The translations under genes and the position numbers were made by a program. Source: Acutalibacteraceae bacterium (lineage in GTDB: Bacteria > Bacillota > Clostridia > Oscillospirales > Acutalibacteraceae). Taken from it: DNA of 63,334 nt. The stretch spans positions 1 to 63,334 of the forward strand of contig JAZOVO010000094.1 in assembly GCA_045658745.1 (NCBI GenBank), in the 5' to 3' direction. The notes below the pieces were generated by a model. That model was given only the letters and a program-made list of their open reading frames with translations. It ran no database searches and was not told where the DNA came from. Of the stretch, positions 1 through 63,334 are shown one piece after another. Every line of letters begins with the position of its first letter. Within the stretch, counting starts at the first letter, position 1.

Positions 1-942
1 CTTTACAATGAAAACGCAGACGTTTATTGCTTCTCTACATATATATTTAATGTGGATTATGTTTTGCGTTTGGTTAAAAGTCTTAAAAAATTAAAATCGG
101 ATTCCGTAATAATATTGGGCGGCCCTGAAGTCTCATACGAAAACGAGAAAATTTTAAGGGATAACCCGCATATAGATTTTATTTCCTGCGGCGAGGGCGA
201 AATTTCTTTGACGGCATTGGTGAATTCTCTGGACAAGTCTCCCCTTCTTTCAAAAGAAAAGGTTTTTATTTTCAAAAAGATAAAGCTCGATTTTTTGTGG
301 ATGAAGGATTTCTTAAAAATCGGTGGTGTATCAGGCACAGAATCCCTCGTGCGAAACCTTGCTTATATGATAATGATTTCACGAATGGTAAATGTGGTAG
401 GTGAACAGGGTACATATTGGGTCGCCAATAATTTTATTTGGGGTTGGTTGCTTTTGCCCGTATTACAATTGGGTGAACTCATAAAGCAAGAGATTGCAAC
501 CGATAAAGACAATATCAGCAAAAAATCAACAGGGTATTTCTCTGTCACTGCAATAATTTCTGCATTGTGGTTTATCAGTATACCGCTCTGGAAGCCGTTT
601 ATGACAAATATTTTAGGCTTTGGCGATGTAGATAAATTGTTTAATCTTGTTCTGATGCTTGTTGGCTTTTATGTTTTATATGCTTTTCAGAATGTTTTCG
701 ACTCCACATTCTATGGGCTCGGCAAAACAAACTATATGCTGTTTGAATCAATTGTAACCAACAGTATTTATTACGGTATTGCTTTTGTTCTTTACATAAC
801 AAATCTGTGGACTCCTACATTAACGGGAATAGCATTACTGTTTGGCATAGGCAACGCTTTTGACAGTATAGTTTCATTTGTGGCATATATTTATTTGTTA
901 AGGAAAGAAAAAATAACTGTAATTAAGGCAAAAGCGGAGTGA
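1..942 (+). pseudogene. Chimeric/degenerate ORF: B12-binding radical-SAM N-terminal fragment (open at window edge) fused in frame to the C-terminal half of a MATE-like membrane protein
   Basis: Frame 1 is open from nt 1. The first ~75 aa (VIILGGPEVSYENEKILRDNPHIDFISCGEGE) resemble the B12-binding domain of class-B radical SAM enzymes, but no CxxxCxxC core follows. From ~aa 95 the ORF is a polytopic membrane protein resembling TM7-12 of MATE exporters. Visibly more AT-rich than flanking genes. Confidence 0.4.
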
Positions 943-957
943 TTTCATCTCGGTCAT

Positions 958-985
958 TTGCAATTCAAAAAATTCATGCTATAAT
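958..985 (+). promoter_or_regulatory. sigma-A-type promoter of ung
   Basis: TTGCAA (958-963), 16-nt spacer, TATAAT (980-985) preceded by TGC (extended -10). Lies just upstream of the ung RBS AAAGGAGG. Confidence 0.6.
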
Positions 986-1010
986 ATAAAAAAACAAAGG
1001 AGGTCTTTAA

Positions 1011-1670
1011 ATGGTACACATCGGTAACGACTGGGACGAAATCCTCGCAGACGAGTGGGCAAAGCCCTACTATCAGAATTTGCGTAAGTTCCTTAAGGCG
1101 GAGTATTCCACACAGAGGATATACCCTCATATGAATGATATTTTCAACGCCCTTAAGTATACCTCCTTTGAAAACACAAAGGTAGTAATTATCGGTCAGG
1201 ACCCTTACCACGGGGCGGGTCAGGCACACGGACTGTGCTTTAGTGTAAAGCAGGGTGTAATGTTTCCGCCCTCACTCAGGAATATTTTCAAGGAGCTTAA
1301 TGCGGATATCGGAAAGCCGATACCTGCTCACGGTGAGCTTACCGAGTGGGCGAAGCAGGGGGTACTGCTCCTTAATAACGTGCTGACGGTAAGGGAAGGA
1401 CAGCCGACGAGCCACGCGAAAATGGGTTGGGAGATTTTTACCGACAGGGTGATAAGTGAGCTTAACAGAAAGGAAGAGCCGATTGTTTTTCTCCTTTGGG
1501 GCGCTCACGCGCAGAAGAAGGCGGAGATTATAACTAATCCGAGGCATTACAAGCTGATGACGGTGCATCCGAGTCCGCTTTCGGCGTCGAGGGGATTTTT
1601 CGGTTGCAGGCATTTTTCGAAGGCGAATGAGATTTTAAAGCAAAACGGACTTGAAGAGATAGAATGGTAA
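1011..1670 (+). CDS. ung: Uracil-DNA glycosylase (family 1)
   Basis: 219 aa with family-1 UDG motifs GQDPYHG and HPSPLSA. RBS AAAGGAGG upstream of the ATG. Confidence 0.95.
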   Translation: MVHIGNDWDEILADEWAKPYYQNLRKFLKAEYSTQRIYPHMNDIFNALKYTSFENTKVVIIGQDPYHGAGQAHGLCFSVKQGVMFPPSLRNIFKELNADIGKPIPAHGELTEWAKQGVLLLNNVLTVREGQPTSHAKMGWEIFTDRVISELNRKEEPIVFLLWGAHAQKKAEIITNPRHYKLMTVHPSPLSASRGFFGCRHFSKANEILKQNGLEEIEW

Positions 1671-1676
1671 AAAGCT

Positions 1677-1730
1677 AAAGTTCTTTTGGTTACTTTTCTT
1701 TCAAGAAAAGTAACGGCACGCGCCGAGCGA
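1677..1730 (+). repeat. Stop-proximal element type A (SPE-A): AAAGTTCTTTTGG + hairpin + CGCC..GGCGAGCGA
   Basis: Starts 7 nt after the ung stop, sense to ung. Hairpin GGTTACTTTTCTT/AAGAAAAGTAAC. Confidence 0.85.
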
Positions 1731-1751
1731 CAAATAAATATAATAAAAAAT

Positions 1752-1788
1752 AAAGTTCACGGAATTTATTTTTTTCCGTGAACTTTTA
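1752..1788. terminator. Bidirectional intrinsic terminator hairpin between ung and serA
   Basis: AAAGTTCACGGAA / TTCCGTGAACTTT 13-bp stem with an A-run upstream and T-run downstream. Centred between two inverted SPE-A copies. Confidence 0.6.
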
Positions 1789-1808
1789 TGTTGATAGAAT
1801 TTGTTTAA

Positions 1809-1858
1809 TGACCTCGCCGGTCGGGCGTTCTTTCTTGTAAGAAAGAACCAAAGAACTT
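1809..1858 (-). repeat. SPE-A copy (variant ending CGCCCGACCGGCGAGGTC)
   Basis: Ends 10 nt after the serA stop (minus strand), sense to serA. Hairpin GGTTCTTTCTT/AAGAAAGAACC. Confidence 0.85.
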
Positions 1859-1868
1859 TACTTGTTTT

Positions 1869-3029
1869 TTAATCAACCTTGATTATTCTGATAATGTTCT
1901 CAATCTCCGAAATCTTCTCAATCAGCTTGTCACTCGCATGCTCGGGTGTATCAATAATCGTACAAGCATAATTACCCCTTGAACGGTTTGCCATATTGTC
2001 AATGTTGATACCCTCAGCGGAAATGTGAGTAGTAATCGAGCTTAAAATGTTGGGCACATTCTTGTGAAGAATGAGAAGTCTGCCGCCTTCAGCAGTGCGG
2101 GGCATTGAAATTGAGGGGTAGTTTACGCTGTTTGTGATGTTGCCGTTCTGAAGGAAATCGTCAAGCTGATGAACAGCCATAACTGCACAGTTGTCCTCGG
2201 ATTCGGCAGTTGATGCGCCAAGGTGGGGGATTGCAATTGCGTTTTTGCAGGTCTTGATTTCCTCGTTGGGGAAGTCGGTAACATAAGCGCTTACCTTACC
2301 GCTTTCAAGAGCCTCTCTGAGGTCGTCAAAGTTTACAAGGTCAGCACGGGAAAGGTTGATAATCTTTACGCCGTCCTTCATCTTTGCAATGCTTTCCTTG
2401 TTGATCATACCCTTTGTGTCCTTTGTTGCGGGAATGTGAAGGGTGATATAGTCAGCGTTTTCGTAAATTTCGTCATAGGTTGCTGCCTTGTTGATTGACC
2501 TTGAAAGGTGCCATGCAGCCTCAATAGTGATAAAGGGGTCGCAGCCGATAACCTTCATGCCGAGGCTTTTTGCGGAGTTTGCAACCATACCGCCGATTGC
2601 GCCATGTCCGATAACGCCGAGGGTCTTGCCGAGAATTTCGCAGCCGCCGAAGGCGCTCTTGCCCTTTTCAACCTGCTTTGCAATGTCCTCTTCGAGGGTC
2701 TTTGCCCATTCAATACCGCCTACGATGTTTCTTGAAGCAAGCAGAAGAGCGGCGATTGTAAGCTCCTTAACGCCGTTTGCGTTTGCGCCGGGTGTGTTGA
2801 AAACAACAATGCCCTGCTCTGCACAACGGTCAACGGGGATGTTGTTAACGCCCGCACCGCAGCGCACAATTGCGGTCAGCTTGTAGCCGAAGTCCATTGC
2901 ATTAAGGTTAGCCGAGCGCACAAGGATAGCGTCGGGATTTTCTGCTGTATCTGAAATAGCGTATTTGTTTCTGTCAAGCTCGTTGAGTCCGACAGGTGCA
3001 ATTTTGTTCATTGTCTGGATAATTTTCAT
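1869..3029 (-). CDS. serA: D-3-phosphoglycerate dehydrogenase with C-terminal ACT domain
   Basis: 386 aa from ATG 3029 (RBS GAGGAG); the TTG at 3050 in the ORF track is less likely. D-2-hydroxyacid dehydrogenase fold, NAD motif GVIGHGAIGG, ACT-like C-terminus. Adjacent to serC. Confidence 0.9.
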   Translation of the reverse strand: MKIIQTMNKIAPVGLNELDRNKYAISDTAENPDAILVRSANLNAMDFGYKLTAIVRCGAGVNNIPVDRCAEQGIVVFNTPGANANGVKELTIAALLLASRNIVGGIEWAKTLEEDIAKQVEKGKSAFGGCEILGKTLGVIGHGAIGGMVANSAKSLGMKVIGCDPFITIEAAWHLSRSINKAATYDEIYENADYITLHIPATKDTKGMINKESIAKMKDGVKIINLSRADLVNFDDLREALESGKVSAYVTDFPNEEIKTCKNAIAIPHLGASTAESEDNCAVMAVHQLDDFLQNGNITNSVNYPSISMPRTAEGGRLLILHKNVPNILSSITTHISAEGINIDNMANRSRGNYACTIIDTPEHASDKLIEKISEIENIIRIIKVD

Positions 3030-3062
3030 CTCGTAATCTCCTCTATCCAAAGTCTTATTGTG

Positions 3063-4151
3063 TTATGCCTTGGGATTTTCCTCGGCGAATTTTTTCATAA
3101 AGGCTACAAGTGCCTCAACGCCCTCGTAGGGCATAGCGTTGTAGATTGAAGCTCTCATACCGCCTACGCTGCGGTGACCCTTAAGGTTCTTGAGTCCTGC
3201 GGCGGAAGCCTCTGAGGCAAACTTTTTATCAAGGTCTGCATCGCCTGTAACGAAGGTGACGTTCATCATTGAACGGCTTTCCTTTGCTACGGGAGCAAGG
3301 TAGTAGTCCTGACTGTCAAGGTAATCGTAAAGAAGAGCCGCCTTTTTCTCGTTGAGCTTCTTCATCTCCTTAAGACCGCCGAGCTCCTTTATCCACTCGT
3401 AAACGAGCTTTGCAACATAAATGCAGTAGCAGGGGGGAGTGTTGTACATTGAGTCGTTGTCTGCCATAAGCTTGTAGTCAAGCATTGCGGGAGTCTTTTC
3501 GTCGGCGTTGCCGATGAGGTCCTCGCGTACAATTACGAGGGTAAGACCTGCGGGAGCCATATTCTTCTGTGCACCTGCGTAGATGAGACCGAACCTGCTT
3601 ACGTCAACGGGCTCGGAGATGATGCAGGATGACATATCGGCAACAAGGGGGATATCACCTGTATCGGGGATATAGCCAAACTTTGTGCCGTAGATTGTGT
3701 TGTTGAAGCAGATATGAACATAGTCAGCGTCAGGTCTGAAGGAGTCTCTTGTTGTCTCGGGGATAACGGAGAAGTTTACATCCTTGCCCGAAGCGGCGGC
3801 AACAACGTCGCCGTACTTCTGTGCTTCCTTGTATGCCTTTGTGGAGAACTGACCTGAAAGAATGTAGTCAGCTTTCTTGTTCTTGTTCATAAGGTTGAGA
3901 GGTACTGCCGCAAACTGTGTTGATGCACCGCCCTGGAGGAAAAGCACCTTGTAGTTGTCGGGGATTTCCATAATCTCGCGAAGGAGTGCCTCGGCCTCCT
4001 TGATGATTGCATCGTACTCGGGAGAGCGGTGGCTCATTTCCATTACGGACATGCCGCTGTCACCGTAGCAGTACATTTCCTCTGCTGCTTTATTGAGAAC
4101 CTTAACGGGAAGCATTGAAGGTCCTGCTGAAAAGTTAAATACTCGTTTCAT
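3063..4151 (-). CDS. serC: Phosphoserine aminotransferase
   Basis: 362 aa from ATG 4151 (RBS GAGGTG). The N-terminal FNFSAGPSMLP is typical of SerC. Located upstream of serA on the same strand. Confidence 0.9.
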   Translation of the reverse strand: MKRVFNFSAGPSMLPVKVLNKAAEEMYCYGDSGMSVMEMSHRSPEYDAIIKEAEALLREIMEIPDNYKVLFLQGGASTQFAAVPLNLMNKNKKADYILSGQFSTKAYKEAQKYGDVVAAASGKDVNFSVIPETTRDSFRPDADYVHICFNNTIYGTKFGYIPDTGDIPLVADMSSCIISEPVDVSRFGLIYAGAQKNMAPAGLTLVIVREDLIGNADEKTPAMLDYKLMADNDSMYNTPPCYCIYVAKLVYEWIKELGGLKEMKKLNEKKAALLYDYLDSQDYYLAPVAKESRSMMNVTFVTGDADLDKKFASEASAAGLKNLKGHRSVGGMRASIYNAMPYEGVEALVAFMKKFAEENPKA

Positions 4152-4349
4152 TTTAAATTCACCTCGTGAAAAATAATATACCAATTATTATACGTTTAAT
4201 ATTGAAATATGTCAATAAAAACAAGGGAAGAGTAATACTTTTTGTGAACATCTCACAGAAACCTTTGTGTAATTTTAAAGTAATAAAGCGCCCGTATTGA
4301 CATATTTTACCGCTTGTAGTTTAATTATAGGGAAAGGATGTGATTTGCC

Positions 4350-4922
4350 GTGACGGAAAATACTGTTATCGATCTTGCAAAGCGGATAAAAGAAGCCGCT
4401 GAAAAAAAGGAAATATTCATCGTCGCCGTTGACGGCAGATGCGCCTCGGGTAAGACTACCCTCGCAGGGGCACTTTCGGAGAGGCTTGGCTGCGACGTTA
4501 TACACACCGATGATTTTTATCTTCAGTCGCATCAGAGAACCGAAGAAAGATATGCCGAGCCCGGCGGAAACCTCGACCGCGAGAGGCTGATAAGTGAGGT
4601 GCTTCAGCCTTTAAGAAGGGGTGCTGGGGCTTCTTACTGCCCCTTTATATGCAGAACGATGAGCTTTGGTGAAAAAATTCACCTTAAGTCAAAGGGTATA
4701 TACATTGTTGAGGGAAGCTATTCCTGCCACCCCGACCTGAGAAAGAATTATGACATGACGGTGTTTGTGACAACGGACAGTCAGACGCAAAAAGAGCGTA
4801 TAAAAAACCGCAACGGTATGGAGCGGCTTCACGATTTCCTCACGAAATGGATACCCCTTGAGGAGAAATATTTTGCCGCCTTTGATGTTGAGAATAAGGC
4901 GGATGCGGTGATTATCAGTTAG
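4350..4922 (+). CDS. P-loop nucleoside/uridine kinase-like protein
   Basis: 190 aa, GTG start. Walker A DGRCASGKTT followed by HTDDFYL, as in uridine kinase-family proteins. Confidence 0.6.
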   Translation: MTENTVIDLAKRIKEAAEKKEIFIVAVDGRCASGKTTLAGALSERLGCDVIHTDDFYLQSHQRTEERYAEPGGNLDRERLISEVLQPLRRGAGASYCPFICRTMSFGEKIHLKSKGIYIVEGSYSCHPDLRKNYDMTVFVTTDSQTQKERIKNRNGMERLHDFLTKWIPLEEKYFAAFDVENKADAVIIS

Positions 4923-4943
4923 GGATTTGTAATAGTGATGTCG

Positions 4944-5016
4944 ACCCCTCAGACGGCTTTGCCGTCGGCTCCCCTTTCAGGGGAGCTGACAAAATCTTTG
5001 ATTTTGACTGAGGGGT
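4944..5016. repeat. Multi-hairpin (cloverleaf-like) intergenic module
   Basis: Outer stem ACCCCTCAG/CTGAGGGGT encloses three hairpins: ACGGC-TTTG-CCGT, GCTCCCC-TTTC-AGGGGAGC and CAAAATC-TTTG-ATTTTG. Related modules at 31651, 55779 and 60463. Confidence 0.75.
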
Positions 5017-5020
5017 TTAC

Positions 5021-5049
5021 TTGACTTATCCCTTAAATTATAATATAAT
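5021..5049 (+). promoter_or_regulatory. sigma-A-type promoter of the metY-like gene
   Basis: TTGACT (5021-5026), 17-nt spacer, TATAAT (5044-5049). Confidence 0.6.
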
Positions 5050-5108
5050 AAAAAGCTATAAAGATGTTAAATCTCACAGATAAAATATATGAGAAAGAGG
5101 CTGATAAA

Positions 5109-6392
5109 ATGAGCGATTACAGACCCGCCACAAAGTGCATACATTCAGGCTATGCTCCCAAAAACGGTGAGCCCAGACAGCTCCCGATTTACCAGAGTAC
5201 GACCTATAAATACGATTCAAGCGTTGAAATGGGTAAGCTTTTTGACCTTGAGGCTTCGGGCTATTTCTACACCCGTCTGCAGAACCCGACAAACGATGCA
5301 GTTGCCGCAAAAATTGCAGACCTTGAGGGAGGTGTTGCCGCTGTGCTTACATCCTCAGGTCAGGCTGCAAACTTCTTTGCAATCTTCAACATCTGTAATG
5401 CAGGTGACCATGTTGTTGCTTCAAGTGCAATTTACGGCGGTACCTTCAACCTTTTCAATGTTACTCTCCGTAAGCTCGGAATTGAGTTTACCTTCGTAAC
5501 TCCCGACTGCTCAGAGGAGGAGCTCAACGCCGCATTCAGAGAAAACACAAAGGCTGTTTTCGGTGAAACTCTTTCAAATCCCTCACTTCAGGTGCTTGAT
5601 ATTGAAAAGTTTGCAAATGCCGCTCACTCACACGGTGTTCCTCTTATCGTGGATAACACCTTCCCCACACCCATCAACTGTCAGGCATTCAAGTACGGCG
5701 TTGACATTATCACCCACTCCACCACAAAGTATATGGACGGACACGCTACTCAGGTCGGCGGTGTAATTGTTGACAGCGGTAACTTTGACTGGACAAAGAG
5801 TGACAAGTATCCCGGCCTTACAACTCCCGACGACAGCTACCACGGCATTACATATACCGAGCGCTTTGGTAAGGGTGCTTACATAACAAAGTGTGTTGTT
5901 CAGCTTATGCGCGACCTCGGCTCAATCCCCGGTCCCCAGAACGCATTTTTACTCAACCTCGGTCTTGAAACACTTGCACTTCGTATGGAGAGACATTGTG
6001 AGAATGCTCTCAAGGTTGCGAAGTATCTTGAGCAGAGTGACCTTGTTTCCTGGGTATCCTTCCCCGGACTTGAAAGCGATCCCCAGTACGAAATTGCAAA
6101 GAAATATATGCCCAACGGCACCTGCGGTGTTGTTTCCTTCGGCGTAAAGGGCGGCAGAGAGGCTGCAACAAAGTTTATGGATTCACTTAAGCTTGCATCC
6201 ATTGTTACCCACGTTGCAGATGCGAAAACCTGCTGTCTCCATCCTGCATCAACAACTCACCGTCAGCTTACCGAGGAGCAGCTTAACGACTGCGGTGTAA
6301 AGAGCGACCTTATCCGTCTTTCAGTCGGCATTGAGGATGCAGAGGACATTATTGCTGATATTGAACAGGCACTTATAGAAGCTACAAAATAA
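5109..6392 (+). CDS. metY: O-acetylhomoserine sulfhydrylase (Cys/Met-metabolism PLP enzyme)
   Basis: 427 aa from ATG 5109 (RBS AGAGG). PLP-lysine motif HSTTKYMDGH and overall length are typical of OAH/OAS sulfhydrylases. Confidence 0.85.
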   Translation: MSDYRPATKCIHSGYAPKNGEPRQLPIYQSTTYKYDSSVEMGKLFDLEASGYFYTRLQNPTNDAVAAKIADLEGGVAAVLTSSGQAANFFAIFNICNAGDHVVASSAIYGGTFNLFNVTLRKLGIEFTFVTPDCSEEELNAAFRENTKAVFGETLSNPSLQVLDIEKFANAAHSHGVPLIVDNTFPTPINCQAFKYGVDIITHSTTKYMDGHATQVGGVIVDSGNFDWTKSDKYPGLTTPDDSYHGITYTERFGKGAYITKCVVQLMRDLGSIPGPQNAFLLNLGLETLALRMERHCENALKVAKYLEQSDLVSWVSFPGLESDPQYEIAKKYMPNGTCGVVSFGVKGGREAATKFMDSLKLASIVTHVADAKTCCLHPASTTHRQLTEEQLNDCGVKSDLIRLSVGIEDAEDIIADIEQALIEATK

Positions 6393-6404
6393 AAGAGGTA
6401 TATT

Positions 6405-7499
6405 ATGAAATTAGGTATAGTAGGCTTGCCCAACGTAGGCAAGAGCACACTTTTTAACGCAATCACAAATGCGGGTGCACAGTCCGCAAACTACGCTTTC
6501 TGTACAATTGAGCCCAATGTGGGAGTTGTTGCAGTTCCCGATGAAAGACTTGATAAGCTTCGCGAAATGTACAACCCTGTAAAGTTCACTCCTGCAACAA
6601 TTGAATTCGTTGACATTGCAGGTCTCGTAAAGGGCGCTTCAAAGGGTGAAGGTCTCGGCAACAAGTTCCTTTCACACATCCGTGAGGTTGACGCTATCAT
6701 TCACGTTGTACGTTGCTTTGAGGATGACGACATTATCCACGTTGACGGCAATGTAAATGCAAAAAGAGACATTGAAACCATCAACCTTGAGCTTATCCTT
6801 TCCGATATGGAAATGATTGACAGAAGAATTGACAGAACAACAAAGGCGATGAAGGGTGACAAGAGTCTTGCCGCAGAGGTTGAATTCCTCAAGAGAGTCA
6901 AGGAAGCACTCGAAAACGAGAAGCCTGCAAGAAGCGTTGAATGCACCGACGAGGAAAAGGCAATGCTTTCAGAGGTTGCGCTTCTTACCTCAAAGCCCGT
7001 TATTTACGCTTGTAATATGAGCGAGGCAGACTTTGTTTCAGGTATTGACACAAACGAGAACTATCAGGCTGTCAAGGAAATTGCGGCGGCTGAGGGCGCT
7101 CAGGTGCTTCCCATCTGTGCAGGACTTGAGGCTGAAATTTCTTCTCTTTCCGATGAGGACAAGGAGATGTTCCTTGCAGACCTCGGCGTTGAGTCAAGCG
7201 GTCTTGATCTTCTTATTCAGCGCAGCTACGACCTTCTCGGTCTTATTTCCTACCTTACTGCAGGTCAGCCCGAGGTAAGAGCCTGGACTATCAAAAAGGG
7301 TACAAAGGCTCCTCAGGCGGCAGGTAAGATTCACTCCGACTTTGAAAGAGGCTTTATCCGTGCAGAGGTTGTTTCCTTTGAAAACCTTATGGCTTGCGGT
7401 ACTCTTGCGGCGGCAAAGGAAAAGGGCCTTGTCAAGAGTGAAGGCAAGGAATATGTGATGAAGGACGGCGACATTGTACATTTCCTGTTCAATGTGTAA
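6405..7499 (+). CDS. ychF: Ribosome-binding ATPase YchF
   Basis: 364 aa. G1 motif [16 protein letters not shown]-like C-terminus, canonical YchF length. Confidence 0.95.
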
Positions 7500-7504
7500 A
7501 ATGT

Positions 7505-7558
7505 AAAGTTCTTTTGGTTACTTTTCTTTCAAGAAAAGTAACGGCACGCGCCGAGCGA
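7505..7558 (+). repeat. SPE-A copy
   Basis: Starts 6 nt after the ychF stop, sense orientation. Nearly identical to the copy at 1677. Confidence 0.85.
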
Positions 7559-7569
7559 TAAAACAAATA

Positions 7570-7605
7570 AAAAACACCGCTTTGTTAAACAAGGCGGTGT
7601 TTTTG
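7570..7605. terminator. Bidirectional intrinsic terminator (ACACCG..CGGTGT module)
   Basis: AAAAACACCGC...GCGGTGTTTTT. Related hairpins occur at 24514, 37875 and 56262. Confidence 0.7.
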
Positions 7606-7616
7606 CATAATTGCAT

Positions 7617-7752
7617 TGTAGCGCCGCCCAATGGGCGGCTATGTGAGAGATGTGTTTACCTGAGCCGACCATTGGTCGGCACTACATTTTGTTCCTGTCG
7701 GTGCGAACTTATTGCGTAGGGGACGCCTCGCGTGGCGTCCCCTGACTGCTTT
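7617..7752. repeat. Cluster of GTAG/CTAC-flanked REP-like hairpins
   Basis: TGTAG-CGCCGCCC-AATG-GGCGGC, GCCGACC-ATTG-GTCGGC-ACTACA and AGGGGACGCC-TCGCG-TGGCGTCCCCT. The outer TGTAGCGCC/GGCACTACA segments pair. Confidence 0.65.
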
Positions 7753-7953
7753 TTATTCTTCAACAAACTCTGCAATATCTTCAAGCCTGCATTTCAGTAC
7801 TGTGCAAAGCTTATCAAGAGTTTTAGTTTCCATATTTTCGTTTGCTTTTAATCTGCGGATTGTTTTACTGTCTATTCCGCTTTTTTCTCTTAAATAATAT
7901 GTGGAAATGTTTTTCTTTTCCATTGTTTCCCACAGCTTGTCATATTTAATCAT
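7753..7953 (-). CDS. XRE-family helix-turn-helix regulator
   Basis: 66 aa, HTH_3-like core NISTYYLREKSGIDSKTIRRLKANE. Divergent from the DUF1273 gene. Confidence 0.8.
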   Translation of the reverse strand: MIKYDKLWETMEKKNISTYYLREKSGIDSKTIRRLKANENMETKTLDKLCTVLKCRLEDIAEFVEE

Positions 7954-8005
7954 ATAATCACCCCTTGACTCTTTATATTATGGGGGTTATAATCTTAAAT
8001 ATTAA

Positions 8006-8020
8006 GGGGATATAATCCCC
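8006..8020. promoter_or_regulatory. Palindromic candidate operator in the XRE/DUF1273 divergent region
   Basis: GGGGAT-ATA-ATCCCC perfect inverted repeat overlapping a TATAAT. A related half-site, GGGGGTTATAATC, lies at 7982. Confidence 0.4.
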
Positions 8021-8035
8021 ATATGAGGTGATTAT

Positions 8036-8449
8036 ATGACTTGTACCTTTTTCGGTCACAGAGATACACCCGATAAAGTAGAAGCGCAGCTCAAAGCCGT
8101 GCTTGTTGAGCTTATAGAAAACGAAAAAGCCGATTTGTTTTTAGTAGGAAATAACGGGCGGTTTGATGCTATGGTGTACCGACTGCTCAGAACCTTGTCA
8201 GAGCAATATAAGATTAAGTATTATGTTGTTTCGGCTTATATAAATGAAAAAAATCACTATGAAAATTTAATTGTTGCAGACGGTTGTGAAACAGTGCCGC
8301 CGCGATTCGCAATACTGTACCGTAACAAGTGGATGCTCCGACGGGCTGATACAGTTATTACGTTTGTAGAGCATCCGTCGTCGGGCGCAGGCAAACTGAA
8401 AGCCCTTGCAGAAAAGCAGGGCAAAAGAGTTATAAACATATCAACTTGA
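8036..8449 (+). CDS. DUF1273 / SLOG-fold family protein (YoqJ-like)
   Basis: 137 aa. N-terminal TFFGHRD and LVGNNGRFD motifs are typical of DUF1273. RBS GAGGTG. Confidence 0.7.
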   Translation: MTCTFFGHRDTPDKVEAQLKAVLVELIENEKADLFLVGNNGRFDAMVYRLLRTLSEQYKIKYYVVSAYINEKNHYENLIVADGCETVPPRFAILYRNKWMLRRADTVITFVEHPSSGAGKLKALAEKQGKRVINIST

Positions 8450-8496
8450 AAAATACCGCCAAGGCTCTGCAAACCTTGACGGTAAAATTTATTTCA

Positions 8497-8550
8497 TCGC
8501 TCGCCGCGGGGCGTTACTTTTCTTGAAAGAAAAGTAACCAAAAGAACTTT
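8497..8550 (-). repeat. SPE-A copy
   Basis: Ends 5 nt from the stop of the minus-strand gene 8556-9095, sense to it. Confidence 0.85.
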
Positions 8551-8555
8551 AGCTT

Positions 8556-9095
8556 TTATTCGCCTTTACTTTCCTCTTTCTCCGCAAGTGAAGTATGGTT
8601 AAAGTCAGGTGCCTGAATAAGTCCGCTGAACTTCTGACCCCAGAGGTCTGCCCACTTTTCACAGTAAACTGCACTGTAGGGTACGTTGTTCTTCTTTCTG
8701 TAGCCTGCAAAGCAGTTGCACCAGATAACTGAAGGAAGTGCAATTACAAAATAGTAAAGGGGGCCGAGAAGAAGGCACTGCCAGGTGTGGCCGTACTCGT
8801 GAATTCTGCAGTTGTATGCCCAGGTTTTGCTTTTGGGCTGGTCTTTAATGAAAATAAAGAGTCCCATTGAAAGTCCGCCGCCGCTCCAGGGCATATAAAC
8901 TATTTTTGAATAGCCGAAATGCTGCCAGCGGTAGCCCTTGATTTTTGTGAAGAACAGGAACATAAGTCCGCCTACAAGGTTAACGGGAAGACCCCAAGTC
9001 CACTGAATGAGATAGAAAACGAAGTCCTTTACGGAGTTAAGGAAGCTTTTTTCCTTCTTGGGGGGCTCTTTTACTGAAATATCAATTTTCTGCAT
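8556..9095 (-). CDS. Membrane protein with HExxH motif (putative metallopeptidase-like)
   Basis: 179 aa with several hydrophobic segments and the motif IHEYGHTWQ. Last gene of the GH-TraX-GPH string. Confidence 0.5.
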   Translation of the reverse strand: MQKIDISVKEPPKKEKSFLNSVKDFVFYLIQWTWGLPVNLVGGLMFLFFTKIKGYRWQHFGYSKIVYMPWSGGGLSMGLFIFIKDQPKSKTWAYNCRIHEYGHTWQCLLLGPLYYFVIALPSVIWCNCFAGYRKKNNVPYSAVYCEKWADLWGQKFSGLIQAPDFNHTSLAEKEESKGE

Positions 9096-9111
9096 AGTAA
9101 AATCTCCTTTA

Positions 9112-10851
9112 TTATTCGCCGAGAGCGTCTCTTACCTTTTCAAGTGAAGCCTTTGCAGCGTCAACCTCGTCAAGCTTCTTGCCTGCTCTGATTGCTGCCA
9201 TTTCAGCTTCCTTTTCAAGAAGAATGTCATACTCGCCGCTTTCGTTTGCCTCGATGCCGTGAGCTTCACCCTCGTTATTCTGACCGAGCCAGGTCTTTTC
9301 AAATTTCTGACCTGTAATATTTTCAACAACCTTAATCTGCTCGGCGGTAAGTGTAACGTTGCCGTACTTGTGCTTTGTAGCAATTGCTGCGCATATCATT
9401 CTGTGGTCGCCCTTGTTCATCTGGAATTTGTGAAGAAGGAACAGAGAGATAAGTGTGCATACAATGGGGATAATTGCAACGCAAAGACGTACGCCTAAAA
9501 GTGCACTGTCGGACTGCTGGTAAAGTAAGCCCGTTGAGTTTTCATAGTCTGTAACCTCGCTGCCGGTTGCAAGACCGAAGGCACCGAGAATAACAAGCAC
9601 AAGGCTCTGAACACTTGTTGAAACGCAGGTCTTGATGAGGGTGTTGAAGGTGCCGATAACGCCCTCACGTCTTCTGCCGGTAATTGCCTCGTCGATGTCG
9701 GAAATGTCAGGGAAAATATTTGTGGCGGTATAGCCGATACCTGATTTACCGAAGGGATAGAACAGAGCACCGAGCATAAGGATAACAGTCCAGATAATCG
9801 AACCGCTGTTTTTGTCGGTGGGGTTCATAAGCAGACAGATGGCAAAGCCTAAAATCATAAGAGGCGTAACAACATTAGCACACTTTTTCTTGCCATGCTT
9901 CATTGTCATAGCGTAGTTGAAGGGGAAGGCAGAGGTTTCTGCTGCACCCTCGACTATGGTGAAAATGCCGTAAAGTCTGATAAGACGTGCAATGTATCTG
10001 ATGTAGAATACAAGTGATGAACGGTAGAAGTTGCAGGCGGTGTTGTAGAAAAGGCTCATAGTGAAATACTGTCTGAAGGCCTTGTTCTTAATAACAAGAG
10101 CATATTCTCTTAAGAAATATTTCAGGTCAAACTTCTCAAGCACAAGGTCGAGAGAGGGCTTTTCTCTTGTCTTTCTGAAGGTGTAGATAAGGCTGAAGGT
10201 GTATACCACCGCGAGTATAATACCTACAAGAAGCATCGGGAATTCCGCTCCGCTTTCAGGATCGTCAAAGCCGAATATCTTAAGAACAATCATAGTAAGG
10301 ATGAATGACGGGAACATACCTACGGAGTTGAATATGTAGCCGACGGAGTTGTACTGAGTTCTTAAGTCGTAATCGGGTGCAAGCTCGGGAAGCATTGCAA
10401 CGTGGGGAACGTCAACGAAGGAGTAAGCCGTTTTGTAAAGCAGGTAAATTGCCGTGAAGTAAATGATAGCCTGTATGGGTCTTTCTCTGCCGTCGAGTCC
10501 GTAAGAGTTCCAGAGCAAGGCAAAGCTGACAGCGTAAAGCGGCGTAGCCCAGAGGATATATCTTCTGTGTCTGCCGTACTTTGAACGGGTTCTGTCGGTT
10601 ATGATGCCGATAAACGGGTCAATAACCGCATCCCATATACCTGCAATAAAGGTGACAATTGCAGCCTGCTCGGGCTTAAGGTCTACAACACCTGTCAGGA
10701 AAAGGCTGAAATAAAGGCTGATTACGTAGCCTGAGCCTGAGGTGGTGATGTTCGCTGAGCTGTAGTTGATCATGGGTACAACGTCTTTTTTGAAGGTACC
10801 CTTGACACCTATCACCTTAAGGATTTTCTGTTCTAAGGTCAATAAGAACAC
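9112..10851 (-). CDS. GPH-family (MFS_2) glycoside/cation symporter with ~110-aa charged C-terminal tail
   Basis: 579 aa. GPH signature DAVIDPFIGIITDRTRSKYGRHRRY, about 12 TM segments. Start uncertain (GTG 10851 or TTG 10842). Confidence 0.8.
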   Translation of the reverse strand: MFLLTLEQKILKVIGVKGTFKKDVVPMINYSSANITTSGSGYVISLYFSLFLTGVVDLKPEQAAIVTFIAGIWDAVIDPFIGIITDRTRSKYGRHRRYILWATPLYAVSFALLWNSYGLDGRERPIQAIIYFTAIYLLYKTAYSFVDVPHVAMLPELAPDYDLRTQYNSVGYIFNSVGMFPSFILTMIVLKIFGFDDPESGAEFPMLLVGIILAVVYTFSLIYTFRKTREKPSLDLVLEKFDLKYFLREYALVIKNKAFRQYFTMSLFYNTACNFYRSSLVFYIRYIARLIRLYGIFTIVEGAAETSAFPFNYAMTMKHGKKKCANVVTPLMILGFAICLLMNPTDKNSGSIIWTVILMLGALFYPFGKSGIGYTATNIFPDISDIDEAITGRRREGVIGTFNTLIKTCVSTSVQSLVLVILGAFGLATGSEVTDYENSTGLLYQQSDSALLGVRLCVAIIPIVCTLISLFLLHKFQMNKGDHRMICAAIATKHKYGNVTLTAEQIKVVENITGQKFEKTWLGQNNEGEAHGIEANESGEYDILLEKEAEMAAIRAGKKLDEVDAAKASLEKVRDALGE

Positions 10852-10966
10852 CTCTGCTTTCTATAATATTTATATATGCTCTAATACTTTACCATTTTAA
10901 GGGCGCAAAGTCAAGGAAAAGCAAGCTTTTATAACAAAATTCACCCTTTTTAAAAGAGATGTTCAC

Positions 10967-11674
10967 TTACAGGAAATATGAGATAACATAAAGCACCGCA
11001 AGGTGGAGGGGATAAAAAAGGTAAAAGGCATACTTCAGGTTGAGCTTTCCCGCTTTGCCGTTGTAAAAGCAAAGGGGAATGAGGGCACAAAGGGCACAGA
11101 CCGTCCACGCGGGGTCGGAGTAATCAAAGGAAAGCACACACAGCACAAGCCCCGCTGCGAAGGTGATAAGCTTTTTGCCCTTGTCCTTTGTTGTGCAGGC
11201 AAAAAGGGGCAGAATTATTCCGCCGAGTCCGTAGTCAAAGGTAATGGGAATTACGCCCTCTTTTCCGAGATAGCATATTATTACAATAACCGTAAGCACA
11301 AGGCCGAGGATAAAATTCTCCTTACCTTTTTTGTGTTTACCCTCTTTGTCAAAGCAGTTAAGAAACGCCGAGCAAAGCACAATTGAGACAGAAAATGTCA
11401 GCAATATATTGAGATAAAAGGGGTCACCGCTTTTCATAATCAGATATTCAAGCACATAAACCGCCTGACAGATAAGTCCGAGAATAAAAAGGCGCAGCAG
11501 ATATTTTTTTCTGTCTCTTGTGTAAAGACAGCCCTCGCCTATGAAAAATGCGAAAATCGGCATAGCGAGTCTGCCGAGGTAGCGTAAAACTGCAGCCTCG
11601 GGGAAAAGCAGATAGCCGATATGGTCAATGAGCATTGAAATGCAGGCGATTACTTTAAGAGTGTTTCTTGTCAT
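10967..11674 (-). CDS. TraX-family membrane protein
   Basis: 235 aa from ATG 11674 (RBS GAGGT). LKVIACISMLIDHIG is typical of the TraX family. Confidence 0.75.
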   Translation of the reverse strand: MTRNTLKVIACISMLIDHIGYLLFPEAAVLRYLGRLAMPIFAFFIGEGCLYTRDRKKYLLRLFILGLICQAVYVLEYLIMKSGDPFYLNILLTFSVSIVLCSAFLNCFDKEGKHKKGKENFILGLVLTVIVIICYLGKEGVIPITFDYGLGGIILPLFACTTKDKGKKLITFAAGLVLCVLSFDYSDPAWTVCALCALIPLCFYNGKAGKLNLKYAFYLFYPLHLAVLYVISYFL

Positions 11675-11739
11675 ACAGTACCTCATTAAAATGGGCTGTT
11701 GAAGGAATTTCAACAGCCCCCGTGAATTTGTGAGTCAAT

Positions 11740-12993
11740 TTATTCAGCCGTGAAGGCATCCTTTACGGCGTAGTATGCGGGCTTCGGATTGCCGTCACAG
11801 TCAACGAGTCCCCAGCCTGTTTCAACGGGACATTCAGCCTGACCGCAGACATAGCAGTCATCACTGTCCTCCCAGCAGTAAATTACGGTGCCTATGATGA
11901 AATCAAGCTCCTTGAATCTGGGGATAAGGTCGGTGTAGAATTTTGCCTGACCCTCGGGCGTGTGGTCGTAGCCGTTGAGGTAGAAGCCGTCGGGAAGTGC
12001 GCAGTAGAAGTGAGATTTGTACTCGCCCCTGAACAGCAGATTGCCGTATTGCTCGGCGGTGTAATCGGGATAGATTTCCTTGAGCTCCTCGCCCATATCG
12101 GCAGGAAGCTTTTCGATGAAATTATCCATATCGGCAATTGCCTCGGCCTCGCTGTTGTAGCCGTACTGCTGAAGAATTGCAGTCTTCTCTGCCTCGGTTT
12201 TCTGCTTGCCGTTGCCGATGTAGCCGAACTCGCAGACGATGATGGGCTTACGGGTAATCTTTCTTACAAAGCCCATAACTGCAAGGTACTGGTCAAGCTC
12301 CTTGGTGATATCCTCAAAGGAGCCGAGGTAAAGGTCAACACCGACATAGTCGCAGTAATCGTGCCATTTCATAAGCTTAAAGGGAAGTGTAACAATTGCA
12401 GGACCTCCAAGGTTGTAGCCGACGATGATGTCGCCCTTGACCTCGTTCATAGCTTCAAGCTGAATACCGATAAACTCTGCAGCCTCATCAAGGGTGAGGG
12501 GGTAGGTGAAGCGGTCAATGCCCATTTCGTTTGTAACCTGAATCGCACCAACGATACCGCGAAGATCCTCACAGTAAAATTTTGCAATTTCCTGAATTCT
12601 TTCCTTCGAGGCTTCCTCTCTCGGGTCAAGACCGACCTCGATGTAATCCTCGGGATAGGGGGTGACTGCGAAAATGCGGATGCCGTTGTCGGCGTATTCC
12701 TTCATTTCAGCCTTCCATTCGAGGTAACGGGGGCGGATGTTGCCCTCTGCGTCAAAGGGGAAGGGGATATCCTTTCTTGTCCAGGTGATGCCTGCCTCCT
12801 TCATCATTTCGTAGTCGCCGTCGGCGTGGCAGACACCCTGCATAAAGCCGCCGATTTTTTCTTCAGCAGCAATACACTCTCTGTCGAATTTTGCAAGAGG
12901 CTCAAAGGTCATGCTTCCCGCAAGCACGGGAGTGAGAAGAGAAAGCACAATAACAAGCACCTTTTTCATAAAAGCTAAAAATTTGTCACTCAT
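11740..12993 (-). CDS. Secreted/anchored TIM-barrel glycoside hydrolase-like protein (clan GH-A-like)
   Basis: 417 aa with an N-terminal hydrophobic signal/anchor. Candidate acid/base VTNEMG and nucleophile VCEFGY. GH family not assignable by eye. Confidence 0.5.
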   Translation of the reverse strand: MSDKFLAFMKKVLVIVLSLLTPVLAGSMTFEPLAKFDRECIAAEEKIGGFMQGVCHADGDYEMMKEAGITWTRKDIPFPFDAEGNIRPRYLEWKAEMKEYADNGIRIFAVTPYPEDYIEVGLDPREEASKERIQEIAKFYCEDLRGIVGAIQVTNEMGIDRFTYPLTLDEAAEFIGIQLEAMNEVKGDIIVGYNLGGPAIVTLPFKLMKWHDYCDYVGVDLYLGSFEDITKELDQYLAVMGFVRKITRKPIIVCEFGYIGNGKQKTEAEKTAILQQYGYNSEAEAIADMDNFIEKLPADMGEELKEIYPDYTAEQYGNLLFRGEYKSHFYCALPDGFYLNGYDHTPEGQAKFYTDLIPRFKELDFIIGTVIYCWEDSDDCYVCGQAECPVETGWGLVDCDGNPKPAYYAVKDAFTAE

Positions 12994-13146
12994 ATTTTTT
13001 CTCCTTCTGATTTTGCTTTATTGCTAAAAAAGCTTTATAAATTAAGTTTACCACTTGTTCGTTCCGCTTTCAAGAGATATCAGAAAAATGTTTGTACAAA
13101 AGATGTGATTTTGCACATAAATTATACTCAAACATAGTTTTTTTTA

Positions 13147-13175
13147 TTGACTGTTACGGAGAATGGGGGTATAAT
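13147..13175 (+). promoter_or_regulatory. sigma-A-type promoter of the enoate reductase/AcnX operon
   Basis: TTGACT (13147-13152), 17-nt spacer, TATAAT (13170-13175). Confidence 0.7.
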
Positions 13176-13242
13176 GTATCCGTGTAATTTTATACAAAAG
13201 CAAGGGCGGAAAATCCGCCCGCAAAAACAAGGAGGCTAATTC

Positions 13243-15507
13243 ATGAAGAAAGACAAAAAAATTCAGGACCTGATGGATTTCTACGGTGAATGGTTCAACG
13301 ACGGAAAAACCCTTGAAAAGGGCAAAATGACACAGAGCCTTTACCCCTATGAAAGCATCTTCTCACCCATTCAGGTCGGTAAGCTGACAATCAAAAACAG
13401 ACTTGTAATGGCTCCCATGGGTAACATTTCAATGTGCGACGAAACAGGCCGTCCCAACGAAAAGATGATTGCCTATTTCACCGAAAGAGCAAAGGGCGGT
13501 GTAGGTCTTATCACAACGGGTCTTGTTCCCGTTTCCCACGGTCTTGACCACACAATCACCGAGCTTGACAAGCTTACATACTTCCCCCGCCTTGACAGAA
13601 GCCGTACCTGCTATGCCGGCTGGCGTGATCTTTCCGCAAACATCCATTCCTACGGCGCAAGAGTGTTCATTCAGGTTACTCCCGGTCTCGGCCGAGTAGG
13701 TAACCCCCAGTGCCTTGTCAATTCAATGAAGCTTCCTCAGTCCGCTTCAATGAATCCGAGCTGGTATATGCCTCAGGTGCCCTGTATTCCTATGAGCGCA
13801 ATGAAGCTCAACAAGATTATCAATAACATCGGTCAGTGTGCCGCCGACGCAAAGGCAATGAACATTGACGGTGTATATCTCCACGGTCACGAGGGCTACC
13901 TTATGGAGCAGCTCACCAACCCCGCCTTCAACCGCCGCCTTATGGGTCCCTTCAAGGACTGGCAGGCATTCGGTATCAAGACAATCAAGAAAATCCGTGA
14001 GCGCTGCGGTAAGAACTTCCCCATTATGTACCGTATCGACCTTTCACTTGCACTCAACGAGACCTACGGCGACAAGATGAACACCGTTTCCTCACTCAGG
14101 AAGTTCAGAAACGGCAGAACTATCGCTATGACTCTCGATTATATGAAGAACCTTGTTGAAGCAGGCGTTGATATGTTCGACGTTGACCTTGGCTGCTACG
14201 ACAACTGGTGGCTTCCCCATCCTCCCGGATCAATGCCTCCCGGCTGCTTCCTTGATATTGCAAAAATTGCAAAGGACTACTTCAAGGAAAACAACATCGT
14301 GTCAAACCTCGGCGTACCCGTTCCCGTTGTAGCTGTAGGTAAGCTCGGCTATCCCGACCTTGCAGAGCAGGCTCTCCGCGACGAAAAGTGCGATATGGTC
14401 ATGCTCGGACGTCCTCTTCTTGCTGACCCCGAATGGCCCAACAAGGCAAGAACGGGCAGAGTAAAGGAAATCATTCCCTGCATCGGCTGTCAGGAGGCCT
14501 GCCTCAATGAGTTTGTTGAGGGCGGACATCCCCAGTGTGCAGTTAACCCGAGAACGGCCTTTGAAGAGGTTTATCCGAAGCAGCCTCCCAAGGCAGAAAA
14601 GGCTCTTAAGGTTGCCGTTATCGGTGCAGGCCCCGCAGGTGTTGAATGTGCCGTTACCGCAGCTATGAGAGGTCACGATGTAACAATCCTTGAAAAGAGC
14701 GACCGTATCGGCGGACGTCTCAATCCCGGCTCAAAGCCCGGTATCAAGTTTGACATCGTCAACTATATTGAATTTATGAAAAACCGCCTCGAAAAAGCTG
14801 AAAAGGAATACGGCCTTAAGGTTAAGCTCGGCACAGAAGCAACTCCCGAGCTTCTTAAAAAGGGCAAGTATGATAAGGTTGTTGTTTCCGCAGGTACAAA
14901 GGACGTTGTTCTTCCCGTTGCAGGTGTTGATAAGAACAAGTGGTATCAGGCAGTTGATATCCTTGAGCATCCCGAAAAAATCAAGGATGCAAAGAAGGTT
15001 GTTGTTATCGGCGGCGGTGTTGTAGGCTGTGAGACCGCTTACTTCCTTAATAAGGAGCACGGCAAGGAAGCAACCGTTGTTGAAATGACAGAGTATATGA
15101 TGAATCATACCTGTACCGCAAACCGCGGCTACCTTCTTAAATATATGTACGATTCAGGCGTTAAGCTCTTTAACTGCACAAAGCTCCTTTCAATTGAGGA
15201 CAAGGGCGTAAAGGTGCTTCGCAATATGGATAAGTCAGTTCCCAATCCCTACCTTACCTGGAATCCCATCCTTCCCGAAAACGTGCTCAATCCTCTTGCA
15301 CCGAAGGTAAAGGAAAAGAACGAGGAGCAGTTTATCGAGGCTGATGCAATCATTATGGCAGCCGGCGGCAGACCCGACGAAAACCTCTTCCTTGACATTC
15401 AGCAGAAGTGTCCCGAAATTGAGGTTTACAACATCGGTGACTCCTTCAAGGGCGGCAAGGTGTTTGAGGCTACAAAGTCAGGCTATAACTGTGCACTTAA
15501 TTTATAA
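13243..15507 (+). CDS. 2-enoate / 2,4-dienoyl-CoA reductase-family flavoenzyme (OYE barrel + 4Fe-4S + FAD/NAD(P) domains)
   Basis: 754 aa. N-terminal OYE-like barrel, Cys cluster CIGCQEACL..C, then VIGAGPAG and VIGGGVVG dinucleotide folds. Confidence 0.8.
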   Translation: MKKDKKIQDLMDFYGEWFNDGKTLEKGKMTQSLYPYESIFSPIQVGKLTIKNRLVMAPMGNISMCDETGRPNEKMIAYFTERAKGGVGLITTGLVPVSHGLDHTITELDKLTYFPRLDRSRTCYAGWRDLSANIHSYGARVFIQVTPGLGRVGNPQCLVNSMKLPQSASMNPSWYMPQVPCIPMSAMKLNKIINNIGQCAADAKAMNIDGVYLHGHEGYLMEQLTNPAFNRRLMGPFKDWQAFGIKTIKKIRERCGKNFPIMYRIDLSLALNETYGDKMNTVSSLRKFRNGRTIAMTLDYMKNLVEAGVDMFDVDLGCYDNWWLPHPPGSMPPGCFLDIAKIAKDYFKENNIVSNLGVPVPVVAVGKLGYPDLAEQALRDEKCDMVMLGRPLLADPEWPNKARTGRVKEIIPCIGCQEACLNEFVEGGHPQCAVNPRTAFEEVYPKQPPKAEKALKVAVIGAGPAGVECAVTAAMRGHDVTILEKSDRIGGRLNPGSKPGIKFDIVNYIEFMKNRLEKAEKEYGLKVKLGTEATPELLKKGKYDKVVVSAGTKDVVLPVAGVDKNKWYQAVDILEHPEKIKDAKKVVVIGGGVVGCETAYFLNKEHGKEATVVEMTEYMMNHTCTANRGYLLKYMYDSGVKLFNCTKLLSIEDKGVKVLRNMDKSVPNPYLTWNPILPENVLNPLAPKVKEKNEEQFIEADAIIMAAGGRPDENLFLDIQQKCPEIEVYNIGDSFKGGKVFEATKSGYNCALNL

Positions 15508-15531
15508 GTAGTCAGGGTGGCGAAGCCCTTC

Positions 15532-15769
15532 AAATGCAAAGTGTAAAATGCAAAATGCAAAATGGAGGGTCGCTTCGCTCCGATTATATCCGCTTTAATG
15601 TTGTACTGAATTTCAGCATTACTCCACCTGACCACATTATGAATAAAATTATTATAATTTTCACACCTGCAGTTTAATGAAATCTGTATTTTGCGGGAAC
15701 AAAGTTTAATGTTTAACAAAACTGACCCGCGACCTTAATTTTGCATTTTGCACTTTGCATTTTGCATTT
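15532..15769 (+). mobile_element. MITE-like element with (AAATGC)n terminal inverted repeats, copy 1
   Basis: Left TIR AAATGCAAAGTGTAAAATGCAAAATGCAAAATG, right TIR its complement. Subterminal GGTCGC...GCGACC. Lies inside the apparent operon, between the reductase stop and the AcnX start. Confidence 0.8.
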
Positions 15770-15794
15770 AAAAATTATAAAGGAGAAACAACCT

Positions 15795-17087
15795 ATGGAA
15801 ACTAAAATGATCCTCACCGATGAGGAAAAAGCCATACTTAACGGTGAAAAAGGCGCAACCATGGCCAAGGTTATCAAAACTCTTATCCTTTACGGTGAAA
15901 CCTTCGGCGCAAAGCGCTTTGCAAGAGTTACCGCTCCCGGTCACCTTGTAACAAGCTTCGGTATTTCCGTGCTTTCACCCGTTTTCAATATCACTCAGGA
16001 GCTTATCGACGCAGGTCTCAAGGCAGAGATGCCCTTCACAGTAGACCCCCGTCCCATCGACTATAAGAACGTAAAGTGCAATCCCATTGAAAAGCTTATT
16101 TTCAATAACTTCCTTTACGGTATGCAGGAGGAGTATGAGCTTCAGCTTCGTCAGCTCGGCCTCAAGGATAAGAACGCCTTCACCTGCGCCTGCTACCTTG
16201 ACCAGGTTGGCAACACACCCAAAAAGGGCGACATTCTTTCCTGGGCAGAGTCCTCAGCCGTTGTTTATGCAAACAGCGTTATCGGCGCAAGGTGTAACCG
16301 CAACTCGGGTATTATCGAGCTTTTCGGTATGATTCTCGGCAAGGTGCCCGAATTTGACCTTCTCACCGATGAGGGCAGAAAGGCAAAATGGATTATCGAG
16401 GTCAAGACAACAAAGAAGCCCGAGGCACAGATTCTCGGCTCGGCAATCGGTCTTAAGGTTATGGAGGATGTTCCCTATATCAAGGGCCTTACCGATTTCA
16501 TCGGCACAGAGCTTGACGATGAAGCAAAGTCCTACCTTAAGGATATGGGTGCCGCAACGGCATCAAACGGTGCGGTTGGTCTTTACCACGTTGACGGACT
16601 TACTCCCGAGGCAGTTGAAATGGGCGAAAAGCTTATCAACAAGGATGCAAAGGTTTACGTGATTGACGATGCAGAGCTTGAAAGAGTAAAGGCATCCTAT
16701 CCCGTAATGTGGAAGGACGTTAACGGCAAGCCCGAACGCTGCTTCATCGGCTGTCCTCACCTGACTTATGCTCAGCTTCAGCAGTGGACTGCAAAATTTG
16801 AGGCAGAGCTCAAGCGTCAGGCAAAGACAAAGGTCGGTATGAAGACTATCTTCACCGCTGCTCCCGATGTTGTTGAGCAGTTCAAGGCTAAGGACAAGGC
16901 TACCTATGACAAGCTTACAGGAATGGGCATAAAGCTTACAAGCATCTGTCCGCTTATGTATATGAACAATCCTCTTTGCGGTAAGAAGAACGTTATCACA
17001 AACTCAAACAAGCTTCGTACATATACAACTTCACGCTACTTCACAGATGATGAAATCTGCACTATCGCAGTAAAGGGAGGTATATAA
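15795..17087 (+). CDS. Aconitase X catalytic (large) subunit, DUF521
   Basis: 430 aa from ATG 15795 (RBS AAAGGAG). The ORF-track start at 15741 lies in the MITE TIR. DUF521-like sequence throughout. Confidence 0.75.
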   Translation: METKMILTDEEKAILNGEKGATMAKVIKTLILYGETFGAKRFARVTAPGHLVTSFGISVLSPVFNITQELIDAGLKAEMPFTVDPRPIDYKNVKCNPIEKLIFNNFLYGMQEEYELQLRQLGLKDKNAFTCACYLDQVGNTPKKGDILSWAESSAVVYANSVIGARCNRNSGIIELFGMILGKVPEFDLLTDEGRKAKWIIEVKTTKKPEAQILGSAIGLKVMEDVPYIKGLTDFIGTELDDEAKSYLKDMGAATASNGAVGLYHVDGLTPEAVEMGEKLINKDAKVYVIDDAELERVKASYPVMWKDVNGKPERCFIGCPHLTYAQLQQWTAKFEAELKRQAKTKVGMKTIFTAAPDVVEQFKAKDKATYDKLTGMGIKLTSICPLMYMNNPLCGKKNVITNSNKLRTYTTSRYFTDDEICTIAVKGGI

Positions 17088-17089
17088 TC

Positions 17090-17533
17090 ATGGCAAAAGA
17101 ATTCAAAGGCCGTCCTGTTATTGCAGGCGAATGTACCGTTGAGGCTGTGGTATCCCACGGCGGCTTCAACACCCTTGCATCCTTCCAGAAGAGTGCCCTT
17201 GCAAGAAAGAAGGAGACAATTGTTTCCGACCAGAACAATGCTGACCTTTTCGGCAAAAATATTACAGGAAAGGCTCTCTGTCTTCCCAAGACAATCGGCT
17301 CAACAACGGGCGGTATGGTAATTTACACTGCAACCGCACTTAATATTCACCCGAGAGCAATGCTCTTCTCAGAGCCTATTGACTCACTTGCAGCGGCAGG
17401 CGTTATTCTTGCTGATGTATGGACAGATGACACTATTACTACTGTTGACAATCTCGGTCAGGAATTCCTTGATTATGTTCAGGACGGAATGATGATTGAG
17501 GTTAAGATGGACGGTACGGTTATTGTTAAGTAA
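17090..17533 (+). CDS. Aconitase X swivel (small) subunit, DUF126
   Basis: 147 aa. Starts 3 nt after the large-subunit stop. DUF126-like. Confidence 0.75.
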   Translation: MAKEFKGRPVIAGECTVEAVVSHGGFNTLASFQKSALARKKETIVSDQNNADLFGKNITGKALCLPKTIGSTTGGMVIYTATALNIHPRAMLFSEPIDSLAAAGVILADVWTDDTITTVDNLGQEFLDYVQDGMMIEVKMDGTVIVK

Positions 17534-17539
17534 GACAAG

Positions 17540-17592
17540 AAAAGTTTTTTGGTTACTTTTTTTCAAAAAAGTAACGCCCGACCGGCGAGGTC
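17540..17592 (+). repeat. SPE-A copy (variant ending CGCCCGACCGGCGAGGTC)
   Basis: Starts 7 nt after the AcnX small-subunit stop, sense orientation. Confidence 0.85.
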
Positions 17593-17610
17593 ATTAAACA
17601 AATTCATATC

Positions 17611-17665
17611 AAAAAAGTTAAGGTCACGGAATTCTTTATTATCTCCGTGACCTTATTTATTGTTT
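17611..17665. terminator. Bidirectional terminator hairpin between AcnX and ldh
   Basis: AAGGTCACGGA / TCCGTGACCTT stem with an A-run before and T-rich sequence after. Same architecture as 1752-1788. Confidence 0.6.
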
Positions 17666-17683
17666 TATTGTTTTATTGTTTTA

Positions 17684-17735
17684 TCGCTCGCCGCGGGGCT
17701 TTCTTTTCTTGGAAGAAAAGAAACAAAAGAACTTT
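17684..17735 (-). repeat. SPE-A copy
   Basis: Ends 8 nt from the ldh stop, sense to ldh. Hairpin stem variant TGTTTCTTTTCTT/AAGAAAAGAAAG. Confidence 0.85.
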
Positions 17736-17743
17736 GCTTGTTT

Positions 17744-18691
17744 TTAATATTTCACGTTCCTGATAATTTCCTTCAGACACTCGGCACTTCTCTGAAGAGC
17801 AAGAGTCTCCTTAGTTGTAAGAGGAAGCAGAAGCTTGCTTGTTGCACCCTCTCTGCCTACAACGTTGAGAAGGCTGAGGCAGACATCGTCAATGCCGTAT
17901 TCACCGTGAAGCATTGTTGAAACGGTGAGGGGAGTATCAATACCGCCCATAAGACTGCGGCAGATGTGGCAGACGGAAGCGGAAACCGCGTAGAAGGTTG
18001 CACCCTTGTCAAGGATAACGCGTGCGCCTGAGTTGCGGACATAGTTTTCAACAATGTCAAAATCAATGTCGGGATAAAGCTTACCGTCAGCGCGGATAAT
18101 TGAGGTGCTCAGCTCTGCAATGGGGATGTTTGAGATATTTGCAAGTGACCAGGGTACAAATGAGGAGTCGCCGTGCTCACCCATAACATAAGCGTGAACG
18201 TTGCGCTCGTTGATGCCGTAAATCTTGGAAAGCTTTGCACGGAGTCTTGCGGTATCAAGGATTGTACCTGAGCCGATTACTCTCTCCTCGGGGATGCCTG
18301 AGTTTTTGCAGAACACATAAGTAAGAACATCAACGGGGTTACTTACGATGATATATGTTGCATCGGGTGCATACTTTGTGATTTCGGGTGTGATGCTGTT
18401 GAGAATATCAATATTTATCTGTGCAAGGTCGAGGCGTGACATACCGGGCTTTCTTGCGGCGCCTGATGTGATAATTACAATGTTTGAATCCTTTGCGTCG
18501 CTGTACTCGCCTGAGTAAACACGGCAGGGAGTACAGAAGGGTGTGCCCTGCTGAATGTCGAGAGCTTCGCCGAATGCCTTTTTGCTGTTGATGTCAATCA
18601 TACAGATTTCGTTGGCAATACCCATAACCATAAGGGTGTAAGAAATTGTTGAGCCAACACTGCCCGAGCCGATAATTGTGATTTTTTTCAT
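17744..18691 (-). CDS. ldh: L-lactate dehydrogenase
   Basis: 315 aa. N-terminal IIGSGSVG and catalytic-region GEHGDS. L-LDH length and motifs. Confidence 0.9.
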   Translation of the reverse strand: MKKITIIGSGSVGSTISYTLMVMGIANEICMIDINSKKAFGEALDIQQGTPFCTPCRVYSGEYSDAKDSNIVIITSGAARKPGMSRLDLAQINIDILNSITPEITKYAPDATYIIVSNPVDVLTYVFCKNSGIPEERVIGSGTILDTARLRAKLSKIYGINERNVHAYVMGEHGDSSFVPWSLANISNIPIAELSTSIIRADGKLYPDIDFDIVENYVRNSGARVILDKGATFYAVSASVCHICRSLMGGIDTPLTVSTMLHGEYGIDDVCLSLLNVVGREGATSKLLLPLTTKETLALQRSAECLKEIIRNVKY

Positions 18692-19063
18692 TCTTTATCA
18701 TCCTTTGCTGTTTATTGTGAAGCCTACGCCTATAGAGGCTTTTACATCGTAAAGCGGTATTTTAAGGCCGTTGATATCAATCTCCGACTGTTTCCATTAT
18801 ATACTATAGCACATAAAAAAACAAATGGGAAGCACCAATTTTCATATGGTGTTATTATAATTTTGCATAGCAGAGCCCTCACGTGCGGGATTTTCCGCCC
18901 TGACAGACGAAAGCCTGTCCGTGTGAGGTGTACTGCTTTTTATTGAGCCGTCAAGGGGTGAAGAGTTGTCCTCAAAAAAGCAATGAGCAAAAATATCGCT
19001 GCTGTCGGAATTTCTTTTTTTCATCTGTAACCAAATTTCTCCTTTTCCGTATACTGTTGATGT

Positions 19064-19342
19064 AAGGTGACAGTAGTCGAACCGAATAAGCCTTAAATGT
19101 CCGAATTACAGCACCTTTGATGATTTTTCTCCTCGCAAGACGCGAGTATTGTTTCGTCGAAGAAATCCTCAAATGCACTATAACTCGGGCATTTAAGGTT
19201 CTTCGAAGTTTTACGGGAGGAGATTTTTATCGTAACAAGGCAAAAAACGCAGAAAGGCTGTCGCCTTTCAAGGATTTTTAACGAAGTTACGGTGAAAATA
19301 TACACCGTAAAACCTTGTTCGGTTCGTCTACTGTCACCTTAA
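19064..19342. repeat. 28-bp inverted repeats (26/28 match) flanking a 223-bp segment: candidate invertible element or MITE
   Basis: IRL 19064-19091 is TAAGGTGACAGTAGTCGAACCGAATAAG. IRR 19315-19342 is CTTGTTCGGTTCGTCTACTGTCACCTTA. The segment contains a terminator-like hairpin GAAAGGC-TGTC-GCCTTTC (19253-19270). It ends 44 nt upstream of the tiny CDS. Confidence 0.6.
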
Positions 19343-19385
19343 GGTCAATCAGAAGGTTGACCGAGATGGAAGGGAGGTCAGCTTG

Positions 19386-19550
19386 ATGTGTAACAACGGT
19401 CTTTTCGGCGGTAACTGCTGCTCATGGATTATCATCCTTCTTGTTTTAATGTTCTTCTGCGGCGGTGACAACGGTTGCGGTAACACAGCCAACTACGGCG
19501 GTAACTGCGGCTGCGGTAACTGCGGCTGTCAGAACAACTGCGGTTGCTGA
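19386..19550 (+). CDS. Tiny Cys/Gly/Asn-rich single-TM protein (YjcZ-like composition)
   Basis: 54 aa, below the ORF-track cutoff: MCNNGLFGGNCCSWIIILLVLMFFCGGDNGCGNTANYGGNCGCGNCGCQNNCGC. RBS GGGAGG upstream of the ATG and a strong hairpin directly after the stop. Confidence 0.6.
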   Translation: MCNNGLFGGNCCSWIIILLVLMFFCGGDNGCGNTANYGGNCGCGNCGCQNNCGC

Positions 19551-19562
19551 CACTAACGGCGC

Positions 19563-19596
19563 AAAGAAGGGTCAACCGAAGGGTTGACCCTTCTTT
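19563..19596 (+). terminator. Intrinsic terminator hairpin after the tiny CDS
   Basis: AAAGAAGGGTCAACC-GAA-GGGTTGACCCTTCTTT, a ~15-bp stem. Confidence 0.7.
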
Positions 19597-19597
19597 G

Positions 19598-19824
19598 AAT
19601 GCAAAATGCAAAATGTAAAATGCAAAATGAATGGTCGCTTCGCTCCGTATTATACCCGTGTTAAGCTTGCTTTGATTTTTACAGCTTTACCGCAAAAGTG
19701 CGGGTAATTATAATTTACTGTTTCGAAATTGCATGAAATTTATTTATGCAGGTTACAGTTTACAGTTGTGCAAATCGTACCCCTCGACCGCAATTTTGCA
19801 TTTTGCATTTTTAATTTTGCATTT
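19598..19824 (+). mobile_element. (AAATGC)n-TIR MITE-like element, copy 2
   Basis: TIRs at 19598-19629 and 19793-19824. The right TIR overlaps the stop codon (19823-19825) of the deacetylase gene. Confidence 0.8.
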
Positions 19825-20854
19825 ATTTAACCAGCTCCGTCAGCGGCTTGAACGTATACCCTTCTGCACGTGCCTTGTCAATAATCTCGGGAAGGGCGGC
19901 GGCGTTGTCTCTTGAAACGCTGTGAAGAAGAATTACCGCACCGGGATGAAGCCGTGACATAACGGTTTTTACGGCGTAGTCCTTACCCTGAATTTTGTCC
20001 ACATTCCAGTCGTTATATGCAACGGACCAGAAAACGCTTACATAACCGAGCGCCGCAATCTGATCAAGGGCATTTTCCGTGTATTCGCCCGCGGGAAAGC
20101 GGAAAAATTTTGAGGCGTAGCCGTAATTCTTACGCAGGTAGTTTTCTGTTTCCTCAAGCTCCTTTGCAATTTTGTCACGGCTTATCGTTGCAAAGGAGGG
20201 GTGAGTTGCCGAGTGGTTGCCGACAATGTGCCCCTCGTTTATCATACGGCTGATGATTTGTGTTTCCTTTTCAATGTGGTCAAGGGTGCAGAAGAAGGCG
20301 GCAGGCACCTGCTTTTCCTTCAGAGTGTCGAGCACCGAGGCTGTGAGATTTTCATATTCGTAGCCGCAGTCAAAGGTAAGGTAAAGCACCTTTTCCTCGG
20401 TCACGGTGTCAAGGGTGAAGGCGGAAAAATCGTCGAAGCTCTCCTGAAAGGCAACGACGGTGTGATGTGGCTTCCCGCCCGAGGCAGGGCCGTGGGAGTG
20501 AGAAAGCTTTTCATCCGAAAGACGTCTGTCGCTTCTCGGGGCGGTTGCGGTCAGGGTGACTTCGGGCAAGGCGGAAAGTCCGCTTAAGGTGTCTGCGCCC
20601 GGCTGACCCTTTACTACAAGTCCGTTTTTTGTTATGGGATACCCCGTGAAGGTGCCCTCGGTATTGATTACCGTTGACTGGTTTATAGGCTGAGTCAGCT
20701 CCGTTACGGCGGGAGCCTTTGTCAGAGATGTACCCTGCTCGGTTGTACTGCCTGTGGGGAAGGTGACGGTGGTTTCCCCGCCCTTTGCTGTTTTTCCGCA
20801 GGCGCAAAGAAGGGTGAGGCTGAGGGCGAGTATAACTGAAAAAGCTTTTTTCAT
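19823..20854 (-). CDS. Polysaccharide deacetylase (NodB-domain) lipoprotein
   Basis: 343 aa. Lipobox LLCACG. NodB motifs FDCGYE and GNHSATHP. Confidence 0.8.
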   Translation of the reverse strand: MKKAFSVILALSLTLLCACGKTAKGGETTVTFPTGSTTEQGTSLTKAPAVTELTQPINQSTVINTEGTFTGYPITKNGLVVKGQPGADTLSGLSALPEVTLTATAPRSDRRLSDEKLSHSHGPASGGKPHHTVVAFQESFDDFSAFTLDTVTEEKVLYLTFDCGYEYENLTASVLDTLKEKQVPAAFFCTLDHIEKETQIISRMINEGHIVGNHSATHPSFATISRDKIAKELEETENYLRKNYGYASKFFRFPAGEYTENALDQIAALGYVSVFWSVAYNDWNVDKIQGKDYAVKTVMSRLHPGAVILLHSVSRDNAAALPEIIDKARAEGYTFKPLTELVK

Positions 20855-20919
20855 ATCTGTTCTCCTTTTTTTATTTATGTAGGGGCTGAGCCTGATGCAC
20901 AGACCCCGTTAAAGCGGTT

Positions 20920-21096
20920 TTATCTGAACATATATTTCATATCGCCCATAAGGTCATTTGCCGCCTTCATCATTGCTTTTGACTTTTTACGCGCCATTTT
21001 CTTCATACCGTTGCCCGTCATCATACCCTTGAGGTATGCGGTTGTGCCGCCGATTGCCATACCGATGCCGATGCCCTTTACGATGCTTTTCATCAT
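20920..21096 (-). CDS. Small Met/Lys/Gly-rich hypothetical protein (58 aa)
   Basis: Not in the ORF track. MMKSIVKGIGIGMAIGGTTAYLKGMMTGNGMKKMARKKSKAMMKAANDLMGDMKYMFR. RBS GGAGGGAGG upstream. Confidence 0.5.
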   Translation of the reverse strand: MMKSIVKGIGIGMAIGGTTAYLKGMMTGNGMKKMARKKSKAMMKAANDLMGDMKYMFR

Positions 21097-21246
21097 TTTT
21101 CCTCCCTCTTCCTTTCAAGCTTTGTTTTGCCTTTTACGGCAGAATTATTTTTTGCGCCGAGGGGGATAAAAAATCATGACAGATATTTCATTTTTTATTT
21201 TTAAGTGATATAATAAAAAATAATTTCAGAATCAAGGAGCATAAAA

Positions 21247-21753
21247 ATGCCTGAGCTTAACATTGTTTTATTCCAGCCGCAGATTCCCCAGAATACGGGT
21301 AACATTGCAAGAACCTGTGCCGCAACGGGCGCAAGGCTTCACCTTGTAAAGCCTATGGGCTTCACCGTTGACGATAAAAAGCTCAAAAGAGCGGGTCTTG
21401 ACTACTGGTATCTGCTTGACATAACCTACTACGAAAGCACAGAGGAGTTTTTTGAAAAAAATAAGGACGGAAAATTTTTCTACCTTACAACAAAGGGCAG
21501 AAACACATTTACCGAAACGGAGTTTCCCGAGGGCTGCTATATAATCTTCGGCAGAGAGGATGCGGGCATTCCCGAGGAAATTCTTGCGGAAAATCCGGGC
21601 ACAAGTCTGCGTATACCTATGAGGAAAGAAGCGAGAAGCCTTAACCTTTCAAACACCGTTGCAATCGTTACCTATGAGGTGCTTCGTCAGTGGGGTTATC
21701 CCGACTTGCTTTGTGAGGGTGAGCTTACAAGATATGACTGGGACAGGGTATGA
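21247..21753 (+). CDS. trmL: tRNA (cytidine/uridine-34-2'-O)-methyltransferase TrmL (SpoU family)
   Basis: 168 aa. IPQNTGNIARTCAATG and RAGLDYW motifs are typical of TrmL/YibK. Confidence 0.85.
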   Translation: MPELNIVLFQPQIPQNTGNIARTCAATGARLHLVKPMGFTVDDKKLKRAGLDYWYLLDITYYESTEEFFEKNKDGKFFYLTTKGRNTFTETEFPEGCYIIFGREDAGIPEEILAENPGTSLRIPMRKEARSLNLSNTVAIVTYEVLRQWGYPDLLCEGELTRYDWDRV

Positions 21754-21791
21754 ACCGGGAACAAATCAGATATTGTCATTTTAAACAAAAG

Positions 21792-21825
21792 GGGAGCTTT
21801 TATTCTGTTGAAAGCTCCTAATTTT
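21792..21825 (+). terminator. Intrinsic terminator after trmL
   Basis: GGAGCTTT...AAAGCTCC stem followed by TAATTTTT. Confidence 0.65.
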
Positions 21826-21943
21826 TGTAAAACTTAAAAAAACTTAAAATATATATAGATTTAAACCTTGTATTATGCTATAATTTATCATTGTATTAAG
21901 GTGGCATTTTGTCGCCTTGGATTTTGAAAAGAGGAGGCAAATA

Positions 21944-24325
21944 ATGGCTAACAAAATCAACACAATTCTCTCCGACGCCCGTACCTATTGGAAAATTCCC
22001 ATGCCCGGACGTTACATGACCTTCAAGGAAATTGCAGCCTATGCCGGCGGCGGTATCGGTGCTTATTTCCTTATCTACATGGGCGGTCAGCTTGCTGTTA
22101 ACATCAACAATATGATCGTCGGCGGTGCAATCGGTCTTTCACCGACACACATGTACATACTTTATGTTATTGCAACTCTTGCAAACATTCCTCTGACTGC
22201 AATCAGAGCGAATATGATTGACAACACCCGCAATAAGGCCGGTAAGTACAGACCCTACCTTATTTCTATGGGTATTCCCACAATTATCATTGCTCTTGCA
22301 TATGTGTGGTTCCCCTATGATGTGCTTTACGATATGTTCCCCGGACAGATTTTCAATCTTGACGGCGGTTATGTTGCAAAGGCTGCGGTTGTTCTCTTCT
22401 TCAATCTGCTGCTGCAGTTCTTCTTCAACTTCTTCAGTGATGCTTACACAAACCTTATTCACGTTCTTTCACCCAACACACAGGAAAGAACTGACGTGCT
22501 TGCAATAAAGAGCGTTGTTTATTCACTTGCTCCCTCAATTGCAAATATTATCCTTCCCGTTGTTTCACAGTATCTTACCAACAACAGAATGGACGATATC
22601 AGACTTTACAGAGTCACCTATCCCGTATTCTCACTTATCGGTATCGGCCTTACAATCCTTGTTTTCGCAAACACCAAGGAAAAGATTGTTCAGGCAAAGA
22701 CCCGTGTTGTTCAGGTACGCTTTATGGACTCCTTTAAGTCCGTTGCAAAGAACAAGTACTTCTGGATTATTGCACTTGCAGGCTGGCTCGGCTTCCTTGA
22801 GGGCTCCTACGGCAATATCATGAACTGGACCTACAACTACGGCCATGCATGTAACGGTACTACAATGGGTATCATCAACACCGTTGTCGGTAATGCTTCG
22901 ATGTGGGGTATGATTATTGCTCCCTTGTGTATCCGCCGCTTCGGTAAAAAGAATGTGCTTATAGGCGTTAATACAATGAATATTGTATGCATTCTTGCAA
23001 TGGGTCTTAACAAGACAAACATTTACTGGCTTGCAGTCTGCGTTTACTTCAACTGGCTCTTCGGTGCCTTTGAGCAGATTACAACTCCCGCTATTCAGGC
23101 TGACATCCGTGACTATCACCAGTACAAGACAGGTGAAAGAATTGACGGTATGTTTGCAACCGTTCAGACAATCGGTAACATTGTAACCCTTGTTACCTCC
23201 TCAATTATTCCCTTCGTTTACGAGCACTACGGCATTTACGAGGGTAACGGCTATGAGAACTCACTTGCTATCCTTGATGTTGAAACAGGTGAGCCCGGAC
23301 TTCTTCCCAAAATCGTCGGCACAATCATCCTTATGGCTGCCTTCGGTGCATTCCTCAATATGGTTCCCTATCTCTTCTATGACCTTAAGGAAAAGGATCA
23401 GAGAGGTATCATCCGCGTGCTCAAGATCCGCGCTATGTTCGAGGATTACGGCAACGGTATCCGCAACGATGCAGAGCTTGTTGAGGCTATTGACATCATC
23501 CGTGATGCAAGAGAAACCGCTCTTCTTTCATTCAAGGAGATTGACAAGAAGCTTCCCGGTAAGGAGCGCAGAAAGCTCAAGGCTGAAAACGAAGAAATCG
23601 AAATTGCAAAATTTGTTGTTGCAGAGCTTGAAAAGTTCAGCTCCAAGGTTATTATGACCAAGGTTGCTGCTAACGAAAAGGTTTACAGCGCAGGTCTTAT
23701 GGGTCTTTACAATGCAGATATGAACGCAATCAAGGAAGAGCTTGCCGCTGCAAAGCTTATGCCTACAGGCACAGAGGAAGAAAAAGAGCTTCGTAAGTTT
23801 GCAATTGAAATTGCAAAGAACAAGAAGGCTTCACGTAAGGCAATCACTAAGTACTACAAGAGCGCTTCCGAATTTGTACAGCCCGACTTTGCGGTTATTG
23901 AAAAGCTTTACAACAGAGAAGATGCTGCTGACGAAAAGATCAGAGAGCTTTATCTCAAGAAGGACGAGGCAAAGAAGGCTAAGGACAAGGACCTTGCAAT
24001 GAGTCTCGGCGTTGAAGCAAAGCTTCTTGAAAAGGAAAAGAAGCAGATTCAGAAGGACATCAAGACCGAAATGGACAAGCACGCACAGTTCAACCGTGCA
24101 GCGAAGCCCTATCTTGATGCTGAAAAGCTTATGAAGGATAAGGAAAACTACGCTCACTTTGATGACATTGCTGAAATGTACGAGGAGAGCAAGGCTGCCG
24201 CAGAGGCTGCACGTCAGGCACAGCTTGATGAGCAGAAGCGTCTTGATGAAGAAAAGGCAGCAAAGACAAAGCAGCTTAAGGAAGAAAAGGAAGCTGCAAA
24301 GGCTGCAAAGAAGCTTAAGAAATAA
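21944..24325 (+). CDS. GPH-like symporter fused to a ~310-aa Lys/Glu/Ala-rich coiled-coil-like C-terminal tail
   Basis: 793 aa from ATG 21944 (RBS GAGGAGG). GPH-like DNTRNKAGKYRPY loop and about 12 TM segments. After VLKIRAMF comes a long, highly charged, low-complexity tail. Confidence 0.75.
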   Translation: MANKINTILSDARTYWKIPMPGRYMTFKEIAAYAGGGIGAYFLIYMGGQLAVNINNMIVGGAIGLSPTHMYILYVIATLANIPLTAIRANMIDNTRNKAGKYRPYLISMGIPTIIIALAYVWFPYDVLYDMFPGQIFNLDGGYVAKAAVVLFFNLLLQFFFNFFSDAYTNLIHVLSPNTQERTDVLAIKSVVYSLAPSIANIILPVVSQYLTNNRMDDIRLYRVTYPVFSLIGIGLTILVFANTKEKIVQAKTRVVQVRFMDSFKSVAKNKYFWIIALAGWLGFLEGSYGNIMNWTYNYGHACNGTTMGIINTVVGNASMWGMIIAPLCIRRFGKKNVLIGVNTMNIVCILAMGLNKTNIYWLAVCVYFNWLFGAFEQITTPAIQADIRDYHQYKTGERIDGMFATVQTIGNIVTLVTSSIIPFVYEHYGIYEGNGYENSLAILDVETGEPGLLPKIVGTIILMAAFGAFLNMVPYLFYDLKEKDQRGIIRVLKIRAMFEDYGNGIRNDAELVEAIDIIRDARETALLSFKEIDKKLPGKERRKLKAENEEIEIAKFVVAELEKFSSKVIMTKVAANEKVYSAGLMGLYNADMNAIKEELAAAKLMPTGTEEEKELRKFAIEIAKNKKASRKAITKYYKSASEFVQPDFAVIEKLYNREDAADEKIRELYLKKDEAKKAKDKDLAMSLGVEAKLLEKEKKQIQKDIKTEMDKHAQFNRAAKPYLDAEKLMKDKENYAHFDDIAEMYEESKAAAEAARQAQLDEQKRLDEEKAAKTKQLKEEKEAAKAAKKLKK

Positions 24326-24330
24326 AAACT

Positions 24331-24363
24331 AAAAGTTTTGGTCAAGCTTTTACAAAAGCTTGC
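24331..24363 (+). repeat. Stop-proximal element type H (SPE-H): AAAAGTTTTGG + TCAAGCTTTT-AC-AAAAGCTTG hairpin
   Basis: Starts 6 nt after the GPH stop, sense orientation. Confidence 0.85.
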
Positions 24364-24364
24364 A

Positions 24365-24501
24365 GGGCATCGTCGCCGAAGCGCCGCCAGTGGCGGATGC
24401 AGCGAGGCGAGGATGGCGTAGCGGTCAAAATCGCTCGGCGCTACAAGCCGATAAGCGATTTTGGGAACCGCAAGAGAGCAGCGGGGGTGAAACCCCTTAC
24501 G
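24365..24501 (+). repeat. Family-B hairpin-rich element, copy 1
   Basis: GGGCATCGTCGCCGAAGCG-CCGCC-AGTG-GCGG-ATGC...AAAATCGCT..AGCGATTTT-GGGAACCGCAAGAG. Other copies at 25290 (-), 45679 (-) and 31575 (partial). Confidence 0.8.
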
Positions 24502-24513
24502 TGTTAAAAAATC

Positions 24514-24545
24514 ACACCGTCTTGAAAAAGGCGGTGTTTTTGTAT
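24514..24545 (+). terminator. Intrinsic terminator (ACACCG..CGGTGT module)
   Basis: ACACCGTC-TTGAAAAA-GGCGGTGT followed by TTTTTG. Confidence 0.65.
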
Positions 24546-24564
24546 TGGTTATTTTGCTTTTGTG

Positions 24565-24593
24565 TTGATTTTTTATTTGTTTTGTGGTATATT
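24565..24593 (+). promoter_or_regulatory. sigma-A-type promoter of hypothetical gene 24773
   Basis: TTGATT (24565-24570), 17-nt spacer, TATATT (24588-24593). Confidence 0.6.
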
Positions 24594-24597
24594 ATTC

Positions 24598-24750
24598 TTG
24601 CGACAACAAATCCGAATATTTTACCGACTCAGAGAAACACTTTGGAAAAAGTGTATCTCTTATTTTACTTCTCTTTGTCGGGTAGTAGGATTTGTGTCGC
24701 AACAAATGAGATGCATTTTTCGGTGTGTCTCTTTTGGGACACACTTTTTT
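24598..24750 (+). promoter_or_regulatory. Structured 5' leader ending in a terminator-like hairpin
   Basis: Long-range stem TTGCGACAACAAATCC (24598-24613) / GGATTTGTGTCGCAA (24688-24702). Inner hairpin AGAGAAACACTTT/AGTGTATCTCT. Then GTGTGTC-TCTTTTGG-GACACAC + TTTTTT (24723-24750), just before the RBS. Confidence 0.5.
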
Positions 24751-24772
24751 ATTTTTGCGGAGGTTGAAAACA

Positions 24773-25204
24773 ATGAGAGTTAAATTGGAGGAAAAGGATT
24801 TTGAAAGATTGTTGAGTTACTGTCTTCACCACAAAAACAGTGGCAGAATGAAATATTTTTATGAAATTTCAATTCCTGACAGTGAATATAAATCTTTCCT
24901 TGATTGGCTTGAAAAATGCGAAGATGCAAGTCTGACCTATATTTTTACCGTAATAAAACGTTATGAGGGACATAAACTCCTTTATGGTTTTACGAACTTT
25001 GAAGTGGTTGAAGATTTTACATTTAACTGTTTTGATTTCTGCTTTGAAAATGACGATATACTAATTAAGAAATTTCGCGAATGGAAATATGAAAGTGAAT
25101 ATATTCTTTTGCCTTTTTCGTTACTTGGTTACTTTAAGGTAATGGATGCGATTGCAAATGAGTTTGATAATATTAAACCGCTGATATCTGATGTAACTGA
25201 ATAA
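24773..25204 (+). CDS. Hypothetical protein (143 aa), AT-rich
   Basis: ATG 24773 with RBS GGAGG. I recognise no motifs. Flanked by inverted family-B copies. Confidence 0.55.
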   Translation: MRVKLEEKDFERLLSYCLHHKNSGRMKYFYEISIPDSEYKSFLDWLEKCEDASLTYIFTVIKRYEGHKLLYGFTNFEVVEDFTFNCFDFCFENDDILIKKFREWKYESEYILLPFSLLGYFKVMDAIANEFDNIKPLISDVTE

Positions 25205-25208
25205 AAAC

Positions 25209-25245
25209 ACCCCGTTTTGAATTCCAAAACGGGGTAATTTGTTTT
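25209..25245 (+). terminator. Intrinsic terminator after hypothetical gene
   Basis: ACCCCGTTTTG-AATTC-CAAAACGGGGT followed by AATTTGTTTT. Confidence 0.75.
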
Positions 25246-25410
25246 ATCGCTCGCCGCGGGGCGTCACTTTTCTTGTAAGGAAAGTAGTCCTCTTGCGGTT
25301 CCCAAAATTCATAACGGCTTGGAGCGCCTATGAATTTTGACCGCTGCGCCATCCTCGCCTCGCTGCATCCGCCACAGGCGGCGCTTCGGTGACGATGCCA
25401 AAAGAACTTT
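25243..25410 (-). repeat. Composite: SPE-A split by a family-B core (copy 2)
   Basis: Read on the minus strand after the ligase stop: AAAAGTTCTTTTGG | family-B core (25290-25399) | hairpin TACTTTCCTTACAAGAAAAGTGA + CGCCCCGCGGCGAGCGA. The B core sits between the SPE-A leader and its hairpin. Confidence 0.75.
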
Positions 25411-25416
25411 TAGTGT

Positions 25417-27123
25417 TTACTGCGGAACGGGGTCTGAAAGCTTCATAAAATCAATCTTTTCCATCTTCGTTCTGGGAAGAAGCTCCATAACCTCATACTT
25501 CCTCGGTACGGAAATGCTCTCAAGATTAGCCTTGCAGAATTCCTTTACATCAGCAAGTGCTTTTTCTCTGTCAACACCGTTCTTAAAGGACATAACAAGC
25601 TTGACAAGAGGCTTTCCGTCCTCGCTGTAGCCCTGAACGGCACAGACCTCGTTGATATAGTCGAGGGTGTCAACCTTTTCCTCAATGGTAGCGGGATAAA
25701 TGTTGTAGCCCGAAATGATGATGATTCTCTTCTTTCTGCCCGCAAAGTACATAAAGCCGTCCTCGTCAAGGTAGCCCATGTCACCTGTCTTTATCCAGTC
25801 AACGCCGTTTTCGTCGGTGTAAATACCGCTTTCGTTGATGGTATCGTCGGGAAGATAGCCGTTCATAAGGGTGTCACCGGTAACACAGATTTCACCGACT
25901 GCGCCCGTGGGAAGCCTGTTGCCCTCGTCGTCCCAGATTTCGATTGTGAGACCGTAAAGGGGGAAGCCCGTTGATTCCTTGCGGTAGGGGCCTGCACCGC
26001 CGTTTGAGGTAACAACGCCGCAAACCTCGGTAAGTCCGTAGCCACGGCACATTCTTGCCGTAGCGCCGTGCTTTTCCATAATTGCATCAAAGCCGTCAAC
26101 AAATGCCTGACTTACTATGTCGGAGCCTGCGAATACCATCGCAAGGTTCTTTGTGCCCTCGTTTTCGAAATTATCCTCCTGCATCATCTTCTGGAACATC
26201 TTCGGAACGCCGATAAACTCAATAACGTTGTATCTGCGGATAATATCGTTCGTCTGATGTGCATCAAACTTTGCACAAAGGAAGGGCTTGTAAGCGTTAC
26301 AGACGCCGTAGTGGATAACGCCTGCAAGACCGTAAGCGTGGAAGCAGGGGATTGCGCTGATGCAATGGCAGGTTTTATAGTCGTGGGGGATATCAAGAAG
26401 GTAGAACTTGTATGCAAGACTGTTGAAGGCGTAGCTTGAAAGACGGATGGTCTTGCTTTTGCCTGTTGTTCCGCCGCCGTGCATATAGAAGGCGTCCTGC
26501 TTGCCCATATCCTTTACGGTCTCCGCTTCGGGAAGCTTCATTTTAAGGATATCTCTGTAAAGGGTGTAGCTTTCGACCTCGGGAAGAACGGCGTTCTGCT
26601 TTTCGTTGTAAAGTGCATATTGAAGCGCCGTACCGTCGCAGAAGTCGGAAACAGAGCCTACGATTGTAGGATAGTTTTTAAGAAGGGGAGCAAAGGGTAC
26701 TGCAAGAAGGTCGAGAGTGAGGATGCCCTTGCTTCCTGTGTGTGCCATAATCTGTGCAAGCATATTCGGCGGGGTCATAGGATGGACATAGTTTGCAATA
26801 ATGCCGAGCTTGTTAAGAGCGTAGAGAGCAACAACGGCGTGGCCGCAGTTGGGGAGGAAGACGGTGTAGACGTCACCCTTTTTAAGACCGATTGATACAA
26901 AGTAGCTTGCAAGCTTTTCAATGTCGCTTAAAAGGCGGGGCATTCTTACTGCGGATTCCTTGTCGGCAACGGGAATCATAAAGGCTATATAATCGTCACC
27001 GAGGTCCTTACGGATACGGTTATAGCATTCAAGGAGATATTCATAGCAGGATTCCGTGCCGGGAGCAGTAAGGTACTGTTCAACGTGAGGGCCGTAGTCT
27101 GAGGGGGTCATTCTGATCGCCAT
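25417..27123 (-). CDS. AMP-dependent synthetase/ligase (acyl-CoA ligase family)
   Basis: 568 aa. AMP-binding motif HGGGTTGKSK and C-terminal TGDMGYLDEDGFMYFAGRKKR. Confidence 0.85.
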   Translation of the reverse strand: MAIRMTPSDYGPHVEQYLTAPGTESCYEYLLECYNRIRKDLGDDYIAFMIPVADKESAVRMPRLLSDIEKLASYFVSIGLKKGDVYTVFLPNCGHAVVALYALNKLGIIANYVHPMTPPNMLAQIMAHTGSKGILTLDLLAVPFAPLLKNYPTIVGSVSDFCDGTALQYALYNEKQNAVLPEVESYTLYRDILKMKLPEAETVKDMGKQDAFYMHGGGTTGKSKTIRLSSYAFNSLAYKFYLLDIPHDYKTCHCISAIPCFHAYGLAGVIHYGVCNAYKPFLCAKFDAHQTNDIIRRYNVIEFIGVPKMFQKMMQEDNFENEGTKNLAMVFAGSDIVSQAFVDGFDAIMEKHGATARMCRGYGLTEVCGVVTSNGGAGPYRKESTGFPLYGLTIEIWDDEGNRLPTGAVGEICVTGDTLMNGYLPDDTINESGIYTDENGVDWIKTGDMGYLDEDGFMYFAGRKKRIIIISGYNIYPATIEEKVDTLDYINEVCAVQGYSEDGKPLVKLVMSFKNGVDREKALADVKEFCKANLESISVPRKYEVMELLPRTKMEKIDFMKLSDPVPQ

Positions 27124-27365
27124 TAGGTAAACCTTCCTTTTTGATTATTTCGAAATTATGACAACTAATCACAATTTCATATTACGCAACTATTATAAAC
27201 CCAGCGAATTTTTAAGTCAATGGTCAAATTGTGATAAAATGTAACAAATTATACTATAACAGAAAAAATGTTGCTTAAAAGCAAAAGGCCGTAAATTGTT
27301 GACTAAAGCTTAATAAAGGTATATAATTAGTAAAAACTAATTCCGGAACAGGAAGGTAAAAGGAT

Positions 27366-27704
27366 ATGTCAAAAGCAAGAAGAGAAGAAATACAGAAGAA
27401 GCAGAAGACGAAGCTTATCGTATCGGTTGTGGCTGTTGTAGTGGCTGTTGTTATTGCCGTTGGCGGCATTGTGGCGGTCAGCTTCAACAAGTGTGACGAC
27501 TGCGGTACGACGTTCTTCGGCAAGGGCTACTACAAGGAAAAGTCAGGCGAGGGCGTACTCGGCTCACTTTTCGGCTCACTTTTAGGTGACACGGACAAGA
27601 CTCCCCTTGAAACCGAGGAGGGTGTTGTAATCTGCCTTGAGTGTGCGAAGAACAACACCTCGGTAAAATCCGAGCTTCGCGATGTAAGCGACTTCAAGAG
27701 ATAA
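27366..27704 (+). CDS. Membrane-anchored protein with CxxC...CxxC zinc-ribbon-like motif
   Basis: 112 aa. Basic N-terminus, one TM segment (VVAVVVAVVIAVGGIVAV), then CDDC ... CLEC. Confidence 0.55.
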   Translation: MSKARREEIQKKQKTKLIVSVVAVVVAVVIAVGGIVAVSFNKCDDCGTTFFGKGYYKEKSGEGVLGSLFGSLLGDTDKTPLETEEGVVICLECAKNNTSVKSELRDVSDFKR

Positions 27705-27717
27705 GCATAACAAAAAA

Positions 27718-27741
27718 AGCACCCGAGAGGGTGCTTTTTTT
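27718..27741 (+). terminator. Intrinsic terminator
   Basis: AGCACCC-GAGA-GGGTGCT followed by TTTTTT. Confidence 0.8.
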
Positions 27742-27748
27742 AGGGCCG

Positions 27749-27769
27749 AGTAGTCAGTAGTCAGTAGTC
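27749..27769 (+). repeat. (AGTAGTC)3 heptamer array
   Basis: Three perfect tandem heptamers followed by AGGG + hairpin. Same module at 31727, 37121 (degenerate), 43098 and 60425, plus a single unit at 15509. Confidence 0.8.
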
Positions 27770-27789
27770 AGGGATGCCTTCGGCGGGTT

Positions 27790-27876
27790 AAATGCAAAAT
27801 GCAAAATGCAAAATGCAAAATTATTGGTCGCTTCGCTCCGAATTGTAAGCGGACACGGCAAGCCGTGTCCCTACGG
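27790..27876 (+). mobile_element. Left-end fragment of the (AAATGC)n MITE fused to a CTAC-flanked hairpin
   Basis: (AAATGC)5 + GGTCGCTTCGCTCCG, then GCGGACACGGCAAGCCGTGTCCCTACGG. There is no right TIR; the sequence continues into the 430-nt core. Confidence 0.7.
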
Positions 27877-27885
27877 TAACTCATA

Positions 27886-28317
27886 CAACCCACGTCCGTC
27901 TGTACAACCTTGGAGGACGGATATATCTGAAAGCACCCACGGAGCGGATTGCGAATGTCGGGTACACGGTAGTTAAAAGGCTGGCGGAAAATTAGACGAT
28001 TGCGGATTTTGATAAACTCGACGGACGTAGCGGACTCATTGGTAGAAAGTATCCTTAAGCAGAGTTGTACGTGAGCTTTACCCTCGGGTAGAGCAGTAGT
28101 AATGTGAATTTTTCCGTCAGTGGGGACGTTGCAAGAACTACGGCGGTGGGATGAGGGGAGAAGTGTTACTCCTTTAATCACGGCAGATGCGGAAAAATTC
28201 ACCGCCACTGCGGACCTCCTCGACGGACCAAAGCGCGTTTTTGCTTACTTTTGTCGCAATCTACAAAAGTAAGTGCCGCCCGCACAGGGCTGTAGAACTA
28301 AAAAGCAACAACCGCGG
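27886..28317. repeat. ~430-nt conserved non-coding core, copy 1 (candidate structured RNA / non-autonomous element)
   Basis: Colinear with 31850-32279, 37328-37756 and 55736-56243, all in the same orientation. No conserved ORF. Compensatory hairpin substitutions between copies. Functional strand unknown. Confidence 0.85.
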
Positions 28318-28561
28318 AGAGAGAAAAGGAATTTCTTGCGGCAGGAGCGAGCCCCTGCCCTACGGTTTAACCGTACCGCCATCATAAAATATACGGTTTC
28401 AGACAGCAGAACGTAAAAAAAGCAACCGCGGCGGGTAAAAATCAACAAGCCGCCGATGCGGCGGCGCTACAATATAATCCGAACGCGGACGTGTAAAAAA
28501 CAAAGAGGGCGGCAGATTGCCGCCCCTACGCGGATACACATAATTAAAAGTCATCGGTAAA

Positions 28562-28589
28562 ATAAAAAAGATGAGGGGCTCTGCCCCTC
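28562..28589 (-). terminator. Intrinsic terminator of the pseudouridine synthase gene
   Basis: On the minus strand: GAGGGGC-AGA-GCCCCTC followed by ATCTTTTTTATTTT. Confidence 0.7.
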
Positions 28590-28594
28590 ACCCC

Positions 28595-28626
28595 GCAAGC
28601 TTTTGTAAAAGCTTGGCCAAAACTTT
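28595..28626 (-). repeat. SPE-H copy
   Basis: Sense to the minus-strand gene. The AAAGTTTTGG leader overlaps its TAA stop (28625-28627). Confidence 0.85.
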
Positions 28627-29497
28627 ATGCTCTTTTTTCCTCTAAAAGCCTTGCCATATCCTCAGGCAGCTCCGCCTTAACCTCAATCCTCTCACCCGTA
28701 ACAGGATGCCTGAACACAACCTCACCGCAATGTAACGCCTGCCTGCCGATTGTCGGATGCTCACACCCGTACATTCTGTCACCGTAAAGCGGCGTGCCGA
28801 GAAAAGCAAAATGAACCCTTATCTGATGTGTCCTGCCCGTTTCAAGGTGGATACGTAAAAAGCTGTAATCCTCACCGCTTTCAAGCACCTCATAATGCGT
28901 GACGGCTCTGTCACCGCGGTCGTCAGCCGTGCGGTAGGTCTTCATCGGGTCGGGTCGGTAAATCGGCTTGTCAATCGTTCCGCTTCCCTCATAATGCCCC
29001 GTGGCAATCGCATAATAGGTCTTTTCAAAATTTCCCGAAAGCCTCGCCGCTGCGTGACTGTTAAGGGCGCAGATTACAAGTCCGCTCGTTCCCTTATCAA
29101 GCCTTCCCACCGCACGGAAGGAAAGGCTCTTGCCCTTTTTTGTAAGGTATCCCGCCACCGCATTTGCCAGAGTGTCACCCTGATGATTGTGGCTTTCGTG
29201 CATAGGAAGCATTGCGTGCTTGTCTATAACAAGCACGTCCTCGTCCTCATATACAACGCTGAGGGGGTAGTCCGTCGGTATAGAATGGTTTTCATCCTCG
29301 GGAATGGAAAGGGTCACTCTGTCACCGCCGTGAAGCAGGTCAACGGTACGTGCATTCTCTCCGTTTATTTTTATTCCGCCCTCAACTCGCTTAAGTGAGC
29401 GCAGAAGCCTTACGGAAATTTTAACGTGACCTCTCAGAAAGCTTATCAGCTTCTTGCCCTCAAAATATTCTTCAACAGTATATTCTATTATTCTCAA
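28625..29497 (-). CDS. RluA-family pseudouridine synthase with S4-like N-terminus (RluD-like)
   Basis: 290 aa. Catalytic motif VGRLDKGTSGLV and THQIRVH. Confidence 0.85.
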   Translation of the reverse strand: MRIIEYTVEEYFEGKKLISFLRGHVKISVRLLRSLKRVEGGIKINGENARTVDLLHGGDRVTLSIPEDENHSIPTDYPLSVVYEDEDVLVIDKHAMLPMHESHNHQGDTLANAVAGYLTKKGKSLSFRAVGRLDKGTSGLVICALNSHAAARLSGNFEKTYYAIATGHYEGSGTIDKPIYRPDPMKTYRTADDRGDRAVTHYEVLESGEDYSFLRIHLETGRTHQIRVHFAFLGTPLYGDRMYGCEHPTIGRQALHCGEVVFRHPVTGERIEVKAELPEDMARLLEEKRA

Positions 29498-29502
29498 TTC
29501 AA

Positions 29503-30957
29503 TTAACCCTTTTTGGAGTATTCGTCAAGAAGACGCTTCTTTTCGTCCCAGAGCTTCTGCGAAAGGTCAACATAATAGGTATGGGGATTTTCAAAGCGCT
29601 TTACCTCGTCCCAGAGAGTGTCAACCTGCTCGTTGCAGTATTTCTTGATATCCTTGATATCGGGGCTCTGATAGCAGCTTTCGCCCTTGTCGAAGATTTT
29701 TACAAGCAGGGGCTTTGCCTCAATATTAGTAACCGTCTTGCGCTTCCATGTGTAAACGGGGTCGAAAAGCTCATAGCTGTCAACACCTTCAAGCTCCTCG
29801 TCAATAAGCGTGATTACGTCAGCCAGAGCCTTGCCGCTGTCCTTGTCAAAAAGGCGGTACAGCTTCTTTGCGCAGGGAGTTGTAATCTTCTGAACATTTT
29901 CACTCAATTTGATACGGGGTACGGGAACTCCGTCCTCCTCAACGGCTACGATTTTATAAACGCCGCCGAAAACGGGAGCGGATGCCGCTGTAATAAGCCT
30001 TTCGCCTACGCCGAAGGAGTCAACCTGAGCACCCTGCATAAGCATATCGCGGATAATAATTTCATCAAGGGAGTTACTTGCAACAATCTTACAGTCGGGG
30101 AAGCCTGCATCGTCGAGCATCTTCCTTGCCTTTTTTGAAAGATATGTGATATCACCTGAGTCGATTCTGATACCCTTGGGACGGAAGCCTCTGGGAAGCA
30201 CCTCTCTTCTGAACGCCTCAATAGCGTTGGGGATACCCGTCTTAAGCACATTGTAGGTATCTACAAGGAGTGTGCAGTTGTCGGGATACTGTCTTGCATA
30301 GGCGCAGAAGGCTTCAAGCTCGTCGCCGAAAAGCTGAATCCAGGAGTGAGCCATTGTGCCTACTGCGGGGATACCGAAATCTCTCTCGTCAATAGCGCAG
30401 GCAGTTGCGTCACAGCCGCCGATATAAGCTGCTCTTGCGCCGTAAATTGCGGCGTCATAGCCCTGGGCGCGGCGTGAGCCGAATTCCATTATAATGCGGT
30501 CACCTGCTGCTCTTTTAAGGCGGTTTGCCTTAGTTGCGATAAGTGACTGATGGTTTATTGTAAGAAGTATCATCGTTTCAATAAGCTGAGCCTCAATAAC
30601 GGGGCCCTTTACAACAATAATAGGCTCACCGGGGAAAATCGGAGTACCCTCGGGGATAGCCCACACGTCGCAGGAGAACTTAAAGTTACGCAGATAATCG
30701 ATGAAATCCTCGTTGAAGCCCTTTTTGGCAAAAAGCTCCAAATCCTTTTGTGTAAATTTGAGGTTTTTCAGATAGTCGATAAGCTGTCTCAGACCTGCCA
30801 TAATTGCAAAGCCGCCGTTGTCGGGAACTCTTCTGAAGAACATATCGAAATAAGCAACCTTATCCTGCATGCCGTTGGCAAAATAGCCGTTAGCCATTGA
30901 AAGCTCATAGAAATCCATAAGCATTGTAAGGTTTCTTGATTCAAGTGTGTTGCTCAT
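29503..30957 (-). CDS. pncB: Nicotinate phosphoribosyltransferase
   Basis: 484 aa. The N-terminal MLMDFYELSMANGYF and the length are typical of Firmicutes PncB. Confidence 0.9.
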   Translation of the reverse strand: MSNTLESRNLTMLMDFYELSMANGYFANGMQDKVAYFDMFFRRVPDNGGFAIMAGLRQLIDYLKNLKFTQKDLELFAKKGFNEDFIDYLRNFKFSCDVWAIPEGTPIFPGEPIIVVKGPVIEAQLIETMILLTINHQSLIATKANRLKRAAGDRIIMEFGSRRAQGYDAAIYGARAAYIGGCDATACAIDERDFGIPAVGTMAHSWIQLFGDELEAFCAYARQYPDNCTLLVDTYNVLKTGIPNAIEAFRREVLPRGFRPKGIRIDSGDITYLSKKARKMLDDAGFPDCKIVASNSLDEIIIRDMLMQGAQVDSFGVGERLITAASAPVFGGVYKIVAVEEDGVPVPRIKLSENVQKITTPCAKKLYRLFDKDSGKALADVITLIDEELEGVDSYELFDPVYTWKRKTVTNIEAKPLLVKIFDKGESCYQSPDIKDIKKYCNEQVDTLWDEVKRFENPHTYYVDLSQKLWDEKKRLLDEYSKKG

Positions 30958-31141
30958 TTTATCAACCGCCTTTTATAAATATGGTATAATTATACTACTT
31001 TGTGTCAAAAATTTAAAGACATTTAAAGATTTTTTTATTTTAAAAATAATTTGCAAGCAGCGGTATAATTTCGCTTTGGAAAATTAGATAAAATCAACAA
31101 GAAAATTGTTGCATTTTTAACAAAAATGTCATTGTATTTCC

Positions 31142-31170
31142 TTGACAAACTTTTCTCGCTGTGGTAAAAT
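31142..31170 (+). promoter_or_regulatory. sigma-A-type promoter of XRE gene
   Basis: TTGACA (31142-31147), 17-nt spacer, TAAAAT (31165-31170) with a TGG extended -10. Confidence 0.7.
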
Positions 31171-31229
31171 TTTCAAGGAAATCAGTCAATACTGATACTA
31201 TAGCAAATAACATGAAGGTGTGAAAAAAC

Positions 31230-31478
31230 ATGAGAATTCGTAAGCAGGCCCTTGGTGACCGTAACATTGTAGGCGCAAGAATTGAGGCAAAAAGAAAAGA
31301 GTTAGGTATTAAGCAGATTGACCTGCTCACCCAGCTTCAGATTAAGGGTGTTGAGCTTACTGCTTCAGGACTTTCAAAGCTTGAAGGACAGATCAGAAGC
31401 GTATGCGACTATGAGCTTGTAGCTATCGCTGAGGTGCTCGGCGTTTCAATCAACTGGCTTGTAGGCAAGGAAGACTGA
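31230..31478 (+). CDS. XRE-family helix-turn-helix regulator
   Basis: 82 aa. HTH_3-like LGIKQIDLLTQLQIKGVELTASGLSKLE. Confidence 0.8.
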   Translation: MRIRKQALGDRNIVGARIEAKRKELGIKQIDLLTQLQIKGVELTASGLSKLEGQIRSVCDYELVAIAEVLGVSINWLVGKED

Positions 31479-31502
31479 TTAAAACAGTCCGAATAAATAA
31501 AA

Positions 31503-31547
31503 ATACAGGTATTTTAAGCGTGGACTTAAGATACCTGTTATTTTTTT
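31503..31547 (+). terminator. Intrinsic terminator
   Basis: ATACAGGTAT...ATACCTGTTA stem followed by TTTTTTT. Confidence 0.75.
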
Positions 31548-31574
31548 AGTTTACTTTAAATGACCTCGCCGGTC

Positions 31575-31633
31575 GGGCATCGTCACCGAAGCGCCGCCTG
31601 TGGCGGATGAAGCGATTTTGGGAACCGCAGGAG
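31575..31633 (+). repeat. Family-B element, internally deleted copy
   Basis: GGGCATCGTCACCGAAGCGCCGCCTGTGGCGGATGA joined directly to AGCGATTTTGGGAACCGCAGGAG. Confidence 0.7.
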
Positions 31634-31650
31634 GGAGCGACGCATTGTAA

Positions 31651-31722
31651 CCCCTCCGTCAAAATCGGAGATTTTGACACCTCCCCTTTCAGGGGAGGAA
31701 ACTGTACACCCTCGGAGGACGG
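31651..31722. repeat. Multi-hairpin module (CCTCCGTC...GGAGGACGG type)
   Basis: GTCAAAATC-GGAG-ATTTTGAC and CCTCCCC-TTTC-AGGGGAGG. Near-identical to the 79-nt insertion inside core copy 4. Confidence 0.75.
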
Positions 31723-31849
31723 AGTTGTAGAGTAGTCAGTAGCCAGTAGTCAGGGAACGTCTGCGGCGTTTGGGGTTACCCTCTCCGTCACCCTGCGGGT
31801 GCCACCTCTCCCAAAGGGAGAGGCAAGTATACAACCCGCCCCACTCATT

Positions 31850-32279
31850 CATCCCACGTTCGTCTGTAGAACCTTGGAGGACGGATATATATAAAATAAC
31901 CCGCGGAGCGGATTGCGAATGTCGGGTACACGGTGGTTGAAGAGGTGGCAGAAAATTAGACGATTGCGGATTTTGATAAATATGACGGACGTAGCGGACT
32001 CATTTGTACAAATTATCCTTAAATAGAGTTGTACGTGAGCTTTACCCTCGGGTAGAGCAGTAGTAATGTGAATTTTTCCGTCAGTGGGGACGTTGCAAGA
32101 ACTACGGCGGTGGGATGAGGGGAGAAGTGTTAACCGTTATGAACAGGTTAATACGGAAAAATTCACCGCCACTGCGGACCTCCTCGTACAACCCAAGAGC
32201 GCTTTGCATACTTTGCCGCTCCGGGCAAAGTATGAGCCCCGCGGCTTGAGCGGGTAGAACATAAAAGAGGCAACCACGG
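31850..32279. repeat. ~430-nt conserved non-coding core, copy 2
   Basis: Shares the first 49 nt of the variable arm with copy 1, then diverges into its own hairpin TTAACC..GGTTAA. Confidence 0.85.
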
Positions 32280-32382
32280 AAGATGAAAAGCAACAACGTA
32301 AGGTTTAAAAAAATAGAACGTAAAAATAAGTAACCGCGTAAAATAAAAAAAGACGAAGGGGGCTCTGCCTCCCTCACCCTCC

Positions 32383-32414
32383 GCAAGCTTTTGTAAAAGC
32401 TTGACCAAAACTTT
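32383..32414 (-). repeat. SPE-H copy
   Basis: Ends 11 nt from the ATP-grasp gene stop, sense to it. On the minus strand it is followed by a GC hairpin and T-run (32345-32376). Confidence 0.85.
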
Positions 32415-32425
32415 ATGCTTTTGCA

Positions 32426-33448
32426 TCAAAGCTTGATTTTCATAACCTCTTCAAACTTAGCCTTGATGCCCTCGTCGCCGTCACGGTGGCGGTAGTTCTG
32501 CACCATATCGTAGCTGGGGAAGTTGTTACCCTCAACAAGGATGGGTCCTTTTTCCGTAATAGCGATATCCCAGCCGACGTAGCGCATACCGGGAACAACA
32601 AGAGCAGCTTTCTTTACAAGCTCAACCGCCTCGGCAAAATAGGGAATCTCAAAGCCGATAAGCCTTGTGCCTGAGGTGGGGTGAATATCGTGACAGATGC
32701 CCTCCTTGTCGCAGAAGGCGGCGTGGGTGATGATGCCGTCAGCATTAACGGGGGCGTACATACCGCCGCTTGAAATGTTGTCAACCTTTGCGCCCTTCTG
32801 ACCCATTCTGATAAGAGCATACATAAAGTGAGGAACATTGTCATTGTCAACAAGGGTAACCATTCTGAGAGTGTTTACGCTGCCTGAGTAAAGCTCATTC
32901 ATTTTCGGGTGCTGAACAATAGCATCCTCAATAAGGTACTGCTTGTTTTCCGTAAGCCTTGCGAAAAGCTCGCCAAAATCGGTTTCGTCGGAAAGCGGCT
33001 CTCTTGTAATACCCTGACCGCCGAAGGTTTCCGTCTGCTTTGCAAAAACAACGTCCTTGCCCCTGCAGAAGCCTTCAAGGTCAGCGGCAGTCTTGCCCTC
33101 AAGGTTGAGGAAGCCTCTGCCCGTGAATTCACCGAAATGCTCGAAGAAGAGCACCTTGTTGTCGAAAAGCTTGTAGTCCTCGGGATTATTGACCTGGCGG
33201 ACAAGGGAAAGGTTTTCGTTCATTGTCATAAAGGTCTTTCTTTTTGCGCCCTTTACCTTTGCAAAGCCGAAAACGTGGTAATCAAGGTAACCGATATTAG
33301 CCGTTACAGCACAGATAATCATATCGATAAAGGTGACAATTTTAGCCTGACCGAGCTCATCGTGAATCTGGTCAATGATGCCGAACATTGTCTTGAAGCT
33401 CATTGTTCTTACTCTGCCGAAAAAGATTTTTATTTTACGAAGCATAGT
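32426..33448 (-). CDS. Sugar-transfer-associated ATP-grasp protein (TupA-like)
   Basis: 340 aa from ATG 33448, which avoids overlap with the ADH stop. IRMGQKGAKVDNISSGGMYAPV and the C-terminal GWDIAITEKGPILVEGN are typical of this ATP-grasp family. Confidence 0.65.
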   Translation of the reverse strand, partial: TMLRKIKIFFGRVRTMSFKTMFGIIDQIHDELGQAKIVTFIDMIICAVTANIGYLDYHVFGFAKVKGAKRKTFMTMNENLSLVRQVNNPEDYKLFDNKVLFFEHFGEFTGRGFLNLEGKTAADLEGFCRGKDVVFAKQTETFGGQGITREPLSDETDFGELFARLTENKQYLIEDAIVQHPKMNELYSGSVNTLRMVTLVDNDNVPHFMYALIRMGQKGAKVDNISSGGMYAPVNADGIITHAAFCDKEGICHDIHPTSGTRLIGFEIPYFAEAVELVKKAALVVPGMRYVGWDIAITEKGPILVEGNNFPSYDMVQNYRHRDGDEGIKAKFEEVMKIKL

Positions 33449-33464
33449 TGAATCTCCTTTTATA

Positions 33465-34589
33465 TTATTCTCCGAAAAGCATTCTGAAGGCGTTTTCCGC
33501 ATCCTCTTTGGTAAATCCGCCGGGGGAGAAGGTGAAGTTTGCGGGAACGGTGCTCCAACGCTCGCAGAAGCCCTTTATTTCATTTTCTGTCATTGTGATA
33601 CCCTTAAGGTCTGTAAGCGTCTCTATGACCCTTTTAAAGGTGTTTTTGTCGGTTTCCATAACTGAAAGGGCGCGGTCAAGCCTTTCGGGAGTAAATTCTG
33701 CGGCTCTGTCAACAAAAAGACCCATAAAGGCGGTGCAGGCCTTTCCGTGGGGAACACCGTAGTTTTCCGTCAGCACATAGCCGAGAGGATGGGGGAAGGC
33801 GGTGCCGCAATAGGCGAGGGTGATACCCGCGTAAAGTGAGCCGTAGTAAAGCTCTGCACGCATATCCTCGTCGGGGAGAAGCTTTTCTTCTCTGTTTTCG
33901 TAAAGGAAGCAAAGTCCCTTCCAGATAAGCTCCATTGCCTTTTCACCAAAAAGGGTGGGAATATCGGTGCATTTTGAGCCCATATAGCCCTCAAGCACGT
34001 GAGCCATAGCATCAAGTGCCGTTGAAACGGTTATATCATAGGGCATAGATGCCGTATAAGCGGGGTCTGCAAGGGTGAGGGTCGGATAGCAGTCCATAGG
34101 TGAAATGCTCTTTTTTCTGCCTGTTGCGGGGTGGGTGAGCACGCTTACTCTGCCTACCTCACTTCCCGTGCCCGCCGTTGTGCCGATAAGCACAATGGGA
34201 AGTGCCTTGTTACGGTCTGTCTGAGTGTAGATATCTTCCATAGCCATATCGGGGTTGCTCGCATAAACGGCAACCGCCTTTGCGGCGTCAAGGGGTGAGC
34301 CGCCTCCGATGCCTATAATAAAGTCTGCGCCGATTTCTCTTGCCTTAATACTTGCCTCGAAGCAATGGTCAAGGCGGGGATTAGGGCCTATTTTATCGTA
34401 AACGTCATAGCGGATGCCTTCCTTTTTAAGGGCGTTTTCCGTATCACCGAGAGCGCCGCAGAGCCTTGAGCTTTTACCGCCCGTTACAATAAGGCAGGTA
34501 TTACCGAAGCGCTTGAGCAGGTGACTGTTCAGGCTGACGGCATTTTTGCCGCTTATGACATTGATTGGTAAATGAAGGTTAAAGTCCAT
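33465..34589 (-). CDS. Iron-containing alcohol dehydrogenase family protein
   Basis: 374 aa. GIGGGSPLDAAKAVA and conserved His-rich C-terminal half. Confidence 0.8.
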   Translation of the reverse strand: MDFNLHLPINVISGKNAVSLNSHLLKRFGNTCLIVTGGKSSRLCGALGDTENALKKEGIRYDVYDKIGPNPRLDHCFEASIKAREIGADFIIGIGGGSPLDAAKAVAVYASNPDMAMEDIYTQTDRNKALPIVLIGTTAGTGSEVGRVSVLTHPATGRKKSISPMDCYPTLTLADPAYTASMPYDITVSTALDAMAHVLEGYMGSKCTDIPTLFGEKAMELIWKGLCFLYENREEKLLPDEDMRAELYYGSLYAGITLAYCGTAFPHPLGYVLTENYGVPHGKACTAFMGLFVDRAAEFTPERLDRALSVMETDKNTFKRVIETLTDLKGITMTENEIKGFCERWSTVPANFTFSPGGFTKEDAENAFRMLFGE

Positions 34590-34699
34590 AATTTTCCTCC
34601 TTTACTTTATATGTTAACTCTATTATTATATCAAATTCAGCCCGATAGTTCAAGGGCTAAAGAGAAACCGCCGAGGCAAATCTCGGCGGTTGAATTTCT

Positions 34700-36253
34700 T
34701 TATTTGCCCACAACGCTCTTGATGGTAGTGGCTTTACCTATGGCGTAACCGTTAGTTGTTTTGATGTAGGTCTTTATTCCGAAGCGATAGTATTCACCCT
34801 TTTTAAGACCCTTCACGTCATAGGTGAGAGTATTATCACCGGTAACGTTTACAAGATGCTTGAAGCTGCCGTTCTTGCCTACTGCGACATAAATTGCGTA
34901 GCCGTCAACGCCGGGAGTCTTTGTCCATTTGAGCCTTGCGATTTTGCTTGCGGTTGCAATGGACTTGATTGTGGGGGTAGAGGGCCTTGTAGCCCCGATA
35001 ACGGGAGCCTGAACGATTGAAACGTGACCCTTGCCGTCTTCGTCAAATCTTACACCGCGGACGTTAAAGGTGTACTTTGTGCCGGGGGTAAGCTTTGAAA
35101 CGATGTATTCGGAGGCAGTGCCGTCCCTTACAAGGTCAATGCACTTCCATTTTCCGCCGACCATCTGATAAATCTGATAAGCCTCGGCGCCCTTGAGGGG
35201 CTTCCATGCAAGCTTGATTTTTGTATCGTTATAGGCGGCAACCTTTACGCCTGTAAGGGTTGACTTTTTGAAATCGGCTACGGTAAGCACAGGGATAGTC
35301 TTTGTACCCTTTGCACCGCACTGCTTACAGGTAATCTGCATTGTACCTGTTGCGTCATAGGTAGCTGCCTTGAGTACCTTTGTATTCTGATACTGATGAG
35401 AGAGGCACTTAACGCTGAACTGCATATAGTTACTGTTTACGGTTTTACCTGTGCCTGAGTTGTAAGCCTTTACGTAAGCGGCATAGTCACCCTTGTTGAG
35501 TGTCTTACCTGCAACGTTCTTTGCAGTTGTTGCTGAATTGTACTTGCCTACCTTGGCGTTGTTCCAGTCATACTTACCCTTTGAATCCTTTGCGGCAACA
35601 TAAAGGTAGTAATGAGTTACGTCGTCACCGCCGTCGCTCCACTTGAAAGCGATGGTGTTATCGATATCATAGGGGTTCTTCTTGTTCTGAAGGGAAAGAG
35701 AGGGTGCCTTGAGGTCAAGCTTGCCGTAAACGGGCCAGTAATACTTTTCCGCATAATAACCGCGCTCGTCCGCCTTCACGCTTCTGTTGCTGGGAATTTC
35801 AAAATAGTAGCACCAATACCAGGCTGCATCGTATGCGCCGTCGGGATCATTTGAAACGCCCTTGAGATAGTCATAGATATAACCGTAGGAGCTGCTCTTG
35901 AGCTCGTGAAGAAGATATGCTATCTGACCTTCGATTGAAAGATAATCGTAGCCGTTCTTTTTGCAGTAGTTCTGGAGATTTGCAAATCTGCCGCCGTTCC
36001 ACTGGCAAAGACCGCCGCTGAGACGTCCGTTGCTGTCGTATATAACAAGCTCGGGGTCAAAGTCGGATTCTCTTTCGATATTAGCCATAATACCACAGGC
36101 TGCTGCTGAGTTAATTTTTAACTTGGTTGTAAGCTGTTTGTAAACTTCTGTTTTGTTGTTGCTGGTACTTGCTGAAGCGGAGAGTGGTACGATAGCGGCG
36201 AAGATAACAAGAGTTATTGCGGTAAGCAGCACTTTTGTTAAAGCCTTTTTCAT
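34700..36253 (-). CDS. Secreted cell-wall hydrolase-like protein (phage-tail-lysozyme-like domain + Fn3-like repeats)
   Basis: 517 aa from ATG 36253, signal peptide MKKALTKVLLTAITLVIFAAIVPLSASA. GIMANIERESDFDP...GGLCQWNGGR. C-terminal beta-rich repeats. Confidence 0.6.
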   Translation of the reverse strand: MKKALTKVLLTAITLVIFAAIVPLSASASTSNNKTEVYKQLTTKLKINSAAACGIMANIERESDFDPELVIYDSNGRLSGGLCQWNGGRFANLQNYCKKNGYDYLSIEGQIAYLLHELKSSSYGYIYDYLKGVSNDPDGAYDAAWYWCYYFEIPSNRSVKADERGYYAEKYYWPVYGKLDLKAPSLSLQNKKNPYDIDNTIAFKWSDGGDDVTHYYLYVAAKDSKGKYDWNNAKVGKYNSATTAKNVAGKTLNKGDYAAYVKAYNSGTGKTVNSNYMQFSVKCLSHQYQNTKVLKAATYDATGTMQITCKQCGAKGTKTIPVLTVADFKKSTLTGVKVAAYNDTKIKLAWKPLKGAEAYQIYQMVGGKWKCIDLVRDGTASEYIVSKLTPGTKYTFNVRGVRFDEDGKGHVSIVQAPVIGATRPSTPTIKSIATASKIARLKWTKTPGVDGYAIYVAVGKNGSFKHLVNVTGDNTLTYDVKGLKKGEYYRFGIKTYIKTTNGYAIGKATTIKSVVGK

Positions 36254-36389
36254 TTTATCACCTCTGATTTTTTTTGGCAGAAAAAGCACAACGGGGAAAG
36301 GCCTTCCTGCGGGGGCAAAGACTGATGTAAGAAGGGGCCTGCATTTTGTATTTGCATAGACTCGGGATAAAGCACATTTCTCTTTCATT

Positions 36390-37117
36390 TAATGATGTTT
36401 ATTGTGTTATCGATATTATGGTGTTGCGCGGTGTTTTACCCTTGTCACTGACCGTGCAGATGCGTGGCCAATCAACTCTTTGTCCGATTATTCCGGGGTC
36501 TGAAGTGCCCGGAATTTCATTTCCATATCGGCAACGTCGGCTATTATATATATTTATGGCGGCATTGTCAAATTTTATGCGGTTTCAGCGCTCTTTTTTT
36601 CGATTTTGCAAATTTTTTTCTCGAGAAAAAAAGCGTTATTTTTATGCAACATAAACAAAAAAGCCTTTTGGGCAACCTTGAAACCTTGGGCAATGTTCCG
36701 AAAATGCCCGAAAAGGGCAAAATCAGCAAATTTGTGAAAAAAAACAGAGGGGGTTTGTGGTATATTTTGCACAACTTTCACAAGGTTTATATGTGCATAT
36801 TTACTAAATTGATGCTAAAAAGGAATTAAAACGACATTTTTTGACACTTTTTTCGACCTTTTTTTTGAAAAAATTTCTCAAAAACTGCGAAAGAATTTTT
36901 TTCGTACGGGAAAAAATTCATCATAGGAATGTGGAATTTTTTCGCGAAAAATCAACAAGATGTTGTACAAAGGTAAAAATTTTCCCACAAAATACCAATT
37001 TGTGTGGAATGTGTGGAAAAGCCCGCTTGGTCAATATGCACAATTTTGGCACATTTTTTAATTGGAAAGAAATGGAAATTATGCAATTTTTCAGAAGCGA
37101 TTCGAGATGAAAAGGGG
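36390..37117. other. ~700-bp AT-rich non-coding island with T-tract/A-tract palindromes
   Basis: TTTTTTTCTCGAGAAAAAAA, TTTTTTCGCGAAAAA, TTTTTTTCGTACGGGAAAAAA, TTTTTTTTGAAAAAA. Only low-complexity ORFs. Confidence 0.6.
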
Positions 37118-37144
37118 GGCGAGTAGCCAGTAGAGCAGCCAGGG

Positions 37145-37245
37145 TTGCCTTCGGTAATGATGTATCCGCTATGCGGATATGATGCTTGCCTTGCGGCAAA
37201 TGATGCTCCGCCAAGGCGGAATGATGAATTTGCCTTGCGGCAAAT
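37145..37245 (-). repeat. Array of 5 variable hairpins separated by constant ATGATG (CATCAT on the minus strand)
   Basis: TTGCC-TTC-GGTAA | TATCCGC-TAT-GCGGATA | TTGCC-TTGC-GGCAA | TCCGCC-AA-GGCGGA | ATTTGCC-TTGC-GGCAAAT. Period ~20-22 nt. Two loops read GCAA on the minus strand. Confidence 0.8.
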
Positions 37246-37327
37246 ATTTAGGGTCGCTTCGCTCCGATTATATGCGGACACGGCAAGCCGTGTCCCTACG
37301 GTAGTCATACAACCACATCTACTCATT

Positions 37328-37756
37328 CAACCCACGTCCGTCTGTAGAACCTTGGAGGACGGATGATACTAAAACAACCCGCGTTAGCGGATTGCGAATG
37401 TCGGGTACACGGCAGTTAAAAGACCGGCAGAAAATTAGACGATTGCGGATTTTATTAAAAATGACGGACGTAGCGGACTCGTTGGTAGAGCTGACTCTTA
37501 AACAGAGTTGTCCGTGAGCTTTCTCCTCGCATAGAGCAGTAGTAATGTGAATTTTTCCGTTGGGTACAAGGTTATTTCCTTATCATTCTGCAGAAATTGA
37601 AGGCATTATGATTTAAGCAAACGTAACGGCGGAAAAATCCGCCGCCACTGCGGACCTCTTCGTACAACCCAAGAGCGCTTTGGTTACTTTGTCGCTCCGG
37701 ACAAAGTAACAGCCCCGCCGGCTTGAGGCGGTAGAACTTAGAAGCAATAGCCACGG
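37328..37756. repeat. ~430-nt conserved non-coding core, copy 3
   Basis: Same scaffold as copies 1 and 2, with an unrelated 66-nt variable arm (37564-37629). Confidence 0.85.
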
Positions 37757-37939
37757 ATGATTAAAAAGCGATAACGTAAGGTTTAAAAAGCAGAACGTGA
37801 AAGAAGAAGCAACCGCGTGAAATAAAAAGCAAAATACACGCCTTAACGGCGTAAAAAATACATATATATAATAGTATACGAAAAACACCGCCCTGGACTT
37901 CCAAAGCGGTGTCAGATTATATGCATTTAATAAACAAAT

Positions 37940-37958
37940 GAGGGGGCTCTGCCCCCTC
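37940..37958 (-). terminator. Intrinsic terminator of proS
   Basis: On the minus strand: GAGGGGGC-AGA-GCCCCCTC followed by ATTTGTTTATT. Confidence 0.6.
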
Positions 37959-37964
37959 ACCCCT

Positions 37965-37996
37965 GCAAGCTTTTGTAAAAGCTTGACCAAAACTTT
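37965..37996 (-). repeat. SPE-H copy
   Basis: Ends 18 nt from the proS stop, sense to proS. Confidence 0.85.
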
Positions 37997-38014
37997 TCTT
38001 GTTTTGCTTTACTT

Positions 38015-39457
38015 TTAATATGCCTTGCCCCAGTATACAAGGTGCTTTGCTTCCTTACCGCAGCAAACACACTTGTCGCTGATAATCTCCTGATTAAGAG
38101 GCATACAGCGTGAGCCTACGCCTGTAAGCTCCTTAACCTTGTCCTCACATTCCTCGTCGCCGCACCACATAGCCTTAACAAAGCCGTCACCGTTCTCCTC
38201 GAGTGCCTTTGTGATTTCGTCGAGTGTTGTGCAGGTGTAGGTTCTCTTTTCTCTGTTTGCAAGAGCCTTGTTGAAGATGCCCTCGTTAACCTCGTTGAGC
38301 TTATCCTTAACGCTTTCTGCAAGAGTATCAAGTGCAACAACAGTCTTTTCTCTGTTGTGACGTGTAACAAGCACACATTCGCCCTTTTCGATATCGCGGG
38401 GACCTACTTCGATTCTTACGGGTACGCCCTTCATTTCGTACTCTGCATACTTCCAGCCTGCAGAGTTGTTGCTGTCGTCAAGCTTTACGCGGATGCCTGC
38501 CTTCTTAAGGTCAGCCATAAGCTCGTTTGCCTTTTCAAGCACGCCTTCCTTATGCTGTGCAACGGGGATGATAACTGCCTGAATGGGAGCAACTGCGGGA
38601 GGAAGAACAAGACCGTTGTCGTCACCGTGAGTCATAATGATAGCTCCGATGAGTCTTGTTGTAACACCCCAGGATGTCTGATGGGGATATTCGAGCTTGT
38701 TTTCCTTGCTCTGATACTGAATGCCGAAGGCCTTTGCAAAGCCGTCGCCGAAGTAGTGTGACGTACCTGCCTGAAGAGCCTTACCGTCGTGCATAAGAGC
38801 CTCAATAGCATAGGTTGAAACTGCGCCTGCAAACTTGTCGCTTTCGGTCTTCTTACCCTGAATAATGGGGATAGCAAGATACTTTTCGCAGAAGTCTGTG
38901 TAAACGTTAAGCATCTTCTCTGTCTCTGTGATTGCTTCCTCGGCTGTAGCGTGGATTGTGTGACCCTCCTGCCAGAGGAATTCTCTTGAGCGGAGGAAGG
39001 GACGTGTTGTCTTCTCCCAGCGTACAACACTTACCCACTGATTGTAAAGCTTGGGAAGGTCTCTGTGTGAGTGGATAATGTTAGCATAATGCTCACAGAA
39101 AAGAGTTTCTGATGTAGGACGGACGCAGAGTCTTTCCTCAAGCTTCTCGCTGCCGCCGTGGGTTACCCATGCAACCTCGGGAGCAAAGCCCTTAACGTGT
39201 TCCTTCTCCTTCTGAAGGAGTGATTCGGGGATAAACATAGGCATACACACATTCTCGTGGCCTGTTTCCTTGAACATACCGTCAAGGATGCGCTGAATGT
39301 TTTCCCAGATAGCGTAAGCGTAGGGGCGGATAACCATACAGCCCTTTACGCTTGTGTATTCAACAAGCTCTGCCTTTTTGCAGATGTCGGTATACCACTT
39401 GGCAAAATCTACCTCCATAGAGGTGATTTCTTCAACCATTTTTTTATCGTTTGCCAT
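38015..39457 (-). CDS. proS: Prolyl-tRNA synthetase (archaeal/eukaryote-like type)
   Basis: 480 aa. Class IIa motifs, no INS editing domain, C-terminal Cys-rich domain ending in Tyr. Confidence 0.95.
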
Positions 39458-39534
39458 AGGATTTTTTCCTTTCTTTTTTGTGTAAAAAACACGGGAAAAT
39501 TACATATATATAATAGTATACGAAAAATGCAAAA

Positions 39535-39760
39535 TGCAAAATGCAAAATGCAAAATTGTGGTCGCGGGATAGCTTTGTCTGATATAAAGCTTAACTGCCG
39601 CAAAATGCAGTTTTCAATTAACTGCAGGTGTACATATTATAATATATCAAGATAATATAGTTTGGCGGAATAATGTGACTTTTAAGTACAACATTAAAGC
39701 GGATATAATCGGAGCGAAGCGACCCTTCATTTTGCACTTTGCATTTTGCATTTTGCATTT
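39535..39760 (-). mobile_element. (AAATGC)n-TIR MITE-like element, copy 3 (inverted relative to copy 1)
   Basis: TIRs at 39535-39556 and 39728-39760. Subterminal GGTCGCGGG ... GGAGCGAAGCGACCC. Fills the ileS-proS intergenic region. Confidence 0.8.
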
Positions 39761-39779
39761 GAAGGGTCTTGCCCTGAAT

Positions 39780-42700
39780 TTACGCTTTTTTAACGCTGAT
39801 TGTAACTTCCTTATCACCGATAGCTACGGTCTTTGTAAGGTCGGCCTCAATCTCTTCACCAACAAGCACTGCGTCAGCAAGAAGCTCTGCGGCCATATGG
39901 TCAACGCTTTCCTTAATGCAGTTAACGGTGAACTCGTCTGCTGATGAAAGAGCCATTACAACTCTCTGCTCAACCTCGTAGCCTGCCTCCTTACGGATAA
40001 GCTGACACTGACGGATGATGTCACGTACTGTGCCTTCCTTGATAAGCTCGTCGGTAAGCACAACGTCAAGAGCAATTACTGTACCCTCGCCGCATTCAGC
40101 GGAAACGATGCCTGCCTTTGTCTTGGACATAATGTTGAAGATTGCGGGGTCATAAGCCTCGTCAAAGCCTTCAACAAGCACAGCCTCGCCTGCCTTAGCC
40201 TTAGCGGTGTATTCAGCCATCTTGTCGGCGTCTGCTGCCTCAAGAGCCTGCTTCATCTTGTTAACGTTCTGCTTGAGAACTGCACCTGCAACCTTGAAGT
40301 TAACGGTGAGGTAGCTGTCGTTGAGAACGTTTACATCGTCGATGTATTCGATAGCCTTGATGTTAAGCTCGTCAAGGATGTTCTTTTCAAATACCTTGAT
40401 GTCTGCATCGCTGCATACAAAGAGCTTTGAAAGGGGCTGACGAACCTTGAGCTGATGCTCGTTACGAAGTCTCATAGCAGTTGCAATGATATCTCTTGCA
40501 AAAGCAGTCTTTGCGATGATGCCGTCATCCTCGAAGCCCTCGAGAGCTACGGGCCAGTCTGAAAGGTGAACTGAAAGCTCTGCGGTAGGAAGCACGCGGC
40601 GGACAAGGTTCTGCCAGATGCTTTCTGTCATAAAGGGAAGGATGGGAGCCATAACCTTTGTGCAGGCCTCAAGAGCCTTGAAGAGTGTCCAGTAGGCAAT
40701 CATCTTATCCTTTTCGTCGCCTGTCTTCCAGAAGCGGCGACGGTTGGTTCTGATATACCAGTTGGAGATATCGTCTGTGAAGATTTCAAATTCCTTGACA
40801 AGGTTGTACGCCTTGTAGTCATCCATCTGAGCGGTTGCTTTATTGATGAAATCGTTTGTTCTTGCAAGAAGCCACTTGTCGGTAACGGTCATAGCGCTCT
40901 TATCGGGAGTGTAGCCCTCGAAGTTGGGCTTGTCAATTCTTGCATAGGTCTCGAAGAAGGTGTAGATGTTCCAGTAGGAGAGAAGCTTTCTTCTTGCCTC
41001 GTCGCCGAGACCGAAGCCGAAGCGTACATCGTTTGCAACGGGGCCGCCTGCATAGAGGTAACGAACGGTGTCAGCACCGATTTTCTCTGCTGCCTCGTCG
41101 AAGCGGATCATATAGCCTGTCTTGGAGAACTTTTCGCCGTTTTCCTGAATAACGCTTGAGTGGCAGAGAACTCTCTCATAGGGAGCCTTGTCCTCAAGAA
41201 CTGTACTCATAAACAGAAGTGAGTAGAACCAGAGACGAACCTGCTCGCGCATTTCAACAACCCACTCTGCGGGGAAGTTCTTTCTCCATTCTTCCTTATC
41301 GGTAAAGTAGCCTGTTGTTGAGAAGGGAACGATACCTGCGTCGAGCCATACGTCACCTACGTCGGTGATACGCTTGACAGCCTTACCGCACTTGGGACAC
41401 TTGATTTCCACCTCGTCAATCCAGGGTCTGTGAAGCTCGGGGAGAGCGTCAACCTTTGCAGGGTCAACTGCAAGGCTCTTAAGCTCATCGATTGAGCCTA
41501 CAACGTGAACGTTGCCGCAGTCCTCACATACATAGAAGGGGAGGGGCATACCGTAGTAGCGCTTACGTGAAATGTTCCAGTTGCCCATATTGTTGAGCCA
41601 GTCGAGCATTCTCTTGCCGTTTGATTCGGGCTCCCACTTAACGCTCTGAGCGTTTCTGATAAGGCGGGGCTTTAATTCCTCTGTTGCGATGAACCAGGAG
41701 GGAACAAGACGGTAGATAAGCTCCTCCTTACATCTCCAGCATACGGGGTAGCTGTGCTCGTGGGGCTTGATGAGGTAAAGCTTGTCTCTCTTCTTGAGCT
41801 CTTCAAATACCTCGTCAGCGATTGTCTTTGAGCTCTTACCTGAGAAGAAGCCGAAGCCCTTGAGGAAGATACCCATATCGTCAACGGGCATAATTTCGGG
41901 AAGACCGAGTCTCTTGCCGAGCTCGTTATCCTCTGCACCGCAACCGGGAGCGATGTGAACAACGCCAGTACCTTCTTCAGCGTCAACGTCCTCCCATGCA
42001 ACGATCTTATGCTCAAAGCCCTGCTGAGCCTCAAGCTCGGGGAAGCAGGTGTCGTATTTCTTACCTACAAGCTCCTCACCCTTGAACATACGAAGAACCT
42101 CAAGCTTGTCCTCACCGAGGTACTTGATAGCGTTCTTTGCAAGAATGAGAGTCTTTTCGTCGCTCTTTACCTTTACCTCAACATAGTCGATTTCGGGGTT
42201 AACTGCAAGGGCAACGTTTGAGGAAAGAGTCCAGGGTGTTGTTGTCCATACGATAATCTTACTGTCTGTGCCTTCAACGGGAAGCTTGAAGAAAACAGAG
42301 TTGTGAGTAATTGTCTTGTATGAGCCTGTCATTTCGTGCTCTGAAAGAGATGTACCGCAGCGGGGGCACCAGGGCATGGGCTTGTACTCACGCTTGATCC
42401 AGCCGTTGTTGTCGCAGGTCTTGAGGAAGTGCCAGATTGAGGTGATGTTAAGGTCTGTGTTGGTGTAGTAGGAGTTGTCCCACTGCATCCACTGACCGAG
42501 TCTCTTTGACTGCTCGGTGATAACACCGGAGTACTGCTTTACACGCTCAACGCACTTTTTTGTGAACTTGTCGATACCGTAATCCTCGATATCCTTCTTT
42601 GATTCGAAGCCGAGGTCTCTTTCAACGCCGACCTCAACCCAGAGACCCTGACTGTCAAAGCCGTTCTGACAGCGGCAGTCGTAGCCTCTCATATACTTGT

Positions 42701-42908
42701 ATCTGATGAAGGTATCCTTGAGGGTACGTCCCCATGCGTGGTGGATACCCATAGGATTGTTTGCGGTGATGGGGCCGTCGATGAAGCGGAAGCGCTCCTT
42801 GCCCTGATTTTTTTCCTTACGCTTTTCGTAGCAATTGTTATCCTCCCAGAACTTGAGAATGTCATGCTCCATGGCGATAAAATTGTTGCTTTTTTCCATT
42901 TCTGCCAT
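39780..42908 (-). CDS. ileS: Isoleucyl-tRNA synthetase (type 2)
   Basis: 1042 aa. HIGH-region PMGIHHAWG, KMSKS-like KFSKT, CP1 editing domain, long C-terminal extension. Confidence 0.95.
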   Translation of the reverse strand: MAEMEKSNNFIAMEHDILKFWEDNNCYEKRKEKNQGKERFRFIDGPITANNPMGIHHAWGRTLKDTFIRYKYMRGYDCRCQNGFDSQGLWVEVGVERDLGFESKKDIEDYGIDKFTKKCVERVKQYSGVITEQSKRLGQWMQWDNSYYTNTDLNITSIWHFLKTCDNNGWIKREYKPMPWCPRCGTSLSEHEMTGSYKTITHNSVFFKLPVEGTDSKIIVWTTTPWTLSSNVALAVNPEIDYVEVKVKSDEKTLILAKNAIKYLGEDKLEVLRMFKGEELVGKKYDTCFPELEAQQGFEHKIVAWEDVDAEEGTGVVHIAPGCGAEDNELGKRLGLPEIMPVDDMGIFLKGFGFFSGKSSKTIADEVFEELKKRDKLYLIKPHEHSYPVCWRCKEELIYRLVPSWFIATEELKPRLIRNAQSVKWEPESNGKRMLDWLNNMGNWNISRKRYYGMPLPFYVCEDCGNVHVVGSIDELKSLAVDPAKVDALPELHRPWIDEVEIKCPKCGKAVKRITDVGDVWLDAGIVPFSTTGYFTDKEEWRKNFPAEWVVEMREQVRLWFYSLLFMSTVLEDKAPYERVLCHSSVIQENGEKFSKTGYMIRFDEAAEKIGADTVRYLYAGGPVANDVRFGFGLGDEARRKLLSYWNIYTFFETYARIDKPNFEGYTPDKSAMTVTDKWLLARTNDFINKATAQMDDYKAYNLVKEFEIFTDDISNWYIRTNRRRFWKTGDEKDKMIAYWTLFKALEACTKVMAPILPFMTESIWQNLVRRVLPTAELSVHLSDWPVALEGFEDDGIIAKTAFARDIIATAMRLRNEHQLKVRQPLSKLFVCSDADIKVFEKNILDELNIKAIEYIDDVNVLNDSYLTVNFKVAGAVLKQNVNKMKQALEAADADKMAEYTAKAKAGEAVLVEGFDEAYDPAIFNIMSKTKAGIVSAECGEGTVIALDVVLTDELIKEGTVRDIIRQCQLIRKEAGYEVEQRVVMALSSADEFTVNCIKESVDHMAAELLADAVLVGEEIEADLTKTVAIGDKEVTISVKKA

Positions 42909-42983
42909 AATAAATTCTATCCTCCGTAAATATTTTTACGCTCAATCGGAAAAGCATACTGCTCCGATTATATATACCAAAAG

Positions 42984-43012
42984 AGTATACTATAATATAA
43001 GGAATTTTTCAA
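42984..43012 (-). promoter_or_regulatory. Candidate sigma-A promoter of ileS
   Basis: Minus strand: TTGAAA (43012-43007), 17-nt spacer, TATACT (42989-42984). Confidence 0.5.
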
Positions 43013-43041
43013 TAGAAAAAGGAAAAAAAGTGGGATAAAAA

Positions 43042-43325
43042 GTGAGGCGAGGGCCGAGGGCCAAGGGCCAAAGGGCCGAGTGAAGGTGAGGTGTGATTTA
43101 AAGTAGTAAGTAGCCGGTAGTCAGTAGTAAGGATTGTCGCTTTGCGACAAAAGGATTTTGTAGGGCGGATATCAGCCGCACGCTGTACTCCTGACTTTTG
43201 GCACTCGGCCCTTGGCCCTTGGCCCTCGGCCCTCACTCCTTGCACTTGTTCGGAACTCGCCTCCTGATTTTTTGGCACTTGGTTCCTGATACTCGGCCCT
43301 TGGCCCTCGGCCCTCGGCCCTCCCC
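43042..43325. repeat. Long inverted repeat built from (GGCCCTY)n heptamers, with a duplicated right arm
   Basis: Left arm 43042-43082 is GTGAGGCGAGGGCCGAGGGCCAAGGGCCAAAGGGCCGAGTG. Right arm 43202-43236 is its complement. A second right-arm copy lies at 43291-43325. The loop carries an AGTAGTC-type array. Confidence 0.8.
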
Positions 43326-43381
43326 CCCTTGCATTTTCCTCCTCCTTGTGCTATATTTAACTCATAAAAGGAGATGTAACT

Positions 43382-44155
43382 ATGAACTACACATTTGACT
43401 TTGAAAATAAGGGCATACTTATCACCGGCGCCGCAAGCGGTATCGGACTTGAGGCAACAAGGGCTTTTTTACAGAATAAAGCCACGGTTTTTATGGCTGA
43501 TTACAACGAAAAAAATCTTACCGAAAAGGCAGATGAGCTTAAAAAGGATTTCCCCGACGGTGAAATTTTTACCTTTGTCTGTGACATCACCGATAAAGAG
43601 GCAAGGGCAAGGCTGATAAGTGACATAAAGGCGACGGGCAGGGATGTTGACGTGCTTCTCAATAACGCGGGAATGTCCCATTCCGCCTACAGCATTTACG
43701 AAAAGCAGGAGGACTGGGAAAGGGTTATTTCCCTTAACCTTACGGCACAGTTTTTTATGGCTCAGGCGGTTGCAAATGAGTTCTTTATTCCGAAAAAGAG
43801 CGGTAAAATTGTCAACACCTGCTCCTTAAGCGGTATTATGGGCATCCCCTCGGCGGTTGCCTACAGTGCAAGTAAGGGCGGTGTGATGCAGATGACAAAG
43901 AGCCTTGCCTGCGAGTGGGCGCGCTTCGGAATAACCGTCAACAGTGTCTGCCCCGGATTTGTGGAAACACCGCTGATTGCCGATAACCTTTCAAACGAAA
44001 AGTGGATGGGATATATGACCATGCGTACACCTATGCGCCGCCTTGCAAAGCCCGATGACGTTGCAGGCTCAATTCTCTTTTTTGCTTCACATATGGCGGA
44101 TTATATTACGGGTGCAAGCGTAGTTATTGACGGAGGATTTTCAAGTGGCTCATGA
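43382..44155 (+). CDS. Short-chain dehydrogenase/reductase (FabG-like)
   Basis: 257 aa. TGAASGIG cofactor motif and YSASKGG catalytic motif. Confidence 0.85.
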   Translation: MNYTFDFENKGILITGAASGIGLEATRAFLQNKATVFMADYNEKNLTEKADELKKDFPDGEIFTFVCDITDKEARARLISDIKATGRDVDVLLNNAGMSHSAYSIYEKQEDWERVISLNLTAQFFMAQAVANEFFIPKKSGKIVNTCSLSGIMGIPSAVAYSASKGGVMQMTKSLACEWARFGITVNSVCPGFVETPLIADNLSNEKWMGYMTMRTPMRRLAKPDDVAGSILFFASHMADYITGASVVIDGGFSSGS

Positions 44156-45515
44156 GTTAAAGAACAAGCTGCAGTCGGCGGCTCTTGACGTGGTGGACAA
44201 AATCACGGGCAAGGAAAGGAAGAAGAACATTATCTTCTACTTTACCGACCAGCAGCGCTACGATACGGCTAATAATGACATTATGCCAAACCTTTCTGCA
44301 CTTGCCGGGGAGGGTGTGACCTATACGGACTGCTATACCTGTCAGCCCGTATGCGGGCCTGCGAGAGCCTGCCTGCAGTCGGGTGTTTATGCAACACAGA
44401 CCGGGTGCTACAAAAACAATATTTCTCTGCCCCGTACGATCACACCCCTTGCAGAATACTTCAACCGTGAGGGCTATGATACGGCATATATCGGCAAGTG
44501 GCACCTTGCCTCGGATAAGAGCTTCAACTGTGAAAAGACCGCCATTCCCCGTGAGAGGCTCGGCGGCTACAGATATTTCCGCGGTGCGGATGTGCTTGAA
44601 TTCACGTCCCACGGCTATGACGGCTATGTTTTTGACGAGGACGGCAACCGCATTGATTTTACGGGCTACCGTGCCGACAGAATAAATGATTTTGCTCTTG
44701 AATATATCGACAATGCGCCAAAGGGTAAGCCCTTTTTTATGTTTGTTTCCCAGCTTGAGCCTCACCATCAGAATGACAGAGGACACTTTGAGGGCTACAG
44801 AGAAACGGTGAGCGATTTCAGAGGGCGTCCCGTTCCCGAGGAGCTCAGACACTTCAAGGGTAACTACTACGAGGAATATGCCGACTATCTTTCGGCAATC
44901 AACCGTATAGACTATAACCTCGGAAGGCTCGTTGACAAGCTCAAGGAAAAGGGCATTTACGAGGAAACGGTGATTATTTTCACAAGTGACCACGGCTGTC
45001 ATTTCAAGACGAGGAATATGGAGTACAAGCGCTCCTGCCACGACAGCAGCATACACGTTCCCCTTGTGATAAGGGGCGGTGATTTCCGCGGCGGTAAGAG
45101 TGACAACCGTCTTGTCAGCCTTATTGACCTGCCCGCGACCCTGCTTTCAATAGCGGATATTGACATTCCCGATTATTTCAGCGGTTATGACCTTGATGAC
45201 GACTGGGAGAGGGAATGTGTATACATACAGATAAGTGAGAGTCAATGCGGAAGGGCAATCCGCACAAGGGAGTACAAGTATTCTGTGAGCGCTCCGACCT
45301 ATGCCCTCGGTATGACGGTGCCGAAGAGTCCCGTTTATGTTGAGGAATACCTTTACTCACTTGAGGATGACCCGATGGAGCTTCACAATCTTATCAGGGA
45401 CCCGAGCTACAGGATTGTGAGAAACAAGCTTAAAAAAATGCTGCTTGATGAAATGGAGAGAGCGGGTGAGGGTAAGGCGGTGATTCTGCCCGCACCGATA
45501 GTGAGGAGTAAATAA
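44127..45515 (+). CDS. Sulfatase (Cys-type formylglycine motif)
   Basis: 462 aa. CGPAR (C-x-P-x-R) within CQPVCGPARACLQSG, plus IIFTSDHG. The start is uncertain (it overlaps the SDR stop by 29 nt). Confidence 0.8.
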   Translation: MTEDFQVAHELKNKLQSAALDVVDKITGKERKKNIIFYFTDQQRYDTANNDIMPNLSALAGEGVTYTDCYTCQPVCGPARACLQSGVYATQTGCYKNNISLPRTITPLAEYFNREGYDTAYIGKWHLASDKSFNCEKTAIPRERLGGYRYFRGADVLEFTSHGYDGYVFDEDGNRIDFTGYRADRINDFALEYIDNAPKGKPFFMFVSQLEPHHQNDRGHFEGYRETVSDFRGRPVPEELRHFKGNYYEEYADYLSAINRIDYNLGRLVDKLKEKGIYEETVIIFTSDHGCHFKTRNMEYKRSCHDSSIHVPLVIRGGDFRGGKSDNRLVSLIDLPATLLSIADIDIPDYFSGYDLDDDWERECVYIQISESQCGRAIRTREYKYSVSAPTYALGMTVPKSPVYVEEYLYSLEDDPMELHNLIRDPSYRIVRNKLKKMLLDEMERAGEGKAVILPAPIVRSK

Positions 45516-45519
45516 AAAG

Positions 45520-45569
45520 AAAAGTTCTTTGGTTCTTTCTTACAAGAAAGAACGCCCCGCGGCGAGCGA
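45520..45569 (+). repeat. SPE-A copy
   Basis: Starts 5 nt after the sulfatase stop, sense orientation. Hairpin GGTTCTTTCTT/AAGAAAGAAC. Confidence 0.85.
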
Positions 45570-45678
45570 TAAAAAAATTTGATTATATAAAAACAAAGCC
45601 AACACTGAGTTTTCCGTGTTGGCTTGTTTGTTGTTATATCTGATAATTGTTAAGAGCAAGAGGGCTCTGCCCTCTGCT

Positions 45679-45789
45679 CTCTTGCGGTTCCCAAAATCGC
45701 CTATCGGCTTGTAGCGCCGAGCGATTTTGACCGCTACGCCATCCTCGCCTCGCTGCATCGTCCACAGGACGCGCTTTGGCGACGATGCC
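45679..45789 (-). repeat. Family-B element, copy 3
   Basis: Same order as copy 1 on the minus strand. The inner hairpin is CGTCC-TGTG-GACG instead of CCGCC-AGTG-GCGG (compensatory). Confidence 0.8.
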
Positions 45790-45790
45790 C

Positions 45791-45822
45791 GCAAGCTTTT
45801 GTAAAAGCTTGACCAAAACTTT
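45791..45822 (-). repeat. SPE-H copy
   Basis: Ends 14 nt from the stop of GPH paralogue 45837-47999, sense to it. Confidence 0.85.
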
Positions 45823-45836
45823 TCTTGTTTTATTCC

Positions 45837-47999
45837 TTACGCTTTAGCCATAGCTAACTGTTCAAGCTCATCAAGGCAGGAATAATGCTCTGCCTGCTTA
45901 AGCAGAAGCTCTGCCTCGGTATAGGGCTTTGTTGCCCTTTCGTAAACGGAAACAGCCTTTGCATAAGCACGAAGCTCTTTTCTCACCTGCATGCTCTCAG
46001 AGAAGGTAGAGGTTTTTCTGTCCTGAAGCTCGGTTTTTATGCTCTCGTCGGGAAGGCGGATGCTGTCAATGCCGTATTTTTCAATAAGGCGTGAGGCCTG
46101 CTTCTTGTGCCTTGCAAGGTTGATTGCATCGCTTCGGATTTCCTTTTCCTCTGCTGTCTTTTTGGGAAGTGCCTTTGCTCTTGCCATTTCCTCTGCGGCA
46201 TCGGTGTAGTTGTGAAGCTTGCCGTTAAGGAGTGTTTTTTCAGCCTCGGCAATACGGACAAGACCTGCCTTTGTGGTGAACTTGTTAAGCTCGTCAATGA
46301 TAACGCCTGACCTTTCAAGGGCAAGGTTGGTTTCCCTTACAGCCTTGAATTCTGCCTTTGCCCTTGCAATTGCGGTACGGCGGCTTGCCTTTTCCTCGTC
46401 GGTTTTCTTCGGAAGCTTCTTCGCTTCCCTGATTTTGCTTTTATCAAGGGGCTGAGGCTGCTTTCCGTTAAGCTCCCTTGCACGGGTGATGATGCTCATT
46501 GCCTCAACAAGCTCGCTGTCCTCAAGCTTGTTTACGGAGTGGTTGATGAACATTGCACGGATTTTAAGTACCTCAACATAGCCCTTGTGCTTGTTTTCCG
46601 TAAGGTTGTAGAAGAAGAAGGGAAGAAGGTTAAGCACCGCGCCTATTGCCGACCAGAAGATAAGTGCCTCGAAAAGGTTGTTTCTGATAGCGTCATCGTA
46701 AAGTACGGAGTAGTCACGCTTAAGTCCCATACTCTCGTAAATGAAGGGATAGAACATACCCGTGAACAGACCGATAACCGTACCTATCATACCGAGAGGG
46801 CCGAAAAGTCCGTCAACACGTACGCCCGTTTTCCATTGGTGATAGTCTCTCATATCGGCGCTGATGTTGTGCTGGACGATGTTCCAGAAGGTGCTTATAA
46901 AGGTGTTGATATAAGTAAGAAGACAGATAAGCCAGATGTTTTTGTAAACAAAGTAAAGGCCGACGATGACAAAAACATTCACACTGTTTATAAGAAGAAG
47001 CACGTTCCTTTTGCCCATTGCCTTGATTGCAAAGGGACAGACCATCATTGACCAGAGGGCGGCATTACCTATAACAAGGCTCGCGACACCCTCGGGCGCA
47101 CCCGCATATTTTCCGTCGAAGCCGTAGTTGAAGCTCCAGGTGAGGATTACGCCGTAGCCCGATTCAAGGAAAACTATCCAGTTTGCGGCCTGTATCATCC
47201 AGTAGTACTTGTTTTTTGCAACCTCACGGATTGCATCAAGCATTCTTACGGGCTCGGGCTTTACACGGGGGAGGACAAGCCTTTCCTTACACTTACGGAA
47301 AAAGACAAGGCTCATAACAAGACCGATTATAGTAAAGCAGGGGTAAATAACACGGTAGGTCCAGATATTATCACGTCCCCAGGTCATACCTGCAAGAGCG
47401 GGAAGGGCGGCATTTGTGATTGTGGGCGCAAGGGAATAGACAATCTGCGAAATGCTCATTACATTGGAGCGCTCCTGCGAATCGGGGGTGATAATCTGCT
47501 GAAAGTAGTTGTAGCTTTCGGTGTAAAAGCTCATTGCAATGCTTATTGCAAGGTACATCACCTCAACCACAACGGCCTTTGTTATATAGTCCATTCTTTC
47601 ATAGGGAAGCCACACAAAGAGTGTTGAAAGAAGGAAAATAGGCAGGGCGGATTTCTGTATGAAGGGCAGGAACTTACCGCCCTTTAAATTGTGGTTATCA
47701 TAGTACCAGCTTCGGAAAATACCGATGGGTATACCGATGATGTTTGCAACGTTGAGCATAATCTGAAGGTGCATAGGCTCAAGACCGATGCTCGGACCTA
47801 CAATGTAGTTTGTCGCACTCAGACCGATGCTTGAGGCAAGCACGGTCAGCCAATGCACGCCGAAGCCTGCACCGCTTAAAAATGCTATCTCCTTGTAGGA
47901 AACATAGTTGCCCTCGGCGGGCTGCTTCCAGTATTTTTTTGCCGTTTCAAAGGCGGATTTTGCCTTGTCCTTTAATCCGGGACGGGTTGTTTTCTCCAT
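45837..47999 (-). CDS. GPH-like symporter with ~250-aa charged C-terminal tail (paralogue of 21944-24325)
   Basis: 720 aa. Same N-terminal architecture, the same VLKIRAMF junction motif, then a Lys/Glu/Ala-rich tail. Immediately downstream of the GH gene on the same strand. Confidence 0.75.
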   Translation of the reverse strand: MEKTTRPGLKDKAKSAFETAKKYWKQPAEGNYVSYKEIAFLSGAGFGVHWLTVLASSIGLSATNYIVGPSIGLEPMHLQIMLNVANIIGIPIGIFRSWYYDNHNLKGGKFLPFIQKSALPIFLLSTLFVWLPYERMDYITKAVVVEVMYLAISIAMSFYTESYNYFQQIITPDSQERSNVMSISQIVYSLAPTITNAALPALAGMTWGRDNIWTYRVIYPCFTIIGLVMSLVFFRKCKERLVLPRVKPEPVRMLDAIREVAKNKYYWMIQAANWIVFLESGYGVILTWSFNYGFDGKYAGAPEGVASLVIGNAALWSMMVCPFAIKAMGKRNVLLLINSVNVFVIVGLYFVYKNIWLICLLTYINTFISTFWNIVQHNISADMRDYHQWKTGVRVDGLFGPLGMIGTVIGLFTGMFYPFIYESMGLKRDYSVLYDDAIRNNLFEALIFWSAIGAVLNLLPFFFYNLTENKHKGYVEVLKIRAMFINHSVNKLEDSELVEAMSIITRARELNGKQPQPLDKSKIREAKKLPKKTDEEKASRRTAIARAKAEFKAVRETNLALERSGVIIDELNKFTTKAGLVRIAEAEKTLLNGKLHNYTDAAEEMARAKALPKKTAEEKEIRSDAINLARHKKQASRLIEKYGIDSIRLPDESIKTELQDRKTSTFSESMQVRKELRAYAKAVSVYERATKPYTEAELLLKQAEHYSCLDELEQLAMAKA

Positions 48000-48016
48000 T
48001 TTTAAAATTCCCCTTT

Positions 48017-50455
48017 TTATTTGTTTACTGTCACGCTTTCAATTCTCGGTGCGAAGGTTTCGTTTCCGTTGAAGCGGATATTGCCGCTGCTTGAAAGCCT
48101 TACGGTGTTTTCACCCTCGTTAAGTTTGAGGTTAAAGGTGAGGGTCTTGTAGTTGTAAAGGCTGTAGGTGTTGCGGCAGAAGATATCTTGACTGTCACCG
48201 TTAGCACTTACTGTCAGAAGTGCTTCAATAAGGTCAACGTTGTAGGCGTGATAGCCGCCCTCAAGGTTGTTTGCATAGTTGAGAGTTACACGGTAGGTGC
48301 CGCTTTCGGGAGCGTTTACGGTGAATTCTGCGCTTCCGCCCTCGCTTGAAATGCCGTCGATGAAGCTTGTGCCGTATTTGTCAGCTTCAAGGCTTGCCTT
48401 ACCGCTAAGCTCCATCTGTGAAGCTGTGATTTTTTCGCTGAAGCCCTTTGTGCCGTCTGTGAAAATTCCGAAATCGGCGTTGCCGTCGGTTTCGATTTCG
48501 TTAAGACCTCTTCTTAAGTAAATACCTGCACCGTCTGTAAGCTCATATTCCGCGCCGTCAATTTCTGCATTGAAGTCATTTGCGCAGGAAGCTGTGTAGA
48601 AGCCGTCATAGGGTGCAACTGCAAGGAATTTATTTTCACCGTCGGGAAGAAGGCTGATTTTTTCCTTTTCCTCGTGAAGGCTCATTATTGCGCTGTCAAG
48701 CACAAAGGTGCCGTCACCGTGGCTGAAGGTGATTTCGTGTATTCCGCAGGAAAGCTCGAGCTGCATTTCGTAGCAGTCGGTGTATTCGCTCTTGATTGTG
48801 TTGGGGAAGTAAAGGGTCTGCTCTTTTCCGTCAAGGGTGAATTTAACCGTAGCGTAATCTCTGCCGTCCCTTGTGCCGCTGTCGTTGTGCTTGCCGAAAA
48901 TCACCTTGAAATCATAGGTGCCTGCCGTTTTTGCAAAAACGTTTATTTTAACTCCGTCACCCTCGTTTTCAAAGCCGCCGCACATACCCTCGGTTTCACC
49001 TGTTGTTGCATAGGCGCTGTCGTAGGTGTAGGCGTTGCCGAGGAGCCTGCCGTCCTCAAATTCGTATCTTACGGGGATATTGTCATTCTTTACGGTGGGA
49101 GCATTTTTATCGGCGGGGGATACTGTGATGAAGTATATCGCATCGGTGTCCGTGCCGGGAATGTTGATGTTGAGTGAGCCGAGGGAGGCAGAAGCGTTGT
49201 ACTGCCTTAAAAGGGTTGTTGAGGAAACAATGCCTGTAAGTCCCTGATAGTAAACGCATTCAATTTTAACGTTAACCTTTTTGCCGATGTTGGTTTCATC
49301 AAGATTATTGATTTTAACCGCGCGCTTGTTTTCACTGCCGGAAACAATCATATTGATTTCTTTCTTATCGTCTGAAAGGGAGGCAATGCCGTCAAGTCTT
49401 TCGCGGTAGTTGTATTTATCCTGAGAGCTGCTTGTTGCTTCGAGAAGATTACCGTCCATTTCGGCGTATTTTCTGTAAAGCCACCAGTTTGAGTTGGGTG
49501 AGTTGTCGTCTGCGGCGGTGTCGTTAAGGTTGTTTGCGAGACGCCAGTATGCCATATTTCCGTAAACACCGCTCTTTTCCATAGCGATAATATAATGGAG
49601 CATGGTTGTGGGGTTGCCGCAATCCTCCATTGTGCCGTACTCTGTTACGATGATGGGAAGGTCTGAAACACCGTATAAATCCTCTATACGTCTGTAGTCC
49701 TCAACGTGCATATGCCAGTCAGGAATTGACCACCAGGCAAGCTCGTGGTAAATCATAATTTCGGGCACGCAGTCATTTTCGGCGCAGTATTTCATAAAGC
49801 CTTCAATTTTTGTTGTTTCATAATCGCAGAAGCCGGGGCCGCCGATAACTGCATCGGGGTCAAGTGACTTTACATAATCGTAGGTCATTTTCCAAGCCTC
49901 GTAAAAATTAGCTTTACCCATATCGTCATAATGAACATTGCCGTCAACGTAGTTGCCGAACCACACAGCGTTGTCACACTCGTTGTAAATGCAGTAAACA
50001 AGCTTGTCCTTGTAGGGAGCGTTCTTCAGAAGCTCAATCTTTTCCTTTACAAGAGGGAAGTAGCTTTCGTAAAGGAACTCTTTCCAGTCGTATGTACCGT
50101 TTTTGCGCATTTCCATAATTTCATCGTGGCAGTAGTACCAGGTGCTGTAAGCATCCTGAAGGTAAACCACGGTGTAGTCGCACTCCTCAAGCTGAGGTGC
50201 AACGTGGCTGATATCACCTGTGGGATGCTGAAGTCCGTCGGGTACCTTCTGTGAAACGGAAGCGATGTCGAGACTTTCCGTCATTGCCTTTGAGGGAACG
50301 CCCTCCTCGGAAAGGCCGTAAAGGAAGCCCGTCGCTCTTGTTGTAACGGGGGAGAGCTGCTTTGAGGCGTCAACGTGGAGTGTGGGCACCCACACGAGGG
50401 GAATTGCCTCAAGCATAAGGATGATTGAGATAATAAAGGACATAAGCTGATTCAT
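48017..50455 (-). CDS. Secreted glycoside hydrolase-like protein (clan GH-A-like catalytic domain + two CBM6/35-like modules)
   Basis: 812 aa with a signal peptide. Candidate catalytic residues in IYNECDN and IVTEYG. Two beta-sandwich modules with the CBM6/35-like pattern (YEFEDG...GTYDFKVIFG; ...GTYRVTLNYAN). Confidence 0.55.
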   Translation of the reverse strand: MNQLMSFIISIILMLEAIPLVWVPTLHVDASKQLSPVTTRATGFLYGLSEEGVPSKAMTESLDIASVSQKVPDGLQHPTGDISHVAPQLEECDYTVVYLQDAYSTWYYCHDEIMEMRKNGTYDWKEFLYESYFPLVKEKIELLKNAPYKDKLVYCIYNECDNAVWFGNYVDGNVHYDDMGKANFYEAWKMTYDYVKSLDPDAVIGGPGFCDYETTKIEGFMKYCAENDCVPEIMIYHELAWWSIPDWHMHVEDYRRIEDLYGVSDLPIIVTEYGTMEDCGNPTTMLHYIIAMEKSGVYGNMAYWRLANNLNDTAADDNSPNSNWWLYRKYAEMDGNLLEATSSSQDKYNYRERLDGIASLSDDKKEINMIVSGSENKRAVKINNLDETNIGKKVNVKIECVYYQGLTGIVSSTTLLRQYNASASLGSLNINIPGTDTDAIYFITVSPADKNAPTVKNDNIPVRYEFEDGRLLGNAYTYDSAYATTGETEGMCGGFENEGDGVKINVFAKTAGTYDFKVIFGKHNDSGTRDGRDYATVKFTLDGKEQTLYFPNTIKSEYTDCYEMQLELSCGIHEITFSHGDGTFVLDSAIMSLHEEKEKISLLPDGENKFLAVAPYDGFYTASCANDFNAEIDGAEYELTDGAGIYLRRGLNEIETDGNADFGIFTDGTKGFSEKITASQMELSGKASLEADKYGTSFIDGISSEGGSAEFTVNAPESGTYRVTLNYANNLEGGYHAYNVDLIEALLTVSANGDSQDIFCRNTYSLYNYKTLTFNLKLNEGENTVRLSSSGNIRFNGNETFAPRIESVTVNK

Positions 50456-50488
50456 AATTTTTCTCCTTTGGCTTTATGGTATTTATGT

Positions 50489-51352
50489 TTAAAGGGTGAT
50501 AAGCTCGTATTCCTTACTGCCGATTCCAAGCTCTTCGGCGGCATCAATTGTATGTGCGCCGTTACGGCTTTCTATTCTCTTAATAAGGTGAGCCTTACCG
50601 GGGTCGTCGCTTTTGTAGACGAGGTCAAGACAAGCCTTGTCAATTGCAACGGGATCAAGGGAAATGAGCATTCCGATATCCTTCATGCAGGGGTCCTCGG
50701 CAATGGCACAGCAGTCGCAGTCAACGGACATATTTTTCATCACGTTGATATAAACGGCGTTGCCCTTAAAATAGTCAACAACGCTTTTTGCCGCGTCAGC
50801 CATTGACTCAAGGAAGCTGTCGTGGTCAGCCGTCCAGATTTTTTCAACCTCACCCGCGCCGTGGATGTATGCCTTGCCGTGGGAGGATGCCATACCTATT
50901 GAAAGCTGCTTGAGCGCGCCGCCGTAGCCGCCCATAGGGTGACCCTTGAAATGAGAAAGCACAAGCAGAGAGTCATATTTTGCGGTGTTTTTTCCGACGA
51001 AGTTCTTTTGGATTCTCTTACCCTCGGGGACGGGGAGTATCATATCCTCACCCTCGCCGTCAAGAAGGTCAAAGGGGAAAAGCTCACTCCAGCCGTGCTC
51101 CTTTATTGTTTTTAGGTGCTTTTCGGTGGTGTTTCTCGTTCCCTCGTAGGCGGTATTGGTTTCTGTCACCGTGCCGCCGACATAGTCGATAAGCGCCTTC
51201 CAGAAGTCGGGCCTGAGAAAATTCTGGTTGCCCGTTTCACCGCTGTGTACCTTGACGGCAACCTTGCCCGTAAGCTCCTTACCGAGAGCCTTGTAAAGCC
51301 TGAGGACGCTTCCCTTTTCGCAGTCGGGAATGAAGTAGACTGTGGGTTTCAT
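50489..51352 (-). CDS. DUF362 domain protein
   Basis: 287 aa. N-terminal VAVKVHSGE and C-terminal Cys pattern VDCDCCAI resemble DUF362 proteins. Confidence 0.55.
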   Translation of the reverse strand: MKPTVYFIPDCEKGSVLRLYKALGKELTGKVAVKVHSGETGNQNFLRPDFWKALIDYVGGTVTETNTAYEGTRNTTEKHLKTIKEHGWSELFPFDLLDGEGEDMILPVPEGKRIQKNFVGKNTAKYDSLLVLSHFKGHPMGGYGGALKQLSIGMASSHGKAYIHGAGEVEKIWTADHDSFLESMADAAKSVVDYFKGNAVYINVMKNMSVDCDCCAIAEDPCMKDIGMLISLDPVAIDKACLDLVYKSDDPGKAHLIKRIESRNGAHTIDAAEELGIGSKEYELITL

Positions 51353-51375
51353 AGAGTTTCTCCTTTATAAAAAAA

Positions 51376-51861
51376 TCAGGGGGATTGATACCATTCAAGC
51401 TCGGATGCCGGAATGATAATATAGTTATTTTCACCGTCACCTGTACGGAGTATGACATTTCTGATGCCTGCCTGAATAATGTTTCTTGCACAAACGGGGC
51501 AGGGCTTTGCTTTATGTATTGTGTTATCGGGATTGACACCTGCAAGGTAAAGGTCTGCTCCTATTGTCTGTGCTCTTGAACAGTTTAAAAGGGCGTTCAT
51601 TTCCGCGTGAATTGCACGGCAGATGCCGTAGCCCTCGCCCTGATGCATATTGCGCTCGATGCGGGGACAGGTGTTCAAATCGCAACAGTTGGAAAAGCCT
51701 CTCGGTGAGCCGTTATAGCCTGTTGAAATAACGACATCATCTTTAACTATCACTGCTCCGTATTTTCTTTTCAGGCATGTGCTTCTGTAAGCGAATGTTT
51801 CGGCACAGTTTAAATATGTATCTGTTTTGGAGATTCGTTTCCCTTTTTCGGGTATGACCAT
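51376..51861 (-). CDS. comEB: dCMP deaminase (ComEB-type cytidine/deoxycytidylate deaminase)
   Basis: 161 aa. Zinc motifs HAEMNA and PCPVCA, with a ComEB-like insert between them. Confidence 0.8.
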   Translation of the reverse strand: MVIPEKGKRISKTDTYLNCAETFAYRSTCLKRKYGAVIVKDDVVISTGYNGSPRGFSNCCDLNTCPRIERNMHQGEGYGICRAIHAEMNALLNCSRAQTIGADLYLAGVNPDNTIHKAKPCPVCARNIIQAGIRNVILRTGDGENNYIIIPASELEWYQSP

Positions 51862-51912
51862 TTTAATTCCTCGTTTCTTGCCCGTTTTTTTCTCTCTCGG
51901 GACAGAGTTGCG

Positions 51913-52005
51913 GTAGGGACACGGCTTGCCGTGTCCGAAAAGGGTTGCAGCTTTTTATATGTTGCTGTTGATTTGTTGAGCGGACACGGCAAGCCGTGTC
52001 CCTAC
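51913..52005. repeat. Perfect 25-bp inverted pair of the GTAG/CTAC-flanked GGACACGGCAAGCCGTGTCC hairpin
   Basis: 51913-51937 is GTAGGGACACGGCTTGCCGTGTCCG. 51981-52005 is its exact reverse complement. The same hairpin occurs at 27849 and 37274. Confidence 0.85.
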
Positions 52006-52147
52006 TGACCCCTTAATTTTTAAGTGCACTAAGGGTACAACAACATTATACCACACCCGATACAGAAAAGTAAACAAAAAGAGAGTCGTTTCTGACTCTC
52101 TCAACTGTTTTTTTCTTTATTATAACAACCCTCTTCAAGGGATAAGC

Positions 52148-52249
52148 TTACTGCTCCTCTTCGGGCTCTGTATTGTCATCTTTCTTGAATAAGGAAATGA
52201 GGTTCATAATGAAATCAACCAAAGCTTTAAAAAAATCTGTGAAGCTCAT
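52148..52249 (-). CDS. Small amphipathic peptide (33 aa)
   Basis: MSFTDFFKALVDFIMNLISLFKKDDNTEPEEEQ. RBS GGAGG 9 nt upstream. Not in the ORF track. Confidence 0.45.
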   Translation of the reverse strand: MSFTDFFKALVDFIMNLISLFKKDDNTEPEEEQ

Positions 52250-52430
52250 TAACTATTCCTCCTATCTGCTTTCTGTTTGTATAGAAAGTATACAATAATT
52301 ATATGAGGATGTCAATATTTTGTTTAAAGTTTTTTCATTTTTTTAAAAATAATCCTGTAAAAACACGTGTCATAATGCTGATTTGGCAAAATGGCACGTG
52401 TAATCGGTAAATAAATTATTAACTTATATG

Positions 52431-53561
52431 TCAGCCTGTGATTTCCGCCTCGGAGTTCTCGGTGTCAGAAGCCTCTGCGGGGTTTTCGATAACCTCCTCG
52501 GCCTCCTCGGGCTTGTCATTTTTCCTTTTGCGGAACAGATTTTTCCAGCTATCCTTCTGCTGCTCATCCTCGTCAACGGGGTTGACAACAACGGGGCGGG
52601 GGAGGAAGTGGTCGCTTTCGGGGACATAAAGCTCAACGGCGCGCTCAAGCACATTTATTCTTACCTCGCGGTGCTTGCCGCCGAATTCACCGTCTATTGT
52701 CCAGGGGACATCCTCCTCGAGGGCGGTGAACTTGATTTTGTTTGTGCTGAACATAATAACCTGCTTGCCGTCATATTTCTGATATATTGTTTTATACATC
52801 AGTGAAAGGATGTTAAGGGGAGTGCAGTCCTTTACAAGGATAACCTCGAACTTACCGTCGTTGAATTTTACCTGACCGTCGGGGAGCTTGATGAAGCCGC
52901 CTACGGAGAGAGAGTTGGACACAGTACCGAAAACAAACTTGCCTTCAATTACGCCGCCGTCATATTCAACGCGCATTTTTATATTGTGTACGTTCCTGAG
53001 GTCGGCAACACCTGCGGTGATATAAGCGGCTCTGCCGAAAATATTTTTCATTTTCTGGCTTGTCACATAGGAGGCGGCTGAAAATGCACCGAAGGAAGCA
53101 ACGTAGGAGTAGTATCTGTTATTGAAAAGACCTATATCGTAATCGTTGGGCTCACCGTTTCTGATAAGCTCGGTTGCCTTTCTGAAATCCGTGGGGATTG
53201 AAAGGGAGCTTGCAATATCGTTGGTCGTGCCCGCGGGGATGTAGCCTATGGGAGCACGGCGGGGCATATCCATAACGCCGTTGATGGTCTCGTTGAGCGT
53301 GCCGTCGCCGCCGCTGCAGATTACAAGGTCGTGGTCACCGAGCTCGTTTTTTACAATATTTGTAGCGTCTCCGCTGCAGGTGGTCTCCCTTACGGTGAAT
53401 TCAAGACCGCTGCCCTCGAAGCTTTCAACAATCTCCTCGGTGCTTGCACGGGAGCTGTTTTTACCTGAGCAGGGGTTGAAAATCAGTAACGCCTTCTTTT
53501 TGTTATCCATAAATATATCCGCGGTCCGTGAGAGGACCTTTCCTTTCGGGTTTTCTGTCAT
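52431..53561 (-). CDS. Diacylglycerol/lipid kinase family protein (DAGK catalytic domain) with acidic C-terminal tail
   Basis: 376 aa from ATG 53561 (RBS AAGGTG). LIFNPCSGK and CSGGDGTLNE motifs. Confidence 0.8.
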   Translation of the reverse strand: MTENPKGKVLSRTADIFMDNKKKALLIFNPCSGKNSSRASTEEIVESFEGSGLEFTVRETTCSGDATNIVKNELGDHDLVICSGGDGTLNETINGVMDMPRRAPIGYIPAGTTNDIASSLSIPTDFRKATELIRNGEPNDYDIGLFNNRYYSYVASFGAFSAASYVTSQKMKNIFGRAAYITAGVADLRNVHNIKMRVEYDGGVIEGKFVFGTVSNSLSVGGFIKLPDGQVKFNDGKFEVILVKDCTPLNILSLMYKTIYQKYDGKQVIMFSTNKIKFTALEEDVPWTIDGEFGGKHREVRINVLERAVELYVPESDHFLPRPVVVNPVDEDEQQKDSWKNLFRKRKNDKPEEAEEVIENPAEASDTENSEAEITG

Positions 53562-53821
53562 AATTTTAACACCTTGATAAATTATTGTCAAATGAATAAT
53601 TCTTAAAATACGCCGTAAGGAGAAGGGGCTTTGCTTTGCGGCGGATTCTGAGCACCGTAAAAATCCACAACATCTTGTGCTTTTTATGCTTTTGCAAAAA
53701 TTCCTTTTGCCGTTACGGGAATAAAACGAGGTATTTTATTGTGCAAAGTCAACAAAATCTTTCACGAAAATACTTACACTTTAACCAAAAGGTAGAAGTG
53801 AATTTTTTTGATAAAAAAGGC

Positions 53822-53850
53822 TTGATTTTTCGGAAAAAGTGTTGTATTAT
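53822..53850 (+). promoter_or_regulatory. Candidate promoter of the MATE gene leader
   Basis: TTGATT (53822-53827), 17-nt spacer, TATTAT (53845-53850). Confidence 0.5.
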
Positions 53851-53958
53851 TACTTTGCAATCGAGAGAGGTTGCAACACAAAAGCGAAGCGCAATGCTTC
53901 GGACTTAATTAAGATTTCTCCACTATAATGTTTTCTTCATATTTTCTCCTTTTAAAAG

Positions 53959-53984
53959 CACTCGGTTTCTCCCCGGGTGTTTTT
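53959..53984 (+). terminator. Leader terminator/attenuator hairpin upstream of the MATE gene
   Basis: CACTCGG-TTTCTCCC-CCGGGTG followed by TTTTT, 57 nt before the CDS. Confidence 0.5.
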
Positions 53985-54040
53985 AATTTGTAGAAATAAA
54001 AATAAATTAGAAATAAACTCTTATACAGCCAAGAAAGGTT

Positions 54041-55408
54041 GTGAAATCCTTGAAAAAAGAACGCTCAATGCTCACGGGCAGCCCCATTAAAACAATAGTG
54101 CTTTTTGCTCTGCCTATTATGGCTTCCTCAATGCTTCAGTATAACTACTCCCTTGTGGATAACATCATCGTCGGCAGATACGTAAGCAACGAGGCTCTTG
54201 CCGCCGTCGGAAGCGTAGGCTCAATAAACTCCTTTATAATCGGTGCGGCGCTGGGACTTACAAGCGGCTTTTCGATTCCCGTAGCTCACGCCTACGGAGC
54301 GGGTGACGGAAAAAAGGCGGGGCGCTTTGCGGGTAACAGCATCAGCCTTGCCTTTATTATAGGAAGCATCATCGCCGTTATAGCTCACCTTCTGTCTGAT
54401 CCTCTTTTAAGGCTCATCGGTACACCCGAGGAGATTATTCACCTTTCCTCGGCGTACCTTAATATATTGTATTATGCAATTCCCTTTCAGATGCTTTCAA
54501 ATAACTTTACCGCAATTTCACGAAGCGTCGGCGAAAGCAAAAAGCCCCTTTACTTTTTCTCCTTTACCGTTGTGCTGAACTTTTTCCTGGACCTTCTGTT
54601 TGTAAAGGTTCTTCCCTGGGGCGTTGAGGGTGCGGCACTCGCAACTCTCATCTGCCATATCACGGCGGCGGCACTCAACGGCGGCTATGTACTGCTGAGG
54701 CTTAAGAGAATACACATTTCAAAAGGTGACCTTGTCCCGGACGGTAAAATTTCAAAAAGGCAGATTTTTCTCGGTATTCCCGTATCTCTGCAGTTTACGA
54801 TGACCTCGGTAGGCTCAATGTGTCTGCAGAGCGTTGTCAACTCCTTCGGTACAAGCGTTATCGCGGGCTTTACCGCCGCGGGCAGAGTCGAGGGTCTGAC
54901 GAATATCCCGATGTCGGGGCTCGGTGTTGCGACCCAGACCTTTGTAGGACAGAACTACGGCGCGGGAAATTACAGGCGCATACGTGAAAGCGTGAAAAAA
55001 ATCTTTATTCTTGACCTTGCCGTTTCCGTTGTGATGAGCATTACCCTTTATCTGATTGCAGAGCCCGTTGTAAAGCTCTTTATGGAGGAGTTCAACCCTG
55101 AAATTATGGCGGCGGCAAAAAGGTACATCCTTGCAATTGCACAGTGCTACAGCCTTGTTGCGGTGCTTTTTGTTATGCGCAACACCCTGCAGGGACTCGG
55201 CTTCACCCTTGCAAACTCCGTTGCGGGTGTGGGCGAATTTTTCGGAAGGCTCCTTGTTGCCTTTGTGCTGACTCCGTGGCTCGGCTTTGATGCGGTTTGC
55301 TATGCGGGACCTGCGGCGTGGCTTCTTGCGGATATTCCCTTAATCATTATATATATTTATAATGTAAAAAAGAAAATGTCGGAAAAGGAAAAAAGTTTAC
55401 CTCTTTAA
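54041..55408 (+). CDS. MATE-family efflux transporter
   Basis: 455 aa, about 12 TM segments, N-terminal IKTIVLFALPIMASSMLQ typical of MATE. Start codon uncertain (GTG 54041, TTG 54050 or ATG 54068). Confidence 0.85.
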   Translation: MKSLKKERSMLTGSPIKTIVLFALPIMASSMLQYNYSLVDNIIVGRYVSNEALAAVGSVGSINSFIIGAALGLTSGFSIPVAHAYGAGDGKKAGRFAGNSISLAFIIGSIIAVIAHLLSDPLLRLIGTPEEIIHLSSAYLNILYYAIPFQMLSNNFTAISRSVGESKKPLYFFSFTVVLNFFLDLLFVKVLPWGVEGAALATLICHITAAALNGGYVLLRLKRIHISKGDLVPDGKISKRQIFLGIPVSLQFTMTSVGSMCLQSVVNSFGTSVIAGFTAAGRVEGLTNIPMSGLGVATQTFVGQNYGAGNYRRIRESVKKIFILDLAVSVVMSITLYLIAEPVVKLFMEEFNPEIMAAAKRYILAIAQCYSLVAVLFVMRNTLQGLGFTLANSVAGVGEFFGRLLVAFVLTPWLGFDAVCYAGPAAWLLADIPLIIIYIYNVKKKMSEKEKSLPL

Positions 55409-55485
55409 TATATTGACAATCTGTTCATTTTATATTAAAATATTCAGTAGTAGGAACAGTAAAAATCAAAAAGGAGGATATAACA

Positions 55486-55614
55486 ATGGATAATGCATTT
55501 TTCGACTTTTTTCAGAAATACTATGACGATATCGTAGCTTTTGTAAGAGCAATGATTGACTTTGTAAAGGCATTCACAGCAAAGCTCGGCGGCGACGCTG
55601 AAGCAGCAGAATAA
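55486..55614 (+). CDS. Small amphipathic peptide (42 aa)
   Basis: MDNAFFDFFQKYYDDIVAFVRAMIDFVKAFTAKLGGDAEAAE. RBS AAAGGAGG upstream, with its own terminator. Not in the ORF track. Confidence 0.5.
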   Translation: MDNAFFDFFQKYYDDIVAFVRAMIDFVKAFTAKLGGDAEAAE

Positions 55615-55636
55615 ATAATTGAATAAAAAAAGAAAA

Positions 55637-55664
55637 GCCTTCCGTGAAAGCGGAAGGCCTTTTT
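55637..55664 (+). terminator. Intrinsic terminator
   Basis: GCCTTCCG-TGAAAG-CGGAAGGC followed by CTTTTT. Confidence 0.75.
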
Positions 55665-55735
55665 ATATCTGAGAAAAGACAAGGGGACAAAAGCGTTAAA
55701 ATTTTACTTGAAGACATAGAACCATGCTCTGTCTT

Positions 55736-56243
55736 CAACCCACGTCCGTCTGTAGAACCTTGGAGAACGGGCGAATACCCCTCCGTCAAAATCGGAGATT
55801 TTGACACCTCCCCTTTCAGGGGAGGAAACCGTACAACCTCGGAGGACGGATGAAGCTGAAACAGCCCGCGGAGCGGATTGCGAATGTCGGGTACGCGGCA
55901 GTTAAAAGGCTGGCGGAAAATTAGACGATTGCGGATTTTAATAAACTCGTCGGACGTAGCGGACTCGTTTGTAGAATTGATTCTTAAATAGAGTTGTACG
56001 TGAGCTTTACCCTCGCATAGAGCAGTAGTAATGTGAATTTTTCCGTCAGTATTACGTGTGATTATTACGGCGGTACGATGAGATGAGAAGTCTTGTATTT
56101 ACGACCACGGCAGCTACGGAAAAATCCCCCGCCACTGCGGACCCCCGCGTAGAACTTAAGAGCGTTTTGGTTACTTTGCCGCTCCGGGCAAAGTAACAGC
56201 CCTGCCGGCTTGAGGCGGTAGAACCAAAAAGTCGTAACCACGG
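55736..56243. repeat. ~430-nt conserved non-coding core, copy 4 (with nested 79-nt module)
   Basis: 429 nt once 55771-55849 is removed. Own 67-nt variable arm (56050-56116). Confidence 0.85.
55771..55849. mobile_element. 79-nt multi-hairpin module inserted into core copy 4
   Basis: Near-identical to 31644-31722. The flanks GTAGAACCTTGGAGAACGG and GTACAACCTCGGAGGACGG look like a duplicated junction. Confidence 0.7.
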
Positions 56244-56300
56244 AGTATATAAAAAATAAATGTAAAAAACACCGCCTTTTTCAAGACGGTGTAAATTATT

Positions 56301-56349
56301 TCGCTCGCCGCGGGGCGTTCTTTCTTGTAAGAAAGAACCAAAGAACTTT
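56301..56349 (-). repeat. SPE-A copy
   Basis: Ends 21 nt from the gdhA stop, sense to gdhA. Confidence 0.85.
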
Positions 56350-56370
56350 ATTTTTTGTTCTTACCCTGAA

Positions 56371-57714
<1,344 letters not shown>

Positions 57715-58132
57715 TAGGTATCATTCCTTTTCGGTTTAGAGTCAAAAACAGTATATAATATAACTGATTTCTTGTTTATGGTGTAATATTTTATACCTCA
57801 CTGTAGTAAATTGCAAGAAAAAACCGACAATTTTTGATATTTCGTGAAATTTGTTAAAAAGTTGGGTTTTCAAGGGGAATTATTCATAAAATCTGCAATA
57901 AAACACAGGAGGCTCACGGGTACTCTTACTGCTATTTTATGAGCGTAATTTGGTGAATATTACCAAAAATACGGTGAATTTCCGCTCACCTTTCACGGCT
58001 TTGTAAAAGGTTGTTACAAGAAAGCAGGTTTTGTATCAATTTAATGGAATGTGTATAAACTTAATAAATATGCAAGAATTCTGCATAATTGCGCCTGCAG
58101 ATTTTTCTTGGATAAAAAAAGGACGAAAACAC

Positions 58133-58161
58133 TTGATTTTCTCTTATATTTATATTATAAT
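58133..58161 (+). promoter_or_regulatory. sigma-A promoter of SRP RNA
   Basis: TTGATT (58133-58138), 17-nt spacer, TATAAT (58156-58161). Confidence 0.75.
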
Positions 58162-58167
58162 ACTACG

Positions 58168-58330
58168 AGTTAAGAGTAAGATACATTGTTTTGGTCATGC
58201 AGTGCGGGTCCTGTGCGACAGAACACCCCGAACCATGTCAGGCGGGAGACCGAGCAGCATTAAGGGGAATGTCTGTGCGACACAGCTACGCCTGCACTGT
58301 ATGACCGAGAAAAGGTGTCTTACTCTTTTT
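58168..58330 (+). ncRNA. ffs: Signal recognition particle RNA (small, 4.5S-like/short form)
   Basis: GAACCATGTCAGG...AGCAGCATTAAG matches the conserved domain-IV core as I remember it from Bacillus scRNA. Closing helices GGTCATGCAGTGC/GCACTGTATGACC and GAGTAAGA/TCTTACTC, then TTTTT. Directly upstream of dnaX, as in B. subtilis. Ends are approximate. Confidence 0.8.
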
Positions 58331-58551
58331 AAATGCAGAATTCAAAATGCAAAATGTAAAATTGCGGTCGCGGGCAAAGCTTGTGGCTGAAAATTACTGT
58401 GAGCTGCCGCACAGCAGCTTATGCATAACGGAAAGCTCCGTTAATTATAAAAATCCTCCCGTGGGAGGTGGCAGACCGAAGGTCTGGCGGAGGGCGCTAT
58501 AATGCGTCGCAGACCATTAATTTTGCACTTTGCATTTTGCATTTTGCATTT
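58331..58551 (-). mobile_element. (AAATGC)n-TIR MITE-like element, copy 4
   Basis: TIRs at 58331-58362 and 58520-58551. Subterminal GGTCGCGGG as in copy 3. Inserted between ffs and dnaX. Confidence 0.8.
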
Positions 58552-58593
58552 TCAAGCCATACGCATACTTAAAACAACAAAGGTGGGATAAAA

Positions 58594-60408
58594 TTGTACC
58601 AGGTACTCTACAGAAAATACAGACCCCGCGTCTTCAGCGACGTTGTCGGTCAGGAGCACATCACCTCGACGCTTTCAAAGGAAATCGAGTCGGGGAAGGT
58701 TTCCCACGCCTATCTTTTCACAGGCTCAAGAGGTACGGGTAAAACCACCTGTGCAAAAATTCTTTCAAAGGCGGTCAACTGCCTTCACCCCGTTGACGGT
58801 AACCCCTGTAACGAGTGTGAAATCTGTAAGGGTATCGACGACGGTACAATCGTAGACGTTGCCGAAATCGACGCCGCAAGCAACAACGGCGTTGAAAATA
58901 TCCGTGATATCCGTGAGGAGATAAACTTCACCCCCGCATCCTGCAAGTACCGTGTTTATATCATCGACGAGGTGCATATGCTTTCAATAGGCGCCTTCAA
59001 CGCGCTTCTGAAAACCCTTGAGGAGCCTCCCGCTCACGTCAAGTTCATTCTTGCAACCACCGAGGTGCATAAGCTTCCCGTTACCATAGTTTCACGCTGT
59101 CAGCGCTTTGACTTCAGACGCGTTACCCCCGAGGCTATGATTTCCCGTATGAGTGACATTGCGGATATGGAGGGCTTTACCGCCGATACAGAGGCGCTTA
59201 CCCTTATTTCCCGCATCTCCGACGGCGGTATGCGTGACGCTCTCTCACTTTTAGACCAGTGCACGGGTCACGGTAAGCACATCACTCCCGAGATTGTCTG
59301 CGCCGTGGCAGGTATGGCGGGCAAGGATCACCTTTTCAGCCTTGCAAATGCCGTAAGTGAAAACAATTCTGCCGAGGCACTTCGTATAATCAGCGACTTG
59401 CACGGCAATTCTGTTGATATGGAAAGGCTCTGTACCGATATGGTCAACCATTTCCGCAACCTTATGATTGTAAAAACCGTCAGAAATCCTGAGGGGCTTG
59501 TGGTCTGTACCGACAGCGAAATGGCGGAATACAAAAATCAGAGCAGCCGTTTCACCCTTGAGGGTATACTCAAGTGCATTGCCCTTCTGCAGGATACCGC
59601 GGCGGCAATCAAAAAGGGCGTAAACCGCCGTATCGAAATGGAAATGACCTTCATCCGCCTTGCTTCACCTAAGCTCGACACGGATAACGAGGCAGTTTTA
59701 AAGCGTATTGCCGACCTTGAATTTAAGCTCGCAAGCGGTGAAATTGCCGTCAGTGCTCCGCAAACCAAAAAAGTGGAGTCTGACTTTATTTCACAGTATG
59801 TTGCACCCGCACCCGAGCAGCCGACCGTTCCCGAGGCTGTCGCAAAGCCCGTGGCTGATGTAAAGCCCGAGGTTAAAGCTGAAGAGGTGAAAAGGGAAGC
59901 TCCTGCCGCACCGCAGGTTACAAATGTTTTTGATACATTCACAAACGCAAACGAACCTACCGTTGAGGAAAAGCAGGAAAATCCCTTCCTTCAGGAAGCA
60001 CCTGCCGAGCCCGAATATACATCGCAGCCCTATTATGCAGACGCCCCCGCAAATGAGGATACTGCTCCCGCCGAGGAAAGCCTTCCCTGGGCGGAGGTGC
60101 TCGCAGAGCTGATGAAAACCAATATGCCCTTGTGGGGCGTGCTTCACGACTCCGAGGCTCATATAAGCGGTGACTTTGTGCTCATTAAGAGTAACAATCC
60201 CACCCTCAACGCTTTTATCAGAGGCGCGGGTAATTCAAGAGATGTCAAGCAGGCTATTTTCCGCGTTACGGGTAAAAAGTACCGTCTCGGACTCAACTCG
60301 CCCAAGGGTGAGGGGACATCTTCTGCAACACAGCAGAGACGAGACCCTCTCGAGGACCTTATCAGTCAGGCAAGGACGATGGACATAAATGTTGACATCA
60401 AGCCCTGA
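58594..60408 (+). CDS. dnaX: DNA polymerase III subunit tau/gamma
   Basis: 604 aa, TTG start with RBS AAAGGTGGG. Walker A GSRGTGKTT, zinc module CNECEIC, Ala/Pro/Glu-rich linker. Confidence 0.95.
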   Translation: MYQVLYRKYRPRVFSDVVGQEHITSTLSKEIESGKVSHAYLFTGSRGTGKTTCAKILSKAVNCLHPVDGNPCNECEICKGIDDGTIVDVAEIDAASNNGVENIRDIREEINFTPASCKYRVYIIDEVHMLSIGAFNALLKTLEEPPAHVKFILATTEVHKLPVTIVSRCQRFDFRRVTPEAMISRMSDIADMEGFTADTEALTLISRISDGGMRDALSLLDQCTGHGKHITPEIVCAVAGMAGKDHLFSLANAVSENNSAEALRIISDLHGNSVDMERLCTDMVNHFRNLMIVKTVRNPEGLVVCTDSEMAEYKNQSSRFTLEGILKCIALLQDTAAAIKKGVNRRIEMEMTFIRLASPKLDTDNEAVLKRIADLEFKLASGEIAVSAPQTKKVESDFISQYVAPAPEQPTVPEAVAKPVADVKPEVKAEEVKREAPAAPQVTNVFDTFTNANEPTVEEKQENPFLQEAPAEPEYTSQPYYADAPANEDTAPAEESLPWAEVLAELMKTNMPLWGVLHDSEAHISGDFVLIKSNNPTLNAFIRGAGNSRDVKQAIFRVTGKKYRLGLNSPKGEGTSSATQQRRDPLEDLISQARTMDINVDIKP

Positions 60409-60424
60409 GGTAGGGTATAATTTG

Positions 60425-60459
60425 AGTAGTCAGTAGTCAGTAGTCAGTAGTCAGTAGTC
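60425..60459 (+). repeat. (AGTAGTC)5 heptamer array
   Basis: Five perfect tandem heptamers starting 17 nt after the dnaX stop. Confidence 0.9.
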
Positions 60460-60462
60460 AGG

Positions 60463-60561
60463 ACCCCTCAGTCAGACCTGCGGTCTGACAGCTCCCTTTT
60501 CAGGGAAGCAAATAATTCTCTCCCCTGAAAGGGGAGGGGGACCGCGAAGCGGTGGAGGGGT
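60463..60561. repeat. Multi-hairpin module
   Basis: Outer stem ACCCCTC/GAGGGGT encloses four hairpins: AGTCAGACC-TGC-GGTCTGAC, CTCCC-TTTTC-AGGGA, CTCCCC-TGAAA-GGGGAG and ACCGC-GAA-GCGGT. Confidence 0.75.
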
Positions 60562-60591
60562 ATACAAATAAAACCAAAGGAGATAAAAACA

Positions 60592-60933
60592 ATGAAAGCA
60601 AGAATTCCCGGCGGCCAGGGTGGCGGCCAGATGAACATGATGAAAAAAATTCAGGAAATGCAGGCTCAGATGGAGCAGAAGCAGGCTGAAATTGAAGCAA
60701 GCGAATTTGTTGCATCAGCAGGCGGCGGAGCAGTTGAGGTAACTGTTTCAGGCGCTCACGAGGTTAAGGACATCAAGCTTCAGCCCGATGTTGTTGACCC
60801 CGAGGATATTGAGATGCTCACAGACCTTCTCATTGCCGCAACAAACGAGGCTATGCGTAAGGCAGACGATGCAATGAATCAGGCTATGCAGTCAGCACAG
60901 AGCGGACTTGCAGGTCTTAACCTTCCCTTCTGA
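60592..60933 (+). CDS. ybaB: Nucleoid-associated protein YbaB/EbfC
   Basis: 113 aa, in the conserved position between dnaX and recR. Typical [15 protein letters not shown]-terminus. Confidence 0.9.
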
Positions 60934-61535
60934 TGGCAGGCTACGGAGTAAATTCCCTTTCACGGCTTATTGAGCAGTTTGAGCGTATGCCGGGAATAGG
61001 TCATAAAAGCGCACAAAGGCTTGCCTTTCACGTGCTTAACTTAAAAAAAGAAGAGGCCGAGGCTTTCGCAAAGGCTATCCTTGACTCCCACGAGAAGATA
61101 AAAAAGTGCAGCTGCTGCTGTAACCTCTGCGAGGATGAGCTTTGCCATATCTGTAAAAGTCCGTCAAGGGATCAGAGCGTTATCTGCGTTGTTGAGGACC
61201 CGAGGGATGTTATGGCCTTTGAGCGTACCCGTGAATTTGACGGTACTTATCACGTGCTTCACGGCGTGATTTCACCGATGAACGGTGTCGGTCCCGAGGA
61301 CATCACCGTCAAGGAGCTTTTGAGGCGTATGGGTGACGGCACGGTGAAAGAGGTTATTATGGCAACCAACCCCACCGTTGAGGGTGAGGCAACTGCGATG
61401 TACATTTCAAGGCTTCTCAAGCCGATGGGTGTTTCCGTCAGCCGCCTTGCCTACGGTGTACCTGTCGGCTCTGATCTTGAGTATGCTGATGAGGTTACGC
61501 TGACGAGAGCGCTTGAGGGAAGAAGAAGTCTGTAA
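60933..61535 (+). CDS. recR: Recombination protein RecR
   Basis: 200 aa. HhH N-terminus, Cys4 zinc finger, Toprim domain. Confidence 0.95.
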
Positions 61536-61547
61536 ACGGAAAAACGG

Positions 61548-61601
61548 AAAGTTCTTTTGATTACTTTTCTTACAAGAAAAGTAACGCCCTGCGGCGAGCG
61601 A
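61548..61601 (+). repeat. SPE-A copy
   Basis: Starts 13 nt after the recR stop, sense orientation. Confidence 0.85.
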
Positions 61602-61637
61602 AGAACAGTTACGTAGAGTCTTAATGAGGTGGAAATA

Positions 61638-62048
61638 ATGAAAAAAGCCTTTATCATTATTCTTTCAGTTTTTCTGCTTGTTACCGTCGGTCTGTATGTC
61701 ACTGACCACGTTCTTCGTAATGACCCGATAACCTGCCCCGATGAAACCAAGGTTGTTTCAATTACGGTTGCCGAGGGCGAGGGTGAAACGAAGCAGGTTC
61801 CCGAGGATGATTTTCTCCCTATTCTTACCTGTATAAGAAATGCCGTGCCGACAATAAAGGACAGCGTTAACGACAGACCCTATGAGAAGGAGTATTACAC
61901 CCTGACTGTCAGCACCGAGTGGGAGCAGTACCGATATTATGTATATCAGAGGGGCTCACAGTATTATATTGAAAAGCCCTATGAGGGCATATATAAGGCT
62001 CACGAGGTTATAGGCGTGAATTTATTAAGGCAGTTCGGGGCAGAGTAA
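61638..62048 (+). CDS. Hypothetical membrane-anchored/secreted protein
   Basis: 136 aa from ATG 61638 (RBS GAGGTGG). N-terminal hydrophobic segment. I recognise no motifs. Confidence 0.6.
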   Translation: MKKAFIIILSVFLLVTVGLYVTDHVLRNDPITCPDETKVVSITVAEGEGETKQVPEDDFLPILTCIRNAVPTIKDSVNDRPYEKEYYTLTVSTEWEQYRYYVYQRGSQYYIEKPYEGIYKAHEVIGVNLLRQFGAE

Positions 62049-62078
62049 TTTTACATTTAAGAAAGGTGGTGCTTTGCT

Positions 62079-62546
62079 GTGGCAGTACAGCAGGACGAAA
62101 AACAAATCGTAGCGCAGAACAAAAAAGCAAGGCACGACTATTTTGTGCTTGAAACCTACGAGGCAGGCATTGAGCTTTTCGGCACGGAGGTCAAATCCAT
62201 CCGTAAGGGCAGGCTCAATTTAAAGGATGCCTGGTGCAGTATTGACGACGGAGAAATCTTCGTCAAGGGTATGCATATCAGCCCCTACGAGCAGGGCAAC
62301 ATTTTTAACCGTGACCCGATGAGAGTAAGACGACTTCTTATGCATAAGCGTGAAATCAACCGCCTTTTAGGCGTCACAAAGCAGCAGGGACTTACTCTTA
62401 TTCCCTTGAGTGTATATTTCCTCAAGGGCAGGGCAAAGCTTGAGGTAGGCCTGTGCAAGGGTAAAAAGCTTTACGACAAGCGCGAGGTTGCGGCGGAGAA
62501 GGACGCAAAGCGCAATATGGAGCGCAATTTCAAGGAAAGATATTAA
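62079..62546 (+). CDS. smpB: SsrA-binding protein SmpB
   Basis: 155 aa, GTG start. NKKARHDY and GTEVKS motifs. Followed by tmRNA. Confidence 0.95.
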
Positions 62547-62560
62547 GCATAATTTACCTG

Positions 62561-62588
62561 TTGATTTTTTAAAAAAACGGGATATAAT
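62561..62588 (+). promoter_or_regulatory. Candidate promoter of ssrA precursor
   Basis: TTGATT (62561-62566), 16-nt spacer, TATAAT (62583-62588). It would give a ~135-nt leader before the mature 5' end. Confidence 0.5.
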
Positions 62589-62595
62589 TATAACT

Positions 62596-62723
62596 GTCAC
62601 GAAGTGACTCTTAATGTTTGCCGACGGCAAACACATCATTTTTGCGAAAGCAAAAGCATCATACACCGAAGGTGTACATCATATCTGCCAAGCAGATACA
62701 TCATTGCAATGCGAAAGCATTGC
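62596..62723 (+). repeat. Array of 6 variable hairpins, the last five separated by constant (A/G)CATCAT, in the tmRNA leader
   Basis: GTCAC-GAA-GTGAC | GTTTGCC-GAC-GGCAAAC | TTTTGC-GAAA-GCAAAA | ACACC-GAA-GGTGT | ATCTGC-CAA-GCAGAT | GCAATGC-GAAA-GCATTGC. Ends 7 nt before tmRNA nt 1. Confidence 0.8.
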
Positions 62724-62729
62724 CTATAT

Positions 62730-63076
62730 GGGGATGAAAGGATTTCGACGGGGATCCTGAATCACGATAAGCGGGTAGTGGAGTGGCACCACTATAAAAG
62801 TCACACGTTTTAAAAATAAACGACAATACTACAGTTTTAAAGGCTGCTTAAAGCGGCCCGTCTTGGTTAAGAGTACTGCGGCTTAACTAAAGGCGTCGAT
62901 CAGCAGTGAACGTGAACGGCAGAGCGCCTTGTATGCCGTCATGCATCAAAGGCTACCAAGCCCTTAAGCCTGTCATTCGGCGTGAGGGTGAGGGAATGTT
63001 AAAAGACTGACTGCACCCGGAGAAGGTTGTGCGGATGGGTTTTCGGACGCGGTTTCGATTACCGCCATCTCCACCA
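62730..63076 (+). ncRNA. ssrA: tmRNA
   Basis: 5' end GGGGATGAAAGGATTTCGACGGGG and 3' end GGACGCGGTTTCGATTACCGCCATCTCCACCA. Tag reading frame ...GAC AAT ACT ACA GTT TTA AAG GCT GCT TAA (..DNTTVLKAA*). Confidence 0.95.
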
Positions 63077-63087
63077 TTTAAAGATAG

Positions 63088-63133
63088 CCCGAAGCTTTAC
63101 TTGTTCAGTAAAAGCTCGGGTTATTGTTTTTTT
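63088..63133 (+). terminator. Intrinsic terminator after ssrA
   Basis: CCCGAAGCTTTAC...GTAAAAGCTCGGG (imperfect stem) followed by TTATTGTTTTTTT. Confidence 0.6.
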
Positions 63134-63216
63134 CGGGGCGGTACGAAGACAGGGGACGGTTCTCTGTCTTGACAACAACGTGAAAAAGTGATGTAATCAG
63201 CTTGAGGTGGTAATAA

Positions 63217-63334
63217 ATGCCAAGGCAAGCAAGAAAAAAGAGCTCAAGCGGAATATATCACGTAATGCTCCGAGGAATAAACAAACAGCAGATTTTTGAG
63301 GACGACGAAGACTGCGAAAAGTTTCTTTGGACAC
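63217..63334 (+). mobile_element. IS200-like Y1 (HUH) transposase, RayT-like, N-terminal fragment (runs off window)
   Basis: MPRQARKKSSSGIYHVMLRGINKQQIFEDDEDCEKFLWT. The GIYHVM(L/V)RG..(Q)IF.DDED..FL N-terminus is typical of COG1943-type transposases. RBS GAGGTGG. Confidence 0.7.

Follow-up and report, generated by a model that had tools for sequence, protein, structure and literature searches.

The window analysed here, a 63,334-nt stretch of DNA from an Acutalibacteraceae bacterium, contains 15 copies of a short repeat that follows the ends of genes, six on the plus strand and nine on the minus strand: nine intact copies of type A, one split copy of type A and five copies of type B. All of them had been reported in a first-pass annotation and were located at the places given there, and the identities that it proposed for the flanking genes were backed by Pfam matches. 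The element is modular, being composed of a T-rich leader, a perfect AT-rich hairpin with a T[T/A/C]CA loop (H1) and a second hairpin, which is a 3-4-bp stem with a GGCGA loop (H2) in type A and a GC-rich stem-loop in type B. The type A consensus is the leader AAAGTT(C)TTT(T)G[G/T/A] followed by H1 and then by CGCCCCGCGGCGAGCGA or a variant, and the type B sequence is AAAGTTTTGG[T/C]CAAGCTTTTACAAAAGCTTG. The basic unit measures 30-55 nt and H1 22-27 nt.

Four of the type A copies are arranged in two inverted doublets, both noted before and both real. The copy behind ung (stop codon at 1668-1670) lies at 1677-1730 on the plus strand after a gap of 6 nt, and consists of the leader AAAGTTCTTTTGG, H1 (GTTACTTTTCT/TTCA/AGAAAAGTAAC) and the H2 tail CGGCACGCGCCGAGCGA. 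Together with the copy behind serA (1809-1859, minus strand, 9 nt from the TAA; H1 GTTCTTTCT/TACA/AGAAAGAAC, tail CGCCCGACCGGCGAGGTCA) it forms a doublet of 183 bp at 1677-1859, with the leaders outward and a common terminator hairpin at about 1753-1785 between the copies; the fold of this doublet has an energy of -67 kcal/mol (z = -7.7). The other doublet, of 195 bp at 17541-17735, has as its left half the copy behind the gene for the AcnX swivel subunit (17541-17593, plus strand, 7 nt from the TAA) and as its right half that behind ldh (17684-17735, minus strand, 8 nt from the TAA; H1 TTTCTTTTCT/TCCA/AGAAAAGAAA). Intact single copies of type A were found behind ychF (7505-7558, plus strand, 5 nt from the TAA, followed by the terminator ACACCGCTTTGTTAAACAAGGCGGTGTTTTT), the sulfatase gene (45521-45569, plus strand, 5 nt from the TAA, with a terminator at about 45592-45628), gdhA (56301-56349, minus strand, 21 nt from the TAA, followed by the terminator ACACCGTCTTGAAAAAGGCGGTGTTTTTT) and recR (61548-61601, plus strand, 12 nt from the TAA), the last one between two co-directional genes and with no terminator behind it. 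Another follows the gene of a membrane protein in which the HExxH motif is present as HEYGH (8497-8550, minus strand, 5 nt from the TAA), and the terminator behind this copy, at about 8454-8484, also serves the convergent gene 8036-8449, which itself carries no copy. The split type A copy behind the AMP-binding ligase gene (25243-25410, minus strand, 6 nt from the TAA, then a terminator) has its leader at 25398-25410 and its H1 and H2 at about 25243-25286, with a repeat of about 110 nt nested at 25287-25397, right behind the GG of the leader.

The type B copies include two behind MFS_2 transporter genes, each with a nested GC-rich repeat: the first (24332-24362, plus strand, 6 nt from the TAA) has the repeat (GCATCGTCGCCGAAGCGC...) directly behind position 24362, and the second (45792-45822, minus strand, 14 nt from the TAA) has it at 45691-45789. 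At the pseudouridine synthase gene the leader overlaps the TAA (28596-28626, minus strand, gap of -2 nt), and the copy is followed by the GC hairpin GAGGGGCAGAGCCCCTC and a T run, which is terminator-like. A GC hairpin and a T run also follow the copies behind the ATP-grasp gene (32384-32414, minus strand, 11 nt from a TGA) and proS (37966-37996, minus strand, 18 nt from the TAA). The second hairpins of these three type B copies (28566, 32350 and 37930) are the only parts of the element that resemble an intrinsic terminator; H1 itself is AT-rich and has a GC tail behind it, not a T run.

The annotation had stated that the element is always close to a stop codon and sense to the gene, and this was confirmed. 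All 15 copies are intergenic and sense, with the leader -2 to 21 nt from the stop codon, and when distance and orientation to the nearest stop were tabulated for 154 kb from related genomes as well, all 16 copies detected there obeyed the same rule. A generic scan of the window for a leader plus hairpin gave no further copy and no antisense copy. Under a null model in which 3.8% of the oriented intergenic positions are favourable, the probability of 15 out of 15 is about 6e-22, and about 3e-5 for orientation alone. Something non-random must therefore fix the orientation. Copies were found at about half of the ends of genes and operons in the window. Most of them are located between the stop codon and an intrinsic terminator, with the terminator-like hairpin 10-25 nt further downstream, and they are necessarily co-transcribed within the 3' UTR. 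A preference for TAA was rejected as a trait of the element, as TAA is the usual stop codon of this genome and its presence at the copies is uninformative.

The leader repeats the 5' arm of H1 in direct orientation, though imperfectly, and both change together across the subfamilies, so that two mutually exclusive pairings are possible. Nearly all of 129 distinct H1 variants are perfect palindromes with almost no wobble pairs, and the distal stem bases, which lie outside the search pattern, are still complementary in almost every copy. Similarly, H2 of type A covaries, with none of 500 shuffles reaching its score, and its two non-Watson-Crick pairs are both U-G on the sense strand. Compared with shuffles, the folds of the element are much more stable (z of -3.4 to -5.2). 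A scan of the window against Rfam 15 at the gathering thresholds gave only tmRNA and SRP RNA, and scans of loci from four phyla up to E<=1 gave nothing beyond tmRNA, SRP RNA, rRNA and tRNA. Literal strings of the element had no match in the literature searched, in the INPHARED phage collection or in E. coli genomes. On sequence inspection we also dropped mini-ORFs on the reverse strand and consensus sites for LexA, CodY, Xer/dif and attC, as well as a pyrimidine-motif triple helix of the leader with H1, the register of which leaves an offset of 3 bp and almost no linker.

Comparison of orthologous sites showed that the same place can be occupied in close relatives by type A, by type B or by another stem variant, or can be empty. 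Several species have the element at the same genes. The ychF site has type A in the window, type B in L130, type B with a nested repeat in L119, a leader without H1 in L361 and L131, another repeat in L126, and a bare terminator in L359, L366, L121 and L124. At the serA site types A, B, B, B or none were found across genomes, and at the site of the HExxH gene five genomes have five stem variants. In L361 the same insertion of about 48 nt is present inside H1 at two loci, and the window holds three plus three identical subfamily copies. Additionally, contigs that encode the same YchF were told apart by an indel of 33 nt, an AT mini-hairpin of a related kind that is flanked by a 9-nt direct repeat. 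Copies are thus gained, lost, swapped between subfamilies and copied along with internal insertions, and they occur both as singletons and as inverted doublets. This turnover, together with the nested insertions and the composite copying, agrees better with mobile DNA that either has a specific target, the alternative that the annotation had offered to a function on the mRNA, or settles where it is tolerated than with a regulatory site that stays in place.

Scanning with nhmmer detected the leader plus hairpin module in other phyla as well. It is multicopy in Bacteroidales, Fusobacteria and viral contigs as well as in Acetobacteraceae. In the latter family, 126 of 371 matches are in doublets with the leaders inward, and the module forms the inverted termini of these doublets of about 150 bp. 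Matches were found at 15 places in Ilyobacter, and also in Parabacteroides, Bacteroides, viral contigs and metagenomes; complete genomes with the module include OZ240673.1 and that of Ilyobacter polytropus (NC_014632-4). The element stays AT-rich even where the genome has 65-70% GC. The end of the module that faces the stop codon in Acetobacteraceae and other low-GC lineages is usually opposite to that in the window, with the tail side near the stop in 29 Acetobacteraceae cases and the leader side in two. This reversal argues against a universal RNA or translation-termination mechanism with the order stop, leader, hairpin. Outside the clade of the window the module was also present in 5' regions and in one rRNA spacer. 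A few database matches to the long pattern (L146, L171 and L333) do not form a hairpin.

No transposase was found in the window, and no RAYT in the window or in the 154 kb from relatives. When 1322 ORFs no further than 1.5 kb from a module were clustered, in fetched loci that total 2.7 Mb, no transposase family emerged and no other protein family recurred beside the modules, the largest cluster being paralogous ABC ATPases that do not represent an orthologous locus. Searching the 2.7 Mb by tblastn with E. coli RayT gave one match (L025, Acetobacteraceae), but this RAYT is flanked by ordinary GTAG REPs of the GTAGGGTGGGGTGC type and not by the leader plus hairpin module. Neither a Y1 transposase nor TnpB was detected near the module in the fetched loci. 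Among 357 loci there was no autonomous element, and inverted module pairs 200-4000 nt apart enclose ordinary genes. No target-site duplication could be defined at the flanks of the window copies or of 112 Acetobacteraceae doublets, which show only the AAGNAAGN tail of the element itself.

Members of REP families are known from positions no more than 20 bp from the stop codon of the upstream gene, which the tag end can even supply, either singly or as head-head or tail-tail dimers (PMC3733652). Most of these extragenic sequences lie between genes that are convergent or co-directional; they are transcribed together with the gene upstream, and subfamilies are present within one genome (PMC3733652; PMC3116915). 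Stop proximity alone is therefore no argument for a special function. The present element resembles the REP, BIME and REPIN sequences of Proteobacteria, which are mobilised by RAYT, in being an extragenic 20-40-bp palindrome with an asymmetric 'tag' side, in its high copy number (15 in 63 kb), in its position near stop codons and in occurring as singletons and inverted doublets. However, the GTAG/CGTC end tetranucleotide of classical REPs is lacking, as no GTAG/CTAC or CGTC/GACG tag is present in the leader AAAGTT(C)TTT(T)GG of any subfamily. Unlike in REPs, a 13-nt leader repeats the hairpin arm, H2 is added as an extra hairpin, the singletons are strictly polar to the gene, and the hosts are Clostridia, Bacteroidota, Fusobacteriota and Acetobacteraceae. 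What is unusual about the element is its strict polarity, its leader-arm covariation and its spread across phyla.

Other known systems share part of these features. Correia/NEMIS of Neisseria, ERIC/IRU of enterobacteria and bcr1 of the Bacillus cereus group are transcribed MITEs that modulate neighbouring mRNAs; they are 100-160 bp long, have defined terminal inverted repeats, duplicate their target, are each confined to a genus or family, vary in presence from strain to strain and affect mRNA in a way that depends on their orientation. Like these, our element is a small non-coding inverted repeat that folds into a hairpin in UTRs near gene ends, but its unit is only 30-55 nt, its termini are inverted only in doublets, neither a target duplication nor an autonomous copy was found, and its core module crosses phyla. 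Integron attC sites are also imperfect palindromes directly behind a stop codon in one orientation to the ORF, with structure conserved over sequence, and function as a folded single strand. In contrast to cassettes, the genes flanked here are core housekeeping genes (ung, serA, ychF, ldh, proS, gdhA, recR) in conserved synteny, the attC core sites RYYYAAC/GTTRRRY are absent from the element and no integrase is present. PATEs derived from IS200/IS605 have subterminal perfect hairpins but neither terminal inverted repeats of the classical kind nor a duplication of the target; they are recognised by structure and would tolerate compensatory changes in the stem, as seen here. However, the polarity of the element follows the gene and not the direction of replication, with both orientations in the same 63 kb, each following its own gene, and no Y1 homologue is linked to the module.

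We consider the element to be probably (at about 60%) a modular, REP/MITE-like interspersed hairpin repeat that in this lineage of Clostridia has come to occupy the short gap between stop codon and terminator, and not a signal dedicated to particular genes. The perfect stems and the covarying 3-bp stem of H2 point to spread on a folded single strand, which may involve a trans-acting enzyme or gene conversion. Polarity may come from strand-specific insertion, for example into the non-template strand where it is exposed in front of the terminator, from selection acting on the transcript, or from both. In addition, resident hairpins may have a role in the 3' UTR, for example in blocking exonucleases or providing a processing site, as has been proposed for classical REPs. 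The earlier argument that random insertion would not give such an arrangement held for orientation, which is non-random in the window and in the relatives; it did not hold for proximity, which is known for REPs, and other clades show the reverse polarity. That several species have copies at the same genes, with strict polarity, could equally reflect selection for a function.

A 3'-UTR RNA element under selection, in which the leader-H1-H2 fold is an exonuclease barrier, an RNase processing site, a site for an RNA-binding protein or a translation-sensitive switch, is possible but rather unlikely. As a switch, the leader would compete with the 5' arm for the 3' arm, and the repetition would reflect recruitment of a useful module. 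The sense copies within the transcribed gap, the occupancy of about half of the gene and operon ends and of the same genes in several species, the covarying H2 with its U-G pairs, the two exclusive pairings of the leader and the stability of the folds are all consistent with this. However, the four close relatives with a bare terminator at ychF show no obvious compensation, H1 has almost no G-U pairs, unlike typical RNA families, and the reversed polarity, the modules in 5' regions and the rRNA spacer and the lack of an Rfam match also speak against it. We regard a binding site for a protein on double-stranded DNA as improbable. Such a site would consist of three boxes of about 9 bp (leader, 5' arm and inverted 3' arm) for a recombinase, a transposase end-binding protein or a nucleoid protein, a layout that resembles FRT and attI sites, where an inverted pair is joined by an extra direct repeat. 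The direct repetition of the 5' arm in the leader, which changes with it, the perfect palindromes and the inverted termini of the Acetobacteraceae doublets agree with such boxes. On the other hand, several box variants coexist in a genome and even within one doublet, and would need several cognate proteins, while no associated protein was found in the 2.7 Mb of loci; attC and Xer consensus sites are absent, and a covarying 3-bp H2 stem makes no sense as duplex DNA.

The idea that the family is an artefact of chance, with T runs and A runs near AT-rich gene ends mimicking a repeat, was effectively refuted. The bare 13-mer leader with two mismatches allowed is not significantly enriched over shuffles (14 matches against 9.8 expected), and the database matches without a hairpin would also agree with low complexity, but the 23-base pattern has seven matches in the window against none in 100 shuffles, and the complementarity of the unspecified distal stem bases and the position statistic stand against chance. 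A further speculative and unlikely reading is that the leader and the T[T/A/C]CA-loop hairpin are the recognition module of a cross-phylum system acting on a folded single strand, which would be either a non-RAYT mobilisation of ssDNA with strand-specific insertion at gene ends or a widely conserved gene-boundary RNA element in which the three-way covariation of leader, 5' arm and 3' arm encodes a conformational switch. Such a system would have escaped notice because its copies are so short and so rich in AT.

If the polarity of the interspersed repeat is set at insertion, a transposition or gene-conversion mechanism that reads the direction of transcription at gene ends could emerge, and the element would be a natural marker of 3' UTR boundaries in the poorly studied Clostridia of rumen and gut. 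If it results from selection, about half of the mRNAs of this organism would have one 3'-UTR structure in common, and decay or termination of mRNA could then be approached in a group for which there is no genetics. How a 35-nt AT-rich hairpin can spread or persist across phyla without any evident enzyme is a further question, raised by the almost identical module in Acetobacteraceae, Bacteroidales, Fusobacteria and viral contigs. Such repeats also have practical effects, as they break assemblies, confound the prediction of terminators and seed spurious ORF calls, for example at 24360-24767 and 27768-28208.

Based on reading of the sequence and a generic scan for a leader followed by a hairpin, we found exactly 15 copies of the element in the window, which are the same 15 that the first-pass annotation had listed. 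Their reported placement, close to a stop codon and sense to the gene, was reproduced in all 15 cases, with the leader starting -2 to 21 nt past the stop. The flanking genes that had been named agree with Pfam (UDG, 2-Hacid_dh/ACT, YchF, AcnX swivel, Ldh, MFS_2 twice, AMP-binding, PseudoU_synth_2, ATP-grasp, ProRS, sulfatase, ELFV dehydrogenase and RecR), and the unnamed protein of the gene labeled HExxH carries HEYGH. The null model took 43 credible genes and an intergenic total of 14 kb; under it, only 3.8% of the oriented intergenic positions in the window obey the position rule, and the probability that 15 of 15 copies obey it is about 6e-22 (3e-5 for orientation alone). A 23-base pattern gave seven matches in the window and none in shuffles; the bare 13-mer leader with mismatches was not significant there. 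The finding is real, with overwhelming statistical support, and about half of the gene or operon 3' ends in the window bear a copy.

Most copies are followed at 10 to 25 nt by a unique, terminator-like GC-rich hairpin with a T run. Because the order is stop codon, element, terminator, the element must be part of the 3' UTR. The recR copy lies between two co-directional genes without a terminator, and three type B copies have a T run behind their own second hairpin, which itself looks terminator-like. At ung/serA and AcnX/ldh, palindromes of about 180 bp had been described; these measure 183 and 195 bp and consist of copy pairs with the leaders outward around a shared central hairpin. The 183-bp palindrome folds at -67 kcal/mol (z = -7.7). 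The leader overlaps the TAA at position 28626 and in one relative (L119).

Type A accounts for 10 of the 15 copies and has the leader AAAGTT(C)TTT(T)G[G/T/A], then a perfect AT-rich hairpin, H1 (for example GTTACTTTTCT/TTCA/AGAAAAGTAAC or GTTCTTTCT/TACA/AGAAAGAAC), and then a GC tail, CGCCCCGCGGCGAGCGA or CGCCCGACCGGCGAGGTCA. The five type B copies read AAAGTTTTGG[T/C]CAAGCTTTT-ACA-AAAAGCTTG, with a GC-rich hairpin or another nested repeat 3' of the unit. The type A copy at 25243-25410 is split by a repeat of about 110 nt inserted directly behind the GG of the leader. This GC-rich repeat, GCATCGTCGCCGAAGCGC...TTTTGGGAACCGCAAGAGG, occurs at approximately 24366-24480 (+), 25287-25397 (-) and 45691-45789 (-), nested in or directly after element copies and always inserted behind GG(G); it was also seen after ychF in L119, where the ldh copy has a longer relative of it.

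The type A tail forms a small hairpin, H2, with the loop GGCGA (or GCCGA/GGTGA) and a stem of 3-4 bp that covaries (CGC/GCG, GACC/GGTC, GTCC/GGAC, ATGC/GCAT, GCGC/GCGC). In the alignment of 11 distinct H2 sequences 86% of the cells pair, both sides change in 3/4 pairs, and the covariation score was reached by 0 of 500 shuffles. H1 is nearly always a perfect palindrome, with a handful of mismatches over the roughly 26 different stems from Clostridia and four in 219 copies from Acetobacteraceae. The leader also covaries with the 5' arm of H1: the leader has as many T's between its C and G as the arm has between its two C's, namely 3, 4, 5 or 6 (AAGTTCTTTG with GTTCTTTCT, AAGTCTTTTTG with CTTCTTTTTC, AAGTCTTTTG with CTTCTTTTC). 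Since these counts change together, the leader repeats the 5' arm directly, though imperfectly, and might either replace it in pairing with the 3' arm of H1 or serve as a third copy of a putative protein-binding box.

We then compared the window with relatives. Its YchF is 91-98% identical to proteins of 'Clostridia / Ruminococcaceae / Acutalibacteraceae' MAGs, which assigns the window to the Clostridia and not to the Bacteroidales. An nhmmer search of the ychF neighbourhoods of ten distinct relatives (154 kb) gave 16 more leader-bearing copies, all of them -2 to 12 nt past a sense stop. Orthologous 3' ends were strikingly unstable. The ychF site holds type A in the window and type B in both L119 (with the nested repeat) and L130; L361 and L131 have a leader that lacks H1, L126 has an unrelated repeat, and L359/L366 (98% YchF identity), L121 and L124 have a bare terminator. 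The serA site has type A, type B (three times) or no element, and the AcnX site has either of the two types. Behind ung we found two distinct type A subfamilies, a remnant consisting of the tail, or no element. The HExxH gene is followed by five H1 variants in five genomes, with compensatory substitutions and paired deletions, and the terminator beyond them is clearly orthologous. Identical subfamilies recur within one genome (3+3 copies in the window). In L361 the type A copies after the HExxH gene (1351-1480) and after ung (8480-8600) carry the same GC-rich insertion of about 48 nt inside H1, which implies that a composite element was copied between loci. Contigs that encode an identical YchF differ, at L361:5095-5204 (also L362, L363 and L365) versus L364:1342-1418, by a 33-nt segment, CTGTCTTTTTGCTTTTCAAAAAGACTGAGGGAG, which is a 9-bp AT hairpin between 9-nt direct repeats (CTGAGGGAG) resembling a target-site duplication; judged from sequence, a mini-hairpin was cleanly gained or lost here at the strain level. 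As comparisons of sequence, the turnover data indicate gain, loss and replacement via transposition or gene conversion, and do not fit a signal belonging to each gene.

Additionally, the leader with H1 (the module) was searched for with the 23-base pattern in one genome per species. At least 118 loci were obtained, and among the matches listed most were from Acetobacteraceae/Rhodospirillales (60-74% GC), with some Clostridia and Bacteroidales; scans of viral contigs and metagenomes gave at least 101 and at least 120 loci, respectively. The module was not found in INPHARED phages or in E. coli. Part of the conservation across taxa is imposed by the search pattern itself, but not the complementarity of the distal stem bases, which the pattern leaves unspecified, nor the 129 distinct, nearly all perfect H1 variants and the multiple copies within genomes. 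As a match of unrelated families to a consensus of 23 specified bases is very unlikely, the families are related by descent, transfer or shared constraint. A 40-nt unit, CTTGAACTTTTGGTTACTTTTCTTTCAAGAGAAAAGTAAC, was identical at 40/40 positions in BLAST between plasmid records of Ilyobacter polytropus (Fusobacterium; pILYOP01, L133:1495-1535) and Parabacteroides distasonis (Bacteroidales; plasmid 9, L134:2495-2534). The 0.96-Mb Ilyobacter replicon has this unit at 15 places, and in both species it is preceded by a GC-rich stretch with GAGCGAAGCGAG-like words; Bacteroides uniformis, Pseudoroseomonas and Aureibacter have related units.

Acetobacteraceae carry the module at both ends of an inverted doublet of about 150 bp with the leaders inward, AAGCAAGC-H1'-CCAAAAAACTTTTG-[GC-rich core]-CAAAAGTTTTTTGG-H1-GCTTGCTT (126 pairs among the 371 module matches listed). 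Polarity to genes is strong everywhere, yet its direction differs among lineages. In Acetobacteraceae the tail or hairpin side adjoins the stop codon of the neighbour gene (76 cases, median 17.5 nt), and among singletons the tail side is near the stop in 29 and the leader side in 2; other low-GC lineages mostly share this polarity. The module also lies directly 5' of start codons in three loci (L172, L327 and L134) and, at L045:3764-3792, between two tRNA genes in the 16S-23S spacer of an alphaproteobacterial rRNA operon.

Among known elements, the REP/BIME/REPIN class comes closest. GTAG- and CGTC-tagged REPs lie mostly between convergent or co-directional ORFs and within 20 bp of the 3' end of the upstream ORF, are found singly and as head-head or tail-tail dimers, and can provide the stop codon (Di Nocera et al., PMC3733652). 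The element reproduces all four properties, so stop-codon proximity alone implies no novel function. The first-pass annotation had taken the orientation to point to a function at the mRNA 3' end or to a very specific insertion target, and this reading is partly supported: proximity to the stop is expected for REP-type repeats, whereas the polarity is new, as are the leader-arm covariation and the cross-phylum spread. Compared with REPs, the element is unusual in lacking the defining GTAG/CGTC tag and, in the DNA fetched, a linked RAYT, in being AT-rich even in GC-rich hosts, and in its direct-repeat leader, covarying H2, strict singleton polarity and occurrence in at least four phyla. Neither a transposase nor a RAYT was found in the window or the fetched relatives, no protein family recurs beside modules in the fetched loci, and no target duplication could be defined for the element. 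The 2.7 Mb of DNA that was fetched has a single RAYT (L025, Acetobacteraceae, 2500-3170; 50% identical to E. coli RayT), and it is flanked by inverted GTAGGGTGGGGTGC...GCACCCCACCCTAC REPs and not by the module; a classical REP/RAYT system thus coexists with the AT-rich module in one genome. IS200/IS605 derivatives are replication-oriented, whereas the polarity of the element is that of the adjacent gene, on either strand of the same 63 kb, and its neighbours are, unlike integron cassettes, core genes whose synteny is conserved.

We favour, with a probability of roughly 0.6, a REP/MITE-like modular hairpin repeat that spreads via a folded single strand and settles in the gap from stop codon to terminator. 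Its confinement there may arise from strand- and site-biased insertion, or only this placement and polarity may be tolerated; a putative enzyme would mobilise the element, and its polarity would be set by the non-template strand where this is exposed in front of the terminator. A genuine RNA role in the 3' UTR, which would be compatible with such a repeat, is suggested by the H2 covariation and the constant transcribed context, but the empty sites in close relatives, the near-absence of G-U pairs from H1 and the reversed polarity in other lineages make it doubtful. A duplex DNA-binding site is less likely than either, indeed improbable. That an undescribed single-strand-acting system is common to several phyla seems to us unlikely.

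Several other repeats were observed in the window. One of about 400-430 nt has four copies with 81-89% identity (27879-28241, 31843-32291, 37322-37767 and 55808-56254), located just 3' of the element-bearing ends of PUS, ATP-grasp, proS and gdhA; it had no Pfam or Rfam match and carries spurious ORFs (e.g. 27768-28208 and 37613-37990). Elements of about 200-240 nt at 15530-15770, 19595-19825, 39511-39761 and 58331-58552, and also at 27788-27850, end in inverted tandem heptamers, (AAATGCA)3-4 ... (TGCATTT)3-4, and relatives have arrays of other heptamers (GGGCCAA, AATTCCG, CTGACTA) at the equivalent position 5' of ychF. Intergenic (AGTAGTC)n and (GGCCCTY)n arrays (27742-27774, 31730-31756, 43102-43134 and 60418-60464; 43189-43341) probably belong to the same class. 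In gdhA (56379-57714, minus strand) an in-frame TAA was seen at 56635-56637 (codon 360), with the frame running on to the normal C-terminus; either gdhA has a nonsense mutation or is a pseudogene, or the TAA is an error of sequencing or, possibly, a stop that is recoded. The element had no Rfam match even at E<=1; the only RNAs recognised by Rfam in the window were the small SRP RNA (58202-58300, 53.5 bits) and tmRNA (62730-63076, 147.7 bits), the latter directly 3' of smpB (62079-62546).

Follow-up and report, generated by a model that had tools for sequence, protein, structure and literature searches.

Intergenic repeats of the REP/BIME, BOX, RUP, and Correia types are short (30 to 200 nt) and essentially palindromes. 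ROOL, GOLLD, OLE, and raiA are large structured RNAs of Firmicutes and rumen metagenomes, all of them represented in Rfam. HEARO RNA, the omega-RNA of IscB (RF02033), was reportedly described by Weinberg et al. in 2010. Several multi-copy structured RNAs, HEARO included, were first known as orphans and were later recognized as the RNA halves of programmable nucleases. Among derivatives of IS200/IS605, the PATEs are protein-less and carry an omega-RNA (Meers et al., PMC10055086). The element studied here belongs to a known general class, that of multi-copy structured intergenic elements. As a family, it is real and, within the searches made, undescribed; as far as these tools show, it is also rare and narrowly distributed.

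The window, by which we mean the whole stretch of DNA that was analyzed (63,334 nt), is part of an ordinary Clostridia-type chromosome with 46% G+C and carries tRNA synthetase genes, dnaX-ybaB-recR, smpB, tmRNA, and SRP RNA. The nearest public relatives of its proteins come from MAGs labeled Ruminococcaceae, Acutalibacteraceae, Oscillospiraceae, or Clostridia bacterium, the best at 96% protein identity. Exactly four + strand copies of the element were recovered by MAFFT, by blastn of the window against itself, and by nhmmer, within a few bases of the positions at which an initial annotation had claimed four co-oriented, colinear copies; there is no fifth. The full core of copy 1 spans 27879 to 28319 (nhmmer E = 1e-128; also found by self-blastn and MAFFT), that of copy 2 spans 31843 to 32280, and that of copy 3 spans 37322 to 37757 (both by self-blastn and nhmmer). 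A conserved tail extends to about 32345 in copy 2, where it includes a second AGAACGT..AACCGCG unit, and to about 37830 in copy 3. Copy 4 (55736 to 56245, by nhmmer) consists of the core, a duplicated 5' hairpin, and a nested mini-element. The core measures about 440 nt, or up to about 520 nt with the tail.

In the self-comparison of the window, copy 1 shares 88.5% identity with copy 2 (over 374 nt), 80% with copy 4, and 75% with copy 3. Among the four copies, identity is 84 to 89% in the 5' half, 72 to 84% from the 3' arm of a stem that we call H5 to the 3' end, and 30 to 81% in the internal variable arm; the blocks previously quoted as conserved are indeed invariant over 23 to 29 nt. The additional ~79 nt in copy 4, described earlier as a nested insert of that length, comprise a second 5' hairpin and a copy of an independent small repeat, the D13 mini-element (55777 to 55850, + strand), which is 97% identical to a solo copy at 31650 to 31723 and has copies that are 94 to 98% identical in other species. 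The mini-element has ends in common with the 5' hairpin of the element (TCCGTC ... TGTACAnCCTyGGAGGACGGA). Modular small repeats are abundant in the window.

Stop codons interrupt every reading frame in every copy, the three + frames included, as had been noted earlier. The 146-aa open reading frame (ORF) on the minus strand of copy 1 matches nothing in Pfam and is absent as an ORF from the other copies, and mismatches between copies are spread evenly over codon positions (e.g., 20/25/30), with no 3-nt periodicity. Based on the broken frames, the loss of the minus-strand ORF, and the even distribution of mismatches, we conclude that the element is real, repeated, and noncoding, in agreement with the earlier claim.

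Syntenic loci that were fetched through neighboring proteins yielded two diverged copies, both in MAGs of uncultured Oscillospirales. The first, at 17715 to 18150 of locus L026 (GCA_045643805.1; NAPRTase 96% identical at the protein level), has the same orientation and locus as copy 3, downstream of proS, and L026 is colinear with 19 to 41 kb of the window. The second, at 13965 to 14391 of locus L035 (ProRS 90% identical), lies between a lysozyme gene and rnf, at a different locus from copy 3, and runs the other way relative to proS. No other full copy emerged from a profile search of the fetched loci (~383 kb). The three lineages (window, L026, and L035) share only 50 to 58% identity in the 5' half.

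A fold is likely conserved among these lineages, to judge from the alignment of their sequences. We regard H5 and the 5' hairpin as solid predictions and the remaining helices as provisional ones. In copy 1, H5 (28104 to 28202, + strand) pairs GTGAATTTTTCCGT (28104 to 28117) with GCGGAAAAATTCAC (28189 to 28202) over 13 to 14 bp; the stem may also be quoted as GTGAATTTTTCCG/CGGAAAAATTCAC. It encloses the variable arm (28118 to 28188 in copy 1), which measures 70 to 73 nt in all six known copies. The reading GTGAATTTTTCCGT/GCGGAAAAATTCAC is found in the window and also in L026. In L035, a relative with ~50% identity, the stem is rebuilt with a different sequence, CTGAAAATACCGA/TCGGTATTTTTAG, and 7 of 13 pairs are changed on both sides compared with the window form. 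The 5' hairpin of copy 1 (27893 to 27923, + strand) has the form CGTCCGTC[15 nt]GACGGATA. For the window copies, the hairpin is given as CGTCCGTC[15]GACGGATG, and its L035 counterpart is AGAGAAT[15 nt]ATTCTCT, with equal loop length. An alternative long-range helix, H1 (27892 to 28028, + strand), would pair ACGTCCGTC (27892 to 27900) with GACGGACGT (28020 to 28028) in the window copies and ACCCGTC with GACGGGT in L026. Because both use the same 5' arm, H1 and the 5' hairpin are mutually exclusive. The most conserved block, GAGCGGATTGCGAATGTCGG (27942 to 27961, + strand), is the first in a series of blocks that keep a fixed spacing in the window, L026, and L035: [GT]AGCGG -7/8- TGTCGG -32/33- AGACNAT -27- [TA]AGCGG -32- TGTNCG.

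At the 3' end of the core, AAGCGCGTTTTTG stands just before hairpin H7 (28243 to 28274, + strand), which belongs to a "TTTGG + palindrome" class, has 11 to 13 bp, and shows double changes in all lineages. H7 is followed by a short GC hairpin, for which an alternative 4-bp form exists, and by the end unit GTAGAACTAAAAAGCAACAACCGCGG (together 28274 to 28317, + strand). A second GCAGAACGT..AACCGCGG unit can be read in the tail of copy 1 (28406 to 28431, + strand), with equivalents at ~32313 to 32340 in copy 2 and ~37790 to 37818 in copy 3 and none in copy 4.

When the arms of the three lineages are registered by hand, H5, the 5' hairpin, H1, and H7 all show compensatory changes. In this registration, 97% of cells pair, compared with 26 to 46% when the partners are slid by 1 to 3 columns, and 30 of the 52 pairs in the spliced arm alignment change on both sides; the alignment holds six sequences from three independent lineages, and several of the L026 and L035 arms were picked partly because they pair. 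Thermodynamic z-scores are unremarkable, at -0.65 to -2.6 in five copies and -4.9 in the L035 copy. We also considered a pseudoknot in which the GAGCGG block would pair with the 3' hairpin loop and rejected it, as it fails in copy 3 and L035 and is weak in L026; the 8-bp matches seen in copies 1, 2, and 4 are equaled by 13 to 54 of 2,000 shuffled loops.

The initial annotation had pointed to pairing-preserving changes in two hairpins, H7 and the GC hairpin, as a sign of structure. Both hairpins and their sequences proved correct on re-examination, and conserved structure with compensatory changes is upheld, but the quoted hairpins are the weakest evidence for it. H7 belongs to a genome-wide class of palindromes (REP-like or a 3'-end signal), and thus its covariation is of little value as evidence for a 430-nt RNA. 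The predicted fold draws its real support from the H5 stem, the rebuilt 5' hairpin, and the constant distances between blocks in three lineages, which the annotation had not used.

The palindrome class itself is conspicuous in this genome. A module of AAAGnnCTTTTGG plus a 9- to 12-bp palindrome lies 4 to 28 nt past the stop codon of at least 12 window genes, always on the gene's own strand and with three palindrome types. With its leader AAGAGCGYTTTGG, H7 is one instance of this post-stop module, having the same head and the same palindrome type. The whole 3' module (H7, the GC hairpin, and the end unit) also occurs solo at 6949 to 7016 of L026, where a similar solo end unit is found at 6990 to 7020. 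The element appears, then, to end the way genes of this genome end, in the + orientation.

The + strand is favored, rather than proven, as the strand that would be folded and read. The 3' module is oriented as it is behind at least 12 genes, in agreement with such a reading. The well-defined helices contain about four G.U exceptions versus one or two A.C exceptions (the latter in H5 of copies 3 and 4); such A.C pairs would be wobbles if the minus strand were the folded one. Alifold gives an energy of -125.8 for the + strand and -115.4 for the minus strand. The earlier claim that T-G wobbles are tolerated only if the + strand is folded is thus mildly supported.

The copies occupy a consistent type of site. 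Copies 1, 2, and 4 each sit in the gap of a convergent gene pair, 150 to 350 nt past a + strand terminator, and copy 4 is flanked by convergent terminators (55637 to 55658 on the + strand and 56292 to 56269 on the minus strand). Each of the four copies has its 3' end toward that of a gene on the minus strand (rluA-like, ATP-grasp, proS, or gdh), as does the L035 copy. All six copies have housekeeping genes as neighbors (encoding pseudouridine synthase, NAPRTase, ATP-grasp, ProRS, MatE, GDH, lysozyme, and Rnf). An (AGTAGTC)n heptamer array precedes copy 1 (27749 to 27771, + strand), and similar arrays are found upstream of copy 2 (31730 to 31756), copy 3 (~37113 to 37135), and the copy in L026, while the copy in L035 has them on either side; the arrays may or may not be part of the element. 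The surroundings of copies 1, 2, and 3 share colinear blocks, with the heptamer array upstream and a module termed D4 downstream.

Presence of the element varies among related genomes. L026 has no copies at the sites of copies 1 and 2, and its rluA-NAPRTase segment (window 28619 to 31482) is inverted, so that the two breakpoints fall in the intergenic regions occupied by copies 1 and 2 in the window. Neither L037 nor L043, with ProRS sequences 97% identical to that of L035, has the L035 copy (intergenic gap of 371/427 nt versus 1,050 nt in L035). At the site of copy 4, no element is found in L016 to L018 or downstream of GDH in L034; the site is empty in L034, and three relatives have unrelated sequence there. 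At the locus that they share, copy 3 and the L026 copy are only 56% identical in the 5' half, next to a 145-nt intergenic block that is 88% identical, which argues for replacement or reinsertion rather than simple descent. Copy 3 was also considered as a gene conversion mosaic, which we rejected, as copy 3 is no closer to the L026 copy than copy 2 is. Two metagenome contigs stop ~216 nt past proS, at the expected start of the element, a pattern typical of assemblies that break at repeats. The loci compared showed no clean empty site, no target duplication, and no terminal repeat that would define an insertion, and exact insertion boundaries were not obtained because the intergenic DNA of the relatives is too different. 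Deep divergence in close genomes together with gains in single lineages is the behavior of a mobile or replaceable element and not of a vertically inherited gene.

At the gathering threshold, Rfam 15 detected only tmRNA and SRP RNA in the whole window and no family on the element. When copies 1 and 3 and the L026 and L035 copies were searched by cmscan at E<=10, only scattered chance matches appeared, with no family seen twice; the families covered include HEARO, IS605-associated motifs, group I/II introns, ROOL, GOLLD, OLE, 6S, RNase P, T-box, and riboswitches. The earlier impression that the element falls outside recognized RNA families therefore stands even at this permissive threshold. Nothing was returned by blastn of copy 1 in distant mode against plasmid and phage collections, viral contigs gave 0 matches to two conserved blocks and one degenerate three-block pattern, and the conserved motifs were not found in the full text of the literature. 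In one scan each, an exact 19-mer gave 13 matches in metagenome contigs and another gave 2 in GTDB representative genomes, all due to chance and confined to the 19-mer. These scans find exact words, which diverged members would escape; we infer from them a very narrow range.

Overall, we consider that this is probably a small mobile RNA-encoding element in gut or rumen Clostridia. The more specific explanation that we favor, although tentatively and at slightly short of an even chance, is a lineage-restricted, gene-like cassette for a structured RNA of the + strand that duplicates or moves. The four copies would be paralogues of a noncoding element of one lineage that multiplies in the genome and has the layout of a gene but no reading frame: a 5' hairpin, a ~330-nt core that carries the fixed-distance blocks and H5 with its variable arm, and the "TTTGG + palindrome" module in sense. 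This gene-like layout and the sense 3' module suggest that the + strand is read and that the product may be a folded RNA, rather than folded single-stranded DNA, with a protein encoded elsewhere. The cassette would spread by transposition or duplication into convergent intergenic regions, where insertion may be harmless. The annotators' broad suggestion of an undescribed noncoding RNA family or nonautonomous element fits; the element is noncoding, repeated, and absent from Rfam.

Some of the same features can be read at the level of DNA. If the element were purely a composite repeat of the REP/BIME, BOX, or MITE kind, its stems would be single-stranded DNA hairpins or plain palindromes and there would be no functional RNA, an alternative that we take seriously while considering it unlikely. 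It would account for the small modular repeats that fill the window, for a 3' hairpin that falls in the post-stop palindrome class and a 3' module that stands alone in L026, for 5' hairpin ends held in common with the D13 mini-element, and for the placement of copies 1, 2, and 4 in "safe" convergent intergenic sites. Since both the 5' and the 3' hairpins are common to other small repeats, some of the apparent structure may be that of generic palindromes that act as DNA. Searches for transcription signals also came up empty, with no conserved sigma-70-like promoter upstream of the copies, no intrinsic terminator after them on the + strand, and no promoter- or terminator-like site common to them on either strand. 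However, unpaired blocks at fixed spacing over ~200 nt are unlike REP, BOX, or MITE elements, and so is a long-range stem with a 70- to 73-nt insert that is kept at 50% identity; the excess of G.U over A.C exceptions also argues against a DNA-level repeat. Terminal inverted repeats and target duplications, expected of a MITE, are absent: there is no inverted repeat between the ends (CAACCCACG... and ...AACCRCGG stand in direct orientation), and the flanks of the four window copies contain no copy-specific target duplication. A short palindrome with a conserved head, located past genes in many copies, describes the 3' hairpin module only and not the 440-nt element as a whole. Identity of the whole element with a classical REP or IS200/IS605 sequence, as had been suggested, is not established.

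If an RNA is made, it could instead belong to the host. An ordinary chromosomal gene family for a trans-acting or housekeeping-type structured RNA, spread by segmental duplication and not mobile, is somewhat less probable again. Structure and block spacing that are kept over deep divergence are consistent with such a family, as is the gene-like 3' module, and the colinear flanks of copies 1, 2, and 3 (heptamer array and D4) are what segmental duplication would leave. A host RNA would be expected clade-wide at a stable locus, however, whereas presence of the element differs among genomes with 97% identical ProRS and its members in closely related genomes are only 50 to 58% identical. The lack of a conserved promoter and the very narrow range, as seen in exact 19-mer scans of GTDB representatives and metagenomes, also speak against a stable gene family.

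An improbable alternative is that the element is a protein-less IS200/IS605-type element (PATE) or similar, with the core as a guide-RNA scaffold (a TnpB/IscB omega-RNA, a HEARO-like RNA, or an analogue of the IS110 bridge RNA) for a nuclease or recombinase encoded elsewhere. Its length of ~430 nt, the lack of an ORF, the multiple copies, the structured core, and the subterminal hairpins at both ends would suit such an element, and the inversion of the segment between copies 1 and 2 relative to L026 shows recombination at those sites. The hairpins, which lie 14 nt from the 5' end and 45 to 75 nt from the 3' end, are not alike when compared with each other, and four copies gave no HEARO or IS605-associated Rfam match at E<=10. 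Genes for tnpA, tnpB, iscB, and DEDD recombinases are absent from the window and from the called genes of the fetched loci. A Pfam scan of 39 of the longer window ORFs and the 146-aa ORF revealed no transposase or nuclease, and the window encodes no reverse transcriptase. None of the six copies has an HNH or IscB ORF beside it, nor a directly adjacent recombinase or reverse transcriptase gene of the kind that marks an IS110 bridge RNA, retron, or DRT, and neither the 63-kb window nor ~380 kb of related loci revealed a candidate partner gene. The 8-mer matches of the variable arm to its own flanks are no more numerous than those to the flanks of other copies, and copies 2 and 3 remain alike beyond the 3' end, at the expected position of a guide. 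An orphan guide-type scaffold, as proposed in the initial annotation, is possible, but neither a guide-like flank match nor a nearby nuclease gene was found.

Slightly less probable still is that the element is the RNA part of an undescribed RNA-guided or RNA-scaffolded mobile system with a new omega-RNA- or bridge-RNA-like fold. The partner would be encoded elsewhere in Oscillospirales genomes, the 70- to 73-nt arm might be programmable, and the inversion between copies 1 and 2 might be a footprint of recombination. Finally, we reject as very improbable the idea that the copies are the degraded remains of an insertion sequence or a gene for a protein: it could appeal to the 146-aa minus-strand ORF of one copy, but that ORF has no Pfam hit and is lost in the others, stops fall in all frames of all copies, substitutions lack 3-nt periodicity, and helices are maintained through compensatory changes.

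If the element is transcribed, it constitutes a large structured RNA family without known relatives, from poorly studied uncultured gut or rumen Clostridia, with apparent movement or duplication of its members between closely related genomes. If it is a composite at the DNA level only, it forms part of an unusually rich modular repeat system that includes post-stop palindromes and elements with heptamer arrays. In addition, metagenome assemblies of the clade appear to fragment at the modular repeats.

The element overlaps only partially with each of the described systems. Like REP/BIME, BOX, RUP, and Correia-type repeats, it is modular, lies just past genes in convergent intergenic regions, and has covarying palindrome arms, whereas it differs from them in its unique ~330-nt core, the constant distances between its conserved unpaired blocks, and a long-range stem that is kept across 50% divergence. 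It resembles ROOL, GOLLD, OLE, and raiA in its length of several hundred nucleotides, its complex conserved fold, its origin in Clostridia or the rumen, and the lack of a known partner at discovery. In contrast to those RNAs, it has no cmscan match, is confined to one genus-level clade, occurs in several copies per genome, and varies between sister species. Like PATEs, it is a few hundred nucleotides long, lacks an ORF, is present more than once in a genome, and has a hairpin near either end and a structured interior that would need a partner encoded elsewhere (PMC10055086). It differs from them in that it has no sequence or Rfam link to IS605- or IscB-associated RNA, its end hairpins are unalike, no TnpA, TnpB, or IscB is found in ~440 kb of the clade, and no guide-like segment was found. 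Unlike HEARO, the element gave no cmscan match at E<=10 with four divergent copies and has no adjacent HNH or IscB ORF. It is nonetheless similar to HEARO as a large, ornate, multi-copy, and apparently mobile noncoding RNA, many copies of which lack an associated ORF. Given the HEARO-type precedent and this similar genomic behavior, we consider the new fold worth targeted follow-up.

Rearrangement between the window and its closest relative has occurred around the ~440-nt non-coding repeat element. The stretch at 28619-31482, which holds an rluA-like gene, a NAPRTase gene and an 82-aa open reading frame, is inverted with respect to positions 9491-12339 of L026, the relative's locus, and both breakpoints fall in the intergenic regions that carry element copies 1 and 2. 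These copies lie in direct rather than inverted orientation to each other, so that the inversion is not accounted for by simple recombination between them.

A smaller sequence shares features with the element and may itself be mobile. This 74-nt mini-element, predicted to fold into nested hairpins, has ends that match those of the element's 5' hairpin, and it occurs at 31650-31723 and 55777-55850 and in loci of related genomes (7578-7629 in L016 and L018; 182-233 in L021). Its identity across species is 94 to 98%, compared to only ~85 to 93% for the genes of those species, which suggests that it was recently active or transferred. Within the element, CTGGCGGAAAA could pair with TTTTCCGTCAG, the inner portion of the 5' arm of the long-range stem H5, in copies 1 (27981-27991 with 28110-28120) and 4 (55910-55920 with 56039-56049). 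This alternative to H5 is not retained in the other copies.

Downstream of proS, a 145-nt intergenic block is 88% identical between species (window 37757-38015 versus L026 18150-18400), whereas the adjacent element is only 56 to 71% identical. The block contains AATACATATATATAATAGTATAC, a terminator and a module that recurs throughout the window. In GCA_045643805.1, proS itself is called as two open reading frames of 206 and 247 aa (L026 18400-19842), reflecting either a frameshift or pseudogene or else an assembly error.

The recurrent module consists of AAAGTTCTTTTGG followed by a 9- to 12-bp palindrome and is present 4 to 28 nt 3' of the stop codon in 12 genes or more, each time with the same orientation as the gene it follows (plus strand, 1685, 7513, 24337 and 45528; minus strand, 56342, 45817, 37991, 32409, 28621, 25402, 8542 and 1852). 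Its palindromes are of three types (GGTTACTTTTCT/AGAAAAGTAACG, GGTTCTTTCT/AGAAAGAACG and TCAAGCTTT/AAAGCTTGC), and a separate terminator usually follows. The module could be REP-like, or it could be a signal for RNA 3'-end formation or stability.

Heptamer arrays are a further kind of repeat in the window. Inverted arrays of AAATGCA and TGCATTT, of ~4.6 copies each, form the edges of ~230-nt elements at 15532-15769, 19598-19824, 39524-39760 and 58331-58552; the interiors are mostly unrelated to each other and often include TATAAT-like runs. Half of such an element (27790-27847) adjoins element copy 1. Arrays of (AGTAGTC)n occur 5' of element copies 1 (27749-27771), 2 (31730-31756) and 3, and also alone downstream of dnaX (60425-60461); they lie on either side of the diverged copy in the related locus L035 (13885-13960 and 14443-14470). 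Separately, G+C-rich arrays of CGAGGGC, TTGGCCC and CTCGGCC, each in four to five copies, cluster in the intergenic region 5' of an SDR gene (43048-43322).

Rfam matches in the window are limited to the small SRP RNA (58202-58300) and tmRNA (62730-63076). The predicted tag of the latter, DNTTVLKAA, looks unusual, as tmRNA tags usually end in LAA.

Follow-up and report, generated by a model that had tools for sequence, protein, structure and literature searches.

A long hairpin domain in a putative mosaic intergenic repeat family of Acutalibacteraceae-like Clostridia

Modular intergenic repeats are known from Gram-positive bacteria, including the BOX elements of pneumococci and the bcr repeats (100-400 bp) of the Bacillus cereus group. 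The repeat considered here, called the core, is present in four copies in the window (the whole 63,334-nt stretch of DNA that was analysed), and resembles these in being multi-copy, non-coding and non-autonomous, with modules that vary in presence and order and with stable hairpins predicted. It is larger than the BOX modules, however, lacks terminal inverted repeats or a recognisable target duplication, and has no sequence relationship to either group. In the NIMEs of Neisseria, 20-bp dRS3 inverted repeats flank families of 50-150-bp RS elements (PMC1797815). NIMEs and the core have in common intergenic arrays of recurring non-coding modules adjoining ordinary genes, apparently shuffled by recombination, and families of variable segments, about 50-150 bp long, bounded by short conserved inverted repeats. 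The differences are that the core is from Clostridia, has no sequence similarity to NIMEs and no known link to a phage recombinase, and carries its inverted repeat as a single pair inside a module of about 330-450 nt rather than as a unit between many cassettes.

Two kinds of RNA also offer comparisons. The peripheral domains of large RNAs (domain IV of group II introns, loops of group I introns and RNase P) likewise combine a conserved closing helix with a free interior, but the core is intergenic rather than inserted in genes, its scaffold is poorly conserved at a distance, and it has no Rfam match. The bridge RNAs of IS110 and the omega RNAs of IscB and TnpB, programmable RNAs linked to mobile DNA, resemble it in joining a conserved scaffold to variable segments. 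These adjoin their own recombinase or nuclease gene, whereas no such gene was found among the ORFs scanned around the core, and their variable parts are short guides matching targets or flanks, while the arms of the core are inherited types with no detectable target.

The stretch at 28106-28200 probably, if not securely, belongs to the largest module of a mosaic, multi-copy family of intergenic repeats in Acutalibacteraceae-like Clostridia, a module of which it forms the long hairpin domain. The family is new, and judged by analogy its closest counterparts in kind are the NIME arrays and the modular Gram-positive repeats.

Core copies and their surroundings

All four copies of the core, a repeat of about 450 nt, are on the + strand of the window, each placed by alignment with the others:

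27879-28335, + strand, core copy 1 (nhmmer E = 9e-148), flanked by genes for an AMP-ligase and a pseudouridine synthase
31843-32300, + strand, core copy 2
37322-37780, + strand, core copy 3
55831-56270, + strand, core copy 4

The sites are unrelated intergenic spots, and the copies occur in both orientations relative to neighbouring genes. The latter are all ordinary, encoding an AMP-dependent ligase, pseudouridine synthase, nicotinate phosphoribosyltransferase, an ATP-grasp protein, an iron alcohol dehydrogenase, a lysozyme-like protein, ProRS, IleRS, a MatE transporter and glutamate dehydrogenase. The ProRS has its best public match, at 96% identity, in uncultured Clostridia labelled Acutalibacteraceae or Oscillospiraceae. 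Between the ProRS and lysozyme genes the spacer measures about 500 nt in relatives vs about 1630 nt in the window; copy 3 and other modules, missing from the same spacer in the relatives, make up the additional 1260 nt or so.

The cores sit within arrays of recurring modules, which include heptamer repeats, small hairpins and a terminator-bearing module at gene ends. There are 16 direct-repeat families in the window, and the set of modules (U, X, H, Z) flanking a core varies. Recurring modules, variable order and reassortment are thus all found, as in a mosaic intergenic repeat array, by analogy and not by homology. Other members of these arrays are:

15532-15770, 19597-19825, 39511-39761 and 58331-58552, in both orientations, MITE-like elements of about 220-250 nt, with a solo end at 27790-27833
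28558-28626, 32346-32414, 37928-37996 and 45754-45822, post-stop module, directly after four minus-strand genes
25301-25399 and 45691-45789, sites of further repeat families (D10, D6, D7, D11)
8479-8536, 17666-17723, 25229-25286 and 56283-56340, sites of the same group of families
1663-1734, 7491-7562 and 61534-61605, sites of the same group of families

The terminal inverted repeats of the MITE-like elements are tandem heptamers, (AAATGCA)n ... (TTTTGCA)n, and the element end GGTCGCTTCGCTCCGATTATAT is also found as a module upstream of copies 1 and 3. Read on the minus strand, the post-stop module is AAAGTTTTGGYCAAGCTTTTACAAAAGCTTGC; at 28558-28626, 32346-32414 and 37928-37996 it is followed by a G+C-rich terminator-like hairpin and a T run, and it looks like a repeat-borne transcription terminator. 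Families D10, D6, D7 and D11 include CGCTCGCCGCGGGGCG followed by the hairpin TTACTTTTCTTG.AAGAAAAGTA. Module X (ACCCCTCCGTCAAAATCGGAGATTTTGACACCTCCCCTTTCAGGGGAGGAAAC...), at 31650-31723 and 55777-55850, ends in the same 22 nt or so as the first hairpin of the core, and a related sequence is present at the end of contig L002. Upstream of copy 3, at 37140-37250, small hairpins (TTGCCTTGCGGCAA, CTCCGCCAAGGCGGA) spaced by ATGATG follow (AGTAGYC)n heptamers. An ORF from another sample (P0123) translates this arrangement as well, so the composite array is conserved between genomes.

Copies outside the window were sought mainly through spurious translation. With the 146-aa spurious minus-strand ORF of copy 1 as a protein query, 14 similar "proteins" were retrieved from ENA, Logan and NCBI contigs, and their clusters added eight more; an exhaustive HMMER search of cluster representatives yielded more diverged ORFs (P0147-P0156), some with arms like that of copy 3. 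In all, at least 30 predicted "proteins" of 68-225 aa (P0121-P0156) in these collections are spurious minus-strand translations of the repeat. DNA was obtained for copies on four contigs, L006, L007, L008 and L009 (L6 to L9 below). Because an open minus-strand frame was needed, the survey is biased toward a subfamily like copy 1, and arm diversity is under-sampled. The other minus-strand frame of copies 2-4 gave just two short matches in a protein search, and no exact-protein matches to two window proteins and three of the NCBI spurious ORFs are on record. DNA scans of JGI metagenomes and viral sequences for the core gave no matches; a genome-contig scan with GCGGATTGCGAATGTCGGGTAC, a pattern that includes an A specific to the window copies where most others have C, gave a single chance match inside a Pirellulaceae ORF (L001). 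A literature search found no relevant description of the element.

Comparisons with known families were also largely negative. Of the 48 ORFs of 150 aa or more listed for the 63-kb window, 36 were run against Pfam (the 12 omitted overlap longer ORFs and are likely spurious); the families found were housekeeping, transport and metabolic only, with no transposase, reverse transcriptase or recombinase and no IS110, TnpB, IscB or Cas-like gene among the ORFs scanned. Rfam 15 has no family matching any window core (E <= 1-10) or the copies from other contigs, and at gathering thresholds the whole window yields tmRNA and SRP RNA only. No match to the core was found in 50,697 phage records or 72,556 plasmid records, nor to the arm of copy 3 in the same phage records, in searches that, like those within the window, are insensitive to short guide-length matches.

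Several candidate identities were rejected. An IS110 bridge RNA or IS1111 seekRNA lacks its DEDD-type IS110-family recombinase gene among the 36 ORFs scanned, and an IscB/TnpB omega RNA its iscB or tnpB gene; there is also no HEARO match (E <= 10), and the variable part is internal. For a group II intron there is no Intron_gpII or group-II-D1D4 match at E <= 10 and, by reading, neither a GUGYG 5' end nor a 34-nt hairpin resembling domain V. Covariance models of GOLLD, ROOL, OLE, raiA, T-large and other large bacterial RNAs do not match the cores. Diversity-generating retroelements were dismissed on two grounds: the arm differences involve all bases (e.g. GGGGA to ATTA, GTGTTACTCC to ACAATGTAAA), and no reverse transcriptase gene was seen among the scanned window ORFs. 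An integron attC would have cassette ORFs and an integrase, absent here, and the hairpin is internal to a conserved non-coding module of 450 nt. In none of the four copies does an inverted repeat join the core ends, as in a MITE; core boundaries are blurred by neighbouring modules, and no target-site duplication is definable. An inverton was rejected on the single orientation of all type A arms (described below), and phage or plasmid origin or targets on the absence of matches.

The closing stem and its arm

The hairpin consists of two short complementary halves around a long interior, the arm, of which the type A form is the commonest seen:

28104-28116, + strand, copy 1, 5' half of the closing stem, GTGAATTTTTCCG, a 13-nt inverted repeat, 100% complementary
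28117-28189, + strand, copy 1, arm interior, type A, 73 nt
28190-28202, + strand, copy 1, 3' half of the closing stem, CGGAAAAATTCAC, a 13-nt inverted repeat
32068-32080 and 32154-32166, copy 2, stem halves; arm 32081-32153, type A for 52 nt, then replaced
37547-37559 and 37630-37642, copy 3, stem halves; arm 37560-37629, 70 nt, type B
56033-56045 and 56117-56129, copy 4, stem halves; arm 56046-56116, 71 nt, diverged type A

The original prediction described an 11-bp stem formed by GAATTTTTCCG and its complement, and both are where it placed them in all four copies (28106/28190, 32070/32154, 37549/37630 and 56035/56117). A search of the window for GAATTTTTCCG with up to one mismatch gives 12 matches vs 2.9 expected by chance, a number reached in none of 100 shuffles. 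The pairing is real, and longer than 11 bp, at 13-14 bp (GTGAATTTTTCCG(T)/(A)CGGAAAAATTCAC); in copies 3 and 4, credited with nine of 11 pairs, 10 of the 11 positions pair. The near-constant length of the interior also held, at 73, 73, 70 and 71 nt rather than the 69, 69, 66 and 67 nt first given, figures too small by 4 nt because the first bases had been omitted (the first 4 nt, or 1 nt in copy 3). Across eight close copies, no 15-nt window other than that of the stem halves is perfectly invariant. The 3' half of copy 3 can also fold into a local hairpin, GGCGGA-AAAA-TCCGCC.

A per-column check confirmed the arm as the most variable internal stretch of the core, with a mean pairwise difference of 0.27-0.52 vs 0-0.3 elsewhere. 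The arms of copies 1 and 2 share their start and then diverge, as predicted, with identity over the first 52 nt after the stem. The arms of copies 1/2, 3 and 4 had been called unrelated, which does not hold for copy 4; aligning its arm with that of copy 1 gives 60% identity and a z of 7.4, with none of 500 shuffles as good. The arm of copy 3, 37% identical to that of copy 1, is the only one without detectable similarity by ordinary alignment in either orientation. In register, it nonetheless matches at 27 of 70 positions vs 17.7 expected (z = 2.6), and all arms are weakly similar to one another in this way (z 1.8-2.6), which suggests common descent with saturation rather than capture of foreign sequence.

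Nor is the cassette "sequence-free", as it had been described; the arms are a few inherited types, each common to many copies and to different genomes. Type A is present in the 14 spurious ORFs, in nine further ORFs (cluster members and P0146), and in the four DNA copies, or about 27 in all; the arm of copy 1 is 89% identical to those of L006 and L009. In DNA, type A arms are conserved over their first 46 nt and roughly their last 17 nt, with variation concentrated in a patch of about 10-25 nt (10-12 nt in the DNA copies) whose forms include GTGTTACTCC, ATGAAGTGAA, ACAATGTAAA and GTGTTGCCTT. The arm of copy 3 has relatives among the more diverged ORFs. Beside the 5' stem half its translation is GNNLVPN-GKIH, compared with HLVPY-GKIH in P0156 and NDLTPY-GKIY in P0147, the likeness being less clear in P0151, P0153 and P0154; beside the 3' stem half the arm begins AVTFA, compared with AVSFAF in P0147, ASSFA in P0149 and AVTLAL in P0150. 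P0148 carries yet another arm. Against the rest of the window the arms have no match beyond chance 10-13-mers, and none recurs outside a core. Derivation of the arms from other window repeat modules was rejected on the lack of such matches, and inversion between the inverted repeats on reverse-complement comparisons at chance level (z between -1.8 and 1.2).

Compensatory changes back the closing stem and two hairpins on the 3' side, H1 and H2, where GC<->CG and UA<->CG swaps are found; other predicted helices are invariant or unsupported. Folds of the + strand are more stable than those of the - strand, but the whole core is not unusually stable (folding z of -1.8 and -1.0, respectively). Several predicted helices have G.U pairs possible on the + strand only, e.g. 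UGCGAAUGUC/GACGAUUGCG, and in the closing stem itself wobble pairs favour the + strand at three positions and the - strand at one. A check for a common arm fold found none beyond the closing stem and some apical hairpin, and no conserved promoter or terminator bracketing the core was found. A conserved pseudoknot between GGCGGTG in the arm and CACCGCC in the 3' flank was considered and rejected: by reading, it is present in copies 1, 2 and 4 and absent from copy 3 and the diverged copy described below.

A coding role for the core was also rejected. The long minus-strand ORF has substitutions of 14, 20 and 22 by codon position, with no bias (p = 0.30), and a plus-strand ORF of 37-41 aa is broken in copy 1, L6, L7 and L8. 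With small ORFs unconserved between copies and no codon periodicity, the element is non-coding.

A diverged copy and the exchange of segments

A profile of eight copies identified, by nhmmer, a diverged copy at 13977-14403 of contig L003 (L003d; E = 8.6e-14), from a relative with a ProRS 90% identical to that of the window. Scaffold identity to the window copies has dropped to about 50%, and the architecture is kept. The closing stem, CTGAAAATACCGA/TCGGTATTTTTAG, has 13 pairs and an interior of exactly 73 nt; relative to GTGAATTTTTCCG/CGGAAAAATTCAC in copy 1 there are seven double compensatory changes and one G.U, covariation that amounts to one comparison, with a single diverged DNA copy. These changes and the matching length argue that stem pairing and interior length are selected, or at least faithfully maintained. 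The low scaffold identity also implies that the 85-90% or so seen among scaffolds in the window reflects recent ancestry or homogenisation.

The L003d arm (14197-14283 of L003) contains AATACCGAGT, a near-copy of the 5' stem half, and the 3' half is predicted to be able to pair either at long range (13 bp) or locally (about 10-13 bp). Alternative conformations of the 3' stem half are thus possible in both copy 3 and L003d. The arms of these two have TTTCCTTATC and GCAGAAA in common, in register (z = 3.5).

The scaffold had been put at about 90% identity. This is a fair figure for its 5' side (83-91%), while the 3' side is merely 66-88% identical. Set against the arms, the scaffolds compare as follows:

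Copy 1 and L6: scaffold identity 0.91, arm identity 0.89
Copy 1 and copy 4: scaffold identity 0.89 (5' side 90%), arm identity 0.60
Copy 1 and copy 3: scaffold identity 0.83 (5' side 83-85%), arm identity 0.37
Any copy and L003d: scaffold identity about 0.50, arm identity about 0.38

Arm and scaffold divergence are out of proportion, so the arm does not simply evolve faster. From these identities, copy 3 is apparently a young or homogenised scaffold carrying an arm that dates back to the split from L003d.

Other parts of the core are mosaic as well:

28244-28273, + strand, copy 1, 3' hairpin H1 (CTTACTTTTGT/ACAAAAGTAAG), an 11-bp perfect hairpin
55734-55772, + strand, duplicated and diverged 5' hairpin of the core, followed by module X, which splits the 5' end of copy 4
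55777-55829, + strand, module X at the 5' end of copy 4, family D13

Positions 358-408 of copy 1 (about 28227-28277, including H1) are 87% identical over 53 nt to 14302-14354 of L003, despite the scaffold identity of about 50% to L003d, and copy 1 is the sole copy with this match; the others have two other H1 types, differing by compensatory pairs. A scaffold patch at 27968-27985 exists in two multi-base types, and all four combinations of patch type with H1 type occur, in L6, copies 3 and 4, L7, and L8 and L9. It had been argued that drift alone should not scramble only this arm. This is partly right: segment exchange between diverged copies would explain the pattern, but the arm is not alone, the 27968-27985 patch and the 3' hairpins being scrambled likewise.

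L007 and at least six ORF-level copies carry a 102-nt module inserted directly after CCGCCACTGC (carriers are L007:141-700 on the - strand and ORFs P0124, P0126, P0138-P0142 and P0144). This insert holds an "armless" version of the core inverted repeat, TTTTCC-TTG-CGGAAAAGCTCACCGC, which points to a small hairpin that either gained the arm by insertion or lost it by deletion.

Possible origin and role

As a mosaic intergenic repeat, the core would have spread as a non-autonomous element, mobilised in trans by a putative enzyme or by recombination; with no terminal inverted repeats or target duplications definable, mobility is read just from presence/absence and copy number. Recombination or gene conversion may then have moved segments from one copy to another, perhaps at junctions provided by perfectly conserved sequences such as the stem halves. 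A recently spread or homogenised scaffold joined to an arm kept or imported from an old lineage, as may be the case in copy 3 and less so in copy 4, would make the arm look "hypervariable". The hairpin probably serves as a structural signal when the nucleic acid is single-stranded, be it a + strand transcript or DNA. If so, only pairing, length and an apical hairpin would matter, leaving the interior sequence free to drift; the apparent hypervariability would arise because the interior is little constrained and diverged family members exchange segments. The suggestion in the original prediction of a variable peripheral stem closed by a conserved helix in a larger element fits the data, given the compensated helix and 70-73-nt interior. 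Its other suggestion, a programmable or specificity segment, is not supported, in view of the small number of inherited arm types, the lack of window, phage and plasmid matches, and the lack of a recombinase or nuclease gene among the ORFs scanned nearby.

There is some chance, though a minor one, that the core is instead a structured non-coding RNA gene family on the + strand, with the arm a peripheral helix selected only for pairing, length and an apical hairpin, much as large ribozyme-like RNAs have peripheral domains that vary. This overlaps with the mosaic-repeat explanation, adding a predicted, possible cellular RNA function. The compensated stem and 73-nt interior in a copy as diverged as L003d (about 50% identical) point this way, as do the H1 and H2 swaps, the + strand-only G.U pairs and more stable + strand folds, and the capacity of different arms each to form some apical hairpin. 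Against it, scaffold conservation in L003d is also just 50% or so with most scaffold helices invariant or unsupported, the folding z is merely -1.8, no conserved promoter or terminator brackets the core, gene-relative orientation varies, copy 4 and L007 are interrupted by modules, and there is no Rfam relative. A rather unlikely reading takes the stem halves as borders for arm replacement, comparable to the dRS3 repeats flanking NIME RS elements or to an integron attC. Arm-replacement breakpoints do match the stem halves to within a few bases, the halves are the one invariant window among the eight close copies, an inserted module holds the "armless" inverted repeat, and the genome has NIME-like module arrays (PMC1797815). 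However, the inverted repeat occurs once per core and does not separate many cassettes, no arm recurs in the window outside a core, no recombinase gene was found among the window ORFs scanned, and the weak in-register similarity of the arms suggests descent rather than capture.

The constant scaffold and length-constrained variable segment in the window prompted the idea that the arm has a guide-RNA or bridge-RNA type of role, as a programmable or specificity segment. This is very improbable: about 27 copies from different contigs and samples have one arm type, arm variation is graded rather than categorical, no IS110, TnpB, IscB or Cas-like gene was found in the window and no HEARO or other Rfam match, no arm matched another place in the window, and there was no match to the core in the phage and plasmid records or to the copy 3 arm in the phage records. 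Still less credible is an invertible segment bounded by the 13-bp inverted repeats (an inverton-type phase switch). Inverted repeats do flank a short segment, but no arm resembles the reverse complement of another (z -1.8 to 1.2), and the type A arms of about 30 copies are all in the same orientation. A more speculative proposal, which we consider doubtful, is that the core is an undescribed structured RNA class of about 330-450 nt, with many copies per genome in an uncultured Clostridia lineage, and the 73-nt hairpin, length-constrained and supported by covariation, a specificity module for a putative trans-acting protein, in which case different arm types would correspond to different targets or partners.

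Under the mosaic-repeat explanation, this large family breaks up the assemblies of an uncultured, gut-type lineage of Clostridia and seeds spurious "proteins" in databases. Knowing of it helps annotation, and also the study of segment exchange in the evolution of intergenic repeat arrays. The element would be of greater importance as a transcribed, functional structured RNA, for which the only hints are the compensated stem and the fixed 73-nt interior.

The window also includes SRP RNA (58202-58300) and tmRNA (62730-63076), with smpB (62079-62546) adjoining the latter, and the presence of dnaX and recR between the two RNAs marks an ordinary chromosomal region. Over 447 aa, the glutamate dehydrogenase gene (56371-57714, - strand) shares 97.5% identity with its counterpart in the closest relative (L002). 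It has an in-frame stop at codon 360 (AYLM*NCKAV), for which a nonsense mutation, recoding and an error in sequencing are all possible causes.
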